DNA of 61,843 bases, counting the filler, from Nitrospinae bacterium RIFCSPLOWO2_12_FULL_45_22 (GTDB lineage Bacteria; 2-12-FULL-45-22), in the NCBI GenBank assembly GCA_001803565.1. It is 6 parts of 6 records of this genome, joined end to end, with 100 filler letters (N's around TTAATTAATTAA, not from the genome) between each part and the next. Parts side by side here need not be neighbours in the genome. Positions count along the whole stretch, not along the records: positions 8,884 to 21,695 come from MHDQ01000054.1; 5 more parts are not named here. The stretch is one strand, 5' to 3'. The translations under genes were made by a program, and so were the position numbers. This document shows, piece after piece, positions 1-61,843 of this stretch (positions are counted from its first letter, which is position 1; each line of letters begins with the position of its first letter). A model generated the notes under the pieces. It searched no databases. It had not been told where the DNA came from and was given only the letters and a program-made list of their open reading frames with translations.

Positions 1-1052
1 CTACAGCTATGATGCTCCCTATAATACTGGGTATTTTACGGGCCATGGCCAATTTAAGGAGTCAAGAAGCTGGTGGTGAAGCATCTAGTTATGCTACCGG
101 ATCCATGTTATTTATTGCCTATGCCGCTTCTATTGGTGGTATCGGGACACCTATTGGAACTGTTCCCAATCTTATTGGTATTGGCATGATAGACCGATTA
201 TTAGGGATCAAGATAACCTTTTTTACCTGGATGCTGCTCGGTTTACCTCTGGTAATAGTTATGTATCTAATCCTTTTCTTTTTAATAAAAGGGCTTTATC
301 CAACTCAATCAACCGGTATGGGCGGCTTGAGGGAATACCTAACAGCGGAGAAGCAGGCACTAGGTGGATGGAGCCGGGGCCAGATGAATGTCCTGATCGC
401 ATTTGCTATCATGATAAGCCTATGGCTCTTACCTGGTTTTATAGCCTTATTTGAAGGAGCCGAAGGCCCCTTATATAAACTCTACAGCCGTATATTGCCA
501 GAAGGAGTAGTAGCTATTATCGGTGTTTCTTTCCTCTTTTTTCTGCCTACTAACTGGAAACAGAAAGAATTTACCCTATCCTGGCCTCAGGCCTCAAGGA
601 TTGACTGGGGCACTATCCTGCTATTTGGCGGGGGGTTATCTCTGGGCAGTATGGTTTTTTCAACCAGGCTGGCAGAGGTTATGGGGCAGAAAATTATAGG
701 ACTTACCGGTGCGCAATCTTTATGGAGTATTACCGCGGTTGCTGCCCTTTCAGCTCTTATTCTCACGGAATTCACTTCCAATACCGCTGCTGCTAATATG
801 ATCATCCCGGTTTTTGTTGCTGTCTCAAAAACCGCGGGTGTGAGTGGTATACCCCCGGCCCTGGGGGCTTGCCTGGCGTGTAGTCTTGGCTTTATGCTCC
901 CGGTATCTACCCCACCTAATGCCATTGTCTATGGCACTGGTTTGGTTCCTATAACCAGGATGATCAAGACCGGTATTATCCTGGACATATTCGGCCTCTG
1001 TGCCATAGTACTAATGCTAAGACTCCTCTGCCCTCTACTAGGCTTGCTCTAA
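1..1052 (+). CDS. SLC13/DASS family anion permease (5'-truncated by window edge)
   Basis: Highly hydrophobic; motifs YAASIGGIGTPIGTVPN, TEFTSNTA, FMLPVSTPPNAIVYG. Confidence 0.9.
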   Translation, partial: TAMMLPIILGILRAMANLRSQEAGGEASSYATGSMLFIAYAASIGGIGTPIGTVPNLIGIGMIDRLLGIKITFFTWMLLGLPLVIVMYLILFFLIKGLYPTQSTGMGGLREYLTAEKQALGGWSRGQMNVLIAFAIMISLWLLPGFIALFEGAEGPLYKLYSRILPEGVVAIIGVSFLFFLPTNWKQKEFTLSWPQASRIDWGTILLFGGGLSLGSMVFSTRLAEVMGQKIIGLTGAQSLWSITAVAALSALILTEFTSNTAAANMIIPVFVAVSKTAGVSGIPPALGACLACSLGFMLPVSTPPNAIVYGTGLVPITRMIKTGIILDIFGLCAIVLMLRLLCPLLGLL

Positions 1053-1136
1053 TACCCCAAAAAAAGAGGGTGGGCAAAGGCAAACGACTGCTAGACATCC
1101 TGGTGAATTATTGATATAGTAAGGCAAAAGTTTAAA

Positions 1137-2396
1137 ATGGGTGAAGAAGGAAAGGTGGGACAATTGGGGCCATTAAGCGGGGTAAGGGTGTTGGATTTTA
1201 CCCGGGTTATTGCAGGTCCGTTCTGTACTATGATGCTGGGGGATTTAGGGGCCGAGGTTATCAAGATCGAGCCACCCCACGGTGGTGATGATGCTCGGGC
1301 GGTAGGCCCTCCTTTTGTTAAGGGTGAGAGTGCCTATTTTATGAGCTTCAATCGTAATAAGAGGAGCCTGGCCCTAAATTTGAAAACCCCGGAAGGTAGG
1401 GCTTTAGTCCATCGTTTAGTAGAGCAATCTGATGTAACGGTCGAGAATTTCCGTCCCGGCATAGGTACCAAGCTGGGTATTGACTATCCAACTTTAAAAG
1501 AGATCAACCCCCGCATTATCTGCTGTTCTATTTCTGCCTTTGGCCAGACTGGTCCCTTGTCAAACGAACCAGGATATGATATCACTATCCAGGCCATGTC
1601 TGGTGCGATGAGTATAACCGGCGAGCCCGATAGTCCACCGGTAAAGATCGGTGTTCCTCTAGGAGATATTGCCGGGGGTATGTATGCCGCATATGGCATT
1701 ATCAGTGCCCTCTATGCCCGGGAGCATACTGGCCAGGGCCAGGCTATTGATATTTCCTTGTATGATGCCTTAGTGGCCCAACTCTCTTATCATGCTGGCT
1801 ATTATCTCATGGGGGGAGTCATACCCCAGCCGCAGGGTACAGGCCACCCTAATCTCGTTCCTTATCAGGCCTTTAAGACCAGGGATATTTATATCATAGT
1901 GGCTATTTTTACCGAGGAATTCTGGCAGAAGTTCTGCCAGATCATCGGCAAAGAAGGGCTTATCCAGGACCCTCGCTTCAAAGATAATGCCAGCCGGGTA
2001 AAACACCGCTACTTATTAATCCCTATCCTGGAAAAAGTCTTTGAAACTAAGACCGGTGAGGAGTGGTTAGCTATCCTTAAAGGTATACCTTCGGCGCCTC
2101 TCAATACTATAGATCGGACCCTTAATCACCCACAAACCCATGCGCGCCAAATGATAGAGAATATCTGTCACCCGCAATGCGGTGATATAAGAGTGCTGGG
2201 CAATCCGGTTAAACTATCTGATATGAGTGGCTTTTCGTTTAAGCCTCCGCCATTGCTAGGGCAACATACAGAGGAAATCCTTCGGGATTATCTGGGATAT
2301 TCGCCAGAGGCAATCACAGGGCTAGCAAATAAGCGTATCATAAAGATTAAGGGAAGCGTTCAGCCGTCAGCAATCAGTGGTCAGCTAGACAAATAA
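1137..2396 (+). CDS. CaiB/BaiF family III CoA transferase
   Basis: PLSGVRVLDFTRVIAGPFCTMMLGDLGAEVIKIE, NRNKRS, ENFRPG, GYD, PPPLLGQHTEEIL; the last ~14 aa come from a repeat element. Confidence 0.92.
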   Translation: MGEEGKVGQLGPLSGVRVLDFTRVIAGPFCTMMLGDLGAEVIKIEPPHGGDDARAVGPPFVKGESAYFMSFNRNKRSLALNLKTPEGRALVHRLVEQSDVTVENFRPGIGTKLGIDYPTLKEINPRIICCSISAFGQTGPLSNEPGYDITIQAMSGAMSITGEPDSPPVKIGVPLGDIAGGMYAAYGIISALYAREHTGQGQAIDISLYDALVAQLSYHAGYYLMGGVIPQPQGTGHPNLVPYQAFKTRDIYIIVAIFTEEFWQKFCQIIGKEGLIQDPRFKDNASRVKHRYLLIPILEKVFETKTGEEWLAILKGIPSAPLNTIDRTLNHPQTHARQMIENICHPQCGDIRVLGNPVKLSDMSGFSFKPPPLLGQHTEEILRDYLGYSPEAITGLANKRIIKIKGSVQPSAISGQLDK

Positions 2397-2523
2397 AAAC
2401 AACCGCTAGGCGTAAGTGGTAAGGCGTAAGGAGAGGACAAATGAGAAATTCCCCTTACCTTTCACGCCTAACGCCTTACGATAAGTTAAGCTGAAAGCTG
2501 ATGGCTAATAGCTGAACGCTTAC
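2352..2523. mobile_element. MITE-like palindromic element with 11-bp TIR and 8-bp target duplication
   Basis: Ends GGAAGCGTTCA / TGAACGCTTAC; exact flanking direct repeat AGATTAAG (2344-2351, 2524-2531); nested inverted 7-mer arrays inside. Confidence 0.75.
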
Positions 2524-2544
2524 AGATTAAGTAAGGATACAATT

Positions 2545-3717
2545 ATGCGGCTGTATGAATACGAAGCGAAGAAGATTTTGCCGAGCCGGGGTATAGCAGT
2601 ACCCAGGGGACAGGTCTTGAGCCCGGGAGAGAAGATAGACACCTCACGCCCCGGAGTGCTTAAGGCACAGGTATTAAGCGGTGGCCGCCAGAAGGCCGGT
2701 GGTGTCGTTATCGTTTCTGGGCCTGACCAAATAGCTGATACCGTGCAAGCGCTTTTCCAGAAACCTATACATGGGTTGCCGGTAACAAAGATTATATGGG
2801 AGGAGTTTATAGAAGTAGAGAGAGAGTTTTTCCTGGGGGCTATTTATGATAGTAGCCGAAAGAGCCCCCTGGTATTCTTTAGCCCTGAAGGCGGCGTAGA
2901 GGTAGAGCTGCTGACGGAAAAAGATCCCGGGCGCCTTTTCTATAGAGATTTTGATATCCTGCAAGGTTTTTCTGAGTATCAGGCCCGAGAGCTGATCGCG
3001 GAAGCAGGTTTGCAGGGATCAGAGCTGCTAAAAATATCTGATATCTTGTACCGTATGGTGTCCCTGTTTCTGGATCTTGATGCTACCATACTAGAGATTA
3101 ATCCCCTGGCACAAACGAAGGATGGTAATTATATAGCCCTGGACTGCCATATAGATATTGATGATGATGCCCTCTATCGGCATAAGGAATTAGAAACACA
3201 GTTTGGTATTCTAAAGAGAGAAGGAGGGGGAGGTCGGCAGGTAACCGAGCTAGAAAGGCAGGCGGCAGCTATTGATAACCTGGACCACCGGGGGGTAGCG
3301 GGCCGGGTGATAGAGTTTGACGGGAATCTCGCCCTCCTGATTGGCGGTGGTGGAGCAAGCCTGGCAGCGTTTGATGCTATCAGACGCCATGGTGGCCGGC
3401 CAGCTAATTATTGTGAGATCGGTGGTAACCCGACGGTCCTTAAAGTAAAGGAGTTGACCAAACTACTACTATCTAAACCCGGGGTAGAGAAGATTGCTGT
3501 AATAATGAATGTAGTAAGCAATACCCGGGTGGATTTAGTAGCCCGGGGAGTGATAAAAGGGGTGCTGGAATTGGGCAGAGACCCAGCTAAAACCATTGCT
3601 GTCTTCCGTATCCCGGGGGCCTGGGAAGAAGAAGGGTATAAGATATTAGCCAGGTATGGGGTGCCTTATTGCGGCCGGACGGTCTCTATTGATGAGGCAG
3701 CTAAGGAGGCCGTATAA
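2545..3717 (+). CDS. Succinyl-CoA synthetase beta-subunit-like ATP-grasp protein
   Basis: MRLYEYEAK, KAQVLSGGRQKAGGV, EGGVEVE, EINPL, DDDALYRH, GGGASL, PANYCEIGG. Confidence 0.85.
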   Translation: MRLYEYEAKKILPSRGIAVPRGQVLSPGEKIDTSRPGVLKAQVLSGGRQKAGGVVIVSGPDQIADTVQALFQKPIHGLPVTKIIWEEFIEVEREFFLGAIYDSSRKSPLVFFSPEGGVEVELLTEKDPGRLFYRDFDILQGFSEYQARELIAEAGLQGSELLKISDILYRMVSLFLDLDATILEINPLAQTKDGNYIALDCHIDIDDDALYRHKELETQFGILKREGGGGRQVTELERQAAAIDNLDHRGVAGRVIEFDGNLALLIGGGGASLAAFDAIRRHGGRPANYCEIGGNPTVLKVKELTKLLLSKPGVEKIAVIMNVVSNTRVDLVARGVIKGVLELGRDPAKTIAVFRIPGAWEEEGYKILARYGVPYCGRTVSIDEAAKEAV

Positions 3718-3766
3718 TCTGCGTCCTAAATATAATTTATAACAGTTATTCGGGGAGGTGGGAAAT

Positions 3767-4195
3767 ATGGAACTGTTACTTATTTGCCGAGATGCTTTAG
3801 AGAATTCTATTATTGGTAATCTGTTAGTAGCCCTGGAGGAGAAAAAGGCCGGGGCAGATGTAGGAATCCTTTTTACCCAGGAGGCGTTAGCGTCTTTAGC
3901 GGGCCAATCCTTAGATTGGTCACCACTGTTCCGGGATCGAGATACCAGGGCAAAGATAGCCAAGAATGCTAAAAGTATGGGTATTCCCTTAGCCCATGCC
4001 AAGGATGCCCGGCAAACTGATACTTATCAGTTGTTAAAGGCAGCAAAAGAGGCTGGCGTAAATCTGATGGCCTGTCCAGCCTGGACAGCCTTGTTAGGTA
4101 TTCAGGAACGATTACCTGGGGAGTTAACCAAAGTTGACTCCGCAGCCACCCTGAAGTGCCTGAAAGAGGCTAAGAGGGTAATAGGTACTTTTTAA
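3767..4195 (+). CDS. DsrE/DsrF-like protein
   Basis: V.ILFTQEA ... AKEAGVNLMACPAW pattern; about 140 aa. Confidence 0.6.
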   Translation: MELLLICRDALENSIIGNLLVALEEKKAGADVGILFTQEALASLAGQSLDWSPLFRDRDTRAKIAKNAKSMGIPLAHAKDARQTDTYQLLKAAKEAGVNLMACPAWTALLGIQERLPGELTKVDSAATLKCLKEAKRVIGTF

Positions 4196-4252
4196 TAACA
4201 GGAATTTTGTTTGAGCAAAATTTAGAGACAAAAGTTTTTCCCTAAAACTTTT

Positions 4253-4395
4253 CAGACATTTAGCCACAGAGTGACGGAGGACACAGAGTAGCAGCAGGGC
4301 CTTGCCCTGCCATAAAGGTAAAGGCTTTAAGCAGAGCAAGGCTCTGCAACTACCCTTCCTCTGAGTTCTCTGGGCCTCTGTGGCTGAACTGTTAC
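4253..4395. repeat. Palindromic element with nested inverted repeats
   Basis: TAGCCACAGAG...CTCTGTGGCTG outer arms; right end TGAACTGTTAC. Confidence 0.6.
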
Positions 4396-4431
4396 CTAAT
4401 AACTAATTCAGGAAAAAGGAGGGATGAGACT

Positions 4432-5280
4432 ATGGCATGGACGGAATGGAAAAGAACGGACGTTGCAGGATGTAAGCAGGAAGAGATCATTTATGAAAAG
4501 AAGTACCGGGATAAGGGTGGAGGTGTAGCCCGGATTCTCTTCAATCGTCCCCAAAGGATGAATTCCTTTACTGAAAAAGGTATACAGGAATTGTGCTTAT
4601 GTTTAGATAATGCCAGTAATGATTCCACTATTGGGGTAGTAGTTATAAGCGCGGTAGGAGATCATTTCGGCACTGGTGGGGATGTTGAATGGGAGGCCGG
4701 TCCCTCGTTCCGCTACTTGTTTCTCAGCTCTACTGGCTACAATCGAATTATTCGTTTTTGCCGTAAACCTATTATCGCTGCCGTAAAAGGCTATTGCATT
4801 GGTGGCTCCCACCACCTGGCCTATTTTTGTGACTTTACTATCGCAGCAGATAATGCCATCTTTGGTCAGAATGGTCCCCGGGTTGGGAGCCCAGCCCATG
4901 GGTTTGTCGTCTCATACCTGGCCCGGGTGGTAGGGGCCAAGAAGGCCCGGGAGATATGGATGCTCTGCCGGCGTTACACAGCCCAGGAGGCATTACAAAT
5001 GGGCCTGGCAAATAAAGTAGTCCCCGTGAAGCAGTTAGATGCAGAGGTTGATCAGTGGTGCGATGAGCTCATGGATATAAGCCCCACCTGTTTATCCCTG
5101 GTAAAGGCCAGCTTTGATGGTGATATAGACTATATGGATGGTGATTTTGGTCGCTATCTGGTGCAGATGGCGCCGGATTTTTTTGATGGCGAAGAGGTAA
5201 AGGAAGCGCAGCAGGCTTTCTTTGAGAAAAGGACACCCAATTTCTGGAAGAACCGTATGCCTAAAGATGCTGGCAGCTAA
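4432..5280 (+). CDS. Crotonase-family enzyme of the MenB/BadI (2-ketocyclohexanecarboxyl-CoA hydrolase) type
   Basis: NRPQRMNSF, FGTGGD, KPIIAAVKGYCIGG, FGQNGPRVGS, GAKKAREIWMLCRRYTAQEALQMGL, AFFEKRTPNF. Confidence 0.8.
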   Translation: MAWTEWKRTDVAGCKQEEIIYEKKYRDKGGGVARILFNRPQRMNSFTEKGIQELCLCLDNASNDSTIGVVVISAVGDHFGTGGDVEWEAGPSFRYLFLSSTGYNRIIRFCRKPIIAAVKGYCIGGSHHLAYFCDFTIAADNAIFGQNGPRVGSPAHGFVVSYLARVVGAKKAREIWMLCRRYTAQEALQMGLANKVVPVKQLDAEVDQWCDELMDISPTCLSLVKASFDGDIDYMDGDFGRYLVQMAPDFFDGEEVKEAQQAFFEKRTPNFWKNRMPKDAGS

Positions 5281-5302
5281 TAGTTAGGAAGGTTTTAAAA
5301 AC

Positions 5303-5435
5303 GTAACCGTTCACCACAGAGAACGCAGAGACTTGGTTCCTGCGTCATTGGTTAATAATTAATGACTGATGACCAATGACTATTTATTCTCTGCGTTCTC
5401 AGCGTGCTCCGTGGTTATCCGTGGCGAATGATTAC
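5303..5435. repeat. Palindromic element of the GTAACNGTTCA-ended family
   Basis: Left end GTAACCGTTCA, degenerate right end CGAATGATTAC; inner GAGAACGCAGAG/CTCTGCGTTCTC arms and 7-mer GACCAAT-type units. Confidence 0.6.
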
Positions 5436-5475
5436 CTAATCATTATAACCATTGAGGGGAAATGGAGTATCGGCT

Positions 5476-6621
5476 ATGAATACCAAAGATATACTTGAAC
5501 AATTATCTTACACCAATATTTCTAAAACCTCGCAGCAGGCTATAGGGGAATGGAAGGCCCGGGGGAAAAAGGTCATCGGATATACCTGTCTCTATGTGCC
5601 TGAGGAGATCATGTATGCATTAGATGTGCTGCCAATAAGGATATACGGTAGCCTTAATGGCAGTACCAAAGGGGAATCATTACTCCAGGTGAATATATGC
5701 TCCTTTGTCCGGAGTTGCCTGTCTCAGGGGCTAGAAGGTGAATACAATTTCTTAGACGGTATCGTTGCTCCCAGGACTTGCAGTCAGATAGTTAAGCTCT
5801 ATGATGTCTGGGACTTCTCCATAAAGATGCCTTTTTCCCACTTGATAGACCATCCTCACATGGTTTCTGATCTGGCCATTTCTTATTATAATAAAGAGAT
5901 AAACAAATTTGTAAAACATCTTGAAGAGTTTACCGGTAACAGTCTTACCGAGGCTAATTTGAGGCATGCTATAGAGGTTTATAATGAGAATAGGCGCCTG
6001 CTGCGGGAGATATACAACTTAAGGAAAGCAGAAATGCCGCCTATTAATGGAGTAGAGACATTAGATATTATCCGCTCGACAACCATACTCCCCAAAGACC
6101 AGAGCAATGCCCTTTTAAAGGGATTACTAACAGTCCTCAAAGAAAGGAAGGTGGACCCTTTCAGAGGGAAAGGACACCCAAGAATTCTGATTACAGGTAT
6201 CATTCTCGATAACTTTGCCCTGGTACAACTAGTAGAAGATTCAGGCGCGATCGTCGTAGCCGACGATCTATGTGTGGGGAGCAGGTATTTCTGGGATATG
6301 GTTACCCTTAATGGTACTCCCTTGAACTCTCTTACCAGATACTACATAGAGAAAATCCCTTGTGCCTGTATTTATCCCCGCGATAAGCGCTTCCAGCACA
6401 TAGCGTATATGGTGAGAGATTTTAATGTAGCCGGGGTTATAAGCTTCCAGATAAAATTCTGTGATAACATTACCTATGATAACCCCCGCTTGAAGGATGA
6501 GCTGGATGAGTTAGGTATCCCGGTACTGGAACTTGATACAGAATACTCTAATATAGGTGTCGGACAGCTTAAGACCAGGGTTCAGGCATTCCTGGAAGTA
6601 ATGGCGAGAGGCCAGGTTTAA
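5476..6621 (+). CDS. 2-hydroxyacyl-CoA dehydratase / benzoyl-CoA reductase family subunit (HgdB/BcrC-like)
   Basis: IGYTCLYVPEE, NICSFVRS, RTCSQ, DDLCVGSRYF, KFCD, GQLKTRVQAFLE. Confidence 0.88.
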   Translation: MNTKDILEQLSYTNISKTSQQAIGEWKARGKKVIGYTCLYVPEEIMYALDVLPIRIYGSLNGSTKGESLLQVNICSFVRSCLSQGLEGEYNFLDGIVAPRTCSQIVKLYDVWDFSIKMPFSHLIDHPHMVSDLAISYYNKEINKFVKHLEEFTGNSLTEANLRHAIEVYNENRRLLREIYNLRKAEMPPINGVETLDIIRSTTILPKDQSNALLKGLLTVLKERKVDPFRGKGHPRILITGIILDNFALVQLVEDSGAIVVADDLCVGSRYFWDMVTLNGTPLNSLTRYYIEKIPCACIYPRDKRFQHIAYMVRDFNVAGVISFQIKFCDNITYDNPRLKDELDELGIPVLELDTEYSNIGVGQLKTRVQAFLEVMARGQV

Positions 6622-6641
6622 CAAATTTAGGAGGGGCAGCC

Positions 6642-7889
6642 ATGGGACAAACAGGAGAAGGAATTAAAAGATTTTCCCTAAAGACCAGTAAGCAACTATG
6701 GCCATTAATTAAGGATTTTTATGCCAAGGCCAGGCAAAAGAAAAAAGAAGGAAAACCTATCTGTTGGTATATGTCAGGGGTACCTAAAGAGTTGCTTTAT
6801 GCGATGGATATCACACCGATAATGGCGGAGGGATTCTCTGGACAAATGGCCGCCAAGGGTGAGGCAGTAGCAAAATACCTGGAGCTTGCCGAAGTAGAGG
6901 GTTTTGGGAGGGACTCGTGATCCTTGCACAGGGGCTTCGTGGGAGCCCTCTTGTCCGAAGATGACCTTATTATACCCAGACCCGATTTTATGCTAGGTCT
7001 TACCTGCATGTGTGACGGACTGTCCAAATCGAGTGTGGCTATTACCGAAAAGGTTAAAATACCCCTTTTTCTTATAGATGCTCCAAGGGCCATCCAGATT
7101 ACCCCTGATGGTGAAATAGACGAAGAGAAGATTCAGGATTATGTAGAATATATGGCGCTACAGTATGGTGAACTGGTAAAATTTTTAGAAAATCAAACCG
7201 GTCACAAGCTAGATAAGGAAAAGTTAAAAGAGACCTGCCGACTTACCAATCAGGCCCTTGAATTATGGGATGAGACAAGTGAGCTGAGAAAGGCCATCCC
7301 CTCACCCATGAGTGCCTTAGATGAGGCGATCTTTCTCTTCATCCCTATGGCCTTCCTTGGCACAAGGGAAGCAGTAGCTATCCTCGAAGGGGTTAGAAAT
7401 GAAGTAGCAGCGCGGGTAAAAAATGGCCAGGGCGTCATTGATGATGAAAGACACCGTTTACTTTTGCTAAGTGGCCCTGCCTGGTGGTATGACCTGGGTA
7501 TTTTAAATTACTTTGAAGAGCTTGGTGCCGTTCTAGTTAAAATGGGGGTAGATATAGGCTGGGCAAAAGGTAGGTTAGACCCAGAAAGGCCGGCGGAAAG
7601 CTGGGCTAAGCGCTTGATCTTGAATTATGGTACCTTAGATTCCTTACCGGTTCATATAGCCTGTATCAAGGAGCTTGTTAGGGATTATAAAGCGGATGGT
7701 GCGGTTATCCTCTCGCATTGGGGATGCCGGGTACTGGGAGGGCAGCACCTGGCCATTAAAGAGGCTATATATCAAGAGTTTGGCATACCTACCCTTATCC
7801 TCGATGGCGATTTATGCGATAGCCGCCACCGTGCCAGCCGCGAACAAGACCTGAATAAGATAGAAGAGTTTATTGAAATGCTGGAATAG
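6642..7889 (+). CDS. 2-hydroxyacyl-CoA dehydratase / benzoyl-CoA reductase family subunit (HgdA/BcrB-like), probable selenoprotein (Sec93)
   Basis: ORFs 6642-6920 and 6924-7889 are in the same frame and separated only by TGA(6918-6920)-TCC; read-through gives GFGRDS-U-SLHR, matching the family G-F-x-x-D-x-C-S motif; also TCMCDG and HWGCR. Confidence 0.82.
6921..6954 (+). promoter_or_regulatory. Putative bacterial SECIS element
   Basis: Stem GGGCTTC (6932-6938) / GGAGCCC (6942-6948) with apical loop GTG starting 18 nt after the UGA; lower helix ACA/TGT. Confidence 0.7.
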
Positions 7890-7895
7890 TCAGGT

Positions 7896-8588
7896 ATGAC
7901 ATGGGATAAAAAACCAATTGGCATTGTTTGTGCACTGGCAAGGGAGGTCGAGGGATTCCATAATTTATGGGATAAGGGTCAATACCAGACTTTTACGATC
8001 AAAGGGAGGAATTTTTATCCAGGTTTTATGGCGGGTAGAGAGACTGTTATAGTAGAATCAGGCTGGGGTAAAGTACGGGCAGCTTCTGCTACGCAATTAT
8101 TGCTAGACCAGTTCTCCCCGGCTGCTATTATAAATGTGGGCGTAGCCGGTGCCATTAACCCTGAGAGGGAGATTGGTGATATTATATTCTCTGAGGCAAC
8201 TCTAGAATATGATTTTCATAGCAATGAAGAGGTGGGACAAAAACCCAAAAAGGCCGATAAAAACCTTCTACAACTAGCCCTAAAAGCCAGTCTATCCTCC
8301 TCTTATCAATCACAAATCTTCACTGGCTTGATAATATCTGGTGATCAGGATATTAATAGCCGAGAAAAGAAACAATTCCTATGGGAGAAGTATAAGGCCC
8401 AGTGCGGCGAGTGGGAAGGAGCCGCTATAGCTACAGTAGCCAGGATCAATAATATACCCTGGCTGATAATAAGGGCTATATCGGATTTGGCAGAGGAGAA
8501 TTTTGCCTCAGAGTTTGAGAACCATCTGGCTTTGGTAGCCCGGAACTCGGCAGATACAGCAGTAAGGCTACTCAATGAATTAGATTAG
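7896..8588 (+). CDS. mtnN: 5'-methylthioadenosine/S-adenosylhomocysteine nucleosidase
   Basis: SGWGKVRAA, INVGVAGA, GLIISGDQ, EWEGAAIA, IIRAISDLA. Confidence 0.8.
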   Translation: MTWDKKPIGIVCALAREVEGFHNLWDKGQYQTFTIKGRNFYPGFMAGRETVIVESGWGKVRAASATQLLLDQFSPAAIINVGVAGAINPEREIGDIIFSEATLEYDFHSNEEVGQKPKKADKNLLQLALKASLSSSYQSQIFTGLIISGDQDINSREKKQFLWEKYKAQCGEWEGAAIATVARINNIPWLIIRAISDLAEENFASEFENHLALVARNSADTAVRLLNELD

Positions 8589-8742
8589 GGTAGGGCTATT
8601 ATCCTGAATTATGCAAATATATGCCTATCATTCCCAGGCTAATTCCTCCTCCTCAAATTCCCCTCTATCTTCATTAAATACCCAGGACTTTATCTCCCCC
8701 TTTCCCTTATTATCCAGGCTCACTATCACATAGGAATAAAAA

Positions 8743-8765
8743 GACCAGGAAACCTGTTCCTGGTC
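8743..8765. terminator. Hairpin, possible intrinsic terminator
   Basis: GACCAGGAA-acctg-TTCCTGGTC preceded by an A-run (U-tract on the minus strand). Confidence 0.4.
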
Positions 8766-8783
8766 TGACCGGGAAGGGATAGG

Positions 8784-8883
8784 NNNNNNNNNNNNNNNNN
8801 NNNNNNNNNNNNNNNNNNNNNNNNNNNTTAATTAATTAANNNNNNNNNNNNNNNNNNNNNNNNNNNNNNNNNNNNNNNNNNNN
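8784..8883. other. Artificial contig linker
   Basis: N-run with TTAATTAATTAA (stop codons in all six frames). Confidence 0.98.
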
Positions 8884-9093
8884 TCGTGCAGCAGCTAATG
8901 GTAAATATCAGAGAACTGGTCAACAAACCTTAATTTTTGGTATGATGGTTATCCGGACTGAGATCGACATAAACCTTTATTTAGGGAAGTCTTTGTCGCT
9001 GGAAACCTGCTATTTTGCACTCTCAGGACTTTATTATCACTCTCTCCATCTTCCGTTCCGGGCTTAATCTTTGAAGAAACCGAGATTTTTGAT

Positions 9094-9135
9094 TTGACAT
9101 TTTATCTATATAGTTTAGACTGTTACTTAAGTAAC
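9094..9135 (+). promoter_or_regulatory. Sigma70-type promoter and palindromic operator of the TA operon
   Basis: TTGACA (9094) - 16 bp - TAGACT (9116); perfect palindrome GTTACTTAAGTAAC at 9122-9135. Confidence 0.55.
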
Positions 9136-9145
9136 TAAAGCAAGA

Positions 9146-9442
9146 ATGAATCAGGAGGTCAGTATGGAAAAGATATTGAGTATAGAAGAGGCAAGAAAGA
9201 GTCTGGGTCATCTTGTTGATGGGGTCAGGATGAGGGGAGATTTTTATATTATTAGCAAGAAGGGGAAACCTTCAGCAGCTATTGTCCCTATAGAAATAGC
9301 AGAGAGACATCAGGAATCTAAAAAGGCCCTGCTTTTGATGATTGAGGAAGTCCATGAGAAGAATAAAACTAAGAGACCGGAAGAGATAGAGGCCTTGATC
9401 TCGGAGGCCTTAAAGGCTGTTCGGGATTCTAAAAGTCAATGA
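9146..9442 (+). CDS. Phd/YefM family antitoxin
   Basis: SIEEARKSLGHLVD...IISKKGKPSAAIVP; overlaps the PIN gene by 4 bp. Confidence 0.85.
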   Translation: MNQEVSMEKILSIEEARKSLGHLVDGVRMRGDFYIISKKGKPSAAIVPIEIAERHQESKKALLLMIEEVHEKNKTKRPEEIEALISEALKAVRDSKSQ

Positions 9443-9882
9443 TCAAGGTTGTCCTGGATACCAACCAGATTGTTTCGGCCATACTAAACCCAAAAGGGCT
9501 TGGCGATGTGATCCTCATGAGTTCTGGTCTTAAAGGAGATCAAAAATATGAGTTGGTCGTTTCGGAAGAGATTTTAATTGAGATAAAAAGGGTTCTAAAT
9601 TATCCCCGTATAAAAAAGCTCCATGGATGGTCTGAAGAAAGGATTGACCTCTTTTTGAACCTACTTAAGAAACATGCCTATGTCGTTGCCACACCACCTC
9701 CTCACGATAAGGTCGTGCTACCAGACCCGGGAGATGATAAGTTTTTTTACGCAGCCCTCCAGGCCGGAGCGTTGTATATAGTTAGCAGGGATAATCATCT
9801 CTTAAATATAAAGGAGTATAAGGGAGTTAGGGTGTTAAAACCGGAGGTTTTTATTTCTGCAATGACGAATAACGCCCTTTAA
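9439..9882 (+). CDS. PIN-domain toxin
   Basis: KVVLDTNQIVSA, DPGDDKF, YIVSRDNHLL. Confidence 0.88.
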   Translation: MIKVVLDTNQIVSAILNPKGLGDVILMSSGLKGDQKYELVVSEEILIEIKRVLNYPRIKKLHGWSEERIDLFLNLLKKHAYVVATPPPHDKVVLPDPGDDKFFYAALQAGALYIVSRDNHLLNIKEYKGVRVLKPEVFISAMTNNAL

Positions 9883-9963
9883 AGAGTTGCCCGAGAGGCT
9901 CGTATTCCTTTCTGGAGAGTACATAAGATATACAGAGGAGAACTAGTACAAAAGGGCATATCG

Positions 9964-11154
9964 GTGGGTATAAAGACTAAGGTGGTTCATATCATTACCC
10001 GGCTGGATAAGGGAGGGTCGGCTGAAAATACCTTGCTTACCGCCTCTCTCATGGACAAAGAGAGGTATGAGGTATTCCTGATCAGGGGACTTTCACTAGA
10101 ATCAGACATGAGCCCCGCCGAGAGTGATGTCCTGGGGTATGACCTGACTCGGGCAGAAGCCAGGGGTGTCAGGGTATTCACTATCCCTTCATTGGTACGA
10201 CGCTTATCCCCCATAGATGACCTCCGCGCCTTTATTAGTATCTACCGGCTATTGAAAGAGATCAAGCCCAGGATAGTCCATACCCATACCTCCAAGGCCG
10301 GCATATTGGGCCGCTGGGCCGCTTACCTGGCCCGTGTTCCTATAATTATCCATACCCCTCACGGCCATGTCTTTTATGGATACTTTGGCCGGCCCTTGAC
10401 GAGAATCTTTATCTTATTGGAGCGGTACTCCTCCTATATAACCGATAAAATTGTGACCTTGACCGATAAAGAAGGAGAAGAGCATCTACAATCTAAGATC
10501 GCTCCTAAAGCCAAGTTTATTACAATTCATAGTGGAGTATTACTGGAGAGATATTCTCCTTCCAACATAAACCAGATAGATATTAACGGGCTTAAAGCAC
10601 AATTGGGGCTCTCTAATGAGGTAGCCATTGTGGGGACGGTAGGGCGATTGGCCCCGGTGAAAGGGCATGAGTATTTCATTAAGGCAGCCGGGAAGATTTT
10701 GAAAAATTTCCCTGAGACCAGGTTTTTATTGATTGGTGAGGGAGAATTAAGAAGTTATCTGGAAGGTCTGTGTTTAGAGTTAGGTATTTCTCAGCAGGTA
10801 CTTTTTTTGGGCTGGAGAGATGATATTCCTGCCTTACTCGCGCTCATGGATGTCTTTGTCTTGCCTTCTTTGAATGAAGGAATGGGAAGGGTTCTTGTTG
10901 AGGCCATGGCGGTAGGCAAACCTATTGTGGCCTTCCGGGTAGGCGGCATTCCTAACCTTATCCAGGATAGGGAGAATGGGATACTGGTTCTGCCGAAAGA
11001 TATCGAGGGCTTAGCCCGGGCTATCACTACCCTTTTAGCCAGTAGGACTTTAATGGAAGAGCTGAGGGCAAAAGGGACGGCCAAGGCCCCTCTTTACAGT
11101 GCAGAGAATATGGTGCAGAAAATAGAGGCCCTTTATGAAGCTTTACTTAAATAA
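9964..11154 (+). CDS. Glycosyltransferase family 4
   Basis: IVHTHTSKAG, VGRLAPVKG, LPSLNEGMGRVLVEAMA. Confidence 0.92.
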   Translation: MGIKTKVVHIITRLDKGGSAENTLLTASLMDKERYEVFLIRGLSLESDMSPAESDVLGYDLTRAEARGVRVFTIPSLVRRLSPIDDLRAFISIYRLLKEIKPRIVHTHTSKAGILGRWAAYLARVPIIIHTPHGHVFYGYFGRPLTRIFILLERYSSYITDKIVTLTDKEGEEHLQSKIAPKAKFITIHSGVLLERYSPSNINQIDINGLKAQLGLSNEVAIVGTVGRLAPVKGHEYFIKAAGKILKNFPETRFLLIGEGELRSYLEGLCLELGISQQVLFLGWRDDIPALLALMDVFVLPSLNEGMGRVLVEAMAVGKPIVAFRVGGIPNLIQDRENGILVLPKDIEGLARAITTLLASRTLMEELRAKGTAKAPLYSAENMVQKIEALYEALLK

Positions 11155-12601
11155 ACCTTGTTTATATGCCTTTGCTACTTTGTGCCTTTCTGTATCTCTT
11201 TTTCTCAATCCTTCCTTAGCCGCTCCACCACCGGCCTATATTCAGTTGGCGGGTTTGATAGACCTGCGCTCTACCTTTAGTGATGGTGAATTATCCTTAG
11301 AGACCCTGGTAAGGAGGGCAAAAGAGCGTGGCTTTGAAGTAGTAGTGATTAACGATCATGACCGAATGGCTATGGAGTATGGGCTGTTCCCTTTCCGGAA
11401 GATATTGAAAAAACGCGAGGAAAGACCTTCTATTCTTAAGCTGGGTGCGGATAAATACCTGCAGGCGATAAAACAGATTGCCCAGCATTACCCCGATATG
11501 ATCCTTATCCCTGGGGCTGAATCGGCGCCTTTTTACTATTGGACGGGTAGTTATCTTAGGGGAACCCTTACGGCCCATAACTGGGAGAGACACCTGCTCA
11601 TTATTGGTCTGGAAGACCCACAGGATTACCAACATCTCCCTCTCCTTCATAACGGCTTTTCTACGCACTACTTCAGACAGTTGTTGCCTGGGAGTATGAT
11701 ATTTTTGATTCCTCTATGCCTGAGCCCCTTCTTGATACTGAGGAAGGGAAGCTATAGGTTTATGGGTATTACAATCCTGTTGCTCTCTTCACTAATGTTG
11801 ATAGAATCCCATCCCTTCAAGGGCTCCCCCTTTGACCAGTATCACGGAGATCAAGGGATTTCTCCTTATCAAGAGCTGATTGATTATGTTAGGAGCCGTG
11901 GTGGGATGACCTTCTGGAATCATCCGGAGACCAGGTCTGGCATAGCGCGAAAAGGCCCTATCCAGGTAAATACCCCTCCTCATCCTGAGGTATTAATAGA
12001 GAGTAAAGGATATACCGGATTTGCAGTTGTCTATGGAGATAGAATCACGGTCACAGAACCTGGTCATGAGTGGGATAAGCTCCTGATAGACTACTGTCGG
12101 GCTAAGAGAGCCGATCCTCCATGGGGTATATCGTCGGCTGATTTTCATGGGGAAGGCGAGGCTGGGGAGAAACTGGGTAATTTCCCTACTATATTTCTAG
12201 TTAAGAGTAAGACCAAAGAGGAAGTGCTCAGGGCCTTCGAGCAAGGCAGGATGTATGCCTGCCGGGCAGGAGACAATTTCCGCCGGTTCGTATTGGAAGA
12301 TTTCTCGGTCTCTGACCCCACAACGGGCTCCTGGGGCACTCTGGGAGAGACTATCATCTCTAAGAGTAAACCAAGAATAAGGATTAAGATTTTGTCTTCA
12401 GACCAGAGGCGATATGATATTAGGATAAGGATTATTCGTTCTGGCAAACTGATAAATACTTTTTCTGGAACTACACCCCTGGCAGTTAACTTTTCTGATG
12501 ATTATTTTCAGCCTGGGGAGCAGGTCTACTACCGGATAGACATCCCCGGTGTACTGGTCTCCAATCCCGTCTTTGTGAGGTTCAGTCAGGATAGACAATG
12601 A
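11135..12601 (+). CDS. Exported/membrane PHP-like metal-dependent hydrolase
   Basis: Signal peptide; S.FSDG, NDHD, NHPE, SADFH motifs; two internal TM segments. Confidence 0.6.
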   Translation: MKLYLNKPCLYAFATLCLSVSLFLNPSLAAPPPAYIQLAGLIDLRSTFSDGELSLETLVRRAKERGFEVVVINDHDRMAMEYGLFPFRKILKKREERPSILKLGADKYLQAIKQIAQHYPDMILIPGAESAPFYYWTGSYLRGTLTAHNWERHLLIIGLEDPQDYQHLPLLHNGFSTHYFRQLLPGSMIFLIPLCLSPFLILRKGSYRFMGITILLLSSLMLIESHPFKGSPFDQYHGDQGISPYQELIDYVRSRGGMTFWNHPETRSGIARKGPIQVNTPPHPEVLIESKGYTGFAVVYGDRITVTEPGHEWDKLLIDYCRAKRADPPWGISSADFHGEGEAGEKLGNFPTIFLVKSKTKEEVLRAFEQGRMYACRAGDNFRRFVLEDFSVSDPTTGSWGTLGETIISKSKPRIRIKILSSDQRRYDIRIRIIRSGKLINTFSGTTPLAVNFSDDYFQPGEQVYYRIDIPGVLVSNPVFVRFSQDRQ

Positions 12602-12772
12602 TAAGCAGGTATTTACTCTTGTATCTGTCCCCTCCAAGGGCCCTTAGCTCTTCCGTTAAAATTTCCCCAATATAAAGAAGCCCCCCAGGAATAAGCCCCC
12701 CAATTAGCTGGAGTTTCTTTTACCACTAAGCACACAGAGATAACAGAGAAGACTATTCTCTGGCCTCTTTGA

Positions 12773-12850
12773 AGTGTGGGAGTTGCGTAGTGTGGGAGTT
12801 TGCGGACCCCCTTCAACCCTTACTCCCTAACTCTCCCACTCCTTAACTTC
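12773..12850. repeat. Short-unit inverted repeat element
   Basis: GTGTGGGAGTT x2 followed by complementary ACTCCC/CTCCCAC units. Confidence 0.4.
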
Positions 12851-13005
12851 CTGGAGTGGTGAAGGGTTAAAAAAATTATTTTTCTTTTGTCAAATTGTTA
12901 ACTACTTTTGCTGGATGCCCTTAACTTTATAGAAAATTTTCCGAAAAGAATACTAGAAAAAGAAAAAAAGACTTTAGTTGGGTATAAAAAAGGGGAAGCC
13001 GAGCA

Positions 13006-13719
13006 ATGATTGTAGGAATTCACCAACCTCAATATCTACCCTGGTTAGGCTATTTTGACAAAATAGATAGGTCAGATGTTTTTGTTATCCTGGACAATGT
13101 CCAGTATAAAAAAAATGAGTGGCAAAACCGGAACCGGATAAAGACTGCTCAGAGATGGCAATGGATTACCGTACCGGTCTTATATCACTTCCCTCAAAGG
13201 ATAAATGAGGTAAAGGTTGCTAACGGCGAGTCATGGAACAGAAAGCACCTTAATACCCTGCTTACCAATTATCATAAGGCCCATTACTTCCATGAGTACC
13301 TACCTTTTTTTGAAGATGCCTATGCACATACCTGGGAATATCTGGCAGATGTAAATATCCACCTCATAAAATACTTTATAGATGCTATTGGTATCAAGAC
13401 TGAGTTGGTATTGGCCTCTCAATTAAGATTAAGAGAAGACCCCACAGAGAGATTAGTAGATATCTGCAAGGCCGTAGGGGCAGATACTTATCTTTCAGGC
13501 AGAGATGGTGACAAATATATGGACCTGAGCAAGTTTTGGGCCGAGGGTATTGATGTAGTCTTCCAGGGTTTTTACCATCCGGTTTATGACCAGTTGTTTG
13601 GAGAGTTCGAACCGAATATGTCTGTAGTTGACCTTCTCTTTAACTATGGCCCACAAAGTTTAGAGCTTATAAGGAGAGAAAGAGATGAATATCCTGGCTT
13701 TGGGGTCCCATCCCGATGA
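13006..13719 (+). CDS. WbqC family protein
   Basis: HQPQYLPWLGYFDKI, DNVQY, WQNRNRI, YLSG, MSVVDLLFN. Confidence 0.92.
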   Translation: MIVGIHQPQYLPWLGYFDKIDRSDVFVILDNVQYKKNEWQNRNRIKTAQRWQWITVPVLYHFPQRINEVKVANGESWNRKHLNTLLTNYHKAHYFHEYLPFFEDAYAHTWEYLADVNIHLIKYFIDAIGIKTELVLASQLRLREDPTERLVDICKAVGADTYLSGRDGDKYMDLSKFWAEGIDVVFQGFYHPVYDQLFGEFEPNMSVVDLLFNYGPQSLELIRRERDEYPGFGVPSR

Positions 13720-14305
13720 TATTGAATTTGGTTGTGCCGGGACCCTCTTACGGTTCAGCCAAAAGGGTCATGCTGTCTACTTGATGGTCCTTACTTATGG
13801 TGAAATGGGGGGTGAGAAGGAGCAAAGGTGCCAGGAGCAGATGGTTTCATCCAGGATACTTAGAGCCCAGGATGTTTTCTGGGGGGGCTACGCCGATACT
13901 GGGATCAACTTGAATAATGGATTAATTACTCACGTAGAGAGGGTTTTAGCCCGGATAAGACCTGATTTTATTTTTGTTAACTATTTTGAAGATACTCACC
14001 AGGACCATCGCTATCTGGCTCAGGCCACTATCTCGGCAACCCGATACATCAAAAATGTACTCTTCTATGAAGTACCTACTACCCAAAACTTTACCCCTAA
14101 TGTCTTTGTAGAGATAGGGGATGTCCTGGAGCAGAAGATGTCCTCACTAGAGGCCCATACCTCTCAGGTCTTAAAGACAAATATTGAGGATATGTCTATC
14201 AGTGAGATAGCCAGGTCCTGTGCCAACTTTCGTGGGATTCAGGGACGGGTGAAACATGCTGAAGGGTTCGTCTCTCTGCGGTTATTCGTAAATATCCCTC
14301 ACTGA
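13685..14305 (+). CDS. PIG-L/LmbE family deacetylase
   Basis: HPDDIEFG, DTHQDH. Confidence 0.9.
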   Translation: MNILALGSHPDDIEFGCAGTLLRFSQKGHAVYLMVLTYGEMGGEKEQRCQEQMVSSRILRAQDVFWGGYADTGINLNNGLITHVERVLARIRPDFIFVNYFEDTHQDHRYLAQATISATRYIKNVLFYEVPTTQNFTPNVFVEIGDVLEQKMSSLEAHTSQVLKTNIEDMSISEIARSCANFRGIQGRVKHAEGFVSLRLFVNIPH

Positions 14306-14375
14306 AAGAAATAAACTTTTGCTAACTCTTCAGCCACGAAGTGACCCTAAGGAGCACTAAAAGGTAATTATCACT

Positions 14376-15593
14376 ATGATTGCCCACTCTAAGCCTACTT
14401 TGAATGGAGAAGATTTTTCTGCCGTTGAGGAGGTATTACGTTCCGGCAACATTGCTCAAGGCGCCAAAGTAGTTCAATTAGAAGAGAATATGGCTGGATT
14501 TATTGGGGCTAAAGCAGAAGGGGTAGCGGTAAGCTCGGGGACTGCTGCTCTGCACCTGGCCTTAAAGGCCCTCAAGGTAGGAAAGGGGGATGAGGTAATC
14601 TTGCCCAGTTATGTCTGCACTGCCCTATTGAATGCTATAAATTATGAGGGTGCTAAACCAGTCCTGGCAGACATATGTCCTGATTCCTTTAATCTGGACG
14701 TTTCTGCCGCAAAGAAGGCCCTTAGTAAAAATACCAGGGCCATAATCCTACCTCATCTATCTGGCCTGCCCGCCGATATAGAGGAATTTCTTACGCTGGG
14801 TGTCCCACTGATTGAAGATTGTGCCCAGGCCCTGGGGGCCACTTACCGGGGAAGGATGGTGGGAGGTCTTAGTACTTTCTCCATCTTCTCCTTTTATGCT
14901 ACCAAACTCATTACTACCGGCGGAGGGGGGATGCTCTTTTCTGATTCTCAAAAGTTACTGGATGAAGTCCGGGATCTGCGGGAATACGATAATAGGGATG
15001 ACTACCGGGTACGGTATAACTATAAGCTGACCGATCTCCAGGCTGCCTTAGGGCTGTCTCAACTAGAGAGGTTGCCTTCTTTTTTAGCCCGACGGAGAGA
15101 GATTGCTCAACGATACACGGAGGCAATGCAGCACATTCCTGTTGTTTTACCGCGGGCCTATCCTGACCGGGAGCATATTTATTATCGTTATGTTATTAGG
15201 ATAGATGGGATAGAGGCACAGAGGCACAGAGTTACAAAGGTACGGAGCGATAAAGAGGAATTAGGGAGATATCTGGAACTTTTGCATAGAAAGGGGATTG
15301 GGTGTCAGAGGCCGGTCTACCGGCCCCTCCATCATTACCTGGGGCTGAGGGGTTTTCCTATAACCGACAAAGTATGGCAGACTGCCCTCTCCCTTCCTAT
15401 CTACCCTTCCCTCACGGATGATGAACAGGAAAAGATAATTAGTGAAGTAGAAGAAATAATCAACCCCTGTTGTGGTGATCACCACAATCCCAAATTATGC
15501 AAGATTCCCGGCATGTCATTGCGAGGCTTGTCCCGAGCCGAAGTCCCGAGTGAAACAAGGGAGCAAGCGAGGGAACTCGACAAAGCAATCTGA
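14376..15593 (+). CDS. DegT/DnrJ/EryC1/StrS nucleotide-sugar aminotransferase
   Basis: SSGTAALHL, IEDCAQA, SFYATKLITTGGGG, NYKLTDLQAALG, SLPIYP; C-terminus extended by a repeat element. Confidence 0.92.
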   Translation: MIAHSKPTLNGEDFSAVEEVLRSGNIAQGAKVVQLEENMAGFIGAKAEGVAVSSGTAALHLALKALKVGKGDEVILPSYVCTALLNAINYEGAKPVLADICPDSFNLDVSAAKKALSKNTRAIILPHLSGLPADIEEFLTLGVPLIEDCAQALGATYRGRMVGGLSTFSIFSFYATKLITTGGGGMLFSDSQKLLDEVRDLREYDNRDDYRVRYNYKLTDLQAALGLSQLERLPSFLARRREIAQRYTEAMQHIPVVLPRAYPDREHIYYRYVIRIDGIEAQRHRVTKVRSDKEELGRYLELLHRKGIGCQRPVYRPLHHYLGLRGFPITDKVWQTALSLPIYPSLTDDEQEKIISEVEEIINPCCGDHHNPKLCKIPGMSLRGLSRAEVPSETREQARELDKAI

Positions 15594-15630
15594 TCGCTTA
15601 TAGATTGCTTCGCTAAGGCTCGCAATGACC
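15514..15630. repeat. GTCATTGCGAG...CTCGCAATGAC REP-like element with nested insert
   Basis: Terminal arms GTCATTGCGAG / CTCGCAATGAC; inner AAGCAATC / GATTGCTT. Confidence 0.65.
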
Positions 15631-15696
15631 ATTCCCTGGAAGGATGTTTGAAATGAACCTGCATAATTTGGGAGAAGTTTAGAAGGATAATGAATA

Positions 15697-16887
15697 ATGG
15701 AAAAGAGTAAGCCTGGATATTTCTGGAAATCATTTTATATCCTGGTATCCTTGCTGTTGCTTTTGCTGGCAGCTCCACCGGTAAGGGGTTGGTGGTTCCA
15801 GGGGGGAGGTAGATGGTTCTATATCTTCCTATTCTCTTTTTGCCTCTCCTATCTGCTTACCCCTTTATCCCGCTATATTGCAATGAAGCTTGGTATCATG
15901 GACTATCCTGATGCCAGGAAGATACATTCAAAGCCAACCCCACTCCTTGGAGGGATCGCTGTCTATCTGGCTTTTTTGGGTGCTATTCTGGTCAATTATA
16001 TTTTTGACCAGAAGGTAGGGGCCATACTCCTAGGGGGTGCTTTATTGGTAGCTGTCGGGGTTTGGGACGATTATAAGGGGGCTCCTGCCGGGAGCAAGCT
16101 CTTGGTCCAAATTCTTGCTACCCTGTTACTCGTCAAATCCGGGATTGTGCTCAACTTTTTTCCTGCTGCCACAACCGTGGGGGCAATAGGGAACATATTA
16201 TTGACCCTCCTCTGGGTAATAGGGATCACCAATGCCTTCAACTTCTTTGATGGGATGGATGGGCTGGCTACCGGCCTGGGGGCAATTATTGCCGCGTTCC
16301 TGGGGATCATAGCCTTTCAGACCTTTCAACCATTCCTTGGTTGGTTATCCGCCGCTATTGTAGGGAGCTGCCTGGGCTTCTTCCCCTATAATTTTAGGCT
16401 CCGCCAGCCAGCCTCTATTTTTCTGGGGGATACAGGCAGCGTATTCCTGGGTTTTGTGCTGGCTTCCCTGGCGGTTATGGGAGAATGGGCCGACAACGCC
16501 CCCTTTGTCTCGCTAACCAACCCAATACTTATATTTGGGGTGCTGATCTTTGACATGATCTATATCACAGTCTCAAGAATCTATTCTAAAAAGGTAGTCA
16601 ATTTTAGACAATGGATCAGTTATGTGGGTAAAGATCATCTCCATCACCGGCTAAACTCTGTCCTTAAAAACTGCAAGAGCACGGTGATATTTATATTCTT
16701 TTTGAGTACCACATTAGGAATAGGTGCCCTGGCCCTGAGAAATGCCCAGATTGTTGATGCCCTTTTATTGATTTCTCAGGCCGCCATCATACTGGTCCTG
16801 GTGACGGTGCTGGAGAGGGCTGCATCAATTATTACCAGGATTAAGGAATGGCAAAAAGAACCAAAGTCACAAAGATATAGCGGCTGA
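15697..16887 (+). CDS. WecA/MraY-family undecaprenyl-phosphate sugar-1-phosphate transferase
   Basis: RKIHSKPTPLLGG, GVWDD, NAFNFFDGMDGL, FLGDTGS, DHLHHRL. Confidence 0.9.
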   Translation: MEKSKPGYFWKSFYILVSLLLLLLAAPPVRGWWFQGGGRWFYIFLFSFCLSYLLTPLSRYIAMKLGIMDYPDARKIHSKPTPLLGGIAVYLAFLGAILVNYIFDQKVGAILLGGALLVAVGVWDDYKGAPAGSKLLVQILATLLLVKSGIVLNFFPAATTVGAIGNILLTLLWVIGITNAFNFFDGMDGLATGLGAIIAAFLGIIAFQTFQPFLGWLSAAIVGSCLGFFPYNFRLRQPASIFLGDTGSVFLGFVLASLAVMGEWADNAPFVSLTNPILIFGVLIFDMIYITVSRIYSKKVVNFRQWISYVGKDHLHHRLNSVLKNCKSTVIFIFFLSTTLGIGALALRNAQIVDALLLISQAAIILVLVTVLERAASIITRIKEWQKEPKSQRYSG

Positions 16888-16977
16888 TGTGAATTTCAAG
16901 CAACCATTGATCCCTACTACAATCGGGGTAACGATTGATTGCCGGATCAGGTCTGCAAGAGAGGGGGTTAATGCCTA

Positions 16978-17268
16978 ATGGATTTTCTGGAAAAGGCCTA
17001 TAAGAAAAGTGATTCTATTGTCTTTAGAAAGATAGCTGACGAGGTTATTTTAGTTCCGATAAGGCAAAATGTTGGTGATCTGGAAAGTATTTATACATTA
17101 AATGGGACCGCTACGCGTATCTGGGAACTGATGGATGGGAAAATAAAAGTTCGAGAGATAAAGGAGAAGATAGTTGAGGAATTTGAAGTAGCGCCTGAAG
17201 AAGCAGGAAAAGATTTAATGGAGTATTTACAGCAATTAGAGAAAGTATCGGCGATAATCGAAGGGTGA
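16978..17268 (+). CDS. PqqD family RiPP recognition element (RRE)
   Basis: FRKIADEVILVP...IYTLNGTATRIWELMDG...IVEEFEV...DLMEYLQQL. Confidence 0.9.
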   Translation: MDFLEKAYKKSDSIVFRKIADEVILVPIRQNVGDLESIYTLNGTATRIWELMDGKIKVREIKEKIVEEFEVAPEEAGKDLMEYLQQLEKVSAIIEG

Positions 17269-17272
17269 AGCT

Positions 17273-18376
17273 ATGGAATGTCCCCATATACCAGCTATTA
17301 GCTATACTGAGTTTGATGAATTGTTGTATAAGCAGGTCGTAGCAAAGAGAATCCCAATTAATGGATCATTTGAGCTTACCTTCCGCTGTAATCTGCGCTG
17401 TGCTCATTGCTATTGCAACTTGTCCCTGAATGATCAAGATGCCATCAACAAGGAACTATCTACTGAAGAGATATTTGATATCTTTGATCAGATGGCAGAT
17501 GCTGGGTGTCTGTGGCTGTTGCTAACCGGGGGGGAACCGTTGGTGCGGAAGGATTTTTTAGAAATCTATACTTACGCCAAGAAAAAAGGCTTCATTATCA
17601 CCCTATTTACCAATGGGACACTCATTACTCCGGAGATTGCCGATTACCTGGCTGAATGGCCACCATTTGCGGTGGAGATAACCTTATATGGTGCTACTAA
17701 AGAGACCTATGAGAAAGTAACTGGAGTCGCTGGTTCATTTAAGCGCTGTAAAAGAGGCATTGACTTACTATTAGAGCGAAAAATTCCTTTGGGGTTGAAG
17801 ACCATGATGATGACCTTAAATCGAGATGAGCTCTGGCAAATAAAAGAATATGCTGAGGGATTAGGCGTGAAGTTTCGTTTTGATCCCATATTCAACCCCC
17901 GGCTGGATGGCTCTAAAACCCCTTATAATTTCAGGCTATCACCGGAAGAGGTGGTAAAATTGGATTTAGCTGATGAAAAAAGAACGAAAGAATGGCAGAG
18001 GTTATGTGATAAGTTTTCCGGGTCTCCTTCATCTGACGATCTTTACCTCTGTGGCGCTGGAATTTCCGCATTCCATATCAATCCCTACGGGAAAATGAGC
18101 GTATGTGAGATGTCTCGTTTTCAGAATTATGACTTGCAGCGTGGTTCCTTTGAAGAGGGTTGGTATCAATCTATCCCTGAGTTTTTGACGCTAAAAGCTA
18201 AGGATGATTACCCATGCGCTCAGTGCGACTTGAGCGACCTATGTGGTCAATGCCCGGGTTGGTCATGGTTGGAGGCGGGCAATGCCGAAACCCCGGTTGA
18301 ATATCTCTGCCAGGTAGCCCATCTGCGGGCAGAGGCATTTAGCCCAAGGAAACCCTCAAAAAATGAAGGGAGGTAA
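17273..18376 (+). CDS. Radical SAM/SPASM peptide maturase
   Basis: CNLRCAHC, TGGEP, CGAG, C-terminal CAQCDLSDLCGQCPG...C. Confidence 0.92.
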   Translation: MECPHIPAISYTEFDELLYKQVVAKRIPINGSFELTFRCNLRCAHCYCNLSLNDQDAINKELSTEEIFDIFDQMADAGCLWLLLTGGEPLVRKDFLEIYTYAKKKGFIITLFTNGTLITPEIADYLAEWPPFAVEITLYGATKETYEKVTGVAGSFKRCKRGIDLLLERKIPLGLKTMMMTLNRDELWQIKEYAEGLGVKFRFDPIFNPRLDGSKTPYNFRLSPEEVVKLDLADEKRTKEWQRLCDKFSGSPSSDDLYLCGAGISAFHINPYGKMSVCEMSRFQNYDLQRGSFEEGWYQSIPEFLTLKAKDDYPCAQCDLSDLCGQCPGWSWLEAGNAETPVEYLCQVAHLRAEAFSPRKPSKNEGR

Positions 18377-18378
18377 AA

Positions 18379-18552
18379 ATGGAGAGCAGAGAAAAGCCCC
18401 GGAAATGCTATATAAAACCTCAAATAAATCAAGTCATGTTGAAGATCGAGGAAGCGGTCCTGGCAGGTTGTAAGACAGGCGCAGGCGCGCCAGGGGTGAC
18501 AAATAAGAATTGTGATCATGCTCAATGCAAGAGAAGTGTTTATGGTTCATAG
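18379..18552 (+). CDS. Putative RiPP precursor peptide, 57 aa (not in the ORF track)
   Basis: MESREKPRKCYIKPQINQVMLKIEEAVLAGCKTGAGAPGVTNKNCDHAQCKRSVYGS; strong RBS GGAGGT upstream; YxxP leader motif; three core Cys; C-terminal Ser. Confidence 0.85.
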   Translation: MESREKPRKCYIKPQINQVMLKIEEAVLAGCKTGAGAPGVTNKNCDHAQCKRSVYGS

Positions 18553-18578
18553 TCTAGTAAAGCGGTTCCTTATTAAAA

Positions 18579-18654
18579 TGTCATATCGACCGAAGGGAGA
18601 TATCTTTCTAACCCACTGTTGCAAATAAGATTTCTCGCTTCGCTCGAAATGACA
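18579..18654. repeat. TGTCAT...ATGACA REP-like hairpin
   Basis: Arms TGTCATATCGA / TCGAAATGACA with inner GAAGGGAGATATCT and AGATTTCTCGCTTCG. Confidence 0.6.
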
Positions 18655-18717
18655 TCATTGTAACGGTATTTTGTCCCCGTCAGGCATTTTCAGAAGAAAC
18701 TTTAGGGGGTTGATTGC

Positions 18718-19599
18718 GTGGTGGTAAATGAAGAGGGACTAAGGGAAGTGACGGTAGGTATCGCTGGTATCGGTATATCTTTTCTCTTCGGTCAAAACCT
18801 TTTTGGATGTGGACTTAAAGATATCAAGGATGATTTTGTTACAGACAATAGCGCTGAAGTAAAGCTTCGGGTGCATCATGGCGGTATTCCCGGAAAGAGA
18901 CCTGAAAAAAAGATATTCGATTCCGGCAGCACCTGGTCACTCTACTGCAATGGGGGAAAATACGTCTTGCAGGATTGTTCCTTTGAACCTGATTTACTTC
19001 CTGAAAGAATTGTGGTCTTAGAATCTGATTTCAAATCTGGTGACATATACATGAGGAATGGTGTGTTCAATCAAAACCTTCTCCCCGATCCGTTAGGATA
19101 TCCCTTGAATCAGGTTTTGATGATAATGCTCCTATCCCGTTCCAGAGGGATGTTGCTGCATGCGTGCGGTATTGATGATAATGGTAATGGGTATCTTTTT
19201 TTAGGTAATTCAACCCATGGAAAGTCAACCATCTCCAGATTGTGGTTTGAGAACCAGGCGACAGTTCTTAATGATGATAGAATTATCGTAAGGGAAAAAG
19301 ATGAAGAGCTTTGGATGTATGGGACACCATGGCATGGGGCTTTTAAGGAGGTGTCGCCTAAAGGACTACCGATCCGCAAGGTATTCTTCTTGGGTCATGG
19401 AGAAAGGAATTCTGCGGTTCCCAAAAAGTATGCAGAGGCAGCTTCAATGTTTTTAACCCGGTGTTTTCCTCCATTCTGGGATAAAAAAGGGATGGAGTAT
19501 ACTGTCGGTTTATCCCACCGCATAATAAGTAAGATACCCTGTTATGAACTAAATTTTGTGCCAGATAAAGAAATTATCAGTTTCGTAAGGAATATATAA
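18718..19599 (+). CDS. HPr-kinase-like P-loop protein (RiPP kinase / ScmC-like)
   Basis: LHACGI, GNSTHGKST Walker A, LNDDR, YGTPWHG. Confidence 0.78.
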   Translation: MVVNEEGLREVTVGIAGIGISFLFGQNLFGCGLKDIKDDFVTDNSAEVKLRVHHGGIPGKRPEKKIFDSGSTWSLYCNGGKYVLQDCSFEPDLLPERIVVLESDFKSGDIYMRNGVFNQNLLPDPLGYPLNQVLMIMLLSRSRGMLLHACGIDDNGNGYLFLGNSTHGKSTISRLWFENQATVLNDDRIIVREKDEELWMYGTPWHGAFKEVSPKGLPIRKVFFLGHGERNSAVPKKYAEAASMFLTRCFPPFWDKKGMEYTVGLSHRIISKIPCYELNFVPDKEIISFVRNI

Positions 19600-19603
19600 A
19601 TAA

Positions 19604-20110
19604 GTGAGAAAGAGTGTTAATTTAGGAATAACTGACTTATTAGAATTAAGCCAGGCTATCCTTGAAAAAGGCAACTCAATCCGCTTTCAAGCCAAAGGCT
19701 GGAGTATGCGCCCTTTTATTCAAGATGGAGATTTTATAATCGTGAGCCCGGTTCAAAATTCCTCTATTAAAAAAGGAGATGTGGTATTTTATTCCACTGA
19801 TGAAAATAAGGCTATTGTTCATCGCATTATTAAAAAATATAAAAACAATGGCACAACGACATTTCTCATTAAAGGGGATGCCTCTTTTGGCCTCCCTGAA
19901 AGGGTTGATATACGGAACATATTGGGCAAGGTGACCGCAATTGAAAGAAAGGGGTGGAAAAAGAGATTAGATACAAAGTTTTATCGGGTAATTGGTTTGC
20001 TCTTTGCGGGAATATCTCCCTTCAGCCGCTGGACTTATCTAATCGGGAGCCGAGTTAAGCACAGCGGCCGCAGACTGCTGGGCTTTCGTCAGATATCAAT
20101 ACCTCAATAA
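19604..20110 (+). CDS. S24/S26 family peptidase
   Basis: GWSMRPFI (catalytic Ser), GDVVFY, IVHRII, IKGD. Confidence 0.85.
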   Translation: MRKSVNLGITDLLELSQAILEKGNSIRFQAKGWSMRPFIQDGDFIIVSPVQNSSIKKGDVVFYSTDENKAIVHRIIKKYKNNGTTTFLIKGDASFGLPERVDIRNILGKVTAIERKGWKKRLDTKFYRVIGLLFAGISPFSRWTYLIGSRVKHSGRRLLGFRQISIPQ

Positions 20111-20118
20111 AGGGAAAT

Positions 20119-20210
20119 GGGGTCAGGTCTTGACATTTGACATAAGGGGTTTAGTAAAATTTAGGACGATATCATTCGTAAGTTTATGTCAAATGTCAAG
20201 ACCTGACCCC
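20119..20210. repeat. Perfect 27-bp inverted repeat (REP-like)
   Basis: GGGGTCAGGTCTTGACATTTGACATAA / TTATGTCAAATGTCAAGACCTGACCCC. Confidence 0.8.
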
Positions 20211-20233
20211 TCTACGCCAGTAGGAGAGTATAA

Positions 20234-21568
20234 TTGACCTGGACAAACGAGGATCGCTTAATGCTTTATTGTTGCCAAGCTAATATTGGCAACAGCGATA
20301 CAGATGAACTAATTGATACACAAAGAAACGGAATAGATTGGGGGTATTTTCTAAAAAAGGCGAGAACAGAAGGCATCTCGCCTCTAATTTATCACCGGCT
20401 TCAAAAAGTTGTTATAAGTAAGAATAATATCCCCAAGGATGTGATAGAAGAGCTAAAAAAAGATTATTATCTGAGTGCCACTAAAAATACCTTAATTTTT
20501 AAGGAGTTAGGAAAGCTCCTTGAGGCATGTAATAAAGTCGGGCTTCAGGTAATAGTCCTTAAAGGGGCGGCATTGGCGGAAACCGTATATGAGAATCTAG
20601 CTTTGCGGCCAATGTCAGATATAGACCTGCTGGTAAGAAAAGAAGACCTGTTGTCCCTTGATAAACAGTTAAAGACGCTGGGCTATTGGCCATCTGATAG
20701 ATCAGTTGACGATATTGACTTATATTCTCCATCATATCTGACCACCCTTGATTATAGAAATTCTTCCAATAATTCTCCTTCTTTTCATATCCACTGGCAT
20801 TTTGTCAATTCCACCATTCCCAATGACTCTTATATCAAGGATATTCCAATTGAAAATATATGGCGGGATGCTGAAAAAACCAGGATTGCCCAGGTAGAAA
20901 CCCAGGTGATGGTCCCTCACCACCTTATCATACACCTCTCAGAACATGCCTTAAGAGTTACGCACTCTCTGAGCAAATTTTGCTTCTTTTGTGATATCAA
21001 TGAAGCGATCACTTTTTACCAGGAAAGATTGGATTGGGATAAGCTGCTTAGAGAGAGCGATAAGTTCAACCTTAGTAGAATGGTCTATTTAAGCCTATAT
21101 TTTGCTGGTAAATTCCTGGCAACGAGGATACCCCATGATGTTTTATTAAAGCTAAGACCAAAACGGTTTACCCTAGGCGAAAAGCTCTTTATAAATTCTA
21201 TATCAAACAATGACCGCTCTCCGGGCTTAAGCTACCTAGTCCATCTGTCCATGAACAAAGGGTTATTTAGGAAGATGAGATTTGTCTGGAGGACATTATT
21301 CCCTCCGCGTCAAATCATAGCCCAAAGAAGCTATATCCCTCAATCAAGAGTCAGTCCTATGAATTATCTTCGGCGGATTAAGGAGGTTTTTTCGCACTTT
21401 TTTAAGATGGTAATTATTTTAGGGAAGAACTTCCGCAGGAAACCATGGAAAACTTGTAACAGTTCATGTTCTTTGTCATTTCGAGCACAGCGAGAAATCT
21501 TTCCGAGACCGGAGGTAAATAAAGATTCCTCCCTTCGGTCGGAAACATTTATCTTCGATAGGGGCTGA
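20234..21568 (+). CDS. Nucleotidyltransferase family protein (NTP_transf_5 type)
   Basis: VLKGAALA, RPMSDIDLLV, HIHW, HLSEH, CDI; last ~37 aa are encoded by an inserted repeat element. Confidence 0.85.
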   Translation: MTWTNEDRLMLYCCQANIGNSDTDELIDTQRNGIDWGYFLKKARTEGISPLIYHRLQKVVISKNNIPKDVIEELKKDYYLSATKNTLIFKELGKLLEACNKVGLQVIVLKGAALAETVYENLALRPMSDIDLLVRKEDLLSLDKQLKTLGYWPSDRSVDDIDLYSPSYLTTLDYRNSSNNSPSFHIHWHFVNSTIPNDSYIKDIPIENIWRDAEKTRIAQVETQVMVPHHLIIHLSEHALRVTHSLSKFCFFCDINEAITFYQERLDWDKLLRESDKFNLSRMVYLSLYFAGKFLATRIPHDVLLKLRPKRFTLGEKLFINSISNNDRSPGLSYLVHLSMNKGLFRKMRFVWRTLFPPRQIIAQRSYIPQSRVSPMNYLRRIKEVFSHFFKMVIILGKNFRRKPWKTCNSSCSLSFRAQREIFPRPEVNKDSSLRSETFIFDRG

Positions 21569-21576
21569 ACTGTTAC
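21456..21576. mobile_element. MITE-like element (near-identical copy at 44495-44617)
   Basis: Perfect TIR GTAACAGTTCA / TGAACTGTTAC; interior almost identical to the copy on contig 5. Confidence 0.8.
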
Positions 21577-21695
21577 AGAAACTTTTGCCCATGTCTGGTC
21601 CATGATTCATTATTCTTTGGGATCCAATTGTTAAAAAGAAATAAAGAATTTACGGCTATTCTCTCTACCATAACTTATATCCTTAGCATGGTACT

Positions 21696-21795
21696 NNNNN
21701 NNNNNNNNNNNNNNNNNNNNNNNNNNNNNNNNNNNNNNNTTAATTAATTAANNNNNNNNNNNNNNNNNNNNNNNNNNNNNNNNNNNNNNNNNNNN
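21696..21795. other. Artificial contig linker
   Basis: N-run with TTAATTAATTAA. Confidence 0.98.
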
Positions 21796-22157
21796 CTTTG
21801 CTTGGCAACGTTAATTTAAGGCCAGAAGCCCTTTCCGGGGAGATAGCCCGTACTTATCAGACTATATTGGTTCTGGCCAACGGTTTTATTTTTACTGCAA
21901 TGATCTGGGGAGCGATCCTGGCCAACCTGATTGATGGTCAGTTCCGCAAAGCGGCGGGCTTTGCCCTGGCTGCGGCGGCTTGTTCTTTATTCGGTTTGAT
22001 CCATTCGCCTATGCCTAATGCTGAGTTGATCTTACCCTGGGCAGCACCTTCTTTTGTCCCGATAGAGTTTGCTATGGCTTATTCCCTCATGGCCCTGATA
22101 TTTTTAGCTATCGGAGGAACCATCCAGCCACAAAGATGGGTTAATCGTAAGGAGTGA
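21796..22157 (+). CDS. C-terminal fragment of an NCS2-like membrane permease
   Basis: LANGFIFTAMIWGA...LID...SLFGLIHSP; truncated by the contig start. Confidence 0.65.
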
Positions 22158-22315
22158 GCCGTTAGCAGTAAGGAGTAACTTCTCACTGCTTACTGCTTAC
22201 TCCTCACTGAATTGTTTGCGCTCTTTGCGTCTGGTGTATAATTCTATAGCTATAATCTGTGTTATCCGTGAGATCTGAGATTCTCTGAATATCTACTATA
22301 GACGGAGTAGGACTT

Positions 22316-22504
22316 ATGAAAGTGTATTTTCGGGGTAAGATATATGAATATGCCGGGATGATCATGGTTAAAGACCTGCTGAAAGACCTGGCTCTATCTG
22401 CCCAGGCGGTTCTGGTAATAAAAAATAATGAGGTAATCACCGAGGATGAATTCGTGGGAGAGACCGACGAAGTAAGGGTAATCAGTGCTATATCAGGAGG
22501 ATGA
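22316..22504 (+). CDS. ThiS/MoaD-like sulfur carrier (TtuB-like)
   Basis: 62 aa ending in ISGG; directly upstream of a TtuA N-terminus. Confidence 0.85.
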   Translation: MKVYFRGKIYEYAGMIMVKDLLKDLALSAQAVLVIKNNEVITEDEFVGETDEVRVISAISGG

Positions 22505-22513
22505 TGAGAAGAG

Positions 22514-22591
22514 ATGATCTGTAGCCAATGCCAGGCCGAGAAGGCCGTGATTAATCTGCGGCAATATCTCCTGTCCCTTTGTAAAGAACAA
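22514..22591 (+). pseudogene. ttuA: 5' part (Zn-finger) of an interrupted TtuA/TtcA tRNA thiolase
   Basis: MICSQCQAEKAVINLRQYLLSLCKE matches the TtuA N-terminal CxxC...LC motif; homology stops at ~22591 and resumes at 26433. Confidence 0.75.
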
Positions 22592-22750
22592 GTCTTTTTG
22601 CCTTTCAAGAATCCTTCCAGTCAAAATACGGTGTTCAAGATCATAGATCGACAGGGAATCATTATCCATCTCTTCTTCCCCGTGGATTGTCAAAATATAT
22701 TCACGGTTGCGGATCTTATCCCGCATCTCTTTCACAATCCTGTCAAACAC
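22592..22750 (-). pseudogene. Truncated DUF4258-like (RelE-fold) cassette gene
   Basis: YILTIHGEEEMDNDSLSIYDLEHRILTGRILERQKD, cut at the island junction. Confidence 0.6.
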
Positions 22751-22791
22751 TCACATCCTCTGTTTCTGTCTTTTTCCACGCACCCCATTAT

Positions 22792-22883
22792 CACATAATG
22801 TTTGCGGATAAAAGAAGTTTGCGAAGCAAATTTGGACGGAGAAACCTGCAAGGTTTCGTAGTCTTTTATCCGCTGTTATATTC
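22792..22883 (-). repeat. attC-like site 3 (core GTT mutated to ATT)
   Basis: Minus strand GAATATAAC-AGCGGATAAAAGA...TCTTTTATCCGC-AAAC-ATTATGTG. Confidence 0.7.
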
Positions 22884-22971
22884 CCCGAAGGGCAAAAATT
22901 TAGTGCAATGCCCCGAAGGGAAATTTTTGAGTTGCGAGGGCGCCGAAAATTCTGATTAGAAAAGTATCAAA

Positions 22972-23511
22972 TTAAAGATCACTATTCAAGTCATCAATTA
23001 TTGTAATAAATCTGCCTTGGGTGGTAGAGTTGCTTGTCTTATTTAATGGTTCTCCATATTCTATCCAAAAAAGCTCTTTATCAAAAACCGAATTCGCTTT
23101 TGCGACCAAATCTACAAAATATACTTCTAGCGATGAATATGCATTATCAATAGCAAGCTGTTCTTCTTCGGTCAAATCAGGATAGATTTCACTCAAAACA
23201 GTATTAAACTCATTCAAAGAAGCGCTTAAATCATTCGCAGCAGTGAAAAGCTGTTTCTCCAATCCGTTAAAGTCTAACTTCGCTGAGCCACTGGCTTCGG
23301 CGCGGGCGGTGGCAATAGTAGCACTAAGCAACCCCTCAAATTTGCTGGCAGCAGCATTAAGTTGGGCAACTGGCCGGATTATCTTTATTTGACCAGGACC
23401 TAATACTAGGCCGAATGTTTGTACGCTATCAATGCCTGCATACGTAGGTTGAGCCGCGCCAAATAAAAGAACAAAAAACCCAAAAATGATTAAAATATTA
23501 TTTTTTTTCAT
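22972..23511 (-). CDS. Cassette-borne secreted hypothetical protein
   Basis: Signal peptide MKKNNILIIFGFFVLLFGAAQPTYA; lies between two attC-like sites. Confidence 0.7.
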   Translation of the reverse strand: MKKNNILIIFGFFVLLFGAAQPTYAGIDSVQTFGLVLGPGQIKIIRPVAQLNAAASKFEGLLSATIATARAEASGSAKLDFNGLEKQLFTAANDLSASLNEFNTVLSEIYPDLTEEEQLAIDNAYSSLEVYFVDLVAKANSVFDKELFWIEYGEPLNKTSNSTTQGRFITIIDDLNSDL

Positions 23512-23616
23512 AGTATTTTTCTCCTTTCTTATTTTTTATAAATTTTAACCTTTATTATTTATCTATATACTTATCTTATATTTAAACTTTTTGGAAGTCC
23601 AGGCGCCCGAGCAATT

Positions 23617-23721
23617 GAATATAACGTTTAGGCGTTTGCGAGGTTGCCGCTGAGCATTAGCGAAGCGGCAATTTGAGCGGAGCGCCAAAGGTGCGAAGCC
23701 GCAAACGCTGTGTTATCTGAC
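23617..23721 (-). repeat. attC-like site 2
   Basis: Minus strand GTCAGATAAC-ACAGCGTTTGCG...CGCAAACGC-CTAAAC-GTTATATTC; the upstream ORF stops inside the TAAC box. Confidence 0.78.
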
Positions 23722-23928
23722 GTCTGGCATCTTTGAATGTGTTACTTTATCCTCTACTCTTGAAACTACCTTAGGGTTCAGTTCTTTTTCATTATTCCGT
23801 AAGTTTTGGAAAAAAGTATGCAGGTTGTAATTTGCCCGTCTGGCAAGCTCTTCACCTGCTTTGCGGACATCTTGAACAATTGGATCTTGCCACATAATCA
23901 CACCTCCATTAACTCTTCTGGAGTACAA
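23713..23928 (-). CDS. Small putative antitoxin paired with the PIN gene
   Basis: MWQDPIVQDVRKA...; overlaps the PIN gene (likely start at the MWQ Met). Confidence 0.65.
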   Translation of the reverse strand: MYSRRVNGGVIMWQDPIVQDVRKAGEELARRANYNLHTFFQNLRNNEKELNPKVVSRVEDKVTHSKMPDVR

Positions 23929-24371
23929 ATAATTGGCGTATAAATACCAAAGAACCCATTTATCTTCATCAATTTCTTGATGACTTCACCATTTGCAAGA
24001 TGAGCACAATTCCAGGTTACAAGATAATCAATATTATGTGCAGAGGCTACAGCAAGATGAGCGGCATCACGAAAAGATTTCTCTGGAATTTCTAATCTTT
24101 CCATATATACCTTAGCCATTTCCTCAACCTTATCATTCAATTCCAGATGGGGAAAATCCTTTATCTCTTCCAACCTTCTTTTGGCAGCTTCTAGATCACC
24201 CAAGCCAGCTTCTTCAACTACAACCTCAGAAATAAAAACATCAAATCGTCTTATAGCCTTAGGCCACCATTCTCGTGTAATCTCTTGATGAGCAAGAACT
24301 ATGATGTCTCGACTGGGCTTGGAAGTATAATAACTTACCACAGTCGTCTCAAGATATATTGATTCTTTCAT
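23898..24371 (-). CDS. PIN-domain (VapC-like) toxin, cassette-borne
   Basis: SIYLETTVVSY, DAAHLAVA, YLVTWNCAHLAN, PIICTPEEL. Confidence 0.88.
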   Translation of the reverse strand: MKESIYLETTVVSYYTSKPSRDIIVLAHQEITREWWPKAIRRFDVFISEVVVEEAGLGDLEAAKRRLEEIKDFPHLELNDKVEEMAKVYMERLEIPEKSFRDAAHLAVASAHNIDYLVTWNCAHLANGEVIKKLMKINGFFGIYTPIICTPEELMEV

Positions 24372-24411
24372 TAAAACACCTTTTCTGCACTATCAAATCA
24401 ATAAGCCAGAT

Positions 24412-24494
24412 GTCAGCTAACGTTTCGGCATATACGATGTTGCGATAGCAATATGGGCGAAGCGTTAGCGTAGCCGTATATGCCGTGTTATGTG
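24412..24494 (-). repeat. attC-like site 1
   Basis: Minus strand CACATAAC-ACGGCATATACG...CGTATATGCCG-AAAC-GTTAGCTGAC. Confidence 0.78.
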
Positions 24495-24508
24495 ATGTAG
24501 GCCAAATT

Positions 24509-25033
24509 TTATGCGTTGTAAAAATATAAAAATGAAACTACAACCGCAATAATATATACGATTGAGCTTAATAAGTGAAATTTGATAGTATCAGCGACCG
24601 ATTTAGTTAGAAGTTTTTTCTGCTCCTCGTCTTCTGTCAATGAAGTGAAAGCTTTGGCTTGCTGTTGTTTGCGAAAATTCACAATCAAAAACCCAATAGT
24701 TAAAATAGCAAACCAAATAAAGTAATTGGAAAAATTGAAAGCAAATAATAAATAACCAACCAACGCACCATAACCCAGAAGTATCGGAAACATTTTAGGG
24801 AAATACTTATGGTAAGTTGAAAAACGATAGATTTGCATTAAAACAAAAATGCTTACTAAAACAAATATCGCAAAAAGAACAACGCTCATTTCAATTTTTC
24901 CAATTACGAGTCCGATTATTAAAAGAATCACAGCAAGCCAAAGCGAAGCTCCGCTTATCACTTCCGACTTGCTTCCTCTCATAAAGCTTTGCCAGCCACC
25001 CAAGAGGAGTAGAAAAAGCACAATGTAAATCAT
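24509..25033 (-). CDS. Cassette-borne membrane hypothetical protein
   Basis: About 6 TM segments, very AT-rich; first cassette of the array. Confidence 0.7.
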   Translation of the reverse strand: MIYIVLFLLLLGGWQSFMRGSKSEVISGASLWLAVILLIIGLVIGKIEMSVVLFAIFVLVSIFVLMQIYRFSTYHKYFPKMFPILLGYGALVGYLLFAFNFSNYFIWFAILTIGFLIVNFRKQQQAKAFTSLTEDEEQKKLLTKSVADTIKFHLLSSIVYIIAVVVSFLYFYNA

Positions 25034-25074
25034 ATTTTTACGTTAATTATAGGTTAATAAAATTTGGCCTATTT

Positions 25075-25145
25075 CACATAACTCGTTCACAGACGACAAT
25101 GTCGTCTTTTTCCCGATTTTAGAGGTATAGACGACAGTGTCGTTT
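25075..25145 (-). other. Putative attI-like primary recombination site
   Basis: Core G/TTATGTG at 25082; two palindromes, AGACGACA-A-TGTCGTCT (25091-25107) and AGACGACA-G-TGTCGTTT (25129-25145). Confidence 0.55.
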
Positions 25146-25173
25146 ATCCCTTCCTATAGGTTCTATTCTTAAA

Positions 25174-26328
25174 TCATATTCCACCACCTCCCTTTATCCC
25201 TAAAATTTGATCCAAAGGATTTTTTATCTTCATTAAATCCTTGTTGCTCACATGAGTATAAATCTCCGTAGTCTTTGAACTTTTATGCCCTAATAATTCC
25301 TGAATATACCGCAGATCAATCCCATTTTCCAGTAGATGTGTGGCAAATGAATGTCTAAGACTGTGTATCGTCACTTCTTTCTTAACCCCTGCCCGATCAC
25401 ATGCCATCTCAAATATCCTTTGAGCCGTTCTTATTGAAATATGTCTTTCCTTATCCGGTCCGGGAAATAACCAGAGGGCTGGTTTATATCTATTGCAATA
25501 CTCACTTGATACTTTTAGGGCTGACTCTGAAAGCAGAGTATATCTATCTTTTCTGCCTTTGGCACCTCTTACGTGAATCAGCATACGCTTGCTATCGATG
25601 TCTTCAGGTTTTAATCTTACTACTTCGCCAACTCTAAGACCTGCCGAATAAACAAGCATTAATATCGCTTTATGTTTCACATTATCTAACGATGTTAAAA
25701 TCTTTGCAACTTCTTCCTGGCTCAGGACAACGGGCAGCTTCTTGTCTTTGCGGGGCCGTTTGATTTCGTAGAGGAACTTTCTTTTCAACGTGCCCCCGTA
25801 GTAAAATTTCAGGGCGTTGATGGCTTGGTTCAGCGTAGAGGTGGCGGATTGCTTTTCTTCCGCGAGATAGAGGAGATAATTCTTGACGTCGCTCTCACTG
25901 ATTACGGATGAACTCTTACCCGCATGACTGAGAAAATCCCTATTGAAGTAGAGATAGGCTTTTACGGTCTTGTGGCTGTATTTTCTTGAAATCATCTCAC
26001 GCCGGAGGTCTTCAAGATTGTTCACACCATGGGCCTCAGTATGGGGGCGCGATTGGAAGACGGTCGCCTCTCTTGCAGCGACAGGGGCGCCTGATTGTTC
26101 ATTTGGGATGGATCTCTTCAGGGCAGGATCGATACGGATTTCTTCGCTTTCAAAAACCTTGAGAATCTTATCTATGATTTCGTCGGTATGGGAAAAACTC
26201 CAGGATTTGTTTTCCGGATGCCAACGGTAACCGGGGATGCTTTTGACCTTGGCGACGAAGTCAGGGCTGTAAGGAAAGGTAACGGCTATCTTGCCCGCGG
26301 CGCTTCTTGTGAGAGTTACTATGCCCAT
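25174..26328 (-). CDS. Integron-integrase-like tyrosine recombinase lacking the IntI-specific insertion
   Basis: SAM-like N-domain (RKYSHKTVKAY, STLNQAINALKFYY), KKLPVVLS, YSAGLRVGE, KGRKDR, HSLRHSFATHLLE, IQELLGH, TTEIYTHV; RBS AAGGAG before ATG 26328. Confidence 0.9.
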   Translation of the reverse strand: MGIVTLTRSAAGKIAVTFPYSPDFVAKVKSIPGYRWHPENKSWSFSHTDEIIDKILKVFESEEIRIDPALKRSIPNEQSGAPVAAREATVFQSRPHTEAHGVNNLEDLRREMISRKYSHKTVKAYLYFNRDFLSHAGKSSSVISESDVKNYLLYLAEEKQSATSTLNQAINALKFYYGGTLKRKFLYEIKRPRKDKKLPVVLSQEEVAKILTSLDNVKHKAILMLVYSAGLRVGEVVRLKPEDIDSKRMLIHVRGAKGRKDRYTLLSESALKVSSEYCNRYKPALWLFPGPDKERHISIRTAQRIFEMACDRAGVKKEVTIHSLRHSFATHLLENGIDLRYIQELLGHKSSKTTEIYTHVSNKDLMKIKNPLDQILGIKGGGGI

Positions 26329-26396
26329 CGGCGATACTCCTTTGTAAGGCTTCAGCACTGCCTTCAGGATTTATTACCGGGCCGTAAATCGGTTGT

Positions 26397-26425
26397 AGAA
26401 TATATGGGGGATTCCGGATTGTCAA
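26397..26425 (-). promoter_or_regulatory. Sigma70 promoter for the recombinase
   Basis: TTGACA - 17 bp - TATTCT on the minus strand, right at the island boundary. Confidence 0.65.
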
Positions 26426-26432
26426 GAACAAG

Positions 26433-27254
26433 TTTATAAAGAGATTCAGAAGGCAGCTCCGGCTTACTATCAGAAGGTATCAGATGTTTAATCAGGGCGA
26501 CCGGATTTTGCTGGCTGTCTCGGGTGGTAAAGACAGCTCGGTCCTCTGGCGCTTACTAACCGAACAAGGCTATAAGGTAGATGGTATTTACCTGGATTTA
26601 GGGATAGAAGAGGGGTTCTACTCGCAAAGGTCTAAAGAATATGCCCAGCAGCTCGCCCAAAATTTAGGGAAAGATCTCATAGTCTTTGATCTTAAGAGAG
26701 AAACAGGACGGAGTATCTCGGAATTAAAGCAACGGAGTCAGCGGAAGAGTTGCTCGCTATGCGGCAAGCTGAAGCGCTACTTCTTGAACAAAATAGCCCG
26801 TGAGCAGGGCTACCAGTGCCTGGCTACGGGACATAACCTGGATGATGAGACTGCGGCCTTACTCCAGAGCACCTTGCGGTGGCAGCCGCATTACCTGGCC
26901 CGGCAAGCACCGGTGCTAGAAGAGCGAGACGAAGGCTTTGTGCGCAAAGTTAAGCCCCTGGTAAGATTTACTGAAAAAGAAATGGCCCTCTTCGCCTTCC
27001 TCAACCAGATTCCTTACCAGGAAGATGAATGTTCTTATGCTACCGGTGCCGCTTCTCTGTTCCTCAAAGGAATCCTTAACCAGATGGAGGAGCGCTCCCC
27101 GGGGACAAAGATCAGCTTCTACCAGGAGTTTCTCAGGATAAAAACAGTCTTTAGAAAGGAATCCCCTCCACCGCCCACCCGCTGTAGCCTCTGTGGTATG
27201 CCTACTATCGCTGAGATATGCTCTACCTGCAAAATCCTTGCCTCAGTCTCTTAG
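26433..27254 (+). CDS. ttuA: 3' part of the TtuA/TtcA tRNA 2-thiolase (PP-loop)
   Basis: FIKRFRRQLRLTIRRYQMF...AVSGGKDS, CSLC, TGHNLDDE, C-terminal CxxC...CxxC; N-terminal Zn finger lies 3.8 kb upstream. Confidence 0.82.
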   Translation, partial: FIKRFRRQLRLTIRRYQMFNQGDRILLAVSGGKDSSVLWRLLTEQGYKVDGIYLDLGIEEGFYSQRSKEYAQQLAQNLGKDLIVFDLKRETGRSISELKQRSQRKSCSLCGKLKRYFLNKIAREQGYQCLATGHNLDDETAALLQSTLRWQPHYLARQAPVLEERDEGFVRKVKPLVRFTEKEMALFAFLNQIPYQEDECSYATGAASLFLKGILNQMEERSPGTKISFYQEFLRIKTVFRKESPPPPTRCSLCGMPTIAEICSTCKILASVS

Positions 27255-27256
27255 CG

Positions 27257-27396
27257 GTAAGCATGCAGCTATCAGCCGTCAGCTTTTTCCGTAAAAAGTA
27301 AGTCGTGAGGCGTAAGGAGGATTTCCCCCTAACGCCTTACCCCTCACGCTCTCACCAAATAAGCTGAAAGCTCAAGGCTGATAGCTGCACGCTTTT
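27257..27396. mobile_element. MITE-like element related to 2352-2523
   Basis: Ends GTAAGCATGCA / TGCACGCTTTT; same nested TCAGC and GGCGTAA 7-mer arrays; flanks TCTTAGCG / TCTCAGTG (6/8 match). Confidence 0.65.
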
Positions 27397-27398
27397 TC

Positions 27399-29555
27399 TC
27401 AGTGTATCAGCATATTCTGGACAATCAAGGCAGCAAAGACCAGGGCTACTATAGACATCAGTTTGATAAGGATATTAAGGGAAGGCCCCGATGTATCCTT
27501 AAAGGGATCGCCTACGGTATCACCCACCACGCCCGCCTTATGGGCCTCAGACCCCTTACCGCCATAAGCACCACCCTCTATATACTTCTTGGCATTATCC
27601 CAGGCACCACCGGCATTGGCCATCATCACTGCTACCAGGAACCCGGTAACAATGGCCCCGGTCAGCAGTCCCACCAGGGCAGCATCACCCAGCAGAAAGC
27701 CAATAAGGAGTGGGGCTATGACGGCCATCATGGCTGGTATGATCATCTCTTTCTGGGCACCTATGGTAGCAATATCTACACAGCGGGCATAGTCCGGCTT
27801 TGTCTTGCCCTCCATAAGCCCCGGTATCTCCCGCCACTGTCGTCTTACTTCATTGACCATACTGTAAGCGGCCCTCCCTACGGCTTGCAAGGTAAAGGAA
27901 CAGAACAGAAAGGGAAGCATACCACCGATGAATAGCCCCGCTAAAACCAGGGGGTTAGTAAGGGTCAGGCTTGTTTCTACTGGAGGTAACCCGGCCTTTG
28001 CCCGGGCAAAATCGGCTGCCTGGATAAAGGCAATAGTCAGACCCAGGGCAGTAAGGGCTGCACTGCCGATAGCAAAGCCTTTCCCGGTAGCGGCGGTAGT
28101 ATTCCCTAAAGAATCCAGGGCATCAGTCCGTTCTCTTACCTCTGGGGGTAACTGTGCCTGAGTGGCAATACCCCCGGCATTATCCGCTACTGGCCCATAG
28201 GCATCGGTCGCCAGGGTAATACCCAGGGTAGACAGCATGCCGATACCCGCCAGAGATATGCCATAGATGCCGATAAGAAAATCAATCCTGGCATCGCCAG
28301 TATTGCCACGGGCCAGGTAATAGGCAGCCAGTAGGGCAATAGCTACGGTAATTATAGGAATCCCGGTAGATTGCATACCGACGGCCATACCGCGGATTAT
28401 GGTGGTAGCCGCACCGGTCTGGGATGCATCAGCAATATCCCTGGTCGGTTGGTACTCCTGCGAGGTGTAATATTCCGTAGCAACACCAATAATAATCCCG
28501 GCAATTAACCCTGCCAGCGTAGCATAGAATATACCGACATAGCCCTGCTCTTTCAGGATATAGCTTACCCAGGGTATTTCCCAGTCACCCATGATATATT
28601 TTATGGCGATCAGGGATATAAGGGCGGTACCGATAGCCGCTATCCAGACACCTCGCCGGAGCGCCATAAGCAATACCCCTTGCTCTGCTTTGTCAGAAGA
28701 AACCCGGACAAAGAAGGTACCAAATACTGAACACAGGATACCGATCCCGGCAATTACCAGGGGTAGGATCATGCTATTAAGCCCCAGGGCCTTTACGCTC
28801 TCGGCACTACTCATATAAAAGGCGGCAAAGCCTATCGTAATAGGGGCTATTATTGAGCCTACATAGCTCTCATAGAGGTCGGCACCCATCCCGGCAATAT
28901 CCCCCACATTGTCCCCCACATTGTCGGCAATTACGGCCGGGTTGCGGGGGTCATCCTCGGGTATACCAGCCTCTACTTTGCCTACCAGGTCTGCCCCTAC
29001 ATCGGCTGATTTGGTAAAGATACCACCACCTACCCGGGCAAATAGGGCCACACTGGATGCCCCAAAACTAAAGGCCGGTATGATCTGGATAGCAGTAAAC
29101 ATATCTAGCTTTGAAGTAAGGATAAAGTAGATGCCAGTAACCCCGATCACTCCTAAGCTTACTACGGTCACCCCCATGACACTGCCAGAAAAAAAGGCTA
29201 CCCTGAGTCCGTGGTTCAGGTTATTACTCACAGCCTCGGCCGTACGGGCATTGGCGCTGACACCAATCTTCATACCAATAAACCCCGAGAGGAGGGAGAG
29301 GATAGCACCTACGAGAAATGCCAGCGAGGAGTATGAGGATATGAAGAGACCCAATATGATACCTACCACAATAATAAACAGGGTGAGGACTTTGTATTGG
29401 CGGCTCAGGTAAGCCATGGCCCCATCATGGATAGCCTGGGAGATCTCGACCATCCTGGCATTACCGGTACTTTGCCTCAGGACATATACCGTAGCAAAAC
29501 CGACAAATATTAGACCTAATACACCTGACATGCCTGAAAACATTAACCAGTTCAT
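27399..29555 (-). CDS. hppA: Membrane-bound ion-translocating pyrophosphatase (K+-dependent type)
   Basis: [35 protein letters not shown] (Ala indicates K+ dependence), DTVGDPFKD. Confidence 0.95.
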
Positions 29556-29574
29556 CCCCTCCTCCTTTCTAAAT

Positions 29575-30114
29575 CTAGTCTTGCTTAAGTAGATTTTCTA
29601 CTATAGCTACCGCTTCTTCTACTTCTCTGGCAACTGCCTCCTCTTCCGAGGGATCAAAGGGGTTTAAGACATAATCAGCCGTCTCTTGCCCTATTGGTGG
29701 TCTACCCACTCCCACCCTGATCCTGGTAAACTCATCCGTCCCTAGCTCTTCCAGTATAGAGCGAATACCTTTATGGCCAGCGTCACCCCCACGATATTTT
29801 AGCTTAATCCTTCCTAAAGTTAAGTCCACATCGTCATGGATAACAAGGAGTTTGTCAGGGGTTTGTCTCAGCCCCTGGAGTAAGGGTTTCACGGCCTTTC
29901 CGCTCAGGTTCATAAAGGTTCGAGGCTTAGCCAGGATCACCGGCTGATCCAAAATATAACCCTTTCCCCACCAGGCTAGATATCTCTTGGTTGTTAAGAA
30001 AATACTATATTTCTCTGATAAACGAGAAATAACACGAAACCCTATATTGTGCCTGGTATTTTCATATTCTGTACCGGGATTACCTAGCCCGACAATTATC
30101 CTGGCAACAAAAAT
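29575..30114 (-). CDS. pth: Peptidyl-tRNA hydrolase (start codon unclear)
   Basis: Frame extends upstream of the ORF track to IIVGLGNPGTEYENTRHNIGF; also KPRTFMNLSG, HDDVDL, GHKG. Confidence 0.9.
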   Translation of the reverse strand: MFVARIIVGLGNPGTEYENTRHNIGFRVISRLSEKYSIFLTTKRYLAWWGKGYILDQPVILAKPRTFMNLSGKAVKPLLQGLRQTPDKLLVIHDDVDLTLGRIKLKYRGGDAGHKGIRSILEELGTDEFTRIRVGVGRPPIGQETADYVLNPFDPSEEEAVAREVEEAVAIVENLLKQD

Positions 30115-30120
30115 CTTTCC

Positions 30121-30744
30121 CTATTGCTCCTCTGAGGACGAGGGCTCTTCAACCGGGGCTTCCGCAGTGGGTACTGCTTCCCTGGCTAGACCAGTGATAC
30201 TTACCACTACTTCTTCAGGATCAGTCAGAACTTTTAGACTTTTATCTAGCTTAAGGTCCGTAACATGGATGGCATCCCCGATATGCAGCCCAGAAACATC
30301 CACTTCTATATATTCAGGAATTGATGCTGGTAAACACTCCAGGCTCAGTTCCTTTAAGGCGTGATGGAGCATACCTTCTCCCTGGACAACACCAACTGGC
30401 TCACCAACGAGGACTATCGGCACAGCTACATCAATTTCTTTATCCATGAATACTTCATATAGGTCTACATGGAACAGGGCCCGGGTAACAGGATTAACCT
30501 GGAGTTCTCTCATTAATACATGGCGCTCCTTCTTATCTTCCCCTTCAAGGTTAAACTGAAAAATGGTATTCTCACCTAACCCAGAGCTAAGGAGGTTTTG
30601 AAAGGCCCTGAGGTCTATTGAGATTGGGAGATTCTTTTCACCGCCATATAGCACCCCTGGAAGGCTGCTGTTCCTTCGGAGCTGCCGGCATGCCCCTTTG
30701 CCTCTCCCCTCTCGTATCCTACCTGTCAAGATTATAGTTTCCAT
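30121..30744 (-). CDS. rplY: 50S ribosomal protein L25/Ctc
   Basis: GKGACRQLRR, PGVLYG, HVDLY, LHIGDAIHV; upstream of pth. Confidence 0.95.
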   Translation of the reverse strand: METIILTGRIREGRGKGACRQLRRNSSLPGVLYGGEKNLPISIDLRAFQNLLSSGLGENTIFQFNLEGEDKKERHVLMRELQVNPVTRALFHVDLYEVFMDKEIDVAVPIVLVGEPVGVVQGEGMLHHALKELSLECLPASIPEYIEVDVSGLHIGDAIHVTDLKLDKSLKVLTDPEEVVVSITGLAREAVPTAEAPVEEPSSSEEQ

Positions 30745-30773
30745 CCTTCCACCTTTAAAGATTAAGTTATATT

Positions 30774-30873
30774 NNNNNNNNNNNNNNNNNNNNNNNNNNN
30801 NNNNNNNNNNNNNNNNNTTAATTAATTAANNNNNNNNNNNNNNNNNNNNNNNNNNNNNNNNNNNNNNNNNNNN
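30774..30873. other. Artificial contig linker
   Basis: N-run with TTAATTAATTAA. Confidence 0.98.
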
Positions 30874-31234
30874 AGGAGCCATAGATTTATTCCAGAACTT
30901 AATGGGGCTTCAGGTCTCTCAAATAGAAGATGTGCCTGAGCAAAAGGCAAAGGTAGGATTCATTCCCTTAGGCGAAACCAAGCTGGAACTAGTCCAACCT
31001 ACCACGCAAGATACAGCATTAGCTAAGTTCTTAGATAGGACTGGCGGAGGGTTGCATCATATCTGCCTGGAAGTGCAGAACATCGTTGCAGCCTTAAAAT
31101 GGTATAAGGATAACGGGATAGAATTGATAGATACCGAGCCTAGAACCGGAGCCCATAATAAAAAAATAGCCTTTCTCCATCCCAAGAGCACCAAAGGGGT
31201 CTTGATAGAACTCTGTCAATGTGCCAGCAAATAA
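30874..31234 (+). CDS. mce: Methylmalonyl-CoA epimerase (5'-truncated)
   Basis: KLELVQP, GGLHHICLEV, IAFLHPKSTKGVLIEL. Confidence 0.88.
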
Positions 31235-31282
31235 CAACCTCTGTGGTTCATCATTTTATTAGTTTCTCTCCCCTTTTCCCTC

Positions 31283-31311
31283 TTGACATCCCAAGGGATA
31301 AACGGTACTTT
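31283..31311 (+). promoter_or_regulatory. Sigma70 promoter upstream of tRNA-Val/thrS
   Basis: TTGACA - 17 bp - TACTTT. Confidence 0.6.
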
Positions 31312-31335
31312 TATAGCAATGGACAAGAGGGTTAC

Positions 31336-31407
31336 AGGCACGTAGCTCAGGGGGAGAGCGCTTGCTTGACGCGCAAGAGGTCGGCGGTTCGAAACCGCCC
31401 GTGCCTA
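31336..31407 (+). tRNA. tRNA-Val(GAC), CCA not encoded
   Basis: Acceptor stem AGGCACG/CGTGCCT; anticodon arm CTTGC-TTGACGC-GCAAG; T-loop GGTTCGAAACC. Confidence 0.93.
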
Positions 31408-31433
31408 TCATCATAATATTTTTATAGGACAAG

Positions 31434-33365
31434 TTGAAGGCGGAAACAGACAAAATCAAAATAAAACTATCTGATGAAAAGCAGATAGAATGCGTTGCAG
31501 GTACAATTATAAAAGACCTGATTGACCATCAGTTAACCAAGAACAACCTCCAGGAAATCATTGCCGCTAAACTGGATGGAGACTTGGTAGACCTGAGCCG
31601 GCCCCTCTTCACCAATACCTCTCTAGAACCAGTAACCTTTGATTCAGCCGAAGGGAAAAAGATATATCGGCACAGCACCTCCCATGTCATGGCCCAGGCT
31701 GTAAAGGATCTGTTTCCAGCGGCAAAGATTGCTATTGGTCCTGCAATAGAAGACGGGTTTTATTACGATTTTGACCTGGATAGGCCCTTTACTCCTCAAG
31801 ATTTAGAAAGGATCGAGGAGAGGATGAAAGAGATTATCCAGCAGGACCTCCCGTTTCAACGCCTAGAACTATCCAAGGAACAAGCCCAAAAAATCTTCCA
31901 GGAAAGAAGAGAAGATTATAAATTGGAACTCCTGAAGGATATTGAGGAAGATACTGTCTCCCTATATCAACAGGGCAATTTTATTGACCTGTGTCGGGGA
32001 CCCCATGTGTTATCCAGTGGGAAACTCCGTGCTATTAAACTCCTGAATGTAGCGGGGGCATATTGGCGGGGGGATGAAAAGAATAAGATGCTGCAGCGTA
32101 TTTACGGGACTGCCTTCGCCACCCCAGAGGCCCTAACTGAATATCTAAAGCGACTAGAAGAAGCCAAAGAACGGGATCATAGGGCCCTGGGCCGGCAATT
32201 AGACTTATTCAGTGTCCAGGAAGAGATTGGCCCGGGATTGATCCACTGGCACCCTAAAGGGGCTATTATCCGGATGACGATTGAAGAGTTCTGGAAGAAA
32301 GAACACCTAAAAAGGGGCTACCAATTAGTCTATACTCCCCATATTGCTAGCCGGAAGATTTATGAGATCAGTGGCCACCTGGAGACTTATCAGGAATATA
32401 TGTATTCGCCTATGGATATTGACGGCGTACCTTACTGGGTGAAACCTATGAATTGCCCGGGACATATCAAGATTTATCAGACTAAGCTCCGAAGCTACCG
32501 GGAACTACCGATAAGATACGCTGAGCTAGGGACTGTTTATCGCTATGAGCGCAGTGGAGTACTCCATGGCATGCTCCGGGTAAGAGGCTTTACCCAGGAT
32601 GATTCGCATATCTTCTGCCACCCAGAACAATTACCCGCGGAAATACTTCAGGTACTAGACCTGGTAGACTTCATGATGAGTACTTTTGGTTTTGATTATC
32701 ATGCTTACCTTGCTACCAGACCGGAAAAATCGATCGGTGGCGAAGAGGCCTGGGCAAAGGCTACTACTGCCCTGAGAGAGGCCTTGAGCAAAAGAGAGAT
32801 AGATTATAAAATAGACCCGGGTGGTGGTGTTTTTTATGGCCCGAAGATTGATATTAAACTGCTAGATGCCCTGGGCCGGGAGTGGCAAGGACCTACTATC
32901 CAGGTTGATTTTAATCTGCCTGAGCGATTCGATATAAATTATGTCGGGCCAGATGGTAATAGGCATAGAGTAGTTATGATCCACCGAACTGTACTGGGCT
33001 CTATGGAGCGATTCATTGGCACGCTAATAGAGCATTATGCCGGTGTTTTTCCTCTGTGGTTAGCACCGGTCCAGGTATTAGTTCTCACTATCACAGAGAG
33101 GCATATCGAGTACGGCGAGAGAGTGCTCCAGGATCTGAGAAACAATGATATCCGGGCGGAAGCAGATTTCAGGAATGAATTGATAGGTTATAAAATAAGA
33201 GAAGGTCAACTAGCTAAGACCCCTTATATGGCTGTGATAGGTGATCGGGAAATAGCTAATGGCACCGTCTCTGTAAGAACCCGTAAGAAAAAGGAACTAA
33301 CAACTCTGAGAGTGGAAGACCTAATAAGCAAGATGAAAAAGGAGATCGCAGATAAAATCATTTAG
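31434..33365 (+). CDS. thrS: Threonine--tRNA ligase
   Basis: RHSTSHVMAQA, DLCRGPH, RDHR, KPMNCPGH, MIHR..LGSMERF. Confidence 0.98.
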   Translation: MKAETDKIKIKLSDEKQIECVAGTIIKDLIDHQLTKNNLQEIIAAKLDGDLVDLSRPLFTNTSLEPVTFDSAEGKKIYRHSTSHVMAQAVKDLFPAAKIAIGPAIEDGFYYDFDLDRPFTPQDLERIEERMKEIIQQDLPFQRLELSKEQAQKIFQERREDYKLELLKDIEEDTVSLYQQGNFIDLCRGPHVLSSGKLRAIKLLNVAGAYWRGDEKNKMLQRIYGTAFATPEALTEYLKRLEEAKERDHRALGRQLDLFSVQEEIGPGLIHWHPKGAIIRMTIEEFWKKEHLKRGYQLVYTPHIASRKIYEISGHLETYQEYMYSPMDIDGVPYWVKPMNCPGHIKIYQTKLRSYRELPIRYAELGTVYRYERSGVLHGMLRVRGFTQDDSHIFCHPEQLPAEILQVLDLVDFMMSTFGFDYHAYLATRPEKSIGGEEAWAKATTALREALSKREIDYKIDPGGGVFYGPKIDIKLLDALGREWQGPTIQVDFNLPERFDINYVGPDGNRHRVVMIHRTVLGSMERFIGTLIEHYAGVFPLWLAPVQVLVLTITERHIEYGERVLQDLRNNDIRAEADFRNELIGYKIREGQLAKTPYMAVIGDREIANGTVSVRTRKKKELTTLRVEDLISKMKKEIADKII

Positions 33366-33507
33366 ATGTGGCTATTCTTTGTCATAAAGCATATTTTATA
33401 TATATTGTAGGGGTCGAACTTGCTTGACTTTATTGGGCAGTACCCAAGGGGTATCCGGCTCTGCCACTACATTATGAATGGATTTCTGACAGAAAATAGC
33501 CACACCC
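33364..33507. mobile_element. MITE with target duplication at the thrS stop codon
   Basis: TIR TGTGGCTATT.TTTGTCA / TGACAGAAAATAGCCACA; flanking direct repeat AAATCATTTAG (33355-33365, 33508-33518). Confidence 0.7.
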
Positions 33508-33632
33508 AAATCATTTAGGGGAGATAGCGTAGGCTTTAGGGTATGGGCAATAGGTGAAAACCTCTAGCCTATTACCTGAGCTTTTATCTGCTTTAATCTG
33601 CGTCCTAACTAAATATAAAAGGAGGATATATT

Positions 33633-34145
33633 ATACTCAATAAAAATCTGAGGGTAAACGAGATGATCCGAGTCCCTGAAGTAAGGGTTATCGGACCAGA
33701 CGGACAACAAAAAGGGATATTGTCTGTAAGCAGGGCTCTCGAGTTAGCCAGAGAAGAAGGGCTCGACTTAGTAGAAGTGGCCCCCAATGAAAAACCCCCG
33801 GTTTGCCGGGTAATGGATTATGGTAAGTACAAATATAAACAGAGCAAAAAATTGCAAGAGGCCAAGAAGAAGCAAAAAACTCTGCAGATTAAAGAGATTA
33901 AGATGGGGCCCAAGACCGACGAACATGATTATCAATTCAAGCTGAAACATGCCCGGCGGTTTCTTAGTGAGGGGAATAAGACCAAGATAAATATTTTGTT
34001 CAAAGGTCGGGAATTAGACCACATCCATCTAGGGAAAAACATCCTGGATCGCCTAGCTCAGGAGTTAAGCGATGTAGCGTCCGTAGAACAAGCCTCTAAA
34101 CTGGAGGGTCGTAATTTAACCATAGTGCTTGCACCAAAACACTAA
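33633..34145 (+). CDS. infC: Translation initiation factor IF-3 (non-AUG start)
   Basis: AGGAGG at 33620 followed by in-frame ATT(33630)/ATA(33633); LRVNEMIR, LDLVEV, PPVCRVMDYGK. Confidence 0.95.
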   Translation: MLNKNLRVNEMIRVPEVRVIGPDGQQKGILSVSRALELAREEGLDLVEVAPNEKPPVCRVMDYGKYKYKQSKKLQEAKKKQKTLQIKEIKMGPKTDEHDYQFKLKHARRFLSEGNKTKINILFKGRELDHIHLGKNILDRLAQELSDVASVEQASKLEGRNLTIVLAPKH

Positions 34146-34162
34146 TCAAGGAGAGTAAGTAA

Positions 34163-34360
34163 GTGCCAAAAATAAGGACTAATAGGAGTACAGCTAAACG
34201 GGTAAAAAAAAGTGGCAGTGGTAAGTTATTAAGATGCAAAGCCTTCCGTAGTCATATCCTAACGAAAAAGAGCCGGAAACGGAAGCGGCGGTTAGGACAA
34301 ACCGCCCTCGTCAACCCGGCTAATCGCAAGAGGATCCATTGCTTAGTCCCTTACTTATAA
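34163..34360 (+). CDS. rpmI: 50S ribosomal protein L35
   Basis: MPKIRTNRSTAKR...SHILTKKSRKRKRRL; position in operon. Confidence 0.95.
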   Translation: MPKIRTNRSTAKRVKKSGSGKLLRCKAFRSHILTKKSRKRKRRLGQTALVNPANRKRIHCLVPYL

Positions 34361-34364
34361 AATT

Positions 34365-34478
34365 GTAACCGTTCATTGGACCTGTCACACACTGAGCGGA
34401 GCGAAGGGTCTGCTGAGAATTGAGATACTTCGCTATCGTTCAGCATGATATGTTGATGGAAAGCTGGTGAACAGTCAC
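34365..34478. mobile_element. MITE-like element between rpmI and rplT
   Basis: Ends GTAACCGTTCA / TGAACAGTCAC; flanks ATAAAATT / ATAGAATT (7/8 match). Confidence 0.65.
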
Positions 34479-34501
34479 ATAGAATTTAAAAGGAGAAAGA
34501 G

Positions 34502-34876
34502 ATGCCAAGAGCAGTTAGCGGTACCGTATCTAGACAGAGGAGGAAAAAGGTCCTTAAATATGCCAAGGGATACTGGGGCTCTCGTAGCCGAGTATATCGC
34601 CGCGCAAAAGAAACCCTGGAAAGGGCCTGGAAATTTGCCTACCGGGATAGAAGACAGCGGAAGAGGGAATTCAGACAGCTATGGATAGCCCGGATTAATG
34701 CGGCTGTCCGCCCCCATGGCATTTCCTACAGTAAATTTATCCATGGCCTGGCCCTGGCAGATATTGAACTGGACAGGAAGGTATTGGCAGATATGGCCAT
34801 TAAAGATCCTCAAGCCTTCGAACAACTTGCCCTTATTGCTAAAGAAAAACTCCAGGGCACGGCAGTTTCCAGTTAA
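34502..34876 (+). CDS. rplT: 50S ribosomal protein L20
   Basis: [29 protein letters not shown]. Confidence 0.97.
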
Positions 34877-34897
34877 ACCTAAAAATTCTGCCAATCA

Positions 34898-35938
34898 ATG
34901 ATGCCTACCTCTACCAAAGATATAATTCAAGAGCTGAAAAGGGTAAAACTGGAGGCCCAAAAAGACCTAAGCAGGGCTGAGGATCAAGCCAGCCTCCAGA
35001 GATTAAAAGGGAAATACCTGGGCCGGCAAGGTATACTGACAGAGTTGTTGCGGGCTATGGGTACCTTTCCCCCCAGCGAAAGACCTATCATAGGCCGTAC
35101 TATAAATCTCTTAAAAGAAGAAATCACACAGGAAATTAATACCCGCTGGGAGACCCTGAAAAGAAGGAGGCACGAAAAAGAACTCTATGCAGAAAAACTA
35201 GATCTAACCCTACCTGGTCGGAGGCCCTTGTTAGGCCATACTCACCCCTTGACCCAGGTTCTCGAAGAAATAGTAGATATCTTCACTGGTTTAGGGTTCC
35301 AGATCGCCGACGGGCCAGAAGTAGAGCTGGATTATTATAATTTTGAGGCCTTAAATATACCTAAAGACCACCCGGCCCGAGATATGCAAGATACCTTCTA
35401 TATTTCTGATGATATGGTCTTGCGGACCCATACCTCACCCGTGCAGATCAGAACCATGGAAAAGCAGCGCCCACCACTTAGGATTATTGCGCCGGGTAAG
35501 GCTTATCGCTGTGATGCCGATATTAATCATAGCCCAATGTTTCATCAGGTAGAAGGGTTGATGGTAGATCGGGATGTTACCTTTGCTGATCTGAAGGGTA
35601 CTATAGCCATTTTTATCCAGCAGATGTTTAGTAAGGACACCAGGTTAAGATTTCGCCCCAGTTTCTTCCCCTTTACAGAACCTAGTGCCGAAGTAGATAT
35701 CCAGTGTGTTATCTGCAAAGGAATAGGGTGCCGGGTGTGTTCCCAGACGGGTTGGTTAGAGATCCTTGGCTCAGGCATGGTAGACCCCGCAGTATACTCT
35801 TTTGTTAACTACGACCCAGAAGAATTCACTGGCTTTGCCTTTGGCTTAGGGATTGAGCGAATAGCCATGCTAAAATATGGTATAGATGATATCCGACTCT
35901 TTTTTGAAAATGACCTGCGCTTCCTAAGCCAGTTTTAA
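34898..35938 (+). CDS. pheS: Phenylalanine--tRNA ligase alpha subunit
   Basis: HPARDMQDTF, LRTHTSPVQ, FPFTEPS, GFAFGLGIER. Confidence 0.98.
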   Translation: MMPTSTKDIIQELKRVKLEAQKDLSRAEDQASLQRLKGKYLGRQGILTELLRAMGTFPPSERPIIGRTINLLKEEITQEINTRWETLKRRRHEKELYAEKLDLTLPGRRPLLGHTHPLTQVLEEIVDIFTGLGFQIADGPEVELDYYNFEALNIPKDHPARDMQDTFYISDDMVLRTHTSPVQIRTMEKQRPPLRIIAPGKAYRCDADINHSPMFHQVEGLMVDRDVTFADLKGTIAIFIQQMFSKDTRLRFRPSFFPFTEPSAEVDIQCVICKGIGCRVCSQTGWLEILGSGMVDPAVYSFVNYDPEEFTGFAFGLGIERIAMLKYGIDDIRLFFENDLRFLSQF

Positions 35939-35951
35939 GAATAACTTATAC

Positions 35952-36040
35952 TAACCACCAAGACACAAAGTTCACAAAGAATAATATTCTTTATAGAAAC
36001 AAAAGGTCAAGACTTTGTGCTCTTTGTGTCTTGGTGGTTA
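35952..36040. repeat. Inverted repeat element between pheS and pheT
   Basis: TAACCACCAAGACACAAAG / CTTTGTGTCTTGGTGGTTA, perfect 19-bp arms. Confidence 0.75.
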
Positions 36041-36078
36041 ATTATCAAATGATATTTTTGAGCAATAGGTAAATAAGG

Positions 36079-38478
36079 ATGAAGGTTAGTTATCAGTGGT
36101 TAAAGGAGTTGGTGGAATCCCCCTTCTCACCCCAGGAATTAGCCGATAAGCTGACCATGGTGGGTTTAGAAGTAGAAGACCTTTCCAACCCCAGCTATGC
36201 TTATGACCACATAGTTGTAGGAGAAATCAGTACTATCCAACCTCACCCTCAGGATCAGGAATTATCCCTCTGTCAGGTACATGATGGTGAAGGGCTCAGG
36301 CAAATAATTTGTGGTGCAAAGAATATTTATCCCGGGGCCAAAGTACCCCTTACCCTACCAGGTGCCCAATTGCCTGGTGGGGGTAAAATTACCACAGAAA
36401 AGATAAAAGGGATAGTCTCAGAAGGGATGCTATGCTCAGGAACAGAACTGGAACTAAGAAACGGCTCTGATGGGGTCCTCATCCTTCCCCCGGATGCTAA
36501 GCCCGGACAAACCCTTATAGAGATGTTGAACCTATGGGATATTATATTAGATATAAACATTACCCCTAACCGGCCGGATTGTCTGAGCATGATGGGAATA
36601 GCACGGGAAATAGCCGCTATTACCGGGGCTGGGGCAAAGCTCAATAAGCCACCATCTCATTGTGAAGAGCAGGGACCCGTTATTGACCAAATAACCTCAG
36701 TAACTATCCTGGCCCCAGACTTATGTCCCCGCTATGCAGCCCGGGTTATTGAAGGGATAAAAATAGCCCCGTCGCCGGGCTGGATGCAATATAGGCTAAA
36801 AACCCTGGGTTTTCGTCCTATCAATAATGTAGTAGATATAACTAACTATGTGCTATTAGAATTAGGCCACCCCCTCCATGCGTTCGATCTTTCTAGCCTG
36901 GAGGAAAAAAGGATCGTGGTCAGAAAAGCTCGACCAGGAGAGCTTTTCGTCACCTTAGATAGCCTGGAGAGACGACTGGATGAAGAGATACTGGTGATAG
37001 CCGATGCCACCAATCCTGTGGCTATTGGCGGGGTGATGGGCGGACTCTATTCTGAGGTTAAGGATGAAACCAGGAATATTCTCCTGGAGAGTGCTTATTT
37101 TGACCCTATCAGTATCAGGAAGACCTCAAAAAAACTGGGGCTCCAAACCGAGGCAGCTTATCGCTTCAGTCGGGGGGCTGACCCAGAAGGTGTTATCCCA
37201 GCCCTTAACCGCGCTGCTCAGCTTATGAAAGAACTAGCCGGAGGGAAGATAGCTACGGGCTTAATTGATAATTATCCTACACCTATAAGCCTACCAGAAG
37301 TATATTTGCGCCCCAGTAGGGTTAATAAAGTATTAGGCACCACTCTAGAAAAAGATCAGATAAAGGATATTTTAAAGAGACTAGAATTGACCCCTATACA
37401 GTCGCCTGATGAAGACCGCTGGTGTGCGCAAATCCCTTCTTTCAGGAGGGATTTGACCCGTGAAATAGACCTGATCGAAGAAGTAGCCAGACATACTGGG
37501 TACCAGAATATACCGACCACTATTCCGTGCAGTAAGATCGGCGTTGAGACTAAAGAAGTAGACAAACACCTGGAGAGTCAGATCAGGGACATTATGGTAG
37601 GGTGCGGTTTAGCAGAAGTAATCAATTATAGCTTTATCAGCGAGGAGTGGTTGGAGCGACTGGGGCTTCTCTACCCTTTTATCCAGTTAAAGAATCCTTT
37701 AAGCCGCGAATGGCGAGTTATGCGTACTACCCTCATCCCCGGGCTCATACAAAACTTGATCCACAACTTTAATAGAAAGGCTTCGGGGGTAAGGATTTTT
37801 GAACTGGGCAGGGTATTTTTACCTTGCAGCCCGGGGACACTTCCCGAAGAAAGGCTCTATTTAGCTGGTAGCCTGGCGGGTACAGCCTCTTCCCCATCTA
37901 TCTGGGATAAGAACCAGAGTGAAGATTTCTACTCGCTAAAGGGAGTTATAGAAACCTTACTAGGTCGTCTACACCTTAAGGATTATGCCCTGGCCCCATC
38001 TGAGCTGAGATTCCTTCATCCCAGAAAAACACTAAAACTGATCGCAGGAGGAGAAGAGCTGGGCTTTCTCGGAGAAATCCACCTCGCCCTGGCAGAGTCC
38101 CTGGATCTGCCCTTAAATACCTACCTTTTTGAGCTCGATTGTGACAAATTGAAAAACCTCCTCTCTCCCAAGATTGAATTTTCTCCTCTGCCAAAGTTTC
38201 CTCCAGTACAGCGGGATTTAGCCATAATAATAGCTGATGATATCCCTGCCCAGGACGTATTAGCCATTATTGCAGAGAAAGGCCGTCCTATCTTGCGCCA
38301 AGCTCAGGTATTTGATGTTTATACCGGCAAACAGATACCCCCAGGCAAAAAGAACCTGGCTTATTCCCTGACTTTCCAGAGAGACGATAGGACCCTGACC
38401 GATACCGAAGTAGACTTAGTCTTTAACCAAATTGTACAGGGATTGGAAGCAACTTTAGGGGGAAGATTGAGAGAGTAA
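36079..38478 (+). CDS. pheT: Phenylalanine--tRNA ligase beta subunit
   Basis: TPNRPDCLS, NNVVDITNY, DLIEEVAR, FPPVQRDLA, DRTLTD. Confidence 0.98.
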   Translation: MKVSYQWLKELVESPFSPQELADKLTMVGLEVEDLSNPSYAYDHIVVGEISTIQPHPQDQELSLCQVHDGEGLRQIICGAKNIYPGAKVPLTLPGAQLPGGGKITTEKIKGIVSEGMLCSGTELELRNGSDGVLILPPDAKPGQTLIEMLNLWDIILDINITPNRPDCLSMMGIAREIAAITGAGAKLNKPPSHCEEQGPVIDQITSVTILAPDLCPRYAARVIEGIKIAPSPGWMQYRLKTLGFRPINNVVDITNYVLLELGHPLHAFDLSSLEEKRIVVRKARPGELFVTLDSLERRLDEEILVIADATNPVAIGGVMGGLYSEVKDETRNILLESAYFDPISIRKTSKKLGLQTEAAYRFSRGADPEGVIPALNRAAQLMKELAGGKIATGLIDNYPTPISLPEVYLRPSRVNKVLGTTLEKDQIKDILKRLELTPIQSPDEDRWCAQIPSFRRDLTREIDLIEEVARHTGYQNIPTTIPCSKIGVETKEVDKHLESQIRDIMVGCGLAEVINYSFISEEWLERLGLLYPFIQLKNPLSREWRVMRTTLIPGLIQNLIHNFNRKASGVRIFELGRVFLPCSPGTLPEERLYLAGSLAGTASSPSIWDKNQSEDFYSLKGVIETLLGRLHLKDYALAPSELRFLHPRKTLKLIAGGEELGFLGEIHLALAESLDLPLNTYLFELDCDKLKNLLSPKIEFSPLPKFPPVQRDLAIIIADDIPAQDVLAIIAEKGRPILRQAQVFDVYTGKQIPPGKKNLAYSLTFQRDDRTLTDTEVDLVFNQIVQGLEATLGGRLRE

Positions 38479-38494
38479 CTTGAGGAGGTTGTGA

Positions 38495-38773
38495 ATGGAC
38501 CTTAGTAAACTGGAGTTGTTAGAGTCTCGTATTACCAAGGTGGTGCAATTATTGACTCAATTGAGGGAGCAAAATACCTCTCTAAAAAAACAAGCCCATA
38601 GCCTTCAACAAGAGCTTATTGCGAAAGAAGAAGAGTTGAGGCGCTTACAGAAAGAGAACGAAGCCATCTGCAATAGAGAAGAAGAGTTTAAGCAATTATC
38701 CCAAGAGCGAGTCATAATAAAGGATCGTTTAGAAGGGATGCTAGAAACCCTTAATCAGCTTAATATAGACTGA
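38495..38773 (+). CDS. ZapB-like coiled-coil cell division protein
   Basis: Pure coiled coil, 92 aa, between pheT and zapA. Confidence 0.7.
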   Translation: MDLSKLELLESRITKVVQLLTQLREQNTSLKKQAHSLQQELIAKEEELRRLQKENEAICNREEEFKQLSQERVIIKDRLEGMLETLNQLNID

Positions 38774-38810
38774 TTATACTCACCTACACTTTTACCAGAA
38801 AGGTAGAGCT

Positions 38811-39107
38811 ATGGCTTTACCGAAAAAGAAAGAGACCCGAATAGAAATCTATGGCAGGAATTATACTGTCCTGGGAGATGGTGATGAAGAATATACTATC
38901 CAACTGGCCCGTTACGTAGACCAAAAGATGCGGGAAATAGCTCAACAGACTTCTACAATATCCACTTTAAACCTGGCTATACTGGTCGCCTTAAATATCA
39001 CAGATGAGCTCTTCCGCTTACGAGAGCAGATAAGGACTAACGAAAGTCTTCTGCAAGAAAAACTGGCCAATGTCTTAACTAAACTTGACAACCTCCCCCA
39101 TCCCTAA
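38811..39107 (+). CDS. zapA: Cell division protein ZapA
   Basis: IEIYGRNY, LARYVDQKMREI, AILVALNITDEL. Confidence 0.92.
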   Translation: MALPKKKETRIEIYGRNYTVLGDGDEEYTIQLARYVDQKMREIAQQTSTISTLNLAILVALNITDELFRLREQIRTNESLLQEKLANVLTKLDNLPHP

Positions 39108-39282
39108 AAAGAAGCTGCTCCAGCGCCCAACCTCGGTCACTATTCCTCCACTCTTATCGTGTGGCCAGTGGAGTGGTTTTTTAACGGGTCGGGACGGCCA
39201 TCTGCTAAATATTGGGTATGGCAAATTAAACTGTGGCCTTTATCCCAATTAAATTATATGGTATATTATTTTAATTCTTTAG

Positions 39283-39369
39283 GCCGAAGTGGCGGAACTG
39301 GTAGACGCGCATGATTCAGGGTCATGTGGGGGTATCCTCGTGGGGGTTCGAGTCCCCCCTTCGGCACCA
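39283..39369 (+). tRNA. tRNA-Leu(CAG)
   Basis: Acceptor stem GCCGAAG/CTTCGGC plus ACCA; anticodon arm CATGA-TTCAGGG-TCATG; long variable arm. Confidence 0.95.
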
Positions 39370-39466
39370 GTGATATCAAGGCTTTTCAGGAAGTCGTAAT
39401 TGAACGGTATCATTAAAAAAGATTTTATGGCGCTATTATGGCGAAACTTTGTCGTTGTAATTAACC

Positions 39467-40594
39467 TCATCCCTTATTTTCTCCTTTTAGTAATCTCAGA
39501 CTCCCTCTTCTCCCGCTAGCAATTCTAGGCAGATTATTAACGGCCTTCCTCATATCTTCTCTACCAACAGCAGTATATACATTCATGGTTATCCCTATAT
39601 CAGAATGTCCGGCTAGCATCTGTGCTATTTTAGGATGGGCACCGGTTTGGGCTAGCCATGATAGGTAGGTTTTCCTCAAGGTATGCAGGTCTATCTTTGG
39701 CAGGGTGGCCTTTTTCAGGGCAGTATTAAGAGAGGTTCGGATATCCCGGTAAGGCTTTCCTTCGGGGTTGCAGAAAACATAGTACCTTTGGTGAGGTTCC
39801 CTGGAAAGGTATCTATTTAGCCTCGGGTGGGGATAATGTTCTTTTAAATACCTTAACTCTTCCAGGGCATCGTCATTTAACTCAACAATACGGTCCCTTT
39901 TCCCCTTGGTATTAATAACCTCTATATAAGCCTTATCAAAATCTATATGCTCAAATTTGAGATTAAATAATTCTTCCTTTCTCAGACCGGTTAGGACATC
40001 TATAAAGATTATTGCCTTTAAATGTGCAGGGCTGACCTCCAGGAACCTCTGAAACTCTTCAGGGGTTAGATACTTTGCTACCGGCTTATTTGTCTTGAAA
40101 AATTTAACCCCATTAAAAGGGGATACATCAATATAACCATCCCCTACTGCCTTGTTCAATATCCCCCTGAAATAGCGCAATTCAAGGTTTATACTGTTCA
40201 GAGATAAAGGTTTGCCATCCCTTTTTCTACCAGCATTAAGCCGCTGGTTGATATAGTCCTCAATGTCTTTTTTCCCCATTAGGCTTAAAGGAATATTCCC
40301 CAGTATTGGCCTAAATTCTTCTATTGCCTGTAATTCTGAACTAATGGTATTCTTGGATTTCCTGACCAGGTAGGTGTTAATGTATTCATCCAGGTAAAAG
40401 CTAAACAACAGCTTATCATCTCTCAGGTGGAACTTACGATTAAGCTTTTGTCTGGCTATCTCCTGGGATACCTGTTTTAGGGCCTTCTCTGCTTCTCTAT
40501 TGGTACAATAACCCAGGTTAGCTATATCTTTGGTGCCTTCACGTATGAGGTACTTGATACCTTTCTTGGTGTGGTAACTTCTAAGGTAGGCCAT
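39467..40594 (-). CDS. Phage/ICE-type tyrosine integrase adjacent to tRNA-Leu
   Basis: TGLRKEE, HTLRKT, LAGHSDI..TMNVY; likely start MAYLRS at 40594. Confidence 0.9.
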   Translation of the reverse strand: MAYLRSYHTKKGIKYLIREGTKDIANLGYCTNREAEKALKQVSQEIARQKLNRKFHLRDDKLLFSFYLDEYINTYLVRKSKNTISSELQAIEEFRPILGNIPLSLMGKKDIEDYINQRLNAGRKRDGKPLSLNSINLELRYFRGILNKAVGDGYIDVSPFNGVKFFKTNKPVAKYLTPEEFQRFLEVSPAHLKAIIFIDVLTGLRKEELFNLKFEHIDFDKAYIEVINTKGKRDRIVELNDDALEELRYLKEHYPHPRLNRYLSREPHQRYYVFCNPEGKPYRDIRTSLNTALKKATLPKIDLHTLRKTYLSWLAQTGAHPKIAQMLAGHSDIGITMNVYTAVGREDMRKAVNNLPRIASGRRGSLRLLKGENKG

Positions 40595-40754
40595 GTCTTT
40601 ACCCTCCCTAGTTAGGGTTGATACCCTGGTATTGAGGAGCAAAGGGGAAAGATAGCTACCAGGGTTTAACCTACCCTTATCGGGGTGCACATCCCTATCC
40701 CCTTTGTATTGCCAGACTATAAGGTATCCCCACTACTCAGTATACCAACTACCC

Positions 40755-41258
40755 TTACTTATCTGAAGCATAAGGCGCTACAATAGTGAATGAATAATAC
40801 TTCTTGTTACCTAGCCCCGGCACCTGATAGACCTTCATACCTTCTTTAATATCACGAGCAAATACCGGTATTAGCTCTATTAGTCTGCCTTTAGCTAGTG
40901 CCAGTAGTATATTAATAAATACCTCATTATCCGCTATCCCCAGGGCCTCCTGGAATAGTGATAGGGGATAGATATTCTCAGGGAGATTCAATCGCTGTTT
41001 TTCTACTATCTCTTTTATCTTCTCTATAACCGGCTCTAGGGGTTTTATCTCAATAGGTTCTTCCTCATCATCAAAAAACTCTTCCATATTTATCTTGAGG
41101 GCTTTGGCTATCCGCCTTAATGGTTCTGCCTTAGGTTCCCTTTTTCCAGCCTCATAAGAGGCTATGGTCATTAAATGGAGACCGGTTATCTTAGCCAGGC
41201 CCTTCCGGGTAAGTCCTTTTTCTGCCCTGAGTTTTTTTAATTTTTCTTTGTTAAACAT
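40755..41258 (-). CDS. XRE family HTH regulator
   Basis: LKKLRAEKGLTRKGLA...IASYEAGKREP...IAKAL. Confidence 0.88.
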   Translation of the reverse strand: MFNKEKLKKLRAEKGLTRKGLAKITGLHLMTIASYEAGKREPKAEPLRRIAKALKINMEEFFDDEEEPIEIKPLEPVIEKIKEIVEKQRLNLPENIYPLSLFQEALGIADNEVFINILLALAKGRLIELIPVFARDIKEGMKVYQVPGLGNKKYYSFTIVAPYASDK

Positions 41259-41403
41259 AGGTAGGGTTCCTATTTAATACGATTGTATAATAATATAATA
41301 CTCTTGTAATTTTTGTCAAGAAAAAATATGGGGTATCTAGTCTTTAATTGAAATATCTGGCATATATGATATATATTTATCTGTTTAGAGGAGGTGATTA
41401 GTT

Positions 41404-41697
41404 ATGCCTAAAGCGCTGTATTTAAAGGTACCGGATGCGCTTATGAGCCGGATACAATATTACCGGTTTACTAATATGAAGGAGACAAAGACAGAGGCTA
41501 TAACAGAGCTTTTGGAAAGGGCCCTAGATGAGTTTGAAGCCAGGCAGAAAGGATTGAGGATTGAGCCTATTGTCCCAGGAGATCCCGATTATGCTATTAT
41601 CAAAGCCAGGAAGGACGAGTCTATTGAAGAGCTTCCCTGGGATGAGGTAGAGAAAAGACTAAAGAGGATTAAGGCCGCCAGAAAGGTTAGGAAGTGA
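41404..41697 (+). CDS. Putative RHH-type antitoxin
   Basis: N-terminal RHH-like segment; C-terminal LPWDEV; overlaps the RelE gene. Confidence 0.6.
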   Translation: MPKALYLKVPDALMSRIQYYRFTNMKETKTEAITELLERALDEFEARQKGLRIEPIVPGDPDYAIIKARKDESIEELPWDEVEKRLKRIKAARKVRK

Positions 41698-41954
41698 GGC
41701 TTAGGATAAAGAAGAGTGCCAAGAAGGAGCTACTTTCTATAGATGCCGATGATGCCTTTTTTGCTGTTATTAGAGTTATCCTGGCTTTAGCCGAAGAACC
41801 CAGGCCCAGAGGTTATGATAAAGTTGAGGGAAGAGAGGGACATTTTAGGGTCTGGGCAGGTAGAGACTATAGGGTAATCTATTCCATTGATACAGAAAAC
41901 CGGGAAGTGATTATTGAAGGGGTCAGAAAGAAGGATAAAAAGACATATAAATGA
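41694..41954 (+). CDS. RelE/ParE family toxin
   Basis: KSAKKEL, LAEEPRPRG, FRVWAGRDYRVIYSID. Confidence 0.85.
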   Translation: MRLRIKKSAKKELLSIDADDAFFAVIRVILALAEEPRPRGYDKVEGREGHFRVWAGRDYRVIYSIDTENREVIIEGVRKKDKKTYK

Positions 41955-42063
41955 AAACAGCGTTGCCCTACCTTTTATCGGGGCTGGAGGGCCAGGAAAA
42001 GGGGGTGATCCTCAGCGGGCCACTACAATTTGGGCTACCTCCGGGTAGGCACCAGGATTTTTG

Positions 42064-42092
42064 TTGACAGGGTTTCTGAGGTTTGATATAAA
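42064..42092 (+). promoter_or_regulatory. Sigma70 promoter
   Basis: TTGACA - 17 bp - TATAAA. Confidence 0.5.
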
Positions 42093-42312
42093 ATCTTTCA
42101 TATATTCCGGCTAAGAAAAGCCTTCCAACAACCTAATAACCCTATACCTTATAACCCTATACCTTCTCTCGTTGGTGGGGTTTGGAGGGTAGAGAAATTG
42201 TTAATCCTTTCTTTTTGCATCATCTCGACTATTTCCTAACCAACGAGTCGCTCTACTCTATCTGTCATAAATTGATTCCTTTCTGAGGTCTAAGGTATAT
42301 GTAGAGAGTGAC

Positions 42313-42735
42313 ATGAAAAAGAAAATCCTCTCGGTTTCCACACTATATTTTTTATTTTTCCCATACCTGTTTGTATCTTTGCTATTTGCTCAACAACTTA
42401 ATACCCCTCCAGAAGGGTTAGAGAAGCGAAAACCTCCAAAGGAATTAAAGCTCACTTCAATTCTTTATGAGCTTGCGATATCACCAAACCGGGAAAATTT
42501 TGCAACGGAACACAACATTCCTCTACATGAAGGGAGGGTAAGAGTATTCATCTACCTAGATCCTGCTTCTAGAAAATCAGAGAGAGAAAGCTTGGGTAAA
42601 GGTTACAATATAGAGGTTGAGAAACAATCCAATGACTTATTAAGGGCCTTGGTTCCCATAGATGAGATGATCCAACTGTCAAAGGAATCTATTGTATGGT
42701 CAATTACCCTTCCTGATAGACCCACAAAACCATAA
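42313..42735 (+). CDS. Secreted protein resembling the prodomain of the downstream subtilase
   Basis: Signal peptide; KLTSILYEL...ALVPID...ITLPDRP parallels the subtilase N-region. Confidence 0.65.
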   Translation: MKKKILSVSTLYFLFFPYLFVSLLFAQQLNTPPEGLEKRKPPKELKLTSILYELAISPNRENFATEHNIPLHEGRVRVFIYLDPASRKSERESLGKGYNIEVEKQSNDLLRALVPIDEMIQLSKESIVWSITLPDRPTKP

Positions 42736-42748
42736 GGAAAAGAAAGCA

Positions 42749-44190
42749 GTGTACAGAAAGAAATATGACGGGTCGTTAGCAATATTTAACTTAATGATAA
42801 TCCTGATGCTAACTATATTCTATGCATCAGTTGCTGAGGCTCAAAGATTGGACATATTTCCAGAAAAAGCAAGGATACACCCTAAGCTAGAGAGCGTTCT
42901 GACAGAGTTACAAGAAGAATATGAAAAAAATACAGTGACAGGACAAGAATTTGCGATGAAGAGAGATATAAGAGTCAAAGACCAGGATAAAGTCACGGTA
43001 TTTTTAATCTCAGAGATTGGGCAAACTACTGATGCAATTGATAAAAAATTACTCCGTGCCTATGGGGCTAATATTATCAAAAGTGCTGATAATGTATTAA
43101 AGGCAGATGTCCCGATTAATAGGCTACAACAGATAGCTGATAAGGTAAAAGGGATCTCATATATTAGACTGCCAGACAGACCCGTACCATTAACTCAGAG
43201 CCAGGGGGTGAGTTTGACCGGGGCTTCCTCTTATCAATCTGCAGGGTATACCGGTTCAGGGGTAAAGGTTGCGGTAATAGATGGGGATTTTGCAGGTTTA
43301 TCTTCTACCATATCCAACGGTGAACTACCGAGCAATGTGGTAATGGTTGATTGTACCGGGGTAAGCTGTATATCAACGACTTTTCCTTCAGAGACAGGGA
43401 AACATGGAACAGGTGTTGCTGAGGTGGTTTACGACATGGCCCCGGGGGCCCAGCTTTACCTTATAAAGATGGATGACAGGTTGGATTTGAAGGATGCTAA
43501 AGACTACTGTATCAGCAATGGGATTAAAATAATAAATCACTCTGTCGGATGGAATAATACTAATTTTTATAGCGGGGAGTGTTATAACGTCAACCCGGTC
43601 TGCACAGCCGATAATGCCTATGCAAATGGTATTTTGTGGGTCAATGCAATAGGAAATGATGCAAAGAGGCATTATGAGGCCACTTTTACAGATTCTGATG
43701 GTGATGGGTGGCATAATATATCAGCTAATTATGAAACGATAAATATTTCAGCAACGGCTGGTGAGACCATTAAAGTCGCTCTCACATGGAATGCCTGGCC
43801 CACTACCAATCAGGATTATGACCTCTATCTTTATGATAGCTCTTTGAACAGTTCTGTTGCACGGAGCGAGAATCTTCAGACTGGGACGCAATCGCCAACC
43901 GAATCAATTTCTTATTCTGTTCCTAGTACCGGCACTTACTATCTTTCTATCTATAAGTACAGTGCTACATCAAATCATCAACTGGAGGTATACAGTGCTA
44001 ACCATGACTTAACGCCAGCGGTTGCCTCGAGTAGTTTCTCAAATCCTGCAGATGCCAGAGGTGTAATGGCTGTTGGCGCCATTGACTACTGGTATTGGAC
44101 AACCGGGCCGCAGGAGTCCTTTAGTTCCCAAGGCCCTACCAATGATGGAAGGACTAAGCCAGAGATCAGTGGGCCAGATTATGTTTCAAA
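42749..44190 (+). CDS. Secreted S8 subtilase with inserted PPC-like domain (3'-truncated)
   Basis: GVKVAVID, HGTGVA, NAIGN, DYDLYL, SSQGPTNDGRTKPEI. Confidence 0.88.
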
Positions 44191-44290
44191 NNNNNNNNNN
44201 NNNNNNNNNNNNNNNNNNNNNNNNNNNNNNNNNNTTAATTAATTAANNNNNNNNNNNNNNNNNNNNNNNNNNNNNNNNNNNNNNNNNNNN
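44191..44290. other. Artificial contig linker
   Basis: N-run with TTAATTAATTAA. Confidence 0.98.
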
Positions 44291-44487
44291 ACTTCACATG
44301 CCCAGCTCAGGAGAAAAGCAGCCCCTAAAATAGATAGGCCAGAAAGGGAGGATATTAGCAGGGGATTCCCATCCATACCGCTAATCTTGAAGACCAGCCA
44401 GGGAAGGGTAAGGGAAACCGGACTAATACACCAGATAAAGTTTCTCAGGTCACTCCTTCCGTTCATATTTATTACTCCTGAAGCCAA
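44291..44487 (-). CDS. N-terminal fragment of a membrane protein, probably a Na+/Ca2+ antiporter family member
   Basis: GLSILGAAFLLSWACE; truncated by the linker. Confidence 0.55.
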
Positions 44488-44494
44488 TAAATTC

Positions 44495-44617
44495 GTAACA
44501 GTTCAGGTTCTTTGTCATTTCGAGCGCCGCGAGAAATCTTTCCGAGACCGGAGGTAAATAAAGATTCCTCCCTTCGGTCGGAATGACATTCATTTTCGAT
44601 AGGGGCTGAGCGGTTAC
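44495..44617. mobile_element. MITE-like element (copy of 21456-21576)
   Basis: GTAACAGTTCA...TGAGCGGTTAC; shared interior GCGAGAAATCTTTCCGAGACCGGAGGTAAATAAAGATTCCTCCCTTCGGTCGGAA. Confidence 0.8.
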
Positions 44618-45019
44618 AAATTTTTTTAATATATTTGGTTGATTATACTAAAATGAATGCCTTTCTGCAAGGAACTTAGCCAGTGGAACTTCCCGGAAAC
44701 TTTCTTTTTTGTTGCATACCTTCCTGGAAGTGGTTATTATAGTGTAGTAAAATAGCCTTGATGGACTTGCGCCAATAAGGACATATCTAAAGAGCCACTA
44801 AGGCCGCTAAGCTGAGCAGCAGCCTCTTACGCTGCCATTTTCGCAGCACCCATGGGGTATCCAGGCCCTGCGGTACTTTCTTATAGAAAAACATGTAGCA
44901 AGGGACTTTGCAGGAACATAGCAAAGTCCATCCCCTTACTTTAGAGGGATCCTTCGTGTCCTTTCGTGGCTAAACAGTCACCCTGAATGAAATTTTTTAT
45001 AATGAGTTAGGAGAAGGAA

Positions 45020-45244
45020 ATGACTGCGGGAGAAGTGCTTATCAAAGAAGATTTTTGCTTAGGGTGTGGTTATTGTGCAGAATTCTGCCCCACCAAATCT
45101 ATCGCTATTTCTCCGGAGAGGTTTAACTCTCAGGGGCACTTGTTGGCCGAATTTATTCATCCTGAGACTTGTAATGCCTGTGGGATATGTGCCTGGATGT
45201 GCCCCCACTTTGCTATCGAGGTCTATAAGGTTCAAGGAGGTTAG
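45020..45244 (+). CDS. 2x[4Fe-4S] ferredoxin subunit (delta) of 2-oxoacid:ferredoxin oxidoreductase
   Basis: CLGCGYCAEFCP and CNACGICAWMCP. Confidence 0.9.
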   Translation: MTAGEVLIKEDFCLGCGYCAEFCPTKSIAISPERFNSQGHLLAEFIHPETCNACGICAWMCPHFAIEVYKVQGG

Positions 45245-45250
45245 ACAGCT

Positions 45251-46348
45251 ATGAATGAGAGAATCTTCGTAAACGGAAATGAAGCCGTTGGCTGGGGGGC
45301 ATTAGCTGCCGATTGTCGGGCCTTCTTTGGCTACCCTATAACACCCCAAAATGAAGTTACAGAATGGTTTGCCCGGGAATTTCCCAAGCGGGGCCGGATT
45401 TTTATCCAGACTTCTTCTGAAACGGCTTCTATCAACTGGCTTTACGGCGGGGCATGTGTAGGGGCCCGGGTTATGACCTCTACTTCTAGTCCGGGCTGGG
45501 CCCTTATGCAAGAGACTATTTCCCATATGGTCAATACCGAGGTGCCTTGTGTAGTTGTCCTGGTGCAACGCGGTGGCCCCGGGCAAGGCACTACCCGTCA
45601 TGCTCAGATGGATTATGCCTCAGCCACCTGGGGGGGTGGCCATGGCGGTTACAAGAATATAGTATTGACCCCGGCTTCTGCCCAGGAAGTACACGATCTC
45701 ATGCAACTGGCCTTTTACCTGGCAGATAAATACTGTAATCCGGTAATAGTCCTGAGTGACGGGATTATTGGTACCATGATGGAGCCGATAGCATTAAGAG
45801 AGATAAATTTTAACTCTTTACCGGAAAAGGATTGGGCCTTACGGGGTAAAGGGAGACGCAAAGACGGTCAGCGCCGGCTCTTAAGTTCTGGTCAGGGCTT
45901 AATACCCACCAGCCGGAACCCTAATTACCTAACCTTACTCCATACGCTGCATAATAAGTTCCAGCAAATGGCTGCCCATGAAATAAGGTACGAAGCCTCA
46001 CTCCTAGAAGATGCGGAGCTGGTTTTAGTAGCCTTTGGCTATGCAGCCCGGGCTAGCCTCCAGGCCATGAATTGGGCTCGGGCAGAAGGTATAAAGGTAG
46101 GTATGATCAGGCCCATTACGGTATGGCCTTTCCCCTCGCAGATTGTCAAAGAAGAGGCCGAAAAAGGGGTAAAATTTCTGGTGGTAGAAGATAATTTAGG
46201 CCAGATGGTCATGGATGTTAAGATGGCCTCAGAAGGGAAGGCTGCAATCTATCTGGTGAGTGCCCTGGATAGGCACGAAGCTATGGAAGGCGGGGCTATT
46301 TATCCGGAAAAAGTCCTGGAGAAGATCAAAGAGTTGACAGCAAGCTGA
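45251..46348 (+). CDS. 2-oxoacid:ferredoxin oxidoreductase alpha subunit (VorB-like)
   Basis: GNEAV, GYPITPQNE, TSTSSPG, QRGGPG, RPITVWPFP. Confidence 0.9.
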   Translation: MNERIFVNGNEAVGWGALAADCRAFFGYPITPQNEVTEWFAREFPKRGRIFIQTSSETASINWLYGGACVGARVMTSTSSPGWALMQETISHMVNTEVPCVVVLVQRGGPGQGTTRHAQMDYASATWGGGHGGYKNIVLTPASAQEVHDLMQLAFYLADKYCNPVIVLSDGIIGTMMEPIALREINFNSLPEKDWALRGKGRRKDGQRRLLSSGQGLIPTSRNPNYLTLLHTLHNKFQQMAAHEIRYEASLLEDAELVLVAFGYAARASLQAMNWARAEGIKVGMIRPITVWPFPSQIVKEEAEKGVKFLVVEDNLGQMVMDVKMASEGKAAIYLVSALDRHEAMEGGAIYPEKVLEKIKELTAS

Positions 46349-46362
46349 GAGGAGTAAGCGAT

Positions 46363-47127
46363 ATGACAGAGAGAAGGCGAATTACCGGTACACCGAAGCT
46401 CAAAATCGAATTGCCCGTGCCCGTCGGCGCATGTCAGGGGTGTCAGCATGGGTCGGTTGGTAGGATAATATGGGAAGTGCTGGAAGAGTTGGAGCTAGGC
46501 GAAAATACCATCTGGATTGGAGGGGTAACCTGTGGCACTATGAATGCCTTTCTCTCCGATCTGGATGCCGTCGGGCCAGTGCCCCATGGCCGGGCTCCAG
46601 ATATTGGCAGCGCTATGAAGCGGCTCCTAGGTAAAGAGACTATAATAATTACTTATCAGGGCGATGGGGATGCTATTGCTATTGGCACTGAGAGCCTTAT
46701 CCAGGCAGCAGCACGGGCTGAGAGGATAACGGTTTTTATGGCAAATAATGCCAATTATGGTACCACAGGTGGCCAGATGGCCCCTACTACCTTGATGGAG
46801 CAAAGGACCACCACTACCCCACAGGGCCGGGGTATGGTAGAGGGCTTCCCTATCAATACCGCCGAGCTGGTGGCCCAACTCAGAGGAACCGCTTATTCTG
46901 CTAGAGGGGCTATTACCTCACCAGCTAATTATCAGCGTACCAAGAAGTATGTAAAAAAGGCATTGCAGAAGCAGATAGATGATATTGGCTTCAGCTTTGT
47001 CGAGATACTATCTGCTTGTCCACCCAACTGGGGCAAAAAACCGGTTGATTGCTTGAAGTGGATAGATGATGAGATGATCAGCCAATATCCCCTGGGAGAA
47101 TTTAGAGACCTGGAGAGCCTTAATTAA
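46363..47127 (+). CDS. 2-oxoacid:ferredoxin oxidoreductase beta (TPP-binding) subunit
   Basis: CQGCQH, HGRA, QGDGD, NNANYGTTGGQMAPT, SACP. Confidence 0.9.
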   Translation: MTERRRITGTPKLKIELPVPVGACQGCQHGSVGRIIWEVLEELELGENTIWIGGVTCGTMNAFLSDLDAVGPVPHGRAPDIGSAMKRLLGKETIIITYQGDGDAIAIGTESLIQAAARAERITVFMANNANYGTTGGQMAPTTLMEQRTTTTPQGRGMVEGFPINTAELVAQLRGTAYSARGAITSPANYQRTKKYVKKALQKQIDDIGFSFVEILSACPPNWGKKPVDCLKWIDDEMISQYPLGEFRDLESLN

Positions 47128-47148
47128 ATAGCATACTAATTTCCATTC

Positions 47149-47290
47149 TGGACACAGATGAACACAGATCCGTTTCAATGCAAAATGCAAAATTAGCAAT
47201 TAGCATTTCAAAATTAACTCCTTCTTGGTAATTGCTAATTTTATATTGTTAATTTTGCAATGATAGTTATCTGTGTGTATCTGTGTCCTA
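47149..47290. repeat. Nested palindromic element
   Basis: GGACACAGATGAACACAGAT / ATCTGTGTGTATCTGTGTCC enclosing AT-rich inverted 7-mer arrays. Confidence 0.65.
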
Positions 47291-47310
47291 ATTAATTAAA
47301 GGAGGAGACC

Positions 47311-47856
47311 GTGAGTTCCGAAAGATTTGAGGTAATATTTGCTGGGGTGGGGGGGATGGGTGCTTTAACGGCGGGACAGCTCTTGGCTGAAGCGGCCCTA
47401 GCCTACTACCCATGCGTTACCTGGTATCCCAACATTACTACTGCCCGCAGGAACGCCCCGGCAGACTGTATTGTTATCTATTCCAAAGAAGTTATTGCCT
47501 CTCCACTGATACACCGGGTTGGGGCGGCCGTGATAATAGAATCTTCTCAACTAAGGACCTTTGAAGATAGGGTGAAGCCTGGTGGACTGGTTATAGTAGA
47601 GACTGCGGGCCTAAAAGATCATGTCAGCCGAAGAGATATCACGGTAAAGAAAATACCAGGGCTAGAGACTGCTTTACGCCTCGGTAATAGCCGGGCAGCC
47701 AACCTGCTTATGCTGGGGGCTTATATTGGTTCTACTAATACCTTGCCACCAGAACTGATTGAAGAGAAATTAGAAGATAGGTTTAGCAAGAACAAAAAGG
47801 TTCTCGAGATCAACCTAAGAGCCTTCCACGAAGGGATTAGGTTGGGCCACAATTAG
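47311..47856 (+). CDS. 2-oxoacid:ferredoxin oxidoreductase gamma subunit
   Basis: AGVGGMG, ANLLMLGA, NLRAFHEG. Confidence 0.88.
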   Translation: MSSERFEVIFAGVGGMGALTAGQLLAEAALAYYPCVTWYPNITTARRNAPADCIVIYSKEVIASPLIHRVGAAVIIESSQLRTFEDRVKPGGLVIVETAGLKDHVSRRDITVKKIPGLETALRLGNSRAANLLMLGAYIGSTNTLPPELIEEKLEDRFSKNKKVLEINLRAFHEGIRLGHN

Positions 47857-47866
47857 AGGATTAGGG

Positions 47867-48724
47867 GTGAGCCATAAGCAGCAAGGGGCAAGGGGTAAGC
47901 AGCAAGCAGTAAGGAGTAAGGGGGAAAAAGAAACGCCTCACTGCTCACTGCTCACTGCTCACCCTGGTGGGCTGAGCCAGGGTGTTCTGATTGCCCTGGA
48001 GGGGATAGATGGTGCTGGTAAAACTACTCAAGCCCAACTCCTGAAGGATTTCTTGCGGCAAAAAGGGTTTGAGGTCGTATGTTTTAAAGAACCTACCCCG
48101 GGTCCTTGGGGGAGGAAGATTGCTGAGATTGCCCGATGGGGCCGCAAAGGGATTTCAGCCCAGGAAGAGATGGAACTCTTCCTTAGAGATAGAGAAGAAG
48201 ATGTAAGGGATAACATTTTACCCGCCCTAAGAGAGAATAAGATTGTTATCATGGACCGATATTATTATTCTTCTATCGCCTATCAAGGTGCCCTGGGCTT
48301 AGACCCCAACGAAATAAAAGAAATAAATGAACAACGGTTCCCTAAACCTGACCTGGTATTTATATTGACCATCCCACCGGCCGAGGGTATTAAGCGGATA
48401 TTAAGTAGGGGTCAGGGGTCGGGGATCAGGGGCCCGCAAAGAAGCCCAGCTTATGAGGAAGAAACTTATTTAACGCGGGTAGCTAAAATATTCCATGAGC
48501 TGGCTAAGAACAAAGAACCAAGAACAAAGAACCAAGAACAAAGAACCAAGAACAAAGAACAAAGAACAAAGAGCTATGAGCCATCAGCTAAAGGACTATT
48601 AGAGCCGCCCTCAACTCACTGCTTACTCATAGATGGGATGCGCCAGATTAACATTGTCCACCAAGAGATAGCCCCGTCAGTATTAGACAGGTTGAGTCCT
48701 TTAATGAGGTGCTCGTGTCCGTAA
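47867..48724 (+). CDS. tmk: Thymidylate kinase with in-frame repeat insertions
   Basis: LEGIDGAGKTTQ, KEP, MDRYYYSSIAYQG, PDL. Confidence 0.9.
   Translation: MSHKQQGARGKQQAVRSKGEKETPHCSLLTAHPGGLSQGVLIALEGIDGAGKTTQAQLLKDFLRQKGFEVVCFKEPTPGPWGRKIAEIARWGRKGISAQEEMELFLRDREEDVRDNILPALRENKIVIMDRYYYSSIAYQGALGLDPNEIKEINEQRFPKPDLVFILTIPPAEGIKRILSRGQGSGIRGPQRSPAYEEETYLTRVAKIFHELAKNKEPRTKNQEQRTKNKEQRTKSYEPSAKGLLEPPSTHCLLIDGMRQINIVHQEIAPSVLDRLSPLMRCSCP
48506..48568 (+). repeat. Tandem heptamer AAGAAC(A/C) x9 inside tmk
   Basis: Nine consecutive units, 63 bp, frame-preserving. Confidence 0.9.
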
Positions 48725-48824
48725 ACTGTAGCCGGGAAAGACAGCCGGGCACTCATTTTGACTCGAACATCTTTATACTCACCTTGTCAATCCCTGCTGC
48801 TCTCCGATTCCGCTTGACCATTTT

Positions 48825-49004
48825 TTAGACCACTTCTTTCAATTTTCCACTGACAAGCTTGTGCAACGTACTTGAAATCAGGGTCTGATAGGGAATGCCT
48901 TCTTTGGCGGCTCTTTTCTGGATCCTCTCCAAATCGCGGGATGAGATTCTGATATTGATGCGTTTGTCTTTCTGAAAGGTGTTCCGAGCCGTTCTGCGGT
49001 GATA
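48825..49004 (-). pseudogene. 5'-truncated CopG/BrnA-like antitoxin remnant
   Basis: A frame not in the ORF track reads KDKRINIRISSRDLERIQKRAAKEGIPYQTLISSTLHK; no start codon, stop immediately upstream. Confidence 0.65.
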
Positions 49005-49042
49005 TTAATTCCTCACAAGATACTGAGCAATTACGAAAATTC

Positions 49043-49600
49043 CTATGCGATAAACTTAATTCCTGCACGGAAGGCTTGCTGGTTCAACGATAAAATTGCC
49101 TCTTTATCCCTAAACCTCTCATGAAGCTTTTTCTCTATAGATTCAGGAGAAAGGGCTTTGGTAAGAGCCAGGTAAGCCCCCAGAAGAACCATATTTGAAG
49201 CCAACTTACTACCCAGACTTAGAGCGATTTCCTGGGCAGGTATAGCTTTCAGTTTGATATCTTCCCTTCCTACCTCATCAACTAAACCACTACTTTCTAC
49301 CAAGATCAATCCTCTGGGTCGTACCCTGTTTTCAAAGGGTTTCAGGTAGAGTGGACTTGCCAGGATCGCTACTGCAGATTTAGAAAGTAAAGGGGAATAT
49401 ATCTCTTCATGAGATAGGATGACGGTACATTCACACGGCCCTCCCCGTACCCGGGTAGCATATGATGGTGTCCAAACGATATGCCGGTACTCGGTAAGAC
49501 CTGCCTCGGCTAAAATCAAACCAGCGACCAGGACCCCCTGGCCACCGATCCCTGCTATTATCACCTCCGCCCGGTTATTTTCTTCTCTTACCATATTCAT
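49043..49600 (-). CDS. 2-oxoacid:ferredoxin oxidoreductase gamma subunit (second operon)
   Basis: AGIGGQGV, PSYATRVRGG, SNMVLLGA. Confidence 0.9.
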   Translation of the reverse strand: MNMVREENNRAEVIIAGIGGQGVLVAGLILAEAGLTEYRHIVWTPSYATRVRGGPCECTVILSHEEIYSPLLSKSAVAILASPLYLKPFENRVRPRGLILVESSGLVDEVGREDIKLKAIPAQEIALSLGSKLASNMVLLGAYLALTKALSPESIEKKLHERFRDKEAILSLNQQAFRAGIKFIA

Positions 49601-49607
49601 AAGCTCC

Positions 49608-50360
49608 TTAAAGCTGATCTACGTTTTTGAATTCTCCCAGTGGGAATTGGGGAATCATCTGCCCCTCCATCCATTTAAGGCTTTCTAAGGGACTCATATG
49701 CCAACCTGTAGGGCAGGCAGACAGTATCTCTAAAAAGCTAAAGCCTACTCCATCCATCTGCTTTTGCAAGGCTCTTTTCAGGTAGCTCTTTGTTTGATGA
49801 AAATTTTTTATATTATTAACCGCACCTCGGGCACTAAAAGCCACACCCTTAATAGCAGCAGCTAATTCAGCCATATTTATGGGATAACCCAACGAGGGAT
49901 TACGGCCCTCGGGCGTAGTAGATGTGATCTGCCCCATAATGCTAGTAGGGGCCAATTGTCCACCGGTCATGGCATAATGGCCATTATTTAGCATCAACTG
50001 GGTAAACTTCTCCGCCCTCCCTGCCGCATTAAGGAAAGCACCGGCACCAATAGCTGCCACATCTCCATCTCCTCCAAAAACCAGGACAATACTTTCTGGC
50101 GAGGCCCGCTTTATACCCGTTGCTACATCAATACACTGACCATGATTAGGCATAACGGTATCAGTCGGAGTATTGAGCAATATCCCAGCACCACAAGCAG
50201 CCCCTCCTACAACCACCGTCTCCCCTACAATCCCCATCTCTTCTATAACCTCAAAAATGATTCGATAAACAATAGGATACTGGCACCCTCCACATTCCTG
50301 CCGCTCAGCAAAATGACTGAGCCAAATATTTGGCAATCCACAGATACGCTCTTTATTCAT
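49608..50360 (-). CDS. 2-oxoacid:ferredoxin oxidoreductase beta subunit (second operon)
   Basis: CGGCQY, GGDGD, NNGHYAMTGGQ, SACP. Confidence 0.9.
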   Translation of the reverse strand: MNKERICGLPNIWLSHFAERQECGGCQYPIVYRIIFEVIEEMGIVGETVVVGGAACGAGILLNTPTDTVMPNHGQCIDVATGIKRASPESIVLVFGGDGDVAAIGAGAFLNAAGRAEKFTQLMLNNGHYAMTGGQLAPTSIMGQITSTTPEGRNPSLGYPINMAELAAAIKGVAFSARGAVNNIKNFHQTKSYLKRALQKQMDGVGFSFLEILSACPTGWHMSPLESLKWMEGQMIPQFPLGEFKNVDQL

Positions 50361-50363
50361 GCC

Positions 50364-51464
50364 TTACGCCCCCTTCAAAATTTCTTCCAAAACCCTCTCG
50401 GGTAAGATCATACCCACGTCAGTTGGGTCATGCCGGGCTAGGGCCCCCAAAAGACTCACTTCAGCCATCCCCTGTACTGCCATCTTGACATCTTCCACCA
50501 ACTGGCCAAGGCTATCTTCCACCACAAGGAATTTAGCCCCATTCAAGGCCTTTTCCCTGATAATCTGGTAGGGAAAGGGCCAGGCAGTAATGGGGCGTAT
50601 CATGCCAACTTTTATCCCCTCTTTCCTGGCCAATACGATAGCTTCCTTAGATACTCTTGCGGTATATCCATAGGATACTATTATTATTTCAGCATTATCG
50701 GCCTCAAAGGTGTCATACCGCACCTCTTCCTTCTCCATCATCATATATTTTTTATTTAAGGCCTCTAAAAGCTGCAAATAATTAGCATAGGGAGGATGTG
50801 GTGGAGTGGGCATTAGGCCCTGCATAGCCATAACCACCCTTCGTCTACCGTCCTTATGCCACTTAAGTCCTTTTATAGCCCAATCTTTTTCAGGCAGTGG
50901 AGCAAAGCTACGGCTCCTTAATTCCAGAGGCTCTATCATCTGACCCAATATCCCATCAGACAATAATATCACCAGGTTTCTATATTTATCTGCCAGATAG
51001 AAGGCCAGTTGGGTAAGGTAATAGATTTCCTGAACCGATGCCGGGGCAAGGACTATATTTTTATATCCCCCCTGCCCACCACCCCGGGTTACAGACAAGT
51101 AATCCATTTGGCCATGGCGGGTAGTACCGGCCCCCGGACCACCCCTTTGTACATTGACGATCACACAGGGTACCTCAGCATTGGCTATACTAGATATGCC
51201 TTCCTGCATCAGGCCCCAGCCTGGCCCCGATGTAGTAGTAATGGCCCTAACACCAGTAGCGGCTGCTCCAAACAGCATATTAATAGAACCGGTCTCTGAT
51301 TGCGATTGAACAAAACAACCCCCGCGTTTGGGGAGCTCCCGGGCAAACCACTCCGTAATTTCATTTTGTGGGGTAACCGGATAACCGAAAAAATGTAGAC
51401 AACCTGCGGCTATAGCCCCCCACCCCACCGCCTCATTGCCAGTTACCAGGATCCTCTCGGTCAC
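50364..51464 (-). CDS. 2-oxoacid:ferredoxin oxidoreductase alpha subunit (second operon)
   Basis: GNEAV, GYPVTPQNE, TSGPG, QRGGPG. Confidence 0.9.
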   Translation of the reverse strand: MTERILVTGNEAVGWGAIAAGCLHFFGYPVTPQNEITEWFARELPKRGGCFVQSQSETGSINMLFGAAATGVRAITTTSGPGWGLMQEGISSIANAEVPCVIVNVQRGGPGAGTTRHGQMDYLSVTRGGGQGGYKNIVLAPASVQEIYYLTQLAFYLADKYRNLVILLSDGILGQMIEPLELRSRSFAPLPEKDWAIKGLKWHKDGRRRVVMAMQGLMPTPPHPPYANYLQLLEALNKKYMMMEKEEVRYDTFEADNAEIIIVSYGYTARVSKEAIVLARKEGIKVGMIRPITAWPFPYQIIREKALNGAKFLVVEDSLGQLVEDVKMAVQGMAEVSLLGALARHDPTDVGMILPERVLEEILKGA

Positions 51465-51500
51465 GTATTCCCCTCCTTACAAATAATTCGCTTCTGTCAG

Positions 51501-52880
51501 CTACGGGTTATCAATTTTTTGCTGTTCGACTATAGTTTTTAGTCGAGCCATTACATCCTGGGATATACCTGCCCGTTCAAAGCGCTCCGGTTGGTCCAAT
51601 GGCTTAGTAGCATCAATAGACCAAACGGATGAATAATACTTATCTCCTATCTGCCTGGATGAGGGATCAAACTCCATCCATTCTATTCCAGAGATAATCC
51701 GTATATCTGTGTCTGGCTGGCAGCGCGTAGCGATTGCCCATTCTATATCTTTAGGATCATCAATGTTTACATCGGTATCCACTACAACAATTAGCTTAGA
51801 GTAAGGATTTAGCGAGCGTAAATGCTGAATGATTCCAGGCACATCATCTTGGGACCCCTTCTCTATTTGTACCACAACATGGAAGCCTATCATGTTAATC
51901 TTTAATCTCTTTATTTGGGGAAAGGCTTCCCGCGCCTGGATGAAGAGTTCTGGAGTCCAGGTAAGATCAATCAAGGCTGAATCTTCGCTGGTATTGGGCA
52001 TTAAGGCATGATAAATGGGGTTTTTCCTATGGGTAATAGCCCCGACTTTTGCTATATAAACCGGTTGACCGTGATAATAACCATCTGAATCGCCAAACGG
52101 GCCATCTATTTCCCTTAGGCCAGGGATGAGCCGGCCTTCCAGGATAAATTCGGCCCTGGCTGGAACTTCCAAATCAATAGATTCAGCCCTGGTTATCTCT
52201 AATGGCCCACCCCGTAATGCACCACCAAGCTCATACTTATCTACCCCTTCCGGTGCGAAGGCCACGGAGGAGAAAAAGGTCATGGGATCTAGGCCAATTA
52301 CTACTGCTATCTCCAAACCTACACCCTTTTCTTCCGCCTTCTGGACAATCCTGGACATGCCCGGAGAGGCAATCACTATGCTGAAACTATCCTTATCCCT
52401 TATCCTGATACGATGAAGGCCCATACGATGGTAGCCGGTTTCAGGATGTCTAGCAACAGTAAGTCCCGATGTTATGTAAGGGCCTATATCTTTACTGTGG
52501 TGGGTTAGTGCTGGGAGGGTAGCCATAATATCAATATTATTACGGATTATAATATCTTTGACTGGAGCATCTTTCACTATTAAGGGTTTCAATAAAGTTT
52601 TACGGCGGGCAAGGTATTCCTCCCCAAGGTCTTTAGAGGTATTGAAGGCCAGGCTAAGTAATTTCTCACTTCCTAAAAGATTGGCTACTACCGGTATATT
52701 GTACCCCTTTACTCGATGGAAAAACACCACTGAACCGATCTTTTTATTTAAGAGTTTTATCATGCCCGCTATCTCCTGGACAGGCGAGAGTTCTTCCCAG
52801 ATATGGAATATATCCCCAGACTGATCCAAAAAGGCCAAAAAATCCCTCAGGTCTCTATACATACCCCTTGCTCCCCCCAT
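51501..52880 (-). CDS. UbiD family prFMN-dependent (de)carboxylase
   Basis: DLRDFL, DIGPYIT, GLHR, EFILEG, DGPFGD..GYY, VVVDTDVNI..IEWAIATR, IDATKP. Confidence 0.9.
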   Translation of the reverse strand: MGGARGMYRDLRDFLAFLDQSGDIFHIWEELSPVQEIAGMIKLLNKKIGSVVFFHRVKGYNIPVVANLLGSEKLLSLAFNTSKDLGEEYLARRKTLLKPLIVKDAPVKDIIIRNNIDIMATLPALTHHSKDIGPYITSGLTVARHPETGYHRMGLHRIRIRDKDSFSIVIASPGMSRIVQKAEEKGVGLEIAVVIGLDPMTFFSSVAFAPEGVDKYELGGALRGGPLEITRAESIDLEVPARAEFILEGRLIPGLREIDGPFGDSDGYYHGQPVYIAKVGAITHRKNPIYHALMPNTSEDSALIDLTWTPELFIQAREAFPQIKRLKINMIGFHVVVQIEKGSQDDVPGIIQHLRSLNPYSKLIVVVDTDVNIDDPKDIEWAIATRCQPDTDIRIISGIEWMEFDPSSRQIGDKYYSSVWSIDATKPLDQPERFERAGISQDVMARLKTIVEQQKIDNP

Positions 52881-52971
52881 ACAAATTGCGGTAAGAAGGC
52901 TGCCTTTTGCATTGGTTTATGCTATTATTACCCTCTAAAATTACCCATTGCCTGGAAAAGATAAATTCACC

Positions 52972-53077
52972 GTAACAGTTCACAGGGGTCAGGGATCAGT
53001 TGTCAGGCAAGCTTTTCCTCAAAGATATCCAGGGGCTATGAATCCTTATTTAGAGTTTTTTCCTGAACCCCGTGAAC
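52972..53077. mobile_element. MITE-like element whose right TIR is cut by a gene cassette
   Basis: Left end GTAACAGTTCAC-AGGGGTCAGG; right end CCTGAACCCC-GTGAAC, then attC sequence instead of TGTTAC. Confidence 0.65.
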
Positions 53078-53129
53078 GATAGAATTCAGCGGCGCGGGTT
53101 ACCGCATCCGCTGGATTTTCTTGTTAGTT
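53071..53129 (-). repeat. Canonical-size attC site downstream of higA
   Basis: Minus strand AACTAAC-AAGAA-AATCCAGCGG...CCGCTGAATT-CTATC-GTTCACG, about 59 bp. Confidence 0.75.
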
Positions 53130-53141
53130 GAATCTTTTTAT

Positions 53142-53444
53142 TCATACAGCGCTTGCATACGTCCTTACTTCTTGCTTCAACCTTTCGCCGAGTTCCTCGG
53201 CAGTGACATCTAAGTCATACTGTGATTGCAGTCCGAGCCAGAATTCGGCTGATGTTCCAAAAAACGTTGCAAGCCTGAGGGCGGTATCAGCAGTAATTCC
53301 GCGCTTGCCGAGAACAATCTCGTTAATTCTCCGTGGTGGTACACCAATATTTAGGGCCAGTTTATTTTGACTTATACCCATTGGCTTTAGAAATTCTTCC
53401 AAAAGAACTTCGCCTGGATGTACGGGATATAGCTTCTTCTTCAT
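53142..53444 (-). CDS. higA: HigA antitoxin
   Basis: HPGEVLLEEFL, RINEIVLGKRGITADTALRL, FWLGLQ. Confidence 0.93.
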   Translation of the reverse strand: MKKKLYPVHPGEVLLEEFLKPMGISQNKLALNIGVPPRRINEIVLGKRGITADTALRLATFFGTSAEFWLGLQSQYDLDVTAEELGERLKQEVRTYASAV

Positions 53445-53455
53445 AACTCTCCTCC

Positions 53456-53737
53456 CTAATGATAGTCGGTTATTTCTACATCATATGCATCAGCTTCTTG
53501 GCAGGCAAAGCAAATGCGCCATTGGTCATTGATCCTAATGCTATATTGACCTTCACGGGCACCTTTTAACTTTTCAAGCCTATTCGCTGGTGGTATTCTT
53601 AAGTCATTAAGATTTTTGGCATTATTTATCATGCGTAATTTCCTTAATGCAACTTGTTGGATATCTCGTGGTAATTTGCTCGATCCCTCCCGACTATAAA
53701 CTTTTTCTGTTTCCTTGTTTTTGAATGATTTTATCAT
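53456..53737 (-). CDS. higB: HigB toxin
   Basis: MIKSFK, DLRIPPANRLEKL, YSIRINDQWRICF, VEITDYH. Confidence 0.93.
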   Translation of the reverse strand: MIKSFKNKETEKVYSREGSSKLPRDIQQVALRKLRMINNAKNLNDLRIPPANRLEKLKGAREGQYSIRINDQWRICFACQEADAYDVEITDYH

Positions 53738-53792
53738 TTAATTCATTGTATAACGGCTAACGTTAAACGTCAAGAGTTATATTGAGGGAGCA

Positions 53793-53892
53793 NNNNNNNN
53801 NNNNNNNNNNNNNNNNNNNNNNNNNNNNNNNNNNNNTTAATTAATTAANNNNNNNNNNNNNNNNNNNNNNNNNNNNNNNNNNNNNNNNNNNN
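53793..53892. other. Artificial contig linker
   Basis: N-run with TTAATTAATTAA. Confidence 0.98.
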
Positions 53893-53907
53893 AAACTTTT
53901 TCATTTC

Positions 53908-54690
53908 TTATCTCATAAAACGATACTTAATAAGGGCCCAGACCGCCTCGGCTCCATCCCTGAAACGGATCTTTTTCCCTTCCAGGATATTGCGTCCCTG
54001 ATAAGAGATTGGGACCTCATATATCCGGTACCCCAGCTTGCTTATCTTGGCAGTAACCTCAGGGCAGAATTCAAAGCGGCGGCATTTAAGATCAATCTGA
54101 TCAAAGATCTCTCGCCGAAAGACCTTGTAAGCTGTAGCCTCATCAGAGATCCTTGTACCATAGAGAAGGTTGGCCAAAAAGGTCAGGAATCTATTAGCAA
54201 GGTAATTTCGCACCTTCATCCCCTGGGGTCTGGTGAAAAACCGGGATCCATAGACTACATCAGACAGCCCTTCGATAATAGGATTTACCAGTTGTGGATA
54301 TTCTTCCGGGTTGTATTCTAAATCTCCATCCTGGATTAGGATGATATCTCCGTTGGCATATTTGAGACCAGTTCTTACCGCGATCCCTTTTCCAAAGTTG
54401 AGCATTGATTTGTGGAGCTTAAATTGAAATCGCTGTGTCAGAGTTGTTAAAAGCTCCATTGAGCCATCGCTTGATCCATCATCAACAACGATGATCTCTT
54501 TTTGGACATTGGGAGCGATATCAACAGCAGCGACTCGTTCAAGGATTTGCTCGATGTGTTGGCGTTCATTGTAGATTGGAATTATGATCGATATCAAGAC
54601 AGGCGGTTTCAGAGGCTCAAGCTTGCTGTAACGTCTTATACGAGGCGAATCAGGTTGTGGGGATATTGAGAGATCCTTACCCTCCACCAT
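53908..54690 (-). CDS. GT2 glycosyltransferase (polyprenol-phosphate glycosyltransferase-like)
   Basis: SIIIPIYNE, VDDGSSDG, GKG, QDGDLEY, VYGSRF; start uncertain (ORF extends to 54804). Confidence 0.9.
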   Translation of the reverse strand: MVEGKDLSISPQPDSPRIRRYSKLEPLKPPVLISIIIPIYNERQHIEQILERVAAVDIAPNVQKEIIVVDDGSSDGSMELLTTLTQRFQFKLHKSMLNFGKGIAVRTGLKYANGDIILIQDGDLEYNPEEYPQLVNPIIEGLSDVVYGSRFFTRPQGMKVRNYLANRFLTFLANLLYGTRISDEATAYKVFRREIFDQIDLKCRRFEFCPEVTAKISKLGYRIYEVPISYQGRNILEGKKIRFRDGAEAVWALIKYRFMR

Positions 54691-54840
54691 TCCCTTTTCC
54701 CTATTATCTGGGCACCCTTCCTCTTCTGAACCCGACGGCCAGAAGTGGCTGGCCAATGGGAGACAGTATGCTCTTTTCAATTTTTGAAACCATAGGTAGA
54801 ACATATTTTTGAGAGCACTGTAATGATCGGTTGTATTTTT

Positions 54841-56307
54841 TTAGCTCCTGTGCCCGGTTGCAAAAATTGCTTGAACTCCTCTGAACGCCATCCGGAGATC
54901 ACGAAAGGACCGGAGCTTCTTGAGACGTTTCATAAGATAGGCGGGCCGGAAAAAGAAACGCCTATAGGCCTCTTTATAAGCGTGTTCTATCTCCCGGCTG
55001 CTTATAGTGGGGAGTTCCATAACATAATGATAGTAGTCATATAGGGACCAGTCCTCAGTGAGCAAATAATTATTTTCTTTGGCCCACTTATACATCTCTG
55101 AGCCAGGATAGGGGGTTGTAATGTTAAACTGGACCATATCAGGATCAACATCAATCGCAAATTGTATTGTCTTTTCGATTGTCTCCCTGGTTTCCCCTGG
55201 ATTTCCTATCATAAAAGAAAGGCGAACTTCTATCCCTGTCTCCTGGGTCATCCGGACCGCTTTACGGACTTGCTCAAGGTTGATGTTCTTTTTGATGGTA
55301 GCAAGGATTGTGGGATCGGCTGACTCTACTCCATAGCAGATAAGGTGGCAACCAGCCCGGGCCATCACGGAAAGGACTTCTGGATCGGCATAATCTACCC
55401 GCGACATACAGGTCCAGGTTAGGTCAATATGACGATCGATCAGAAGACGGCAAAGTTCTACTACCCGTGTTTTACTGGCACAAAAGGTATCATCATAGAA
55501 AGAGACCTCCCTGATTCCATAATTGCTCGTAAGGAGATCAATTTCACCGAGGATGTGCTCGGCGGAGCGGAATCTCAGATGCTTACCAAAAACCTGGCTA
55601 TTACAAAAGGTGCATCTGCCCGGACAGCCCCTGGTGGTCAAAAGACTAAGAGAGGGTTCTCGCCTGGCACTCCCCAGAGCAGTATGATACAGCTTTATAG
55701 GTAATAGATGATAAGCAGGGTAGGGGAGTTTATCAAGGTTATTTATACATACTTGTGGTCCTACATGAACCAGGTGCCCATCCTTTTTAAAGGATATCCC
55801 GTCAATAGTATTAGGGTCGTTCCCCCGAACAAGGGAGAGAAGGGGTTTTTCTCCCTCTCCCCGTATTACATAATCTACATTGAGATTGGAAAGGACCTCT
55901 TCTGGCATGATAGTAGCATGCACCCCTCCGATTACAACCAAAGCTGTACTCGTTTGTTTTACTACACGGGCCAGATCAAGGGCATTTTTTATAAGGACCG
56001 ATGTCGCCGTAATCCCGACAAATATCGGCTGGATCTGTTCAAGACGCTGGCAAAACTCCTGCTCCCGGAAATCTTCTGCCTGGTAATCTATAATCGTAGC
56101 CTTTATTCCACTTTGCTCCAGATAAGCAGCAAGGATACCGAGTCCCAACGATGGTAAACAACTTGCGACCGACTTCCAGATATTTCCCTTCTTCTTCTCC
56201 CATGGAGGGTTAAGGAGTAGGATTGACCGGTCGACGGAGGATTTCTGCTGAATAGCCATACAATCAATCCTGAAGGGGTAAAGGTCACTTTTTGAATATT
56301 TTAGCAT
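54841..56307 (-). CDS. Cobalamin-dependent radical SAM protein
   Basis: B12-binding domain (PSLGL, GGVHAT, GEGE); RGCPGRCTFC; GVES; TPYPGS. Confidence 0.9.
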   Translation of the reverse strand: MLKYSKSDLYPFRIDCMAIQQKSSVDRSILLLNPPWEKKKGNIWKSVASCLPSLGLGILAAYLEQSGIKATIIDYQAEDFREQEFCQRLEQIQPIFVGITATSVLIKNALDLARVVKQTSTALVVIGGVHATIMPEEVLSNLNVDYVIRGEGEKPLLSLVRGNDPNTIDGISFKKDGHLVHVGPQVCINNLDKLPYPAYHLLPIKLYHTALGSARREPSLSLLTTRGCPGRCTFCNSQVFGKHLRFRSAEHILGEIDLLTSNYGIREVSFYDDTFCASKTRVVELCRLLIDRHIDLTWTCMSRVDYADPEVLSVMARAGCHLICYGVESADPTILATIKKNINLEQVRKAVRMTQETGIEVRLSFMIGNPGETRETIEKTIQFAIDVDPDMVQFNITTPYPGSEMYKWAKENNYLLTEDWSLYDYYHYVMELPTISSREIEHAYKEAYRRFFFRPAYLMKRLKKLRSFRDLRMAFRGVQAIFATGHRS

Positions 56308-56463
56308 TGTCTCTCGATAGATTATCTAATAAAAAGTGAATATATTTTACCTAACTATCAAGGCCTAGTAAAGGTTTATAAACTTGGAGCACTTTTATCA
56401 GAAGCCTTCCCAGAACATTATATATATTTGATTAAAAAATACGGCCTTATTTAAGGCTTTAAC

Positions 56464-59400
56464 TTATGGGGAGGTCCGGCAATTATCCAGAAAATATGTT
56501 AAGCCAACAATTAACCAGAAAGTGCCATATAATCGTTCATCGGCAAAATTCATATAAAACAGACTTAGGACAAAAAGGCTTAAATAGATAGAGACGAGGG
56601 CCAGGGCATGTCGGGACATGGGGTCTTGAGAAGGATTAAGGCATAGCTTCAATGAGGTTTTCAGGGGTAGCAAGTACCAGAGGGCAAATAAAAACATACC
56701 CGCTATACCGAAGCCTATGCCCATAGCCAGATAGTCATTATGGGGATGAGTATAAATCTGAGGGAGAAAGTCTTTGTATTTCTTATAATATTGAGGGTAG
56801 ATGATCGGGAAGGTATAATAACCCACTCCCAATAATGGATGGTCTTTGATGATATCCCAGCATAAGGACCACATAAGTATCCGGTCATGACTGGTTTGGT
56901 CCTTCTCAGTAAAATACCTAAATAAATTGTCCAGCCAACCTTTGGTAAGCTCTTTCTGACTTAAACGGGCTATATCAGATTTATCTAGAGAAAGAAGGGG
57001 AGGGTTGATGACATTGTTTTTTGCGTCCAGCAAGAATATTTGATAGAGATTTTTAGGCATGTTAGAGATAGGGGAGTGGCCAACTTCTTCCCAGTTTCCC
57101 GTAATATCCAGAAAACTTTTAATATCTTGATTTTGATAAGGCAGCCCTGCCCCAACCACTACTCTATTTTTAATAATATCTTTCTTGTTGTCCTTCACTA
57201 GTTCTAGCACAACTTCCAATCTATTCTTTTTTAGGGTTAAATTTTTAGGTAAAGGTATCTTGTACCAGTCCCTTTCCGTTGGAAGTCCCCTCGGGAAGTT
57301 TTTCACTAATAGACCATTGGCTATGATATTAAGCTGATAATCCTTTCCCGGACCCCCCGCCAAATTTATAATCAAATCCTTATACCTATTCAGAGATCCT
57401 TTGTCTAATTGAAATACTTGCTTGATCTTATTCCCATTATTAAACAGCTCTGTAACAATAGGAATGGCATAAGTAGAATAGACACTGGAGGGTGAATCAA
57501 GGTAGATATGATAAGCACCTCCCTGGATTCCTTCCCTGATGGACAGGTCAAAATCTATCCATTTGTTCCCGTCAAACAGGAAGCTCTTAATATTTTCTGC
57601 AGCAGGGTAGTCATTACCGTAAATTTTTACCCAATTTTCTCCTTGGTCCAGTTTGCCAAAGGCTTCTAGCTCTACATTGATAAAGTCCTTGCCTGTTAAT
57701 AGGTCTTCTGGTATTTGTAGCTCATACCATCTCGGATGGACACTAATCTTATGCTCAAAAGTCTTAATAATTTTACCATCTACCCTTATCCGGAAACCAT
57801 AATTATCCCCCATGGCCCCGCTCAATAACAGATAAAGTTTCCCTCTATCTCTTTCCTTGGGCAAGAGTATCTTCTGTAAGACTTTATGATGAGGGTCAGC
57901 CAGGAACATATCCCAGTTGGGTGAAAAACCTCCTGGTGAGACAGCCTTTGGTGAAGGAGTTTGACCACCCAAAAAAATATGATAAGCCCCACGCTGGAGT
58001 CCCTCATCTGGTGAAAGGTCATAACTCTGCCAGCTTACTCCATCATAAAATAGACTCTTTACTGGGGCTCCTTCAACTAATCCTCCCCTGAGCATAAACC
58101 AATTCTCCCTGGCATCCAGCTTTCCGGTACCTTCCACTATGATCTCAATTTCTTTCTTGTTTTTACTGAGGGCGGCTGGGAGCCTTACTTTATACCAATA
58201 AGGAACTTTATTCAAATGATTGTACTGGGCAATTACCTTGCCTTCAGCTAGTATCTTGAGGCCATAACTAGGCCCAGAGCCCCCAGCCAATTCCAGATAC
58301 AAATCGGTTTCCTTTTCTTCTTCATCAATACTTATGATCTGTTTAATCTTGTATCTATTATCTGTTATTAAGCAATCCCATACCTTCACCTTCTCTTCTT
58401 GGCCCGGACAGCATCCCCTGTTTTGTCCCAAAAAGATATGATATACCCCGCTCTGGAGGCCTTTTTCTGGTGACAGGTCGTAATCTTGCCAACTGCTCCC
58501 ATCATAAAAGGCGCTCTTAATATCTGGTCCAGTTCCTGAGCTACCCTTCACTAAAAACCAGTTTTTATTAGAATCCAGCTGGCCGGTTCCTTCTAGGATA
58601 ATTTTTAGCTTCTCTTTTCCTTCTAGAATCCCTTCAGGGACCCTAACTCGGTACCATTTAGGATTATTTTCTAAGGGGCCCAATTCCTCTACTAGCTTAC
58701 CTTCTACCGATACTCTTACTCTATAATTTTTCCCGGCCCCACCGGCTAGATTGAGATATATATCCTGCTTCTCTTTTATTCTTTCTTTCAACGATATAAT
58801 CTGCTCTATCTTGTATTTGTTGTTATTGACTACTATATCCCAGCTCTTATCACCTGCTAATAACCTCCCGGCTGTTTCTTTCTGGTCTTCCCCATTACCT
58901 TTAAAGAAAAGGTAATAAACTCCTCTCTGAACCCCGCTGCGTAAGGAGAGGTCCTGATCACTCCATTTGATTCCATCATAGAGATAACTTGTGACCCTTT
59001 CCTGGCTCGGGTTTTTCCCACCATATACTACTACATAGTTATTTTTTGCCTCCAACTTTCCGTTTACCTCTAAAGACGCAATGATTTCCTTTTTATTGCG
59101 GAACATCTGTTCCGATATAGCTACCTCATACCACCTGGGAGTGGGCTCTAACTCGTCTTTGAAAACCTTGACTATTTTACCGTCCACTTTCAGGATTAAC
59201 TGATAAGCTTCACCTTTACCACCTGCAAGGTAGAGATACAACCTACCGTTAAGCGAGGTGGGAGAAGGACGGATAATTTGTCTTATTTTATGGTTTTCAT
59301 TTATCAGGTAGCACTCCCAGCTATCATCTTGTTTAAGAGGTTGAGCGCGACTTATTTCTACGTGCTGGAATAGATAAAAGGTTAATAGATAACTGACTGC

Positions 59401-60195
59401 CAGGAAAGGCAACGCAGAAAATATATATATTTGTAAAAATTTTCTTTTAGAAGAGAATGCCAGGGTTATCAGGGGAAATAAAAGGGCCAAGGCCAAATAA
59501 CCAGCCCGGGAAGAGGTAAATAAAAAGATGATTAAAGTCAAAACAGTAAAAATTATATTTTCTGTCGAGAAAATTGTCCCCTTTTTATAAACATTATGGC
59601 TAAAGATTAAAGGGAAGATCATGAATATAAATGCTACTAGCACATTTGGTCCACCGCCCCGGAAAATACCATAGACCTCCCCCATACCCTCATTAATAAA
59701 ATAAGGGTATTCTCCAATATTCAATAAATTAAAGGCCTTTAATGATTGGGCCAGGGCTAGAATTAAAACTAAAAAATACATGGCTTTATAAAAATTCATG
59801 ACCCGATAAAATTGATCTATTTTTTGGAGGTTGAATAGGACTGCAAAGACGATTAAGAAATGGAAGATAAACCATCGGAAACTTACAAAACTCTGCCGGG
59901 CAACATCTTCTGGAAATAAATCGGTCGAATGGTGCTGGGAAAAAAGACCCAGGATAATAAAACCTATCAGGGCAGGTAGTAGAAACTTCAGATCAGGAGA
60001 GAGATTTTTCTCCCTTTGTCTCAGGAAGGAAAGGGTACCGGCCAGTAAAGTGCCAGTAATAATGCCGATATTAGAAGTTAAGTGACCAGCTTGAATGGGG
60101 AAGAGAATCCCTAAAAAGAGGAAAGATAACCCTATCTCAGTTTTCCAGAAGGTAATTAAAAATGATAAACCTGTTACTAAAAAAGTTAGCAGCAT
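56464..60195 (-). CDS. O-antigen-ligase (Wzy_C)-like membrane protein with five tandem soluble repeats
   Basis: N-terminal TM block with TSSRAG; C-terminal R..MW...IKDHPLLGVG and HPHNDYL; five ~155-aa repeats between them. Confidence 0.8.
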   Translation of the reverse strand: MLLTFLVTGLSFLITFWKTEIGLSFLFLGILFPIQAGHLTSNIGIITGTLLAGTLSFLRQREKNLSPDLKFLLPALIGFIILGLFSQHHSTDLFPEDVARQSFVSFRWFIFHFLIVFAVLFNLQKIDQFYRVMNFYKAMYFLVLILALAQSLKAFNLLNIGEYPYFINEGMGEVYGIFRGGGPNVLVAFIFMIFPLIFSHNVYKKGTIFSTENIIFTVLTLIIFLFTSSRAGYLALALLFPLITLAFSSKRKFLQIYIFSALPFLAVSYLLTFYLFQHVEISRAQPLKQDDSWECYLINENHKIRQIIRPSPTSLNGRLYLYLAGGKGEAYQLILKVDGKIVKVFKDELEPTPRWYEVAISEQMFRNKKEIIASLEVNGKLEAKNNYVVVYGGKNPSQERVTSYLYDGIKWSDQDLSLRSGVQRGVYYLFFKGNGEDQKETAGRLLAGDKSWDIVVNNNKYKIEQIISLKERIKEKQDIYLNLAGGAGKNYRVRVSVEGKLVEELGPLENNPKWYRVRVPEGILEGKEKLKIILEGTGQLDSNKNWFLVKGSSGTGPDIKSAFYDGSSWQDYDLSPEKGLQSGVYHIFLGQNRGCCPGQEEKVKVWDCLITDNRYKIKQIISIDEEEKETDLYLELAGGSGPSYGLKILAEGKVIAQYNHLNKVPYWYKVRLPAALSKNKKEIEIIVEGTGKLDARENWFMLRGGLVEGAPVKSLFYDGVSWQSYDLSPDEGLQRGAYHIFLGGQTPSPKAVSPGGFSPNWDMFLADPHHKVLQKILLPKERDRGKLYLLLSGAMGDNYGFRIRVDGKIIKTFEHKISVHPRWYELQIPEDLLTGKDFINVELEAFGKLDQGENWVKIYGNDYPAAENIKSFLFDGNKWIDFDLSIREGIQGGAYHIYLDSPSSVYSTYAIPIVTELFNNGNKIKQVFQLDKGSLNRYKDLIINLAGGPGKDYQLNIIANGLLVKNFPRGLPTERDWYKIPLPKNLTLKKNRLEVVLELVKDNKKDIIKNRVVVGAGLPYQNQDIKSFLDITGNWEEVGHSPISNMPKNLYQIFLLDAKNNVINPPLLSLDKSDIARLSQKELTKGWLDNLFRYFTEKDQTSHDRILMWSLCWDIIKDHPLLGVGYYTFPIIYPQYYKKYKDFLPQIYTHPHNDYLAMGIGFGIAGMFLFALWYLLPLKTSLKLCLNPSQDPMSRHALALVSIYLSLFVLSLFYMNFADERLYGTFWLIVGLTYFLDNCRTSP

Positions 60196-61418
60196 TGGTT
60201 TGATTGAGGGATGTTTTGATGTGAGCCATTTTTGGTGATAGTTTGGATATATAGTTCTTCCATCTCCTTGATCATCTTATTAATATCAAAATGATTTTTA
60301 ACCCTTTCTTGGCCGGCTAGACCCATTTTTCCGGCCTTTTCCCTGTCTCGCAATAAGGTTAATATCCCATTGGCTAAAGCTTCCGGATTTCGGGGAGGCA
60401 CTACAATACCGGTCTCTCCCGGGATAACCATTTCAGTATTGCCACCTACATCGGTTACTACTAAGGGATTGCCAGCCGCCATACCCTCTAGTATGGCATT
60501 AGAGAGGCTTTCTTCATGAGAAGCCAGTACCTGAATATCGATCAGGGCCAGCAGGGCTGGGATATCATTCCTGGCGCCGGTAAATATTAGAGTATCCATA
60601 ATGTTTAAAGTTCGGGCTAGATTCCTGAGATCTTCTCCTATCCCATCATCCCGGCCGATTATTAAGTATTTGGTATCAGGAAATTCTTTATTAACAATGG
60701 AAGCAGCTTCTATAAATTCCCTATGTCCCTTATAGGGAATTAGATTAGCTACGATTCCTACTACTGGAGTATCCCTGTCAAGCCCTAACTGTCTCTGCAA
60801 TTCGGCCAAATCATTACCAGTGTTATGACTATATTGAGCGGTATCAATGCCATTATAAATTAACTTAATCTTTTTTGCTAAGTGCTTCCCCCGCTGGCTT
60901 TCTATCTCTCGTAATTTATTAGAATTAACGGTTATGACATCCGTTGTTTTATCTATAAATTTTTCTATTATGTCAAGAAAAGGCTTTTCCTGGCGATAAG
61001 TTCCTAAACCCCTCTTCCCTACAAAGAAGGTTGGTACCCGGGCTAATCGCGATGCCAGAAAACCCATAATATAAGCCGCTGGGAGATAGGCATGGACAAT
61101 ATGGGGCTTTTCTCGTCTTAAGAAACGTACCAGTTGATAAAAAACCCCAAGGGAGGAAAACAAATTCCCTATTTTTAGCCTGCCATTCGAGCGAAGCCCT
61201 GGATAATTAAACACTTCTACACGTATTTTTTCTTTTTCAAATTCTGCTTGTAGTTCGCCCCTCCCCATTAAACTTATAACCAGGGGATCGAATCTCTCTT
61301 TATCGATCCTTTTTGTAACCTCCAGGATATGTTTCTCGGTGCCACCGATCTCTAGCTTAACGGTTAGAAAGGCAACCTTTATCTTTTTCATTACCCTTTT
61401 TCCCCTTGCATCTGCCAA
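60186..61418 (-). CDS. Glycosyltransferase family 4
   Basis: GGTEK, IYNGID, KGH, EESLSNAILEGMA, TDVGG. Confidence 0.92.
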   Translation of the reverse strand: MADARGKRVMKKIKVAFLTVKLEIGGTEKHILEVTKRIDKERFDPLVISLMGRGELQAEFEKEKIRVEVFNYPGLRSNGRLKIGNLFSSLGVFYQLVRFLRREKPHIVHAYLPAAYIMGFLASRLARVPTFFVGKRGLGTYRQEKPFLDIIEKFIDKTTDVITVNSNKLREIESQRGKHLAKKIKLIYNGIDTAQYSHNTGNDLAELQRQLGLDRDTPVVGIVANLIPYKGHREFIEAASIVNKEFPDTKYLIIGRDDGIGEDLRNLARTLNIMDTLIFTGARNDIPALLALIDIQVLASHEESLSNAILEGMAAGNPLVVTDVGGNTEMVIPGETGIVVPPRNPEALANGILTLLRDREKAGKMGLAGQERVKNHFDINKMIKEMEELYIQTITKNGSHQNIPQSNQCC

Positions 61419-61578
61419 CCGTATAAACCCGGAAGGTGAAATAATAACATTTTTTAACTCAGTCCTACTCGCCTAATCTTTTAGGTCTTCTTTATCATAA
61501 TAGGCTCTAGGTAGGTGCTGCCAATCGTAATCGTTCACCAAATGTTCTCTATCATTATCATTTACTCTGGATTTAGGT

Positions 61579-61843
61579 TTATTCTATGCTAGAGGTAATA
61601 TTGCTTGGAGTGGGTCTTTCCCGGTATATATCTACTTCGGTTAAGGCAACTTTGGCTCCTTCTATTGGCTGGAGGCATATTTTAACATACCGCGCTCTCG
61701 TATCAATCTTTCCTGAATAAAGGATAAACGAACCCTGGCTAATGAAAGGGTGTTTGGGAAAGCTATCGGCCAAATGATAATCTTGGCCTTCTTTACTTAA
61801 ATAGATATCGGTTTTAGGAAAGACATAGTCAGGAAAATGATAA
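61579..61843 (-). CDS. C-terminal fragment of a discoidin/F5-8 type C-like domain protein
   Basis: ARYVKI...ALTEVDIY; open to the window end. Confidence 0.5.
   Translation of the reverse strand, partial: YHFPDYVFPKTDIYLSKEGQDYHLADSFPKHPFISQGSFILYSGKIDTRARYVKICLQPIEGAKVALTEVDIYRERPTPSNITSSIE

Follow-up and report, generated by a model that had tools for sequence, protein, structure and literature searches.

A candidate precursor peptide of an uncharacterized ribosomal peptide family, encoded beside a PqqD–radical SAM gene pair in a Nitrospinae bacterium

The window analyzed here is a 61,843-nt stretch of DNA, made up of separate contigs of the Nitrospinae bacterium RIFCSPLOWO2_12_FULL_45_22. 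[quoted passage not shown] Domain assignments come from a Pfam and NCBIfam scan of the 13 ORFs at window positions 9964-22157. By position in the window, the features are as follows.

9964..16887, + strand: sugar genes of like orientation, upstream of the cassette on its contig (Pfam/NCBIfam: GT4, PHP-like, WbqC, PIG-L deacetylase, DegT aminotransferase, WecA-like phosphotransferase)
16978..17268, + strand: discrete PqqD-type RRE, 96 aa (PF05402, 59.2 bits; cutoff 23.4)
17273..18376, + strand: rSAM/SPASM peptide maturase, 367 aa (PF04055, 89 bits)
18366..18373, + strand: Shine-Dalgarno sequence AAGGGAGG, read directly and overlapping the end of the rSAM gene
18379..18552, + strand: precursor peptide gene, 57 aa, conserved from residue 1 to about residue 32
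18554..18673, no strand assigned: copy of an interspersed hairpin repeat, ~120 nt, between the precursor and kinase genes
18718..19599, + strand: HprK-like P-loop peptide kinase, 293 aa, putative GTG start (invariant motifs, AF2 fold)
19604..20110, + strand: archaeal-type SpI-like leader peptidase, 168 aa (TIGR02228, 65.3 bits; cutoff 51.85; also PF00717, PF10502)
20234..21568, + strand: PF14907 nucleotidyltransferase of LppN/PsmN type (157.7 bits; cutoff 31.2)

The nucleotidyltransferase is the last gene on its contig, which ends 127 nt farther on (at 21695), before any exporter gene; its last ~37 codons enter an interspersed repeat copy (21455-21576). The window joins unconnected contigs end to end, so the ORF at 21798-22157 and everything else past 21695 were excluded from the cassette. 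Neither promoter-like sites (13 versus 12.1 expected) nor terminator-like sites (7 versus 5.8 expected) are in excess around the cassette.

The precursor ORF runs from an ATG at 18379-18381 to a TAG at 18550-18552, and its translation is identical over all 57 residues to the peptide quoted in the initial annotation. That annotation had placed the start 2 bp after the rSAM stop, behind a strong ribosome-binding site. Both statements hold: a 2-nt gap (18377-18378) separates the TAA at 18374-18376 from the ATG, and GGAGG occupies 18369-18373, 5 nt upstream of it. Comparable GGAG-type sites precede the homologues in L001–L005, and the ATG is the only plausible start because the open frame spans just 61 codons. 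The leader contains Y11-I-K-P14, followed by E24-E25-A26-V27-L28-A29-G30-C31-K32; the core is variable and Gly/Ser/Thr/Ala-rich, with C31, C45, and C50 and a C-terminal G56-S57. A fourth Cys, C10, absent from the initial annotation, lies in the leader immediately before Y11, and this position varies across the family (P28, T12, S9, and others).

An ORF this short, from a family with no match in either the Pfam or the NCBIfam library, might be a random open frame lying between genes. Searches through the neighboring enzyme argue otherwise: six of seven loci located via the rSAM enzyme and not via the peptide (L001–L006) have a homologous small ORF after the rSAM gene, with position and motifs kept, and the seventh, L007, has two related WxxP-type peptides. 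A homologue search with the precursor gave 51 proteins at E ≤ 1 among 91 candidates, and a profile search with the precursor family gave 878 cluster representatives (clustering at 50% identity) at E ≤ 1e-3, 41 of them at E ≤ 1e-10. The protein atlas returned only clusters labeled "hypothetical protein." Codon comparisons, confined to two loci (L001 and L003), counted 9 synonymous versus 19 changing codons and 6 versus 32. The homologues beside rSAM genes, the 878 profile matches, the strong Shine-Dalgarno sequence, and the family-wide conservation of Cys and terminal residues together rule out a chance frame, whose probability we put close to nil. The ORF is almost certainly a real gene translated as a precursor, a judgment that draws on conservation. 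One candidate match, P0081 (536 aa, ten 24-residue repeats like EEPVLQACK...C...C), was set aside because it lacks the YxxP motif; it is probably a chance or low-complexity match.

Conservation was quantified in a family sample of 197 hits shorter than 130 aa, taken from the best 150 of the 878 representatives plus the 51 earlier matches; the sample leans toward matches because it was drawn in this way and because GS also closes the query profile. Within this sample (best 150 of 878 plus 51), [YWF]xxP and CK are both present in 195 of 197 hits; among these 195, the Tyr-to-Cys distance is 20 in 191, exactly three Cys occur from CK onward in 186, and the terminal residue is Ser in 174 and Thr in 16, hence Ser/Thr in 190. 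The third Cys lies 5–7 residues from the end in 178 of the 186 three-Cys members. A C-terminal Ser/Thr is also found in all 18 WxxP-type relatives. Random variation of the Cys positions and terminal Ser, named in the initial annotation as the pattern that would count against it, is thus not what the homologues display.

The remaining conservation is concentrated in the leader and at its junction with the core. Across 192 members, the YxxP-x-hydrophobic motif first recognized in the initial annotation recurs with Y at 98%, P at 100%, and I/V/L at Y+5 in 97%; further near-invariant positions are K at Y+2 (91%), V at Y+8 (90%), L at Y+10 (96%), and E at Y+14 (95%). The junction is similarly constrained (A 88%, V 92%, L 95%, C 100%, K 100%). 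No core position is conserved in the family alignment except the Cys, K32, G56, and S57; core aromatic content is low (Trp 0.5%, Tyr 1.5%), and residue −2 is often hydrophobic (Y16, L14, I11). Members carry source labels that include Desulfobacterota-type MAGs, Aminicenantes, WOR-3, Aerophobetes, and Acidobacteriota. The precursor family is widespread, very large, and hitherto unstudied.

Gene neighborhoods were viewed at 25 loci, set against the 878 family representatives. PqqD, rSAM, peptide, HprK, and S26 genes occur all together in L001–L005; L006 starts inside its rSAM gene, so any PqqD gene there is out of sight. The nucleotidyltransferase lies further downstream in L001, L002, L005, and L006. 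Searches with the peptide alone led to 17 loci (G002 left out), of which 15 have an adjacent rSAM homologue, 13 an HprK, and 11 an S26 gene, with the missing neighbors mostly at contig ends. The family thus adjoins PqqD and rSAM genes, as had been supposed for the window peptide. The source genome itself carries three such cassettes (the others being C258 and C138), each combining an rSAM gene with a Cys-bearing peptide and a YxKP leader; the peptide of the third, C138, ends in Gly and not Ser. On balance, we favor the reading that this ORF is the gene for the precursor (A) in an uncharacterized ribosomal peptide family, matured by the six-gene cassette on one contig.

The discrete PqqD protein supplies the first step of the proposed maturation. 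A profile of 16 homologues matches the lasso-peptide RRE TbiB1 (5v1u) at 4.6e-11, LppB (9x8z_B) at 5.4e-8, and PbaB1 (9x90_B) at 1.4e-7, the two chain identities following PMC13381572; lasso PqqD models in the curated libraries match it below their cutoffs. By sequence comparison, the protein is most like the recognition elements of lasso peptides and of linear polyphosphorylated peptides (LPPs). Its D79 is invariant and, in our own mapping of the register, falls opposite LppB D70, the residue that forms a hydrogen bond with the Tyr of the leader (PMC13381572). Given this homology and the conserved pocket Asp, the PqqD protein would very likely bind the Y11xxP14-I16 motif, as lasso B1 proteins and LppB do.

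LPPs of Bacillota, with the gene set LppA/B/K/S/N/D described by Popov et al., Nat Commun 2026 (PMC13381572), are the closest published system to this cassette. Shared features are a discrete PF05402 RRE (LppB chain match 5.4e-8), an archaeal-type SpI leader peptidase (65.3 bits versus 51.85), an HprK-like kinase with a PEPCK/HPr-kinase fold (below curated cutoffs here), a PF14907 NTP transferase (157.7 bits versus 31.2), an acidic residue at −2 relative to the bond in the LPP cleavage register, and a frequent setting in polysaccharide loci, which for LPPs are capsule loci. The differences are as follows. An rSAM/SPASM gene lies between RRE and precursor here and in 15 of 17 peptide-located loci, whereas the words radical, SPASM, rSAM, and thioether have 0 occurrences in the LPP main text. 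The leader continues as xxVxLxxEEAVLxxCK here and as VLxHQxIxFETxxS in LPPs (consensus YxxPxVLxHQxIxFETxxS), so that YxxPx[IVL] and the Y+14 Glu are all that the two have in common; no Cys appears in the published logo of the LPP leader. The present family is marked by three Cys and a C-terminal Ser/Thr, all invariant, and has no conserved Ser at core position 3, the residue phosphorylated in LPPs (PMC13381572). LPPs are linear products with no cross-linking or cyclizing enzyme in their core set, which here includes an rSAM/SPASM gene. Two relatives (L001, L042) carry ABC-2 exporters where LPP clusters carry an MsbA-like one, and the hosts belong to anaerobic, sediment, and groundwater lineages as against Bacillota. 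The supplementary tables of the LPP report list non-Bacillota SpI homologues with co-localized RREs, and among the entries of one domain header are Radical_SAM, TIGR04545, WbqC, PHP, DegT, and TIGR02380; loci of this kind were therefore already in that dataset, though undiscussed in the text. In a literature collection that takes in few subscription journals, we found no paper on a peptide cassette combining rSAM, SpI-like peptidase, and HprK-like kinase.

The LPP comparison also bears on where the leader would be removed. LppS, a peptidase of the same type, cuts the LPP leader only together with its RRE, and the LPP leader has its Tyr at −16 and its FET triplet at −3 to −1 of the cut (PMC13381572). 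The peptidase encoded here contains GWS34M, H73, and D92; a comparison by eye, without alignment, suggests that S34, H73, and D92 are the counterparts of the catalytic S29, H68, and D93 of LppS. Carried over to the precursor, the LPP register puts Y11+15 at A26 and hence the bond between A26 and V27, behind a 95%-conserved E and an 88%-conserved A, with Y+14 being E in both systems. By analogy with LppS, the SpI-like peptidase would likely remove the leader with assistance from the RRE. The cut would most plausibly fall after E24-E25-A26, giving a 31-residue product that begins VLAGCK, although our confidence in that exact bond stops a little short of even. Against the proposed cut, Glu at −3 would be unusual among the sites of type I signal peptidases. 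By the same analogy, cleavage after EEA26 appears more likely than cleavage at VLA/G, the site favored in the initial annotation. The product would probably be exported by an ABC-2 transporter of the kind present in relatives.

The rSAM enzyme has a C39xxxC43xxC46 motif and SPASM cysteines at 260, 278, 315, 318, 324, 327, and 346, none of which varies among 24 homologues, and its AF2 model (pLDDT 87.6) is best matched by the folds of SkfB, PqqE, SuiB, CteB, and anSME. The thioether synthase SkfB ranks first by both sequence (2e-15) and fold (1.4e-13); the PapB and StsB models score under cutoff. From these comparisons we judge it an even call that the RRE-recruited enzyme would modify the core at the three invariant Cys, with thioether bridges—sulfur-to-carbon links of the sacti- or ranthipeptide type—as the likeliest product. 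Thioether formation by C31, C45, and C50, as first proposed, is plausible; the Asn, Asp, and Thr residues offered as acceptors find no counterpart in an alignment whose only conserved core residues are the Cys, K32, G56, and S57. The initial interpretation therefore stands in part: the precursor beside PqqD and rSAM, the YxxP leader, and the fit of Ser57 are retained, and its acceptors are not.

A real precursor could also be modified by an rSAM enzyme that makes a C–C or C–O cross-link, epimerizes, or oxidizes Cys to formylglycine, the three Cys then forming disulfides, binding metal, or serving for recognition. We regard this as unlikely. Fold comparison fails to tell thioether synthases apart from enzymes of other rSAM chemistries, whose E-values are close to theirs: thioether synthases, the C–C cross-linkers PqqE and SuiB, the epimerase EpeE, and the Cys oxidase anSME all fall within about four orders of magnitude, and PqqE, SuiB, anSME, TigE, and EpeE score near SkfB and CteB. 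The best full-length NCBIfam match is moreover a mycofactocin maturase (TIGR03962, 115.9 bits, positions 10-310 of 339), and the core alignment offers no conserved acceptor. Against these points, Cys are the sole invariant side chains of an otherwise free core, rSAM-bearing related cassettes always have Cys-bearing peptides, SkfB leads in both searches, and the scarcity of Trp and Tyr in the core leaves little for known C–C chemistries.

The mycofactocin match bears equally on whether the peptide is secreted at all. Since the cassette pairs PqqD with an rSAM that has MftC as its top full-length match among curated models, the peptide might be a scaffold from whose C-terminal end a small cofactor or redox molecule is cut, as for mycofactocin or PQQ; the V-Y of the window peptide two residues before its end, and the common hydrophobic residue at −2, would suit this. 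The MftC score nevertheless lies far below its cutoff of 265 bits, Tyr occupies −2 in just 16%, and the family ends x-G-S with no mycofactocin-type GVY. The core varies in length and sequence, as is typical of secreted products, and ABC-2 exporters adjoin the cassette in L001 and L042. We consider the cofactor route very improbable.

The kinase reaches no curated family cutoff in the Pfam/NCBIfam scan, its NCBIfam matches being weak (ScmC 31.4 bits, HprK_rel_B 29.4 bits), and its assignment comes from motifs and fold. H148, G163xSxxGKST171 (including K169), and D186-D187-R188 are invariant in 16 homologues, and the AF2 model (pLDDT 87.6) matches PEP carboxykinases and the HPr kinase/phosphatase 1knx at 1.6e-6. 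H148, K169, D186, and D187 correspond to the His-Lys-Asp-Asp motif of lasso precursor kinases (PMC9266682) and to the D158/D159 metal site of PsmK (PMC6993621). HprK-like kinases of paeninodin-type lasso precursors act on an extremely conserved C-terminal Ser (PMC9266682), and Ser57, the target first proposed, agrees with this rule and with the terminal Ser/Thr of 190 of the 195 sampled members (best 150 of 878 plus 51) and of all 18 WxxP-type relatives. By analogy with those lasso precursors, the kinase would, with fair likelihood, phosphorylate the side chain of Ser57, possibly several times.

This placement leans on lasso peptides and not on the closest cassette, because in LPPs, the sole SpI/HprK system characterized so far, the phosphate sits on core Ser3; the Gly end of the C138 peptide also counts against it. 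The kinase could instead act near the new core N terminus, as LppK does on LPP Ser3, leaving the C-terminal Gly-Ser for recognition by, for example, the rSAM enzyme, the nucleotidyltransferase, or an exporter; LPP C-termini are highly variable (PMC13381572). At Y+18, the register of LPP Ser3, the family shows A35, Q24, T14, G8, and S7, with no conserved hydroxyl, whereas the terminal Ser/Thr is retained in nearly all sampled members and matches the rule for kinase-bearing lasso clusters. An N-terminal site therefore seems rather doubtful, and Ser57 remains our preferred target. In lasso precursors, PsmN-type nucleotidyltransferases add hexose to the phosphate (PMC9266682 and PMC6993621). Tentatively, the PF14907 enzyme would decorate the Ser57 phosphate in a comparable way.

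The sugar genes upstream may be functionally linked to the cassette. WecA and GT4 homologues flank distantly related cassettes (L046–L048), a DegT homologue flanks L047, Wza-like and Wzz-like genes occur near L042 and L005, and ABC-2 permease–ATPase pairs adjoin the cassette in L001 and L042. Because sugar genes of the same orientation immediately precede the cassette, because of these flanking genes and ABC-2 pairs among relatives, and because LPP clusters lie in capsule loci, one can picture a thioether-bridged peptide whose phospho-Ser C terminus anchors or primes a glycan, making it a cell-surface polymer component and not a free antimicrobial. The WecA-like, GT4, DegT, PIG-L, and WbqC genes would build the glycan, the PF14907 enzyme would couple it, and ABC-2 transporters, a type usual in polysaccharide export, would carry the conjugate out. 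The examined flanks of L001, L003, and L041 lack sugar genes, which speaks against this arrangement, and we hold both the conjugate and this division of labor to be speculative and improbable.

Three other known systems share parts of the cassette. Phosphorylated lasso peptides (paeninodin and pseudomycoidin; PMC9266682 and PMC6993621) likewise have a YxxP/WxxP leader, a discrete B1 RRE, an HprK-like kinase with the His-Lys-Asp-Asp motif, a conserved C-terminal Ser, and a PsmN-type nucleotidyltransferase. In the present cassette, an rSAM/SPASM enzyme and a serine peptidase replace the cyclase and the B2 cysteine protease; neither a lasso cyclase (asparagine-synthetase-like) nor a B2 cysteine protease was found by Pfam or NCBIfam among the 13 ORFs of 9964-22157. 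With sactipeptides and ranthipeptides (SkfB, CteB, AlbA, PapB) the cassette shares an rSAM/SPASM maturase, here with CxxxCxxC (C39, C43, C46) and seven invariant C-terminal Cys, and a Cys-containing Gly/Ser/Thr/Ala-rich core. The RRE is a separate protein here and an N-terminal maturase domain there; kinase, SpI-like peptidase, and nucleotidyltransferase are additions, and the thioether, which in those classes joins a Cys sulfur to an acceptor's alpha, beta, or gamma carbon, is a prediction here. SynChlorMet (SCM; NCBIfam TIGR04248-04251, ScmC/D/E/F) is a set of similar kind, in which rSAM/SPASM enzymes accompany a PqqD relative and an HprK-like protein. The present cassette was judged not to belong to it, since every model scores far below cutoff (ScmC 31.4 versus 125 bits, ScmD 29.7 versus 100, ScmE 91.1 versus 400, ScmF 81.7 versus 400), and WxxP-type relatives with two rSAMs likewise fall below the SCM cutoffs. 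The same literature collection yielded no SynChlorMet paper.

If the favored reading is right, LPP-type machinery (RRE, SpI-like peptidase, HprK-like kinase, PF14907) extends beyond Bacillota and beyond linear products, and is combined with an rSAM/SPASM maturase in a very large family (878 representatives). The family offers a likely new scaffold, thioether-bridged and phosphorylated, and a compact, testable system in which three or four unrelated enzymes would each receive the precursor from one YxxP-binding RRE. Because one genome holds three cassettes, each with a YxKP leader, it also provides a natural test of leader discrimination. A model built from the family alignment would annotate hundreds of missed genes.

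The hairpin repeat between the precursor and kinase genes (18554..18673) has 48 blastn matches in 35 contigs of the source genome. Its RNA fold reaches −38.5 kcal/mol (z −3.64), with 2 of 200 shuffles folding equally well. The copy may be incidental, or it may be an RNA stem-loop that acts after the precursor.

Comparison with homologs identifies the 57-aa ORF at 18379-18552 (+) as a real precursor gene. It lies on the second of the six MAG contigs that make up the window (8884-21695, corresponding to contig G000:C54 of the source genome; 12,812 bases). The contigs are joined by N spacers and do not form continuous genome, so nothing past 21695 is linked to the cassette, and the ORF at 21798-22157, for example, is no neighbor.

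8784-8883, 21696-21795, 30774-30873, 44191-44290 and 53793-53892: N-spacer joins (paired N runs; adjacency across them is not real)
16978-17268, +: PqqD-family protein (PF05402, 59.2 bits), the RiPP recognition element (RRE)
17273-18376, +: radical SAM/SPASM enzyme, on the same strand as the peptide
18379-18552, +: precursor ORF (ATG start, 57 codons, TAG stop)
18718-19599, +: HprK-related protein, 293 aa (weak HprK-related matches)
19604-20110, +: archaeal-type signal peptidase I-like protein (TIGR02228, 65.3 against an NCBIfam cutoff of 51.85)
20234-21568, +: PF14907 nucleotidyltransferase (Pfam/NCBIfam scan)

The radical SAM stop codon (TAA, 18374-18376) is separated from the precursor ATG by 2 nt, and GGAGG at 18369-18373 lies 5 nt upstream of that ATG, in agreement with the initial annotation, which had described a 57-aa ORF 2 nt after this stop and behind a strong ribosome-binding site. 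The start is not in doubt, because the open frame spans only 61 codons. The peptide carries Y11-x-x-P14, E24-E-A-V-L-A-G-C31-K32, C45, C50, and S57, together with a further leader cysteine, C10, which was absent from the initial annotation and is unconserved in the family. An opposite-strand ORF of 92 codons with a TTG start (18247-18525, −) overlaps the end of the radical SAM gene and most of the precursor; because the plus-strand genes are conserved, it is most likely spurious.

A public-genome search with the neighboring radical SAM protein returned seven loci (L001–L007). A peptide homolog adjoins the enzyme in six of them (L001–L006; tblastn). The homolog starts no more than a few bases from the enzyme stop in L001–L005 and ~1 kb downstream in L006, where ~1 kb is inserted between the two genes (L006/L040:575-1590); the seventh locus encodes two related peptides with WxxP replacing YxxP. 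Searching with the peptide sequence alone yielded 2 proteins, and a seven-sequence profile yielded 51 at E ≤ 1 among 91 candidates. Against 1.84 billion representatives, the same profile matched 878 proteins at E ≤ 1e-3, 41 of these at E ≤ 1e-10; names among the matches listed from the 51-protein search are solely "hypothetical," "unnamed," or "uncharacterized." No Pfam or NCBIfam model matched the peptide, and a protein atlas look-up returned unnamed clusters only. The family is large, unannotated and, across the literature searched, undescribed.

Constraints on the peptide were summarized from 198 stored matches, which are the best-scoring part of the matches; 197 are shorter than 130 aa, and 195 of those contain both [YWF]xxP and CK. 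The distance from the leader Tyr to the CK Cys is exactly 20 in 191/195, and exactly three Cys occur from CK onward in 186/195. With a query profile that itself ends in GS, Ser or Thr is the last residue in 190/195 (Ser 174, Thr 16), and the penultimate residue is Gly in 151; both the cysteine spacing and the terminal Ser singled out in the initial annotation are thus conserved. Among 192 nonredundant sequences, the conserved block reads [RK]-K-x-Y-x-K-P-x-[IVL]-x-x-V-x-L-x-x-E-E-A-V-L-x-x-C-K. Past this block the core sequence varies freely, and Gly (17.8%), Ser, Thr, and Ala are abundant; conservation there is limited to two further Cys (C2–C3 offset mostly 5-8; C3 to end 5-7 residues in 178/186), a hydrophobic residue at −2, and the terminal G-S.

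Gene order, protein families, invariant residues, and these family-wide peptide constraints are direct observations. The order RRE, radical SAM enzyme, peptide, kinase, peptidase is kept in L001–L005; L006 begins inside the radical SAM gene, and the nucleotidyltransferase lies downstream in L001, L002, L005, and L006. A separate peptide-based search covered a sample of 401 genomes from the phylum to which a second genome (G002) belongs; 18 of them matched. Across the 17 loci examined besides G002's own, neighbors include a radical SAM homolog in 15/17, the kinase in 13/17, and the peptidase in 11/17; most missing neighbors fall at contig ends, and in L053 the peptide stands alone within ±8 kb.

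The radical SAM enzyme carries C39xxxC43xxC46 and a full SPASM Cys set, invariant in 24 homologs. Its first match by sequence is SkfB (2e-15), and its predicted model (pLDDT 87.6) resembles the peptide maturases SkfB, PqqE, SuiB, CteB, and anSME, a fold search that does not discriminate which radical SAM chemistry applies. The kinase model (pLDDT 87.6) has a PEP-carboxykinase/HPr-kinase fold, with H148, the P-loop G163-x-S-x-x-G-K-S-T171, and D186-D187-R188 invariant in 16 homologs. The peptidase carries GWS34M, H73, and D92.

The closest published system is that of the linear polyphosphorylated peptides (LPP) of Bacillota, defined by Popov et al. (Nat Commun 2026; PMC13381572). Its genes encode LppS (SpI-like peptidase), LppB (discrete RRE), LppK (HprK-like kinase), LppN (NTP transferase), and a pump resembling MsbA; the precursor motif is YxxPxVLxHQxIxFETxxS, LppS cuts after T-1 solely when LppB is present, and core Ser3 is phosphorylated several times (PMC13381572). 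A profile built from homologs of the window RRE matched the RRE TbiB1 (4.6e-11) and the crystal structures of LppB with leader (9x8z_B, 5.4e-8) and of the RRE PbaB1 with leader (9x90_B, 1.4e-7), both from PMC13381572. We mapped residues by comparing the printed alignment with the residues named in that paper (LppB chain number = paper number + 18); under this mapping, LppB D70, the hydrogen-bonding partner of the leader Tyr (PMC13381572), aligns with invariant D79 of the window RRE, and LppB N33 with invariant N42. A term search of the main text of PMC13381572 found no mention of radical SAM, SPASM, or thioether. Its supplementary tables contain non-Bacillota SpI homologs with a colocalized RRE, and a domain header in them includes Radical_SAM, TIGR04545, WbqC, PHP, DegT, and TIGR02380, a set of families that recurs upstream of the window cassette; from these we infer that loci of this kind sat in the LPP data, undescribed in the main text. 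By its genes, the cassette appears to couple a radical SAM maturase with leader processing and phosphorylation of the LPP/lasso type.

In the proposed pathway, the RRE would bind the leader at Y11xxP14-I16, and the radical SAM/SPASM enzyme would then modify the three invariant Cys. Thioether bridges rank as the likeliest outcome: no core side chain other than Cys is invariant, the nearest solved relative of the enzyme is a thioether synthase, and the published leader logo of the LPP relatives, which lack a radical SAM enzyme, contains no Cys (PMC13381572). The kinase would phosphorylate terminal Ser57. Here the family appears to follow the lasso rule rather than the LPP rule: kinase-bearing lasso clusters have an "extremely conserved" C-terminal Ser at which mono- to polyphosphorylation takes place (PMC9266682, PMC6993621), whereas this family has no conserved hydroxyl residue where LPP Ser3 would fall in register. 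The PF14907 enzyme may place a sugar on the phosphate, as does PsmN, the hexose-adding nucleotidyltransferase of the pseudomycoidin-type lasso system (PMC6993621). The SpI-like peptidase would remove the leader. For this step we favor, by analogy with LPP, predicted cleavage between A26 and V27 (E24-E25-A26/V27) over the VLA/G site of the initial annotation, because the LPP Tyr lies at −16, Y11+15 is A26, and Glu at Y+14 is common to both (95% in the window family). ABC-2 permease and ATPase pairs adjoin the nucleotidyltransferase in L001 and L042 and suggest export of the product; the window contig ends before any such position downstream of the nucleotidyltransferase.

Sister cassettes (L007, L045–L054) carry two or three radical SAM genes and encode peptides with a W-x-K-P leader, an identical EEAVLxxCK junction, at least three Cys, and a terminal Ser/Thr (18/18 peptides). 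In a tree of 24 radical SAM proteins, rooted at midpoint only, 11 YxxP-type proteins separate from 13 WxxP-type proteins with support 100/100, the latter forming two paralogous clades. Neither group reached the cutoffs of the SynChlorMet cassette models (ScmC/D/E/F). L001 (8292-9320) encodes the peptidase as a fusion with a GNAT acetyltransferase, and L042 (5947-7137) as a fusion with a SAM methyltransferase, which hints that the newly exposed N-terminus is modified in these relatives. In the WxxP-type locus L047:7042-9909, two precursor genes flank the genes for a LynF/TruF/PatF-like peptide prenyltransferase (119.2 bits, below the cutoff of 140) and for a member of the geranylgeranyl-reductase family; the sequence match suggests prenylation in this branch. 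The source genome carries two cassettes besides that of the window:

G000:C258:434-3358 (L055): peptide (2 Cys, ending G-S), kinase, peptidase, RRE, and radical SAM enzyme (57% identical to that of the window), then a sigma-54 response regulator
G000:C138:2343-5833 (L056): more distant, with a YxKP-leader peptide and Gly at the end

Only 2 genomes of this phylum are in the searched collection. The closest cassettes occur in MAGs labeled Desulfobacterales, Deltaproteobacteria, and Aerophobetes, and metagenomes from groundwater, soil, and sediment (16 studies) contain near-identical DNA.

Co-oriented genes upstream on the contig encode GT4, PHP-like, WbqC, PIG-L, DegT, and WecA-like proteins. 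WecA and GT4 homologs flank L046–L048, with a DegT homolog also at L047; genes resembling those for Wza and Wzz lie near L042 and L005, respectively, and sugar genes are absent from the fetched flanks of L001, L003, and L041. Sugar-gene neighbors thus occur in 6/11 loci examined for them, a suggestive tie, not proof, in line with the frequent location of LPP genes inside capsule loci (PMC13381572). Preceding the sugar genes, at the contig start, is a gene pair (9146-9879) for a Phd/YefM antitoxin and a PIN-domain protein. An interspersed repeat of ~120 nt that folds as a long hairpin (−38.5 kcal/mol, z −3.6) occurs twice on the contig:

18554-18673: copy 1, directly after the precursor gene
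21455-21576: copy 2, which supplies the nucleotidyltransferase ORF with its final ~37 codons

Across the source genome, the two copies give 48 and 41 blastn matches, in 35 and 33 contigs.

What the first reader, a model, noticed from the sequence alone, without database searches (positions are those of the whole stretch)
22792..26425. Non-canonical integron-like system: recombinase without the IntI insertion, with a co-oriented downstream cassette array
Seen: three 80-105-bp imperfect palindromes bounded by TAAC...GTT(A) separate AT-rich single-gene or TA cassettes. Each cassette's first bases complement its own last bases (GTTATATTC/GAATATAAC; GTTAGCTGAC/GTCAGATAAC; GTTATGTG/CACATAAC), the signature of circular cassettes integrated at G/TT. 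One ORF stops inside the TAAC box. Established: classical IntI carries an extra segment between patch II and patch III and usually points away from the array. Here the segment is absent (KDRYTLL...WLFPG is short, Xer-like) and the array lies 3' of the gene on the same strand. Inference: a separate lineage of cassette-capturing recombinases that IntI/attC models may miss.
Basis: partly seen in the sequence, partly recalled or inferred. Interest (0 to 1): 0.85.

Follow-up and report, generated by a model that had tools for sequence, protein, structure and literature searches.

The report
Integron-like platform with insert-less recombinase
A 3.8-kb unit that works like an integron (recombinase gene, insertion site, row of swappable gene cassettes) sits inside a tRNA-modification gene, but its recombinase lacks the protein segment thought to define integron integrases, and the whole unit is present in only part of the natural population.

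Summary
Window 22588-26432 holds, all on the minus strand, a 394-aa tyrosine recombinase, an attI-like site right after its stop codon, three complete cassettes and one truncated cassette. The cassettes are separated by attC-like hairpin sites.

- **Recombinase.** It is closest to integron integrases but lacks their roughly 40-residue insertion. It carries a HARP-like N-terminal domain instead.
- **Sites.** A covariance model built only from sites beside homologous recombinases in other genomes finds exactly these three sites in the 61.8-kb window.
- **Homologues.** In 80 homologous loci from bacteria and archaea, such sites lie almost only downstream of the gene on its strand (63 of 70 model hits). 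Five of these genomes have no canonical IntI. One is a complete Desulfitobacterium genome with 39 sites over 44 kb.
- **Cassette gain.** Two contigs of one Spirochaetota MAG differ by one cassette inserted exactly at the attI GTT.
- **New here.** The whole 3845-bp platform is an insertion in ttuA. The empty allele exists in another metagenome contig and coexists with the occupied allele in two runs.
- **Prior notes.** This scan has noted the same kind of system before on other DNA (18 notes). I found no paper describing it.
- **Not tested.** Recombination itself, and IntegronFinder.

The parts
22588..26432 (-). The whole inserted unit (3845 bp): recombinase gene, attI-like site, three complete cassettes and one truncated cassette. 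It replaces 4 bp (CTGC) of ttuA. Its two ends carry the same 5 nt (ACAAG on the plus strand: 22588-22592 and 26428-26432).
   Evidence: Empty-site contig L083 equals window 21796-22587 (100%), then CTGC, then window 26433-26605 (99.4%). The joint 22587>26433 with CTGC between is seen in contigs of runs X1, X2 and X9.
25174..26358 (-). Tyrosine recombinase, 394 aa from GTG 26358 (the ATG at 26328 gives MGIVTL...). It has core-binding and catalytic domains like IntI/Xer, no IntI-specific insertion, and all catalytic-motif residues conserved in the family alignment.
26107..26328 (-). N-terminal extra domain (residues 11-84), HARP-like beta-beta-alpha-beta-beta-alpha fold.
   Evidence: Pfam HARP E 0.0015 here, below its cut-off, and 11 of 28 family members at E<=0.01, best 6.2e-6. 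Family profile against PDB 4o66 (SMARCAL1 HARP) E 1.8e-4. Model pLDDT 89.7. Foldseek 4o66 prob 0.97, TM 0.49-0.54, E 0.04. VIA-align: T4 UvsW Z 7.5, XPB N-terminal domain Z 6.1-7.0, 4o66 Z 4.2.
26397..26425 (-). Promoter-like site TTGACA-17-TATTCT upstream of the recombinase gene. Its -35 hexamer lies inside the terminal repeat of the unit.
   Evidence: 10 of 12 matches; the total number of such sites in the region is not above the shuffles.
26426..26434 (+). GAACAAGTT, a second copy of the attI crossover core, on the opposite strand. Its G|TT lies exactly on the right-hand junction between unit and ttuA (26432|26433).
   Evidence: the pattern RAACRAGTT has 2 matches in the whole window, this one and the attI core (1.27 expected by chance). 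Junction position.
25080..25173 (-). attI-like site. It holds two palindromic 15-mers (25129-25143 and 25091-25105), a spacer, then GAACGAG|TTA (core 25080-25088). The first cassette starts at the TT.
   Evidence: D12, I10; same architecture after the stop codon of most close homologues; core in the first 200 nt after the stop in 11 loci. Crossover shown by L032/L034 and by the shared cassette in L022.
24421..25081 (-). Cassette 1: 174-aa predicted membrane protein (24509-25033) plus its attC-like site (24413-24495).
   Evidence: no family; I1; 65 bits, E 3.1e-12.
23625..24420 (-). Cassette 2: PIN-domain protein (23898-24371) and small overlapping ORF (23713-23928), a likely toxin-antitoxin pair, plus attC-like site (23617-23720). 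The stop codon of the small ORF lies in the ATAAC box.
   Evidence: PIN 7.2e-6; 43.3 bits, E 5.5e-7.
22799..23624 (-). Cassette 3: 179-aa protein with a signal-peptide-like N-terminus (22972-23511) plus attC-like site (22791-22883) whose last box reads ATTA instead of GTTA.
   Evidence: 45.4 bits, E 1.7e-7. The same site type occurs in L013, L019 and L044.
22588..22798 (-). Cassette 4, truncated: the first 53 codons of a DUF4258 gene (22592-22750), cut off at the junction with ttuA.
   Evidence: Pfam DUF4258 residues 21-53 against profile 2-34 of 71, E 0.0041, below its cut-off. Complete copies of the same cassette are in L020 and L022, where the homology ends at window 22592/22593.
22514..22587 (+). 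5' fragment of the interrupted ttuA gene (zinc-finger LIM domain).
   Evidence: Pfam TtuA_LIM_N residues 3-25, E 0.0015, below its cut-off. Intact gene in L083.
26433..27254 (+). 3' part of ttuA (tRNA 2-thiolation PP-loop enzyme). An ORF from ATG 26484 remains open.
   Evidence: NF049949, 232 bits, residues 1-251 against profile 43-289 of 292, below its cut-off. L083.
22579..22593 (+). Left copy of the 15-nt imperfect direct repeat TTGTMAAGAACAAGT. The right copy is 26419-26433. The first 9 nt of the left copy are target DNA.
   Evidence: (D11).

Best explanation
This is a working-type integron-like gene-capture platform run by a tyrosine recombinase from a sister lineage of the integron integrases.

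Layout, on the minus strand: promoter, recombinase gene, attI-like site (two palindromic boxes, then GAACGAG|TTA), then cassettes. Each cassette consists of TT..., one ORF or a toxin-antitoxin pair, and a folding attC-like site that ends in G.

Inferred mechanism: the recombinase binds the folded attC hairpin and the attI site and exchanges strands at the conserved G|TT. Circular cassettes are thereby inserted at attI and excised between neighbouring sites, as in integrons.

Differences from integrons:
- The enzyme has no IntI insertion (the I2 segment).
- It has a HARP-like, probably branched-DNA-binding, N-terminal domain.
- Its gene points into the array.
- The unpaired bases of its attC sites form a 4-5-nt bulge next to the R' box on the L'-R' arm. 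They are not single extrahelical bases on the R''-L'' arm.

Shown: the anatomy, the family-wide linkage of gene, attI and array, cassette gain at attI in a relative, cassette sharing between genomes, and absence of canonical IntI in five array-bearing genomes.

Inferred: catalysis by this enzyme, single-strand substrates, strand choice, and the role of the HARP-like domain.

In this strain the whole 3845-bp platform has been inserted into ttuA and is polymorphic in the population.
For: 1. Sites. Model R1, trained on 26 sites from other loci, finds exactly 3 hits in the window, all on the minus strand.

2. Linkage. The 80 loci were chosen only by similarity of the recombinase.
   - A strict pattern finder gives 58 forward sites downstream against 2 upstream (1.91 against 0.04 per 10 kb). 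Shuffles give 2.0 forward sites in the whole set.
   - 25 of 43 loci with at least 1.5 kb downstream have at least one site.
   - R1 gives 70 hits at E<=0.01: 63 downstream on the same strand, 6 downstream on the opposite strand (all in L019), 1 upstream. Of the 44 hits not used in training, 37 are downstream on the same strand.

3. Large array. Desulfitobacterium sp. Sab5 (complete genome) has 39 sites over 44.3 kb starting after the gene and none in the next 20 kb.

4. No canonical IntI. 0 of 5 array-bearing genomes has a TIGR02249 match over the cut-off. The best match in each is the array's own recombinase, matched in two pieces that skip profile positions of about 180-230.

5. Insertion absent. 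The spacing between the G.KDR motif and H.LRH is 58-62 residues in the family rows where both motifs were found, and 100-102 in the IntI rows where both were found. PDB 2a3v aligns in two stretches, with 24 residues here against 66 between them.

6. Crossover. L032 and L034 are 99.7% identical through 5.8 kb, the gene and attI. They then differ by one 1434-bp cassette (395-aa ORF plus hairpin site) bounded by GTT on both sides. The DUF4258 cassette of this window is the first cassette at attI in L022 and an inner cassette in L020, with a common left boundary at the (G/A)TT of (G/A)TTATGTGATAATGG.

7. Cassette signature. The 7 nt after the GTT of one site match the 7 nt before the AAC of the next site at 6 or more positions in 25 of 47 neighbouring pairs. 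The figure is 108 of 2000 for random pairs and 8 of 67 for a site's own two boxes.

8. Tree. IntI 43 rows on one side (SH-aLRT 99), family 37 rows on one side (93), both apart from 8 Xer-like rows (99).

9. Similarity to class 1. The attI crossover core resembles that of class 1 attI1, AAAACAAAG|TTA in L081.
Against: - No recombination was observed or can be observed with these tools.
- The stems in the training set were selected for perfect pairing, so the covariation count is circular.
- R1 was partly trained on 8 Sab5 sites.
- Most loci are MAG contigs. L032 and L034 may be two strains binned together.
- The tree is a 'quick' search. Its outgroup is 8 Xer-like proteins from four genomes, three of them on long branches. 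The IntI sample holds only relatives of IntI1 down to 43% identity. The family's own branch has support 93, not starred.
- 18 of 43 loci with enough downstream DNA show no site with the strict finder.
- The last attC-like site of this array has ATT for GTT and the last cassette is broken, so this copy may be partly decayed.
- The geometry of the sites differs from canonical attC, so the analogy with IntI chemistry may not hold in detail.
Confidence: 0.8

Rival explanations
1. The cassettes form a CALIN, an orphan attC array made by a canonical IntI that lies elsewhere or was lost. The Xer-like recombinase is an unrelated neighbour, for instance the integrase of a small island.
For: CALINs are common and most archaeal arrays were reported as CALINs (passages of PMC4889954 and PMC9668308). 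[quoted passage not shown] The genome of this window is not held, so a canonical intI elsewhere in it cannot be excluded.
Against: - Gene, attI-like site and array keep the same order and strand in 24 loci from many phyla.
- 0 of 5 array-bearing genomes, two of them complete, has a canonical IntI.
- Recombinase and cassettes were inserted into ttuA as one unit.
- A cassette gain lies exactly at the site next to this gene.
Confidence: 0.07
2. The unit is a small integrative element. Its recombinase serves only to insert and excise the whole 3.8-kb element at a ttuA site, and the hairpin sites are cargo or terminators without a role in recombination.
For: The unit is a polymorphic insertion bounded by a 15-nt imperfect repeat. 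Simple Xer-like recombinases are known to move some elements (passages of preprint 10.1101/542381).
Against: - None of the other 80 loci lies in ttuA, and the end motif is not conserved. An upstream inverted core is not a family feature (4 hits in 22 kb).
- Cassette-wise complementarity, shared cassettes in different arrays and the cassette gain at attI need recombination at the hairpin sites.
- Arrays of 39 sites over 44 kb do not fit a small element.
Confidence: 0.1
3. The palindromes are ordinary intergenic repeats (REP-like elements or transcription terminators). The complementarity between cassette ends is chance.
For: They lie after ORFs and fold stably.
Against: - They have no T-tract. 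The only terminator-like call touching a site (22841-22857, plus strand) is an inner hairpin of the array-distal site, on the strand opposite the ORFs.
- The invariant TAAC and GTT boxes, the strand asymmetry and the restriction to the region downstream of one recombinase family argue against it.
- 25 of 47 neighbouring pairs are complementary, against 5% of random pairs.
Confidence: 0.02

Closest known systems
Canonical integrons (IntI, attI, attC cassettes; class 1 integrons, Vibrio chromosomal integrons)
   Same: - A recombinase gene next to an insertion site.
- Cassettes made of an ORF plus a folding site with ...TAAC and GTTA... boxes.
- Crossover in the GTT, and cassette-specific complementarity of the box ends.
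- Toxin-antitoxin and unknown-function cassettes.
- An attI core like AACAAAG|TTA of attI1.
- The best PDB match is VchIntIA, and the family is the sister group of IntI in the tree.
   Different: - No IntI-specific insertion, and the protein is below the cut-offs of both integron-integrase models.
- An extra HARP-like N-terminal domain.
- The gene points into the array.
- attI has two palindromic boxes.
- The unpaired bases of attC lie on the L'-R' arm as a 4-5-nt bulge. In the one canonical site I read (dfrA14) the spacers are 3 and 3 nt with extra bases on the R''-L'' arm, which is also how Bouvier et al. define them (passages of PMC2727003).
'Reverse-orientation' integrons of Spirochaetota
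   Same: The integrase gene is co-oriented with the cassettes. Ghaly et al. report putative attI sites immediately downstream of intI for archaeal integrons (passages of PMC9668308).
   Different: Ghaly et al. state that the archaeal IntIs carry the IntI-specific domain; that the reverse-orientation Spirochaetota IntIs do too is recalled from the literature, not seen in a call. This family does not carry it.
CALINs (clusters of attC sites lacking an integron integrase)
   Same: A search that defines IntI by the insertion would probably file these arrays under this heading.
   Different: Here a specific recombinase family heads the arrays. Whether published CALINs include such arrays could not be checked, because the supplements are closed.
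Xer recombinases (XerA, XerC/D) and the elements that use them (dif, CTX phage, pdif modules)
   Same: The protein has Xer-like length and domains and passes the NCBIfam XerA model. The second- and third-best PDB matches are archaeal XerA.
   Different: The sites are 70-130-nt hairpins with cassette structure, not 28-bp dif sites. The genes are multi-copy, mix across phyla and lie at array heads, which does not fit a chromosome-dimer resolvase.
'Integron-like' subgroup of simple tyrosine recombinases (IntI plus recombinases of IS91 and IS3 elements) of Smyshlyaev et al.
   Same: Insert-less relatives of IntI are on record. The preprint says the insertion is specific to IntI (passages of 10.1101/542381).
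   Different: The passages seen link them to insertion sequences, not to attC arrays. No transposase lies in this unit. Whether this family is in their set could not be checked.

Membership tests
Integron integrase (IntI) | Tyrosine recombinase with the IntI-specific additional segment near patch III (the criterion of IntegronFinder's intI_Cterm profile) | tested here: not met
   There are 24 residues where VchIntIA has 66. IntI-only alignment columns correspond to IntI1 residues 197-244, between query residues 292 and 299. Motif spacing is 62 here against 100-102 in IntI.
Integron integrase (IntI) | Score over the curated cut-off of the NCBIfam integron-integrase models | tested here: not met
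   TIGR02249: 225.6 against 265. NF011946: 173 against 435.
Integron integrase (IntI) | Placement inside the IntI clade | tested here: not met
   The 43 IntI rows are one side of a branch (99) that excludes the window's protein. The family is the neighbouring group (quick tree, limited outgroup).
Integron (system) | attC sites: imperfect palindromes with RYYYAAC and GTTRRRY boxes and an inner stem | tested here: met
   TAAC and GTT are invariant in 26 of 26 aligned sites from other loci.
Integron (system) | Extrahelical bases on the R''-L'' arm and an unpaired central spacer, which set strand choice | tested here: not met
   The spacers are 1-3 nt after AAC and 4-7 nt before GTT, with a perfect 9-13-bp stem. 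The extra bases are therefore on the L'-R' arm. This was compared with the definition in PMC2727003 and one canonical site.
Integron (system) | attI beside the integrase gene, with cassettes inserted at G|TT | tested here: met
   A conserved site follows the stop codon. One-cassette difference between L032 and L034. Shared cassette at attI in L022.
Integron (system) | Integrase gene divergent from the cassettes, which are read from a promoter in or near intI | tested here: not met
   The gene and all cassette ORFs are on the minus strand. The same holds in the 24 loci with arrays.
Integron (system) | Recombination of the folded bottom strand of attC with replicative resolution | not testable with these tools
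   Needs genetics or biochemistry.
Integron (system) | Detection by IntegronFinder (intI and attC models) | not tested
   The program and its models are not on hand.
Xer chromosome-dimer resolvase (XerA type) | Score over the NCBIfam XerA cut-off | tested here: met
   NF040815: 233.7 against 220. The model's own name covers 'integron integrase' as well.
Xer chromosome-dimer resolvase (XerA type) | Single-copy, vertically inherited gene acting at a dif site | tested here: not met
   There are several copies in one MAG (L001 and L008; L021 and L024; L032 and L034). Phyla and domains are mixed in the tree. Here the gene lies on a polymorphic insertion.
HARP / structure-specific DNA-binding domain (SMARCAL1, UvsW, XPB N-terminal domains) | Sequence and fold similarity of residues 11-84 | tested here: inconclusive
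   Pfam HARP is below its cut-off here (18.5 against 25) but is hit by 11 of 28 members. Profile against 4o66: E 1.8e-4. Structural Z is 7.5 (UvsW), 6.1-7.0 (XPB) and 4.2 (4o66), all under the tool's caution line of 8. That these three domains are one fold family is recalled, not seen in a call.

The most novel reading that the evidence does not exclude
The platform is itself a transposase-free mobile unit. The insert-less recombinase can move the complete module (its own gene, attI and cassettes) into a chromosomal look-alike site by an attI-type crossover. In that case gene capture and self-mobility are done by one enzyme. The HARP-like domain would replace the IntI insertion in reading folded or branched DNA.

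Support: the right-hand junction is GAACAAG|TT with the joint on the G|TT. The target shares TTGTMAAGA with the unit's end. Empty and occupied alleles coexist at similar contig depth in two runs.
Probability: 0.3. Interest if true: 0.92.

Novelty: new variant of a known kind. Interest (0 to 1): 0.85.

Why it matters
Integrons are currently defined, searched for and counted by the IntI-specific insertion, which is held to be necessary for attC recombination.

A large sister family without it heads true cassette arrays. More than 7,900 close relatives were scored in one search, from Nitrospirota, Bacillota, Bacteroidota, Chloroflexota, Patescibacteria and several archaeal phyla. If confirmed, three things follow:
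- Gene-cassette capture is far more widespread than surveys say, including in phyla thought to lack integrons.
- Many 'orphan' arrays may have an owner.
- Folded attC recognition has been solved at least twice, once with I2 and once perhaps with a HARP-like domain.

It also makes an open question testable: what minimal changes turn a Xer-type enzyme into a cassette recombinase.

The polymorphic insertion in ttuA adds a natural case in which a whole platform has moved without a transposon.

Tried and rejected
- **Own genome.** None is held, so no search for a canonical intI in this organism was possible.
- **Rfam.** Nothing relevant in the contig: 3 chance-level miRNA matches.
- **Insertion into ttuA as a family habit.** No other locus has ttuA next to the gene, and the end motif is not conserved.
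- **Second, inverted attI core upstream of the gene as a family feature.** Only 4 hits in 22 kb of upstream DNA, none at a comparable place.
- **LexA control.** Exact GAAC-N4-GTTC boxes (motif recalled) lie in the upstream 230 nt of 3 of 71 loci, all Bacillota. The expected rate is 0.003 per region. There is none in this window.
- **N-terminal extensions of canonical IntI representatives.** 0 of 10 tested hit HARP.
- **Simple models for the left junction.** A single crossover at G|T, a one-strand exchange with replication, and a full two-strand exchange with segregation each predict CTGC at one junction. Both junctions carry ACAAG. This is not explained.
- **IS91-type insertion.** I recall that family's target as CTTG/GTTC. 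It is rejected because no HUH transposase lies in the unit.
- **Circle junction of the unit or of single cassettes.** None appears among the joints. The runs are kept as contigs, which cannot show rare forms.
- **Parts of the unit without contig cover in X9 and X12.** No conclusion drawn.
- **Promoter and terminator scan.** Counts are not above the shuffles.
- **Foldseek on the whole model.** It says nothing on the N-terminal domain.
- **Literature.** Searches returned no paper that links insert-less recombinases to attC arrays. The library lacks most subscription journals, and supplements (for example Cury et al., Fig. S1, with 21 such integrases) could not be read.

Full report
**Setting.** The window is a chain of contigs joined by N44-TTAATTAATTAA-N44 linkers. 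The finding lies in the 8978-bp contig 21796-30773. No whole genome is held for it.

**What is there.** All parts below are on the minus strand.
- A promoter-like TTGACA-17-TATTCT lies at 26425-26397.
- A 394-aa tyrosine recombinase occupies 26358-25174.
- A structured 95-nt region follows its stop codon. It holds two palindromic 15-mers (D12 and I10) and then GAACGAG|TTA.
- Four units follow:
  - a 174-aa membrane protein;
  - a PIN-domain protein with a small overlapping ORF;
  - a 179-aa protein with a signal-peptide-like start;
  - the first 53 codons of a DUF4258 gene.
- The first three units each end in an imperfect palindrome of the form ATAAC, 1-3 nt, a perfect 9-12-bp stem, a branched centre, the stem again, 4-6 nt ending in AAAC, then GTTA. 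The last one has ATTA.

The sites fold better than shuffles, with z from -3.2 to -5.8, except one strand of one site at -1.58.

**The recombinase.**
- Pfam gives the SAM-like and catalytic domains of phage-type integrases.
- NCBIfam puts it just over the cut-off of NF040815, named 'site-specific tyrosine recombinase/integron integrase' (233.7 against 220). It is under the cut-offs of the integron-integrase models: TIGR02249 225.6 against 265, in two stretches, and NF011946 173 against 435. It is far under XerC and XerD.
- The best solved relative by sequence and by fold is VchIntIA (2a3v), followed by archaeal XerA.
- The alignment to 2a3v breaks into query 117-278 and 303-384 against chain 8-171 and 238-319. 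That leaves 24 residues here where the integron integrase has 66.
- In an alignment of 37 family members, 43 IntI and 8 Xer-like proteins, the IntI-only columns correspond to IntI1 residues 197-244, between query residues 292 and 299.
- The spacing between the G.KDR motif and H.LRH is 58-62 in the family rows where both motifs were found. It is 100-102 in the IntI rows where both were found.

**The N-terminal domain.**
- Residues 11-84 form an extra domain.
- Pfam HARP matches weakly here (E 0.0015, below its cut-off) and in 11 of 28 members (best 6.2e-6).
- A profile of 23 such domains finds the SMARCAL1 HARP domain 4o66 at E 1.8e-4 as the only significant PDB sequence.
- The domain folds with pLDDT 89.7.
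- Foldseek lists 4o66 at rank 5 (prob 0.97, TM about 0.5, E 0.04).
- VIA-align gives T4 UvsW Z 7.5, XPB N-terminal domain Z 6.1-7.0 and 4o66 Z 4.2. All are below the tool's caution line of 8.
- I recall, but did not see in a call, that these three are regarded as one family of structure-specific DNA-binding domains.
- I call the domain HARP-like. A role in binding folded or branched DNA is an inference.

**The family and its neighbourhood.**
- 7995 of the 8000 scored candidates are relatives. The best 120 are 56-99% identical and come from many phyla.
- A scan of one genome per species matched 599 stretches, 577 of them relatives. The best 80 were kept, chosen by protein similarity alone. They come from Nitrospirota, Bacillota, Bacteroidota, Chloroflexota, Spirochaetota, Patescibacteria, Atribacteria and others. 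Seven archaeal lineages are also represented.
- A strict pattern finder (AAC, short spacer, perfect stem of 9 or more, GTT) gave 58 sites of the window's polarity downstream of the gene against 2 upstream. That is 1.91 against 0.04 per 10 kb. Mononucleotide shuffles gave 2.0 in the whole set, and the reversed sequences gave 3.
- 25 of 43 loci with at least 1.5 kb downstream had at least one site.
- I built a covariance model from 26 short sites of other loci, none from the window.
  - In the window it finds exactly the three sites, all on the minus strand (65, 45.4 and 43.3 bits).
  - In the loci it finds 70 hits at E<=0.01: 63 downstream on the gene's strand, 6 downstream on the other strand (all in L019, a second array facing the first) and 1 upstream.
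  - 44 of these were not in the training set.
- The pair counts are circular, because the training sites were picked for perfect stems.
- The model is weak on the 120-nt sites of Bacteroidota and Ignavibacteriota (L065, L069), which the pattern finder does show.

**Arrays without IntI.**
- In the complete genome of Desulfitobacterium sp. Sab5 the array runs for 44.3 kb with 39 model hits. It stops before the next 20 kb.
- In five array-bearing genomes, two of them complete, no match to TIGR02249 reaches the cut-off.
- The best match in each is the array's own recombinase, again in two pieces that skip the insertion.

**The insertion site and the crossover.**
- After the stop codon most close homologues have the same architecture: two palindromic boxes, a C-rich/AAAT spacer, then RAAC(G/A)AG|TTA.
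- The core occurs in the first 200 nt after the stop in 11 loci. That is about 27 times the density elsewhere.
- It resembles AAAACAAAG|TTA of class 1 attI1, read from a plasmid control.
- Two contigs of one Spirochaetota MAG (L032, L034) are 99.7% identical over 5.8 kb, including the gene and this site. They then differ by a 1434-bp segment: one 395-aa ORF plus a hairpin site, bounded by GTT on both sides. After it the first cassette of L032 follows. That is a cassette gain or loss at attI.
- The DUF4258 cassette of the window is an inner cassette in L020 and the first cassette at attI in L022. The three share a left boundary at the (G/A)TT of (G/A)TTATGTGATAATGG, with unrelated DNA before it.
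- Across arrays, the 7 nt after the GTT of one site are complementary at 6 or more positions to the 7 nt before the AAC of the next site in 25 of 47 neighbouring pairs. The figure is 108 of 2000 for random pairs and 8 of 67 for a site's own boxes.

These data place the exchange in the GTT of the downstream box, with the site at the 3' end of each cassette, as in integrons.

**How the sites differ from attC.**
- Bouvier et al. define extrahelical bases as lying on the R''-L'' arm and place cleavage in the R' box (passages of PMC2727003).
- The one canonical site I read (dfrA14) has 3-nt spacers on both sides and extra bases on the 5' arm of the top strand.
- Here the stem is perfect and the surplus is a 4-5-nt bulge (RRAAC) on the L'-R' arm, directly beside the GTT.
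- Many sites also share an inner CCAAAT between two small hairpins.
- The base before GTT is C in at least 90% of sites. That matches the conserved G after AAC on the bottom strand of canonical sites.

**Phylogeny.**
- The insertion columns and the N-terminal domain were left out, keeping 265 columns, and a quick IQ-TREE search was run.
- IntI (43 rows) is one side of a branch (SH-aLRT 99). The family (37 rows) is one side (93). The two together are apart from 8 Xer-like proteins (99).
- Three rows were dropped beforehand: two fragments and L065.
- Archaeal and bacterial members are intermixed.
- Caveats: the search was quick, three outgroup rows are long, and the IntI sample came from one IntI1-like query.

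**The platform is itself an insertion.**
- The unit splits a ttuA gene. The zinc-finger start is at 22514, the remainder at 26433-27254, and a ThiS-like gene lies just upstream.
- A metagenome contig, L083, equals window 21796-22587 at 100%, then CTGC, then window 26433-26605 at 99.4%. It encodes an intact ...LCKDCFIKRF....
- So 3845 bp replaced 4 bp.
- Logan contigs of three runs from three studies show the same joint with CTGC between (X1, X2, X9).
- In X1 and X2, contigs with no differences also bridge both junctions of the occupied form. Contig depths are 7.7 and 7.64 for the empty form. They are 7.9 and 8.08 (X1) and 7.6 and 6.2 (X2) for the occupied form.
- One of these runs may be the source of the window, and contig depth is a rough figure.

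**Junction anatomy.**
- Both junctions carry TTGTMAAGAACAAGT (D11).
- The first 9 nt of the left copy are target DNA. The 5 nt ACAAG stand at both ends of the insert.
- The right junction reads GAACAAG|TT with the joint on the G|TT. It is one of only two matches to the attI core in the window, the other being attI itself (1.27 expected by chance).
- This suggests an attI-type crossover between a site at the unit's end and a look-alike in ttuA.
- No simple model gives ACAAG at both junctions, so the left junction remains unexplained.

**Literature.**
- Cury et al. looked at recombinases lacking the IntI segment near attC sites in complete genomes. They found 50, of which 21 were in genomes without IntI and four sat between IntI and Xer, each with fewer than three sites. 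They concluded that these are not IntI (passages).
- Ghaly et al. report archaeal integrons, mostly CALINs, whose IntIs carry the segment (passages).
- The Smyshlyaev preprint has an 'Integron-like' subgroup with insert-less members tied to IS91 and IS3 (passages).
- Searches returned no paper on insert-less recombinases heading attC arrays. Supplements were closed.
- The notes of this scan hold 18 earlier findings of the same kind on other genomes. They are AI notes and not independent support. I re-tested their common claims here.

**Verdict.** This is a new variant of the integron kind, with strong comparative evidence and no experimental evidence. This window adds a natural, polymorphic insertion of the whole platform.

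Noticed in passing
window 8784-8883, 21696-21795, 30774-30873, 44191-44290, 53793-53892: The window is a concatenation of six contigs joined by N44-TTAATTAATTAA-N44 linkers, so gene neighbourhoods must not be read across these points.
   Followed up: yes
window 22316-22504 and 22514-22587 / 26433-27254: A ThiS/TtuB-like sulfur-carrier gene directly precedes the interrupted ttuA. In the occupied allele the last Cys of the TtuA zinc finger is lost, but an ORF from ATG 26484 stays open. Whether the truncated enzyme still works is unknown.
   Followed up: partly
window 22835-23001: Summed contig depth jumps to 160-248 in runs X1 and X2, against about 7-15 on either side. The stretch holds a 25-nt direct repeat with CCCCGAAGGG (22880-22904 and 22908-22932). 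It therefore occurs in many other contexts in these communities.
   Followed up: no
window 23844-24029: Many contigs of all four runs share parts of the PIN / small-ORF pair and then run on into unlike DNA. The depth at 24004 is 94-104. Variants of this toxin-antitoxin cassette are therefore present in several contexts.
   Followed up: no
L019:7032-10359: A second array of six sites in the opposite orientation faces the first array in a Dehalococcoidia contig. Its recombinase, if any, lies beyond the contig end.
   Followed up: no
L035, L039, L042 (about 30-80 nt upstream of the recombinase start): Exact GAAC-N4-GTTC boxes (the Gram-positive LexA box, as I recall it) lie in the promoter regions of three Bacillota members. 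This hints at SOS control, as in classical integrons. There is none in this window.
   Followed up: partly
P0248, P0253, P0254, P0270, P0276, P0280, P0293, P0296, P0315, P0341: Many canonical IntI representatives with the insertion are 420-520 aa long, with 100-200 extra N-terminal residues. None of the 10 tested hits HARP. Four (P0248, P0253, P0293, P0296) match the SAM-like domain in two stretches.
   Followed up: partly
L065, L069, L048: Bacteroidota, Ignavibacteriota and Latescibacterota arrays use a longer site class (118-128 nt) with the same boxes and spacers. In L069 near-identical sites repeat with short intervals of about 320 nt.
   Followed up: no
window 21463-21585: A 12-nt inverted repeat (TGTAACAGTTCA / TGAACTGTTACA) flanks about 100 nt at the 3' end of the 444-aa ORF of the preceding contig. 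Its meaning is unknown.
   Followed up: no
A2 (sites of L013, L019, L044, L009 and others) and window 22791-22883: Near-identical attC-like sites (stem GCGGATAAAAG, inner CCAAAT) occur in an Altarchaeum, a Dehalococcoidia member, an Atribacteria member and this window. One site type is thus shared across domains.
   Followed up: partly
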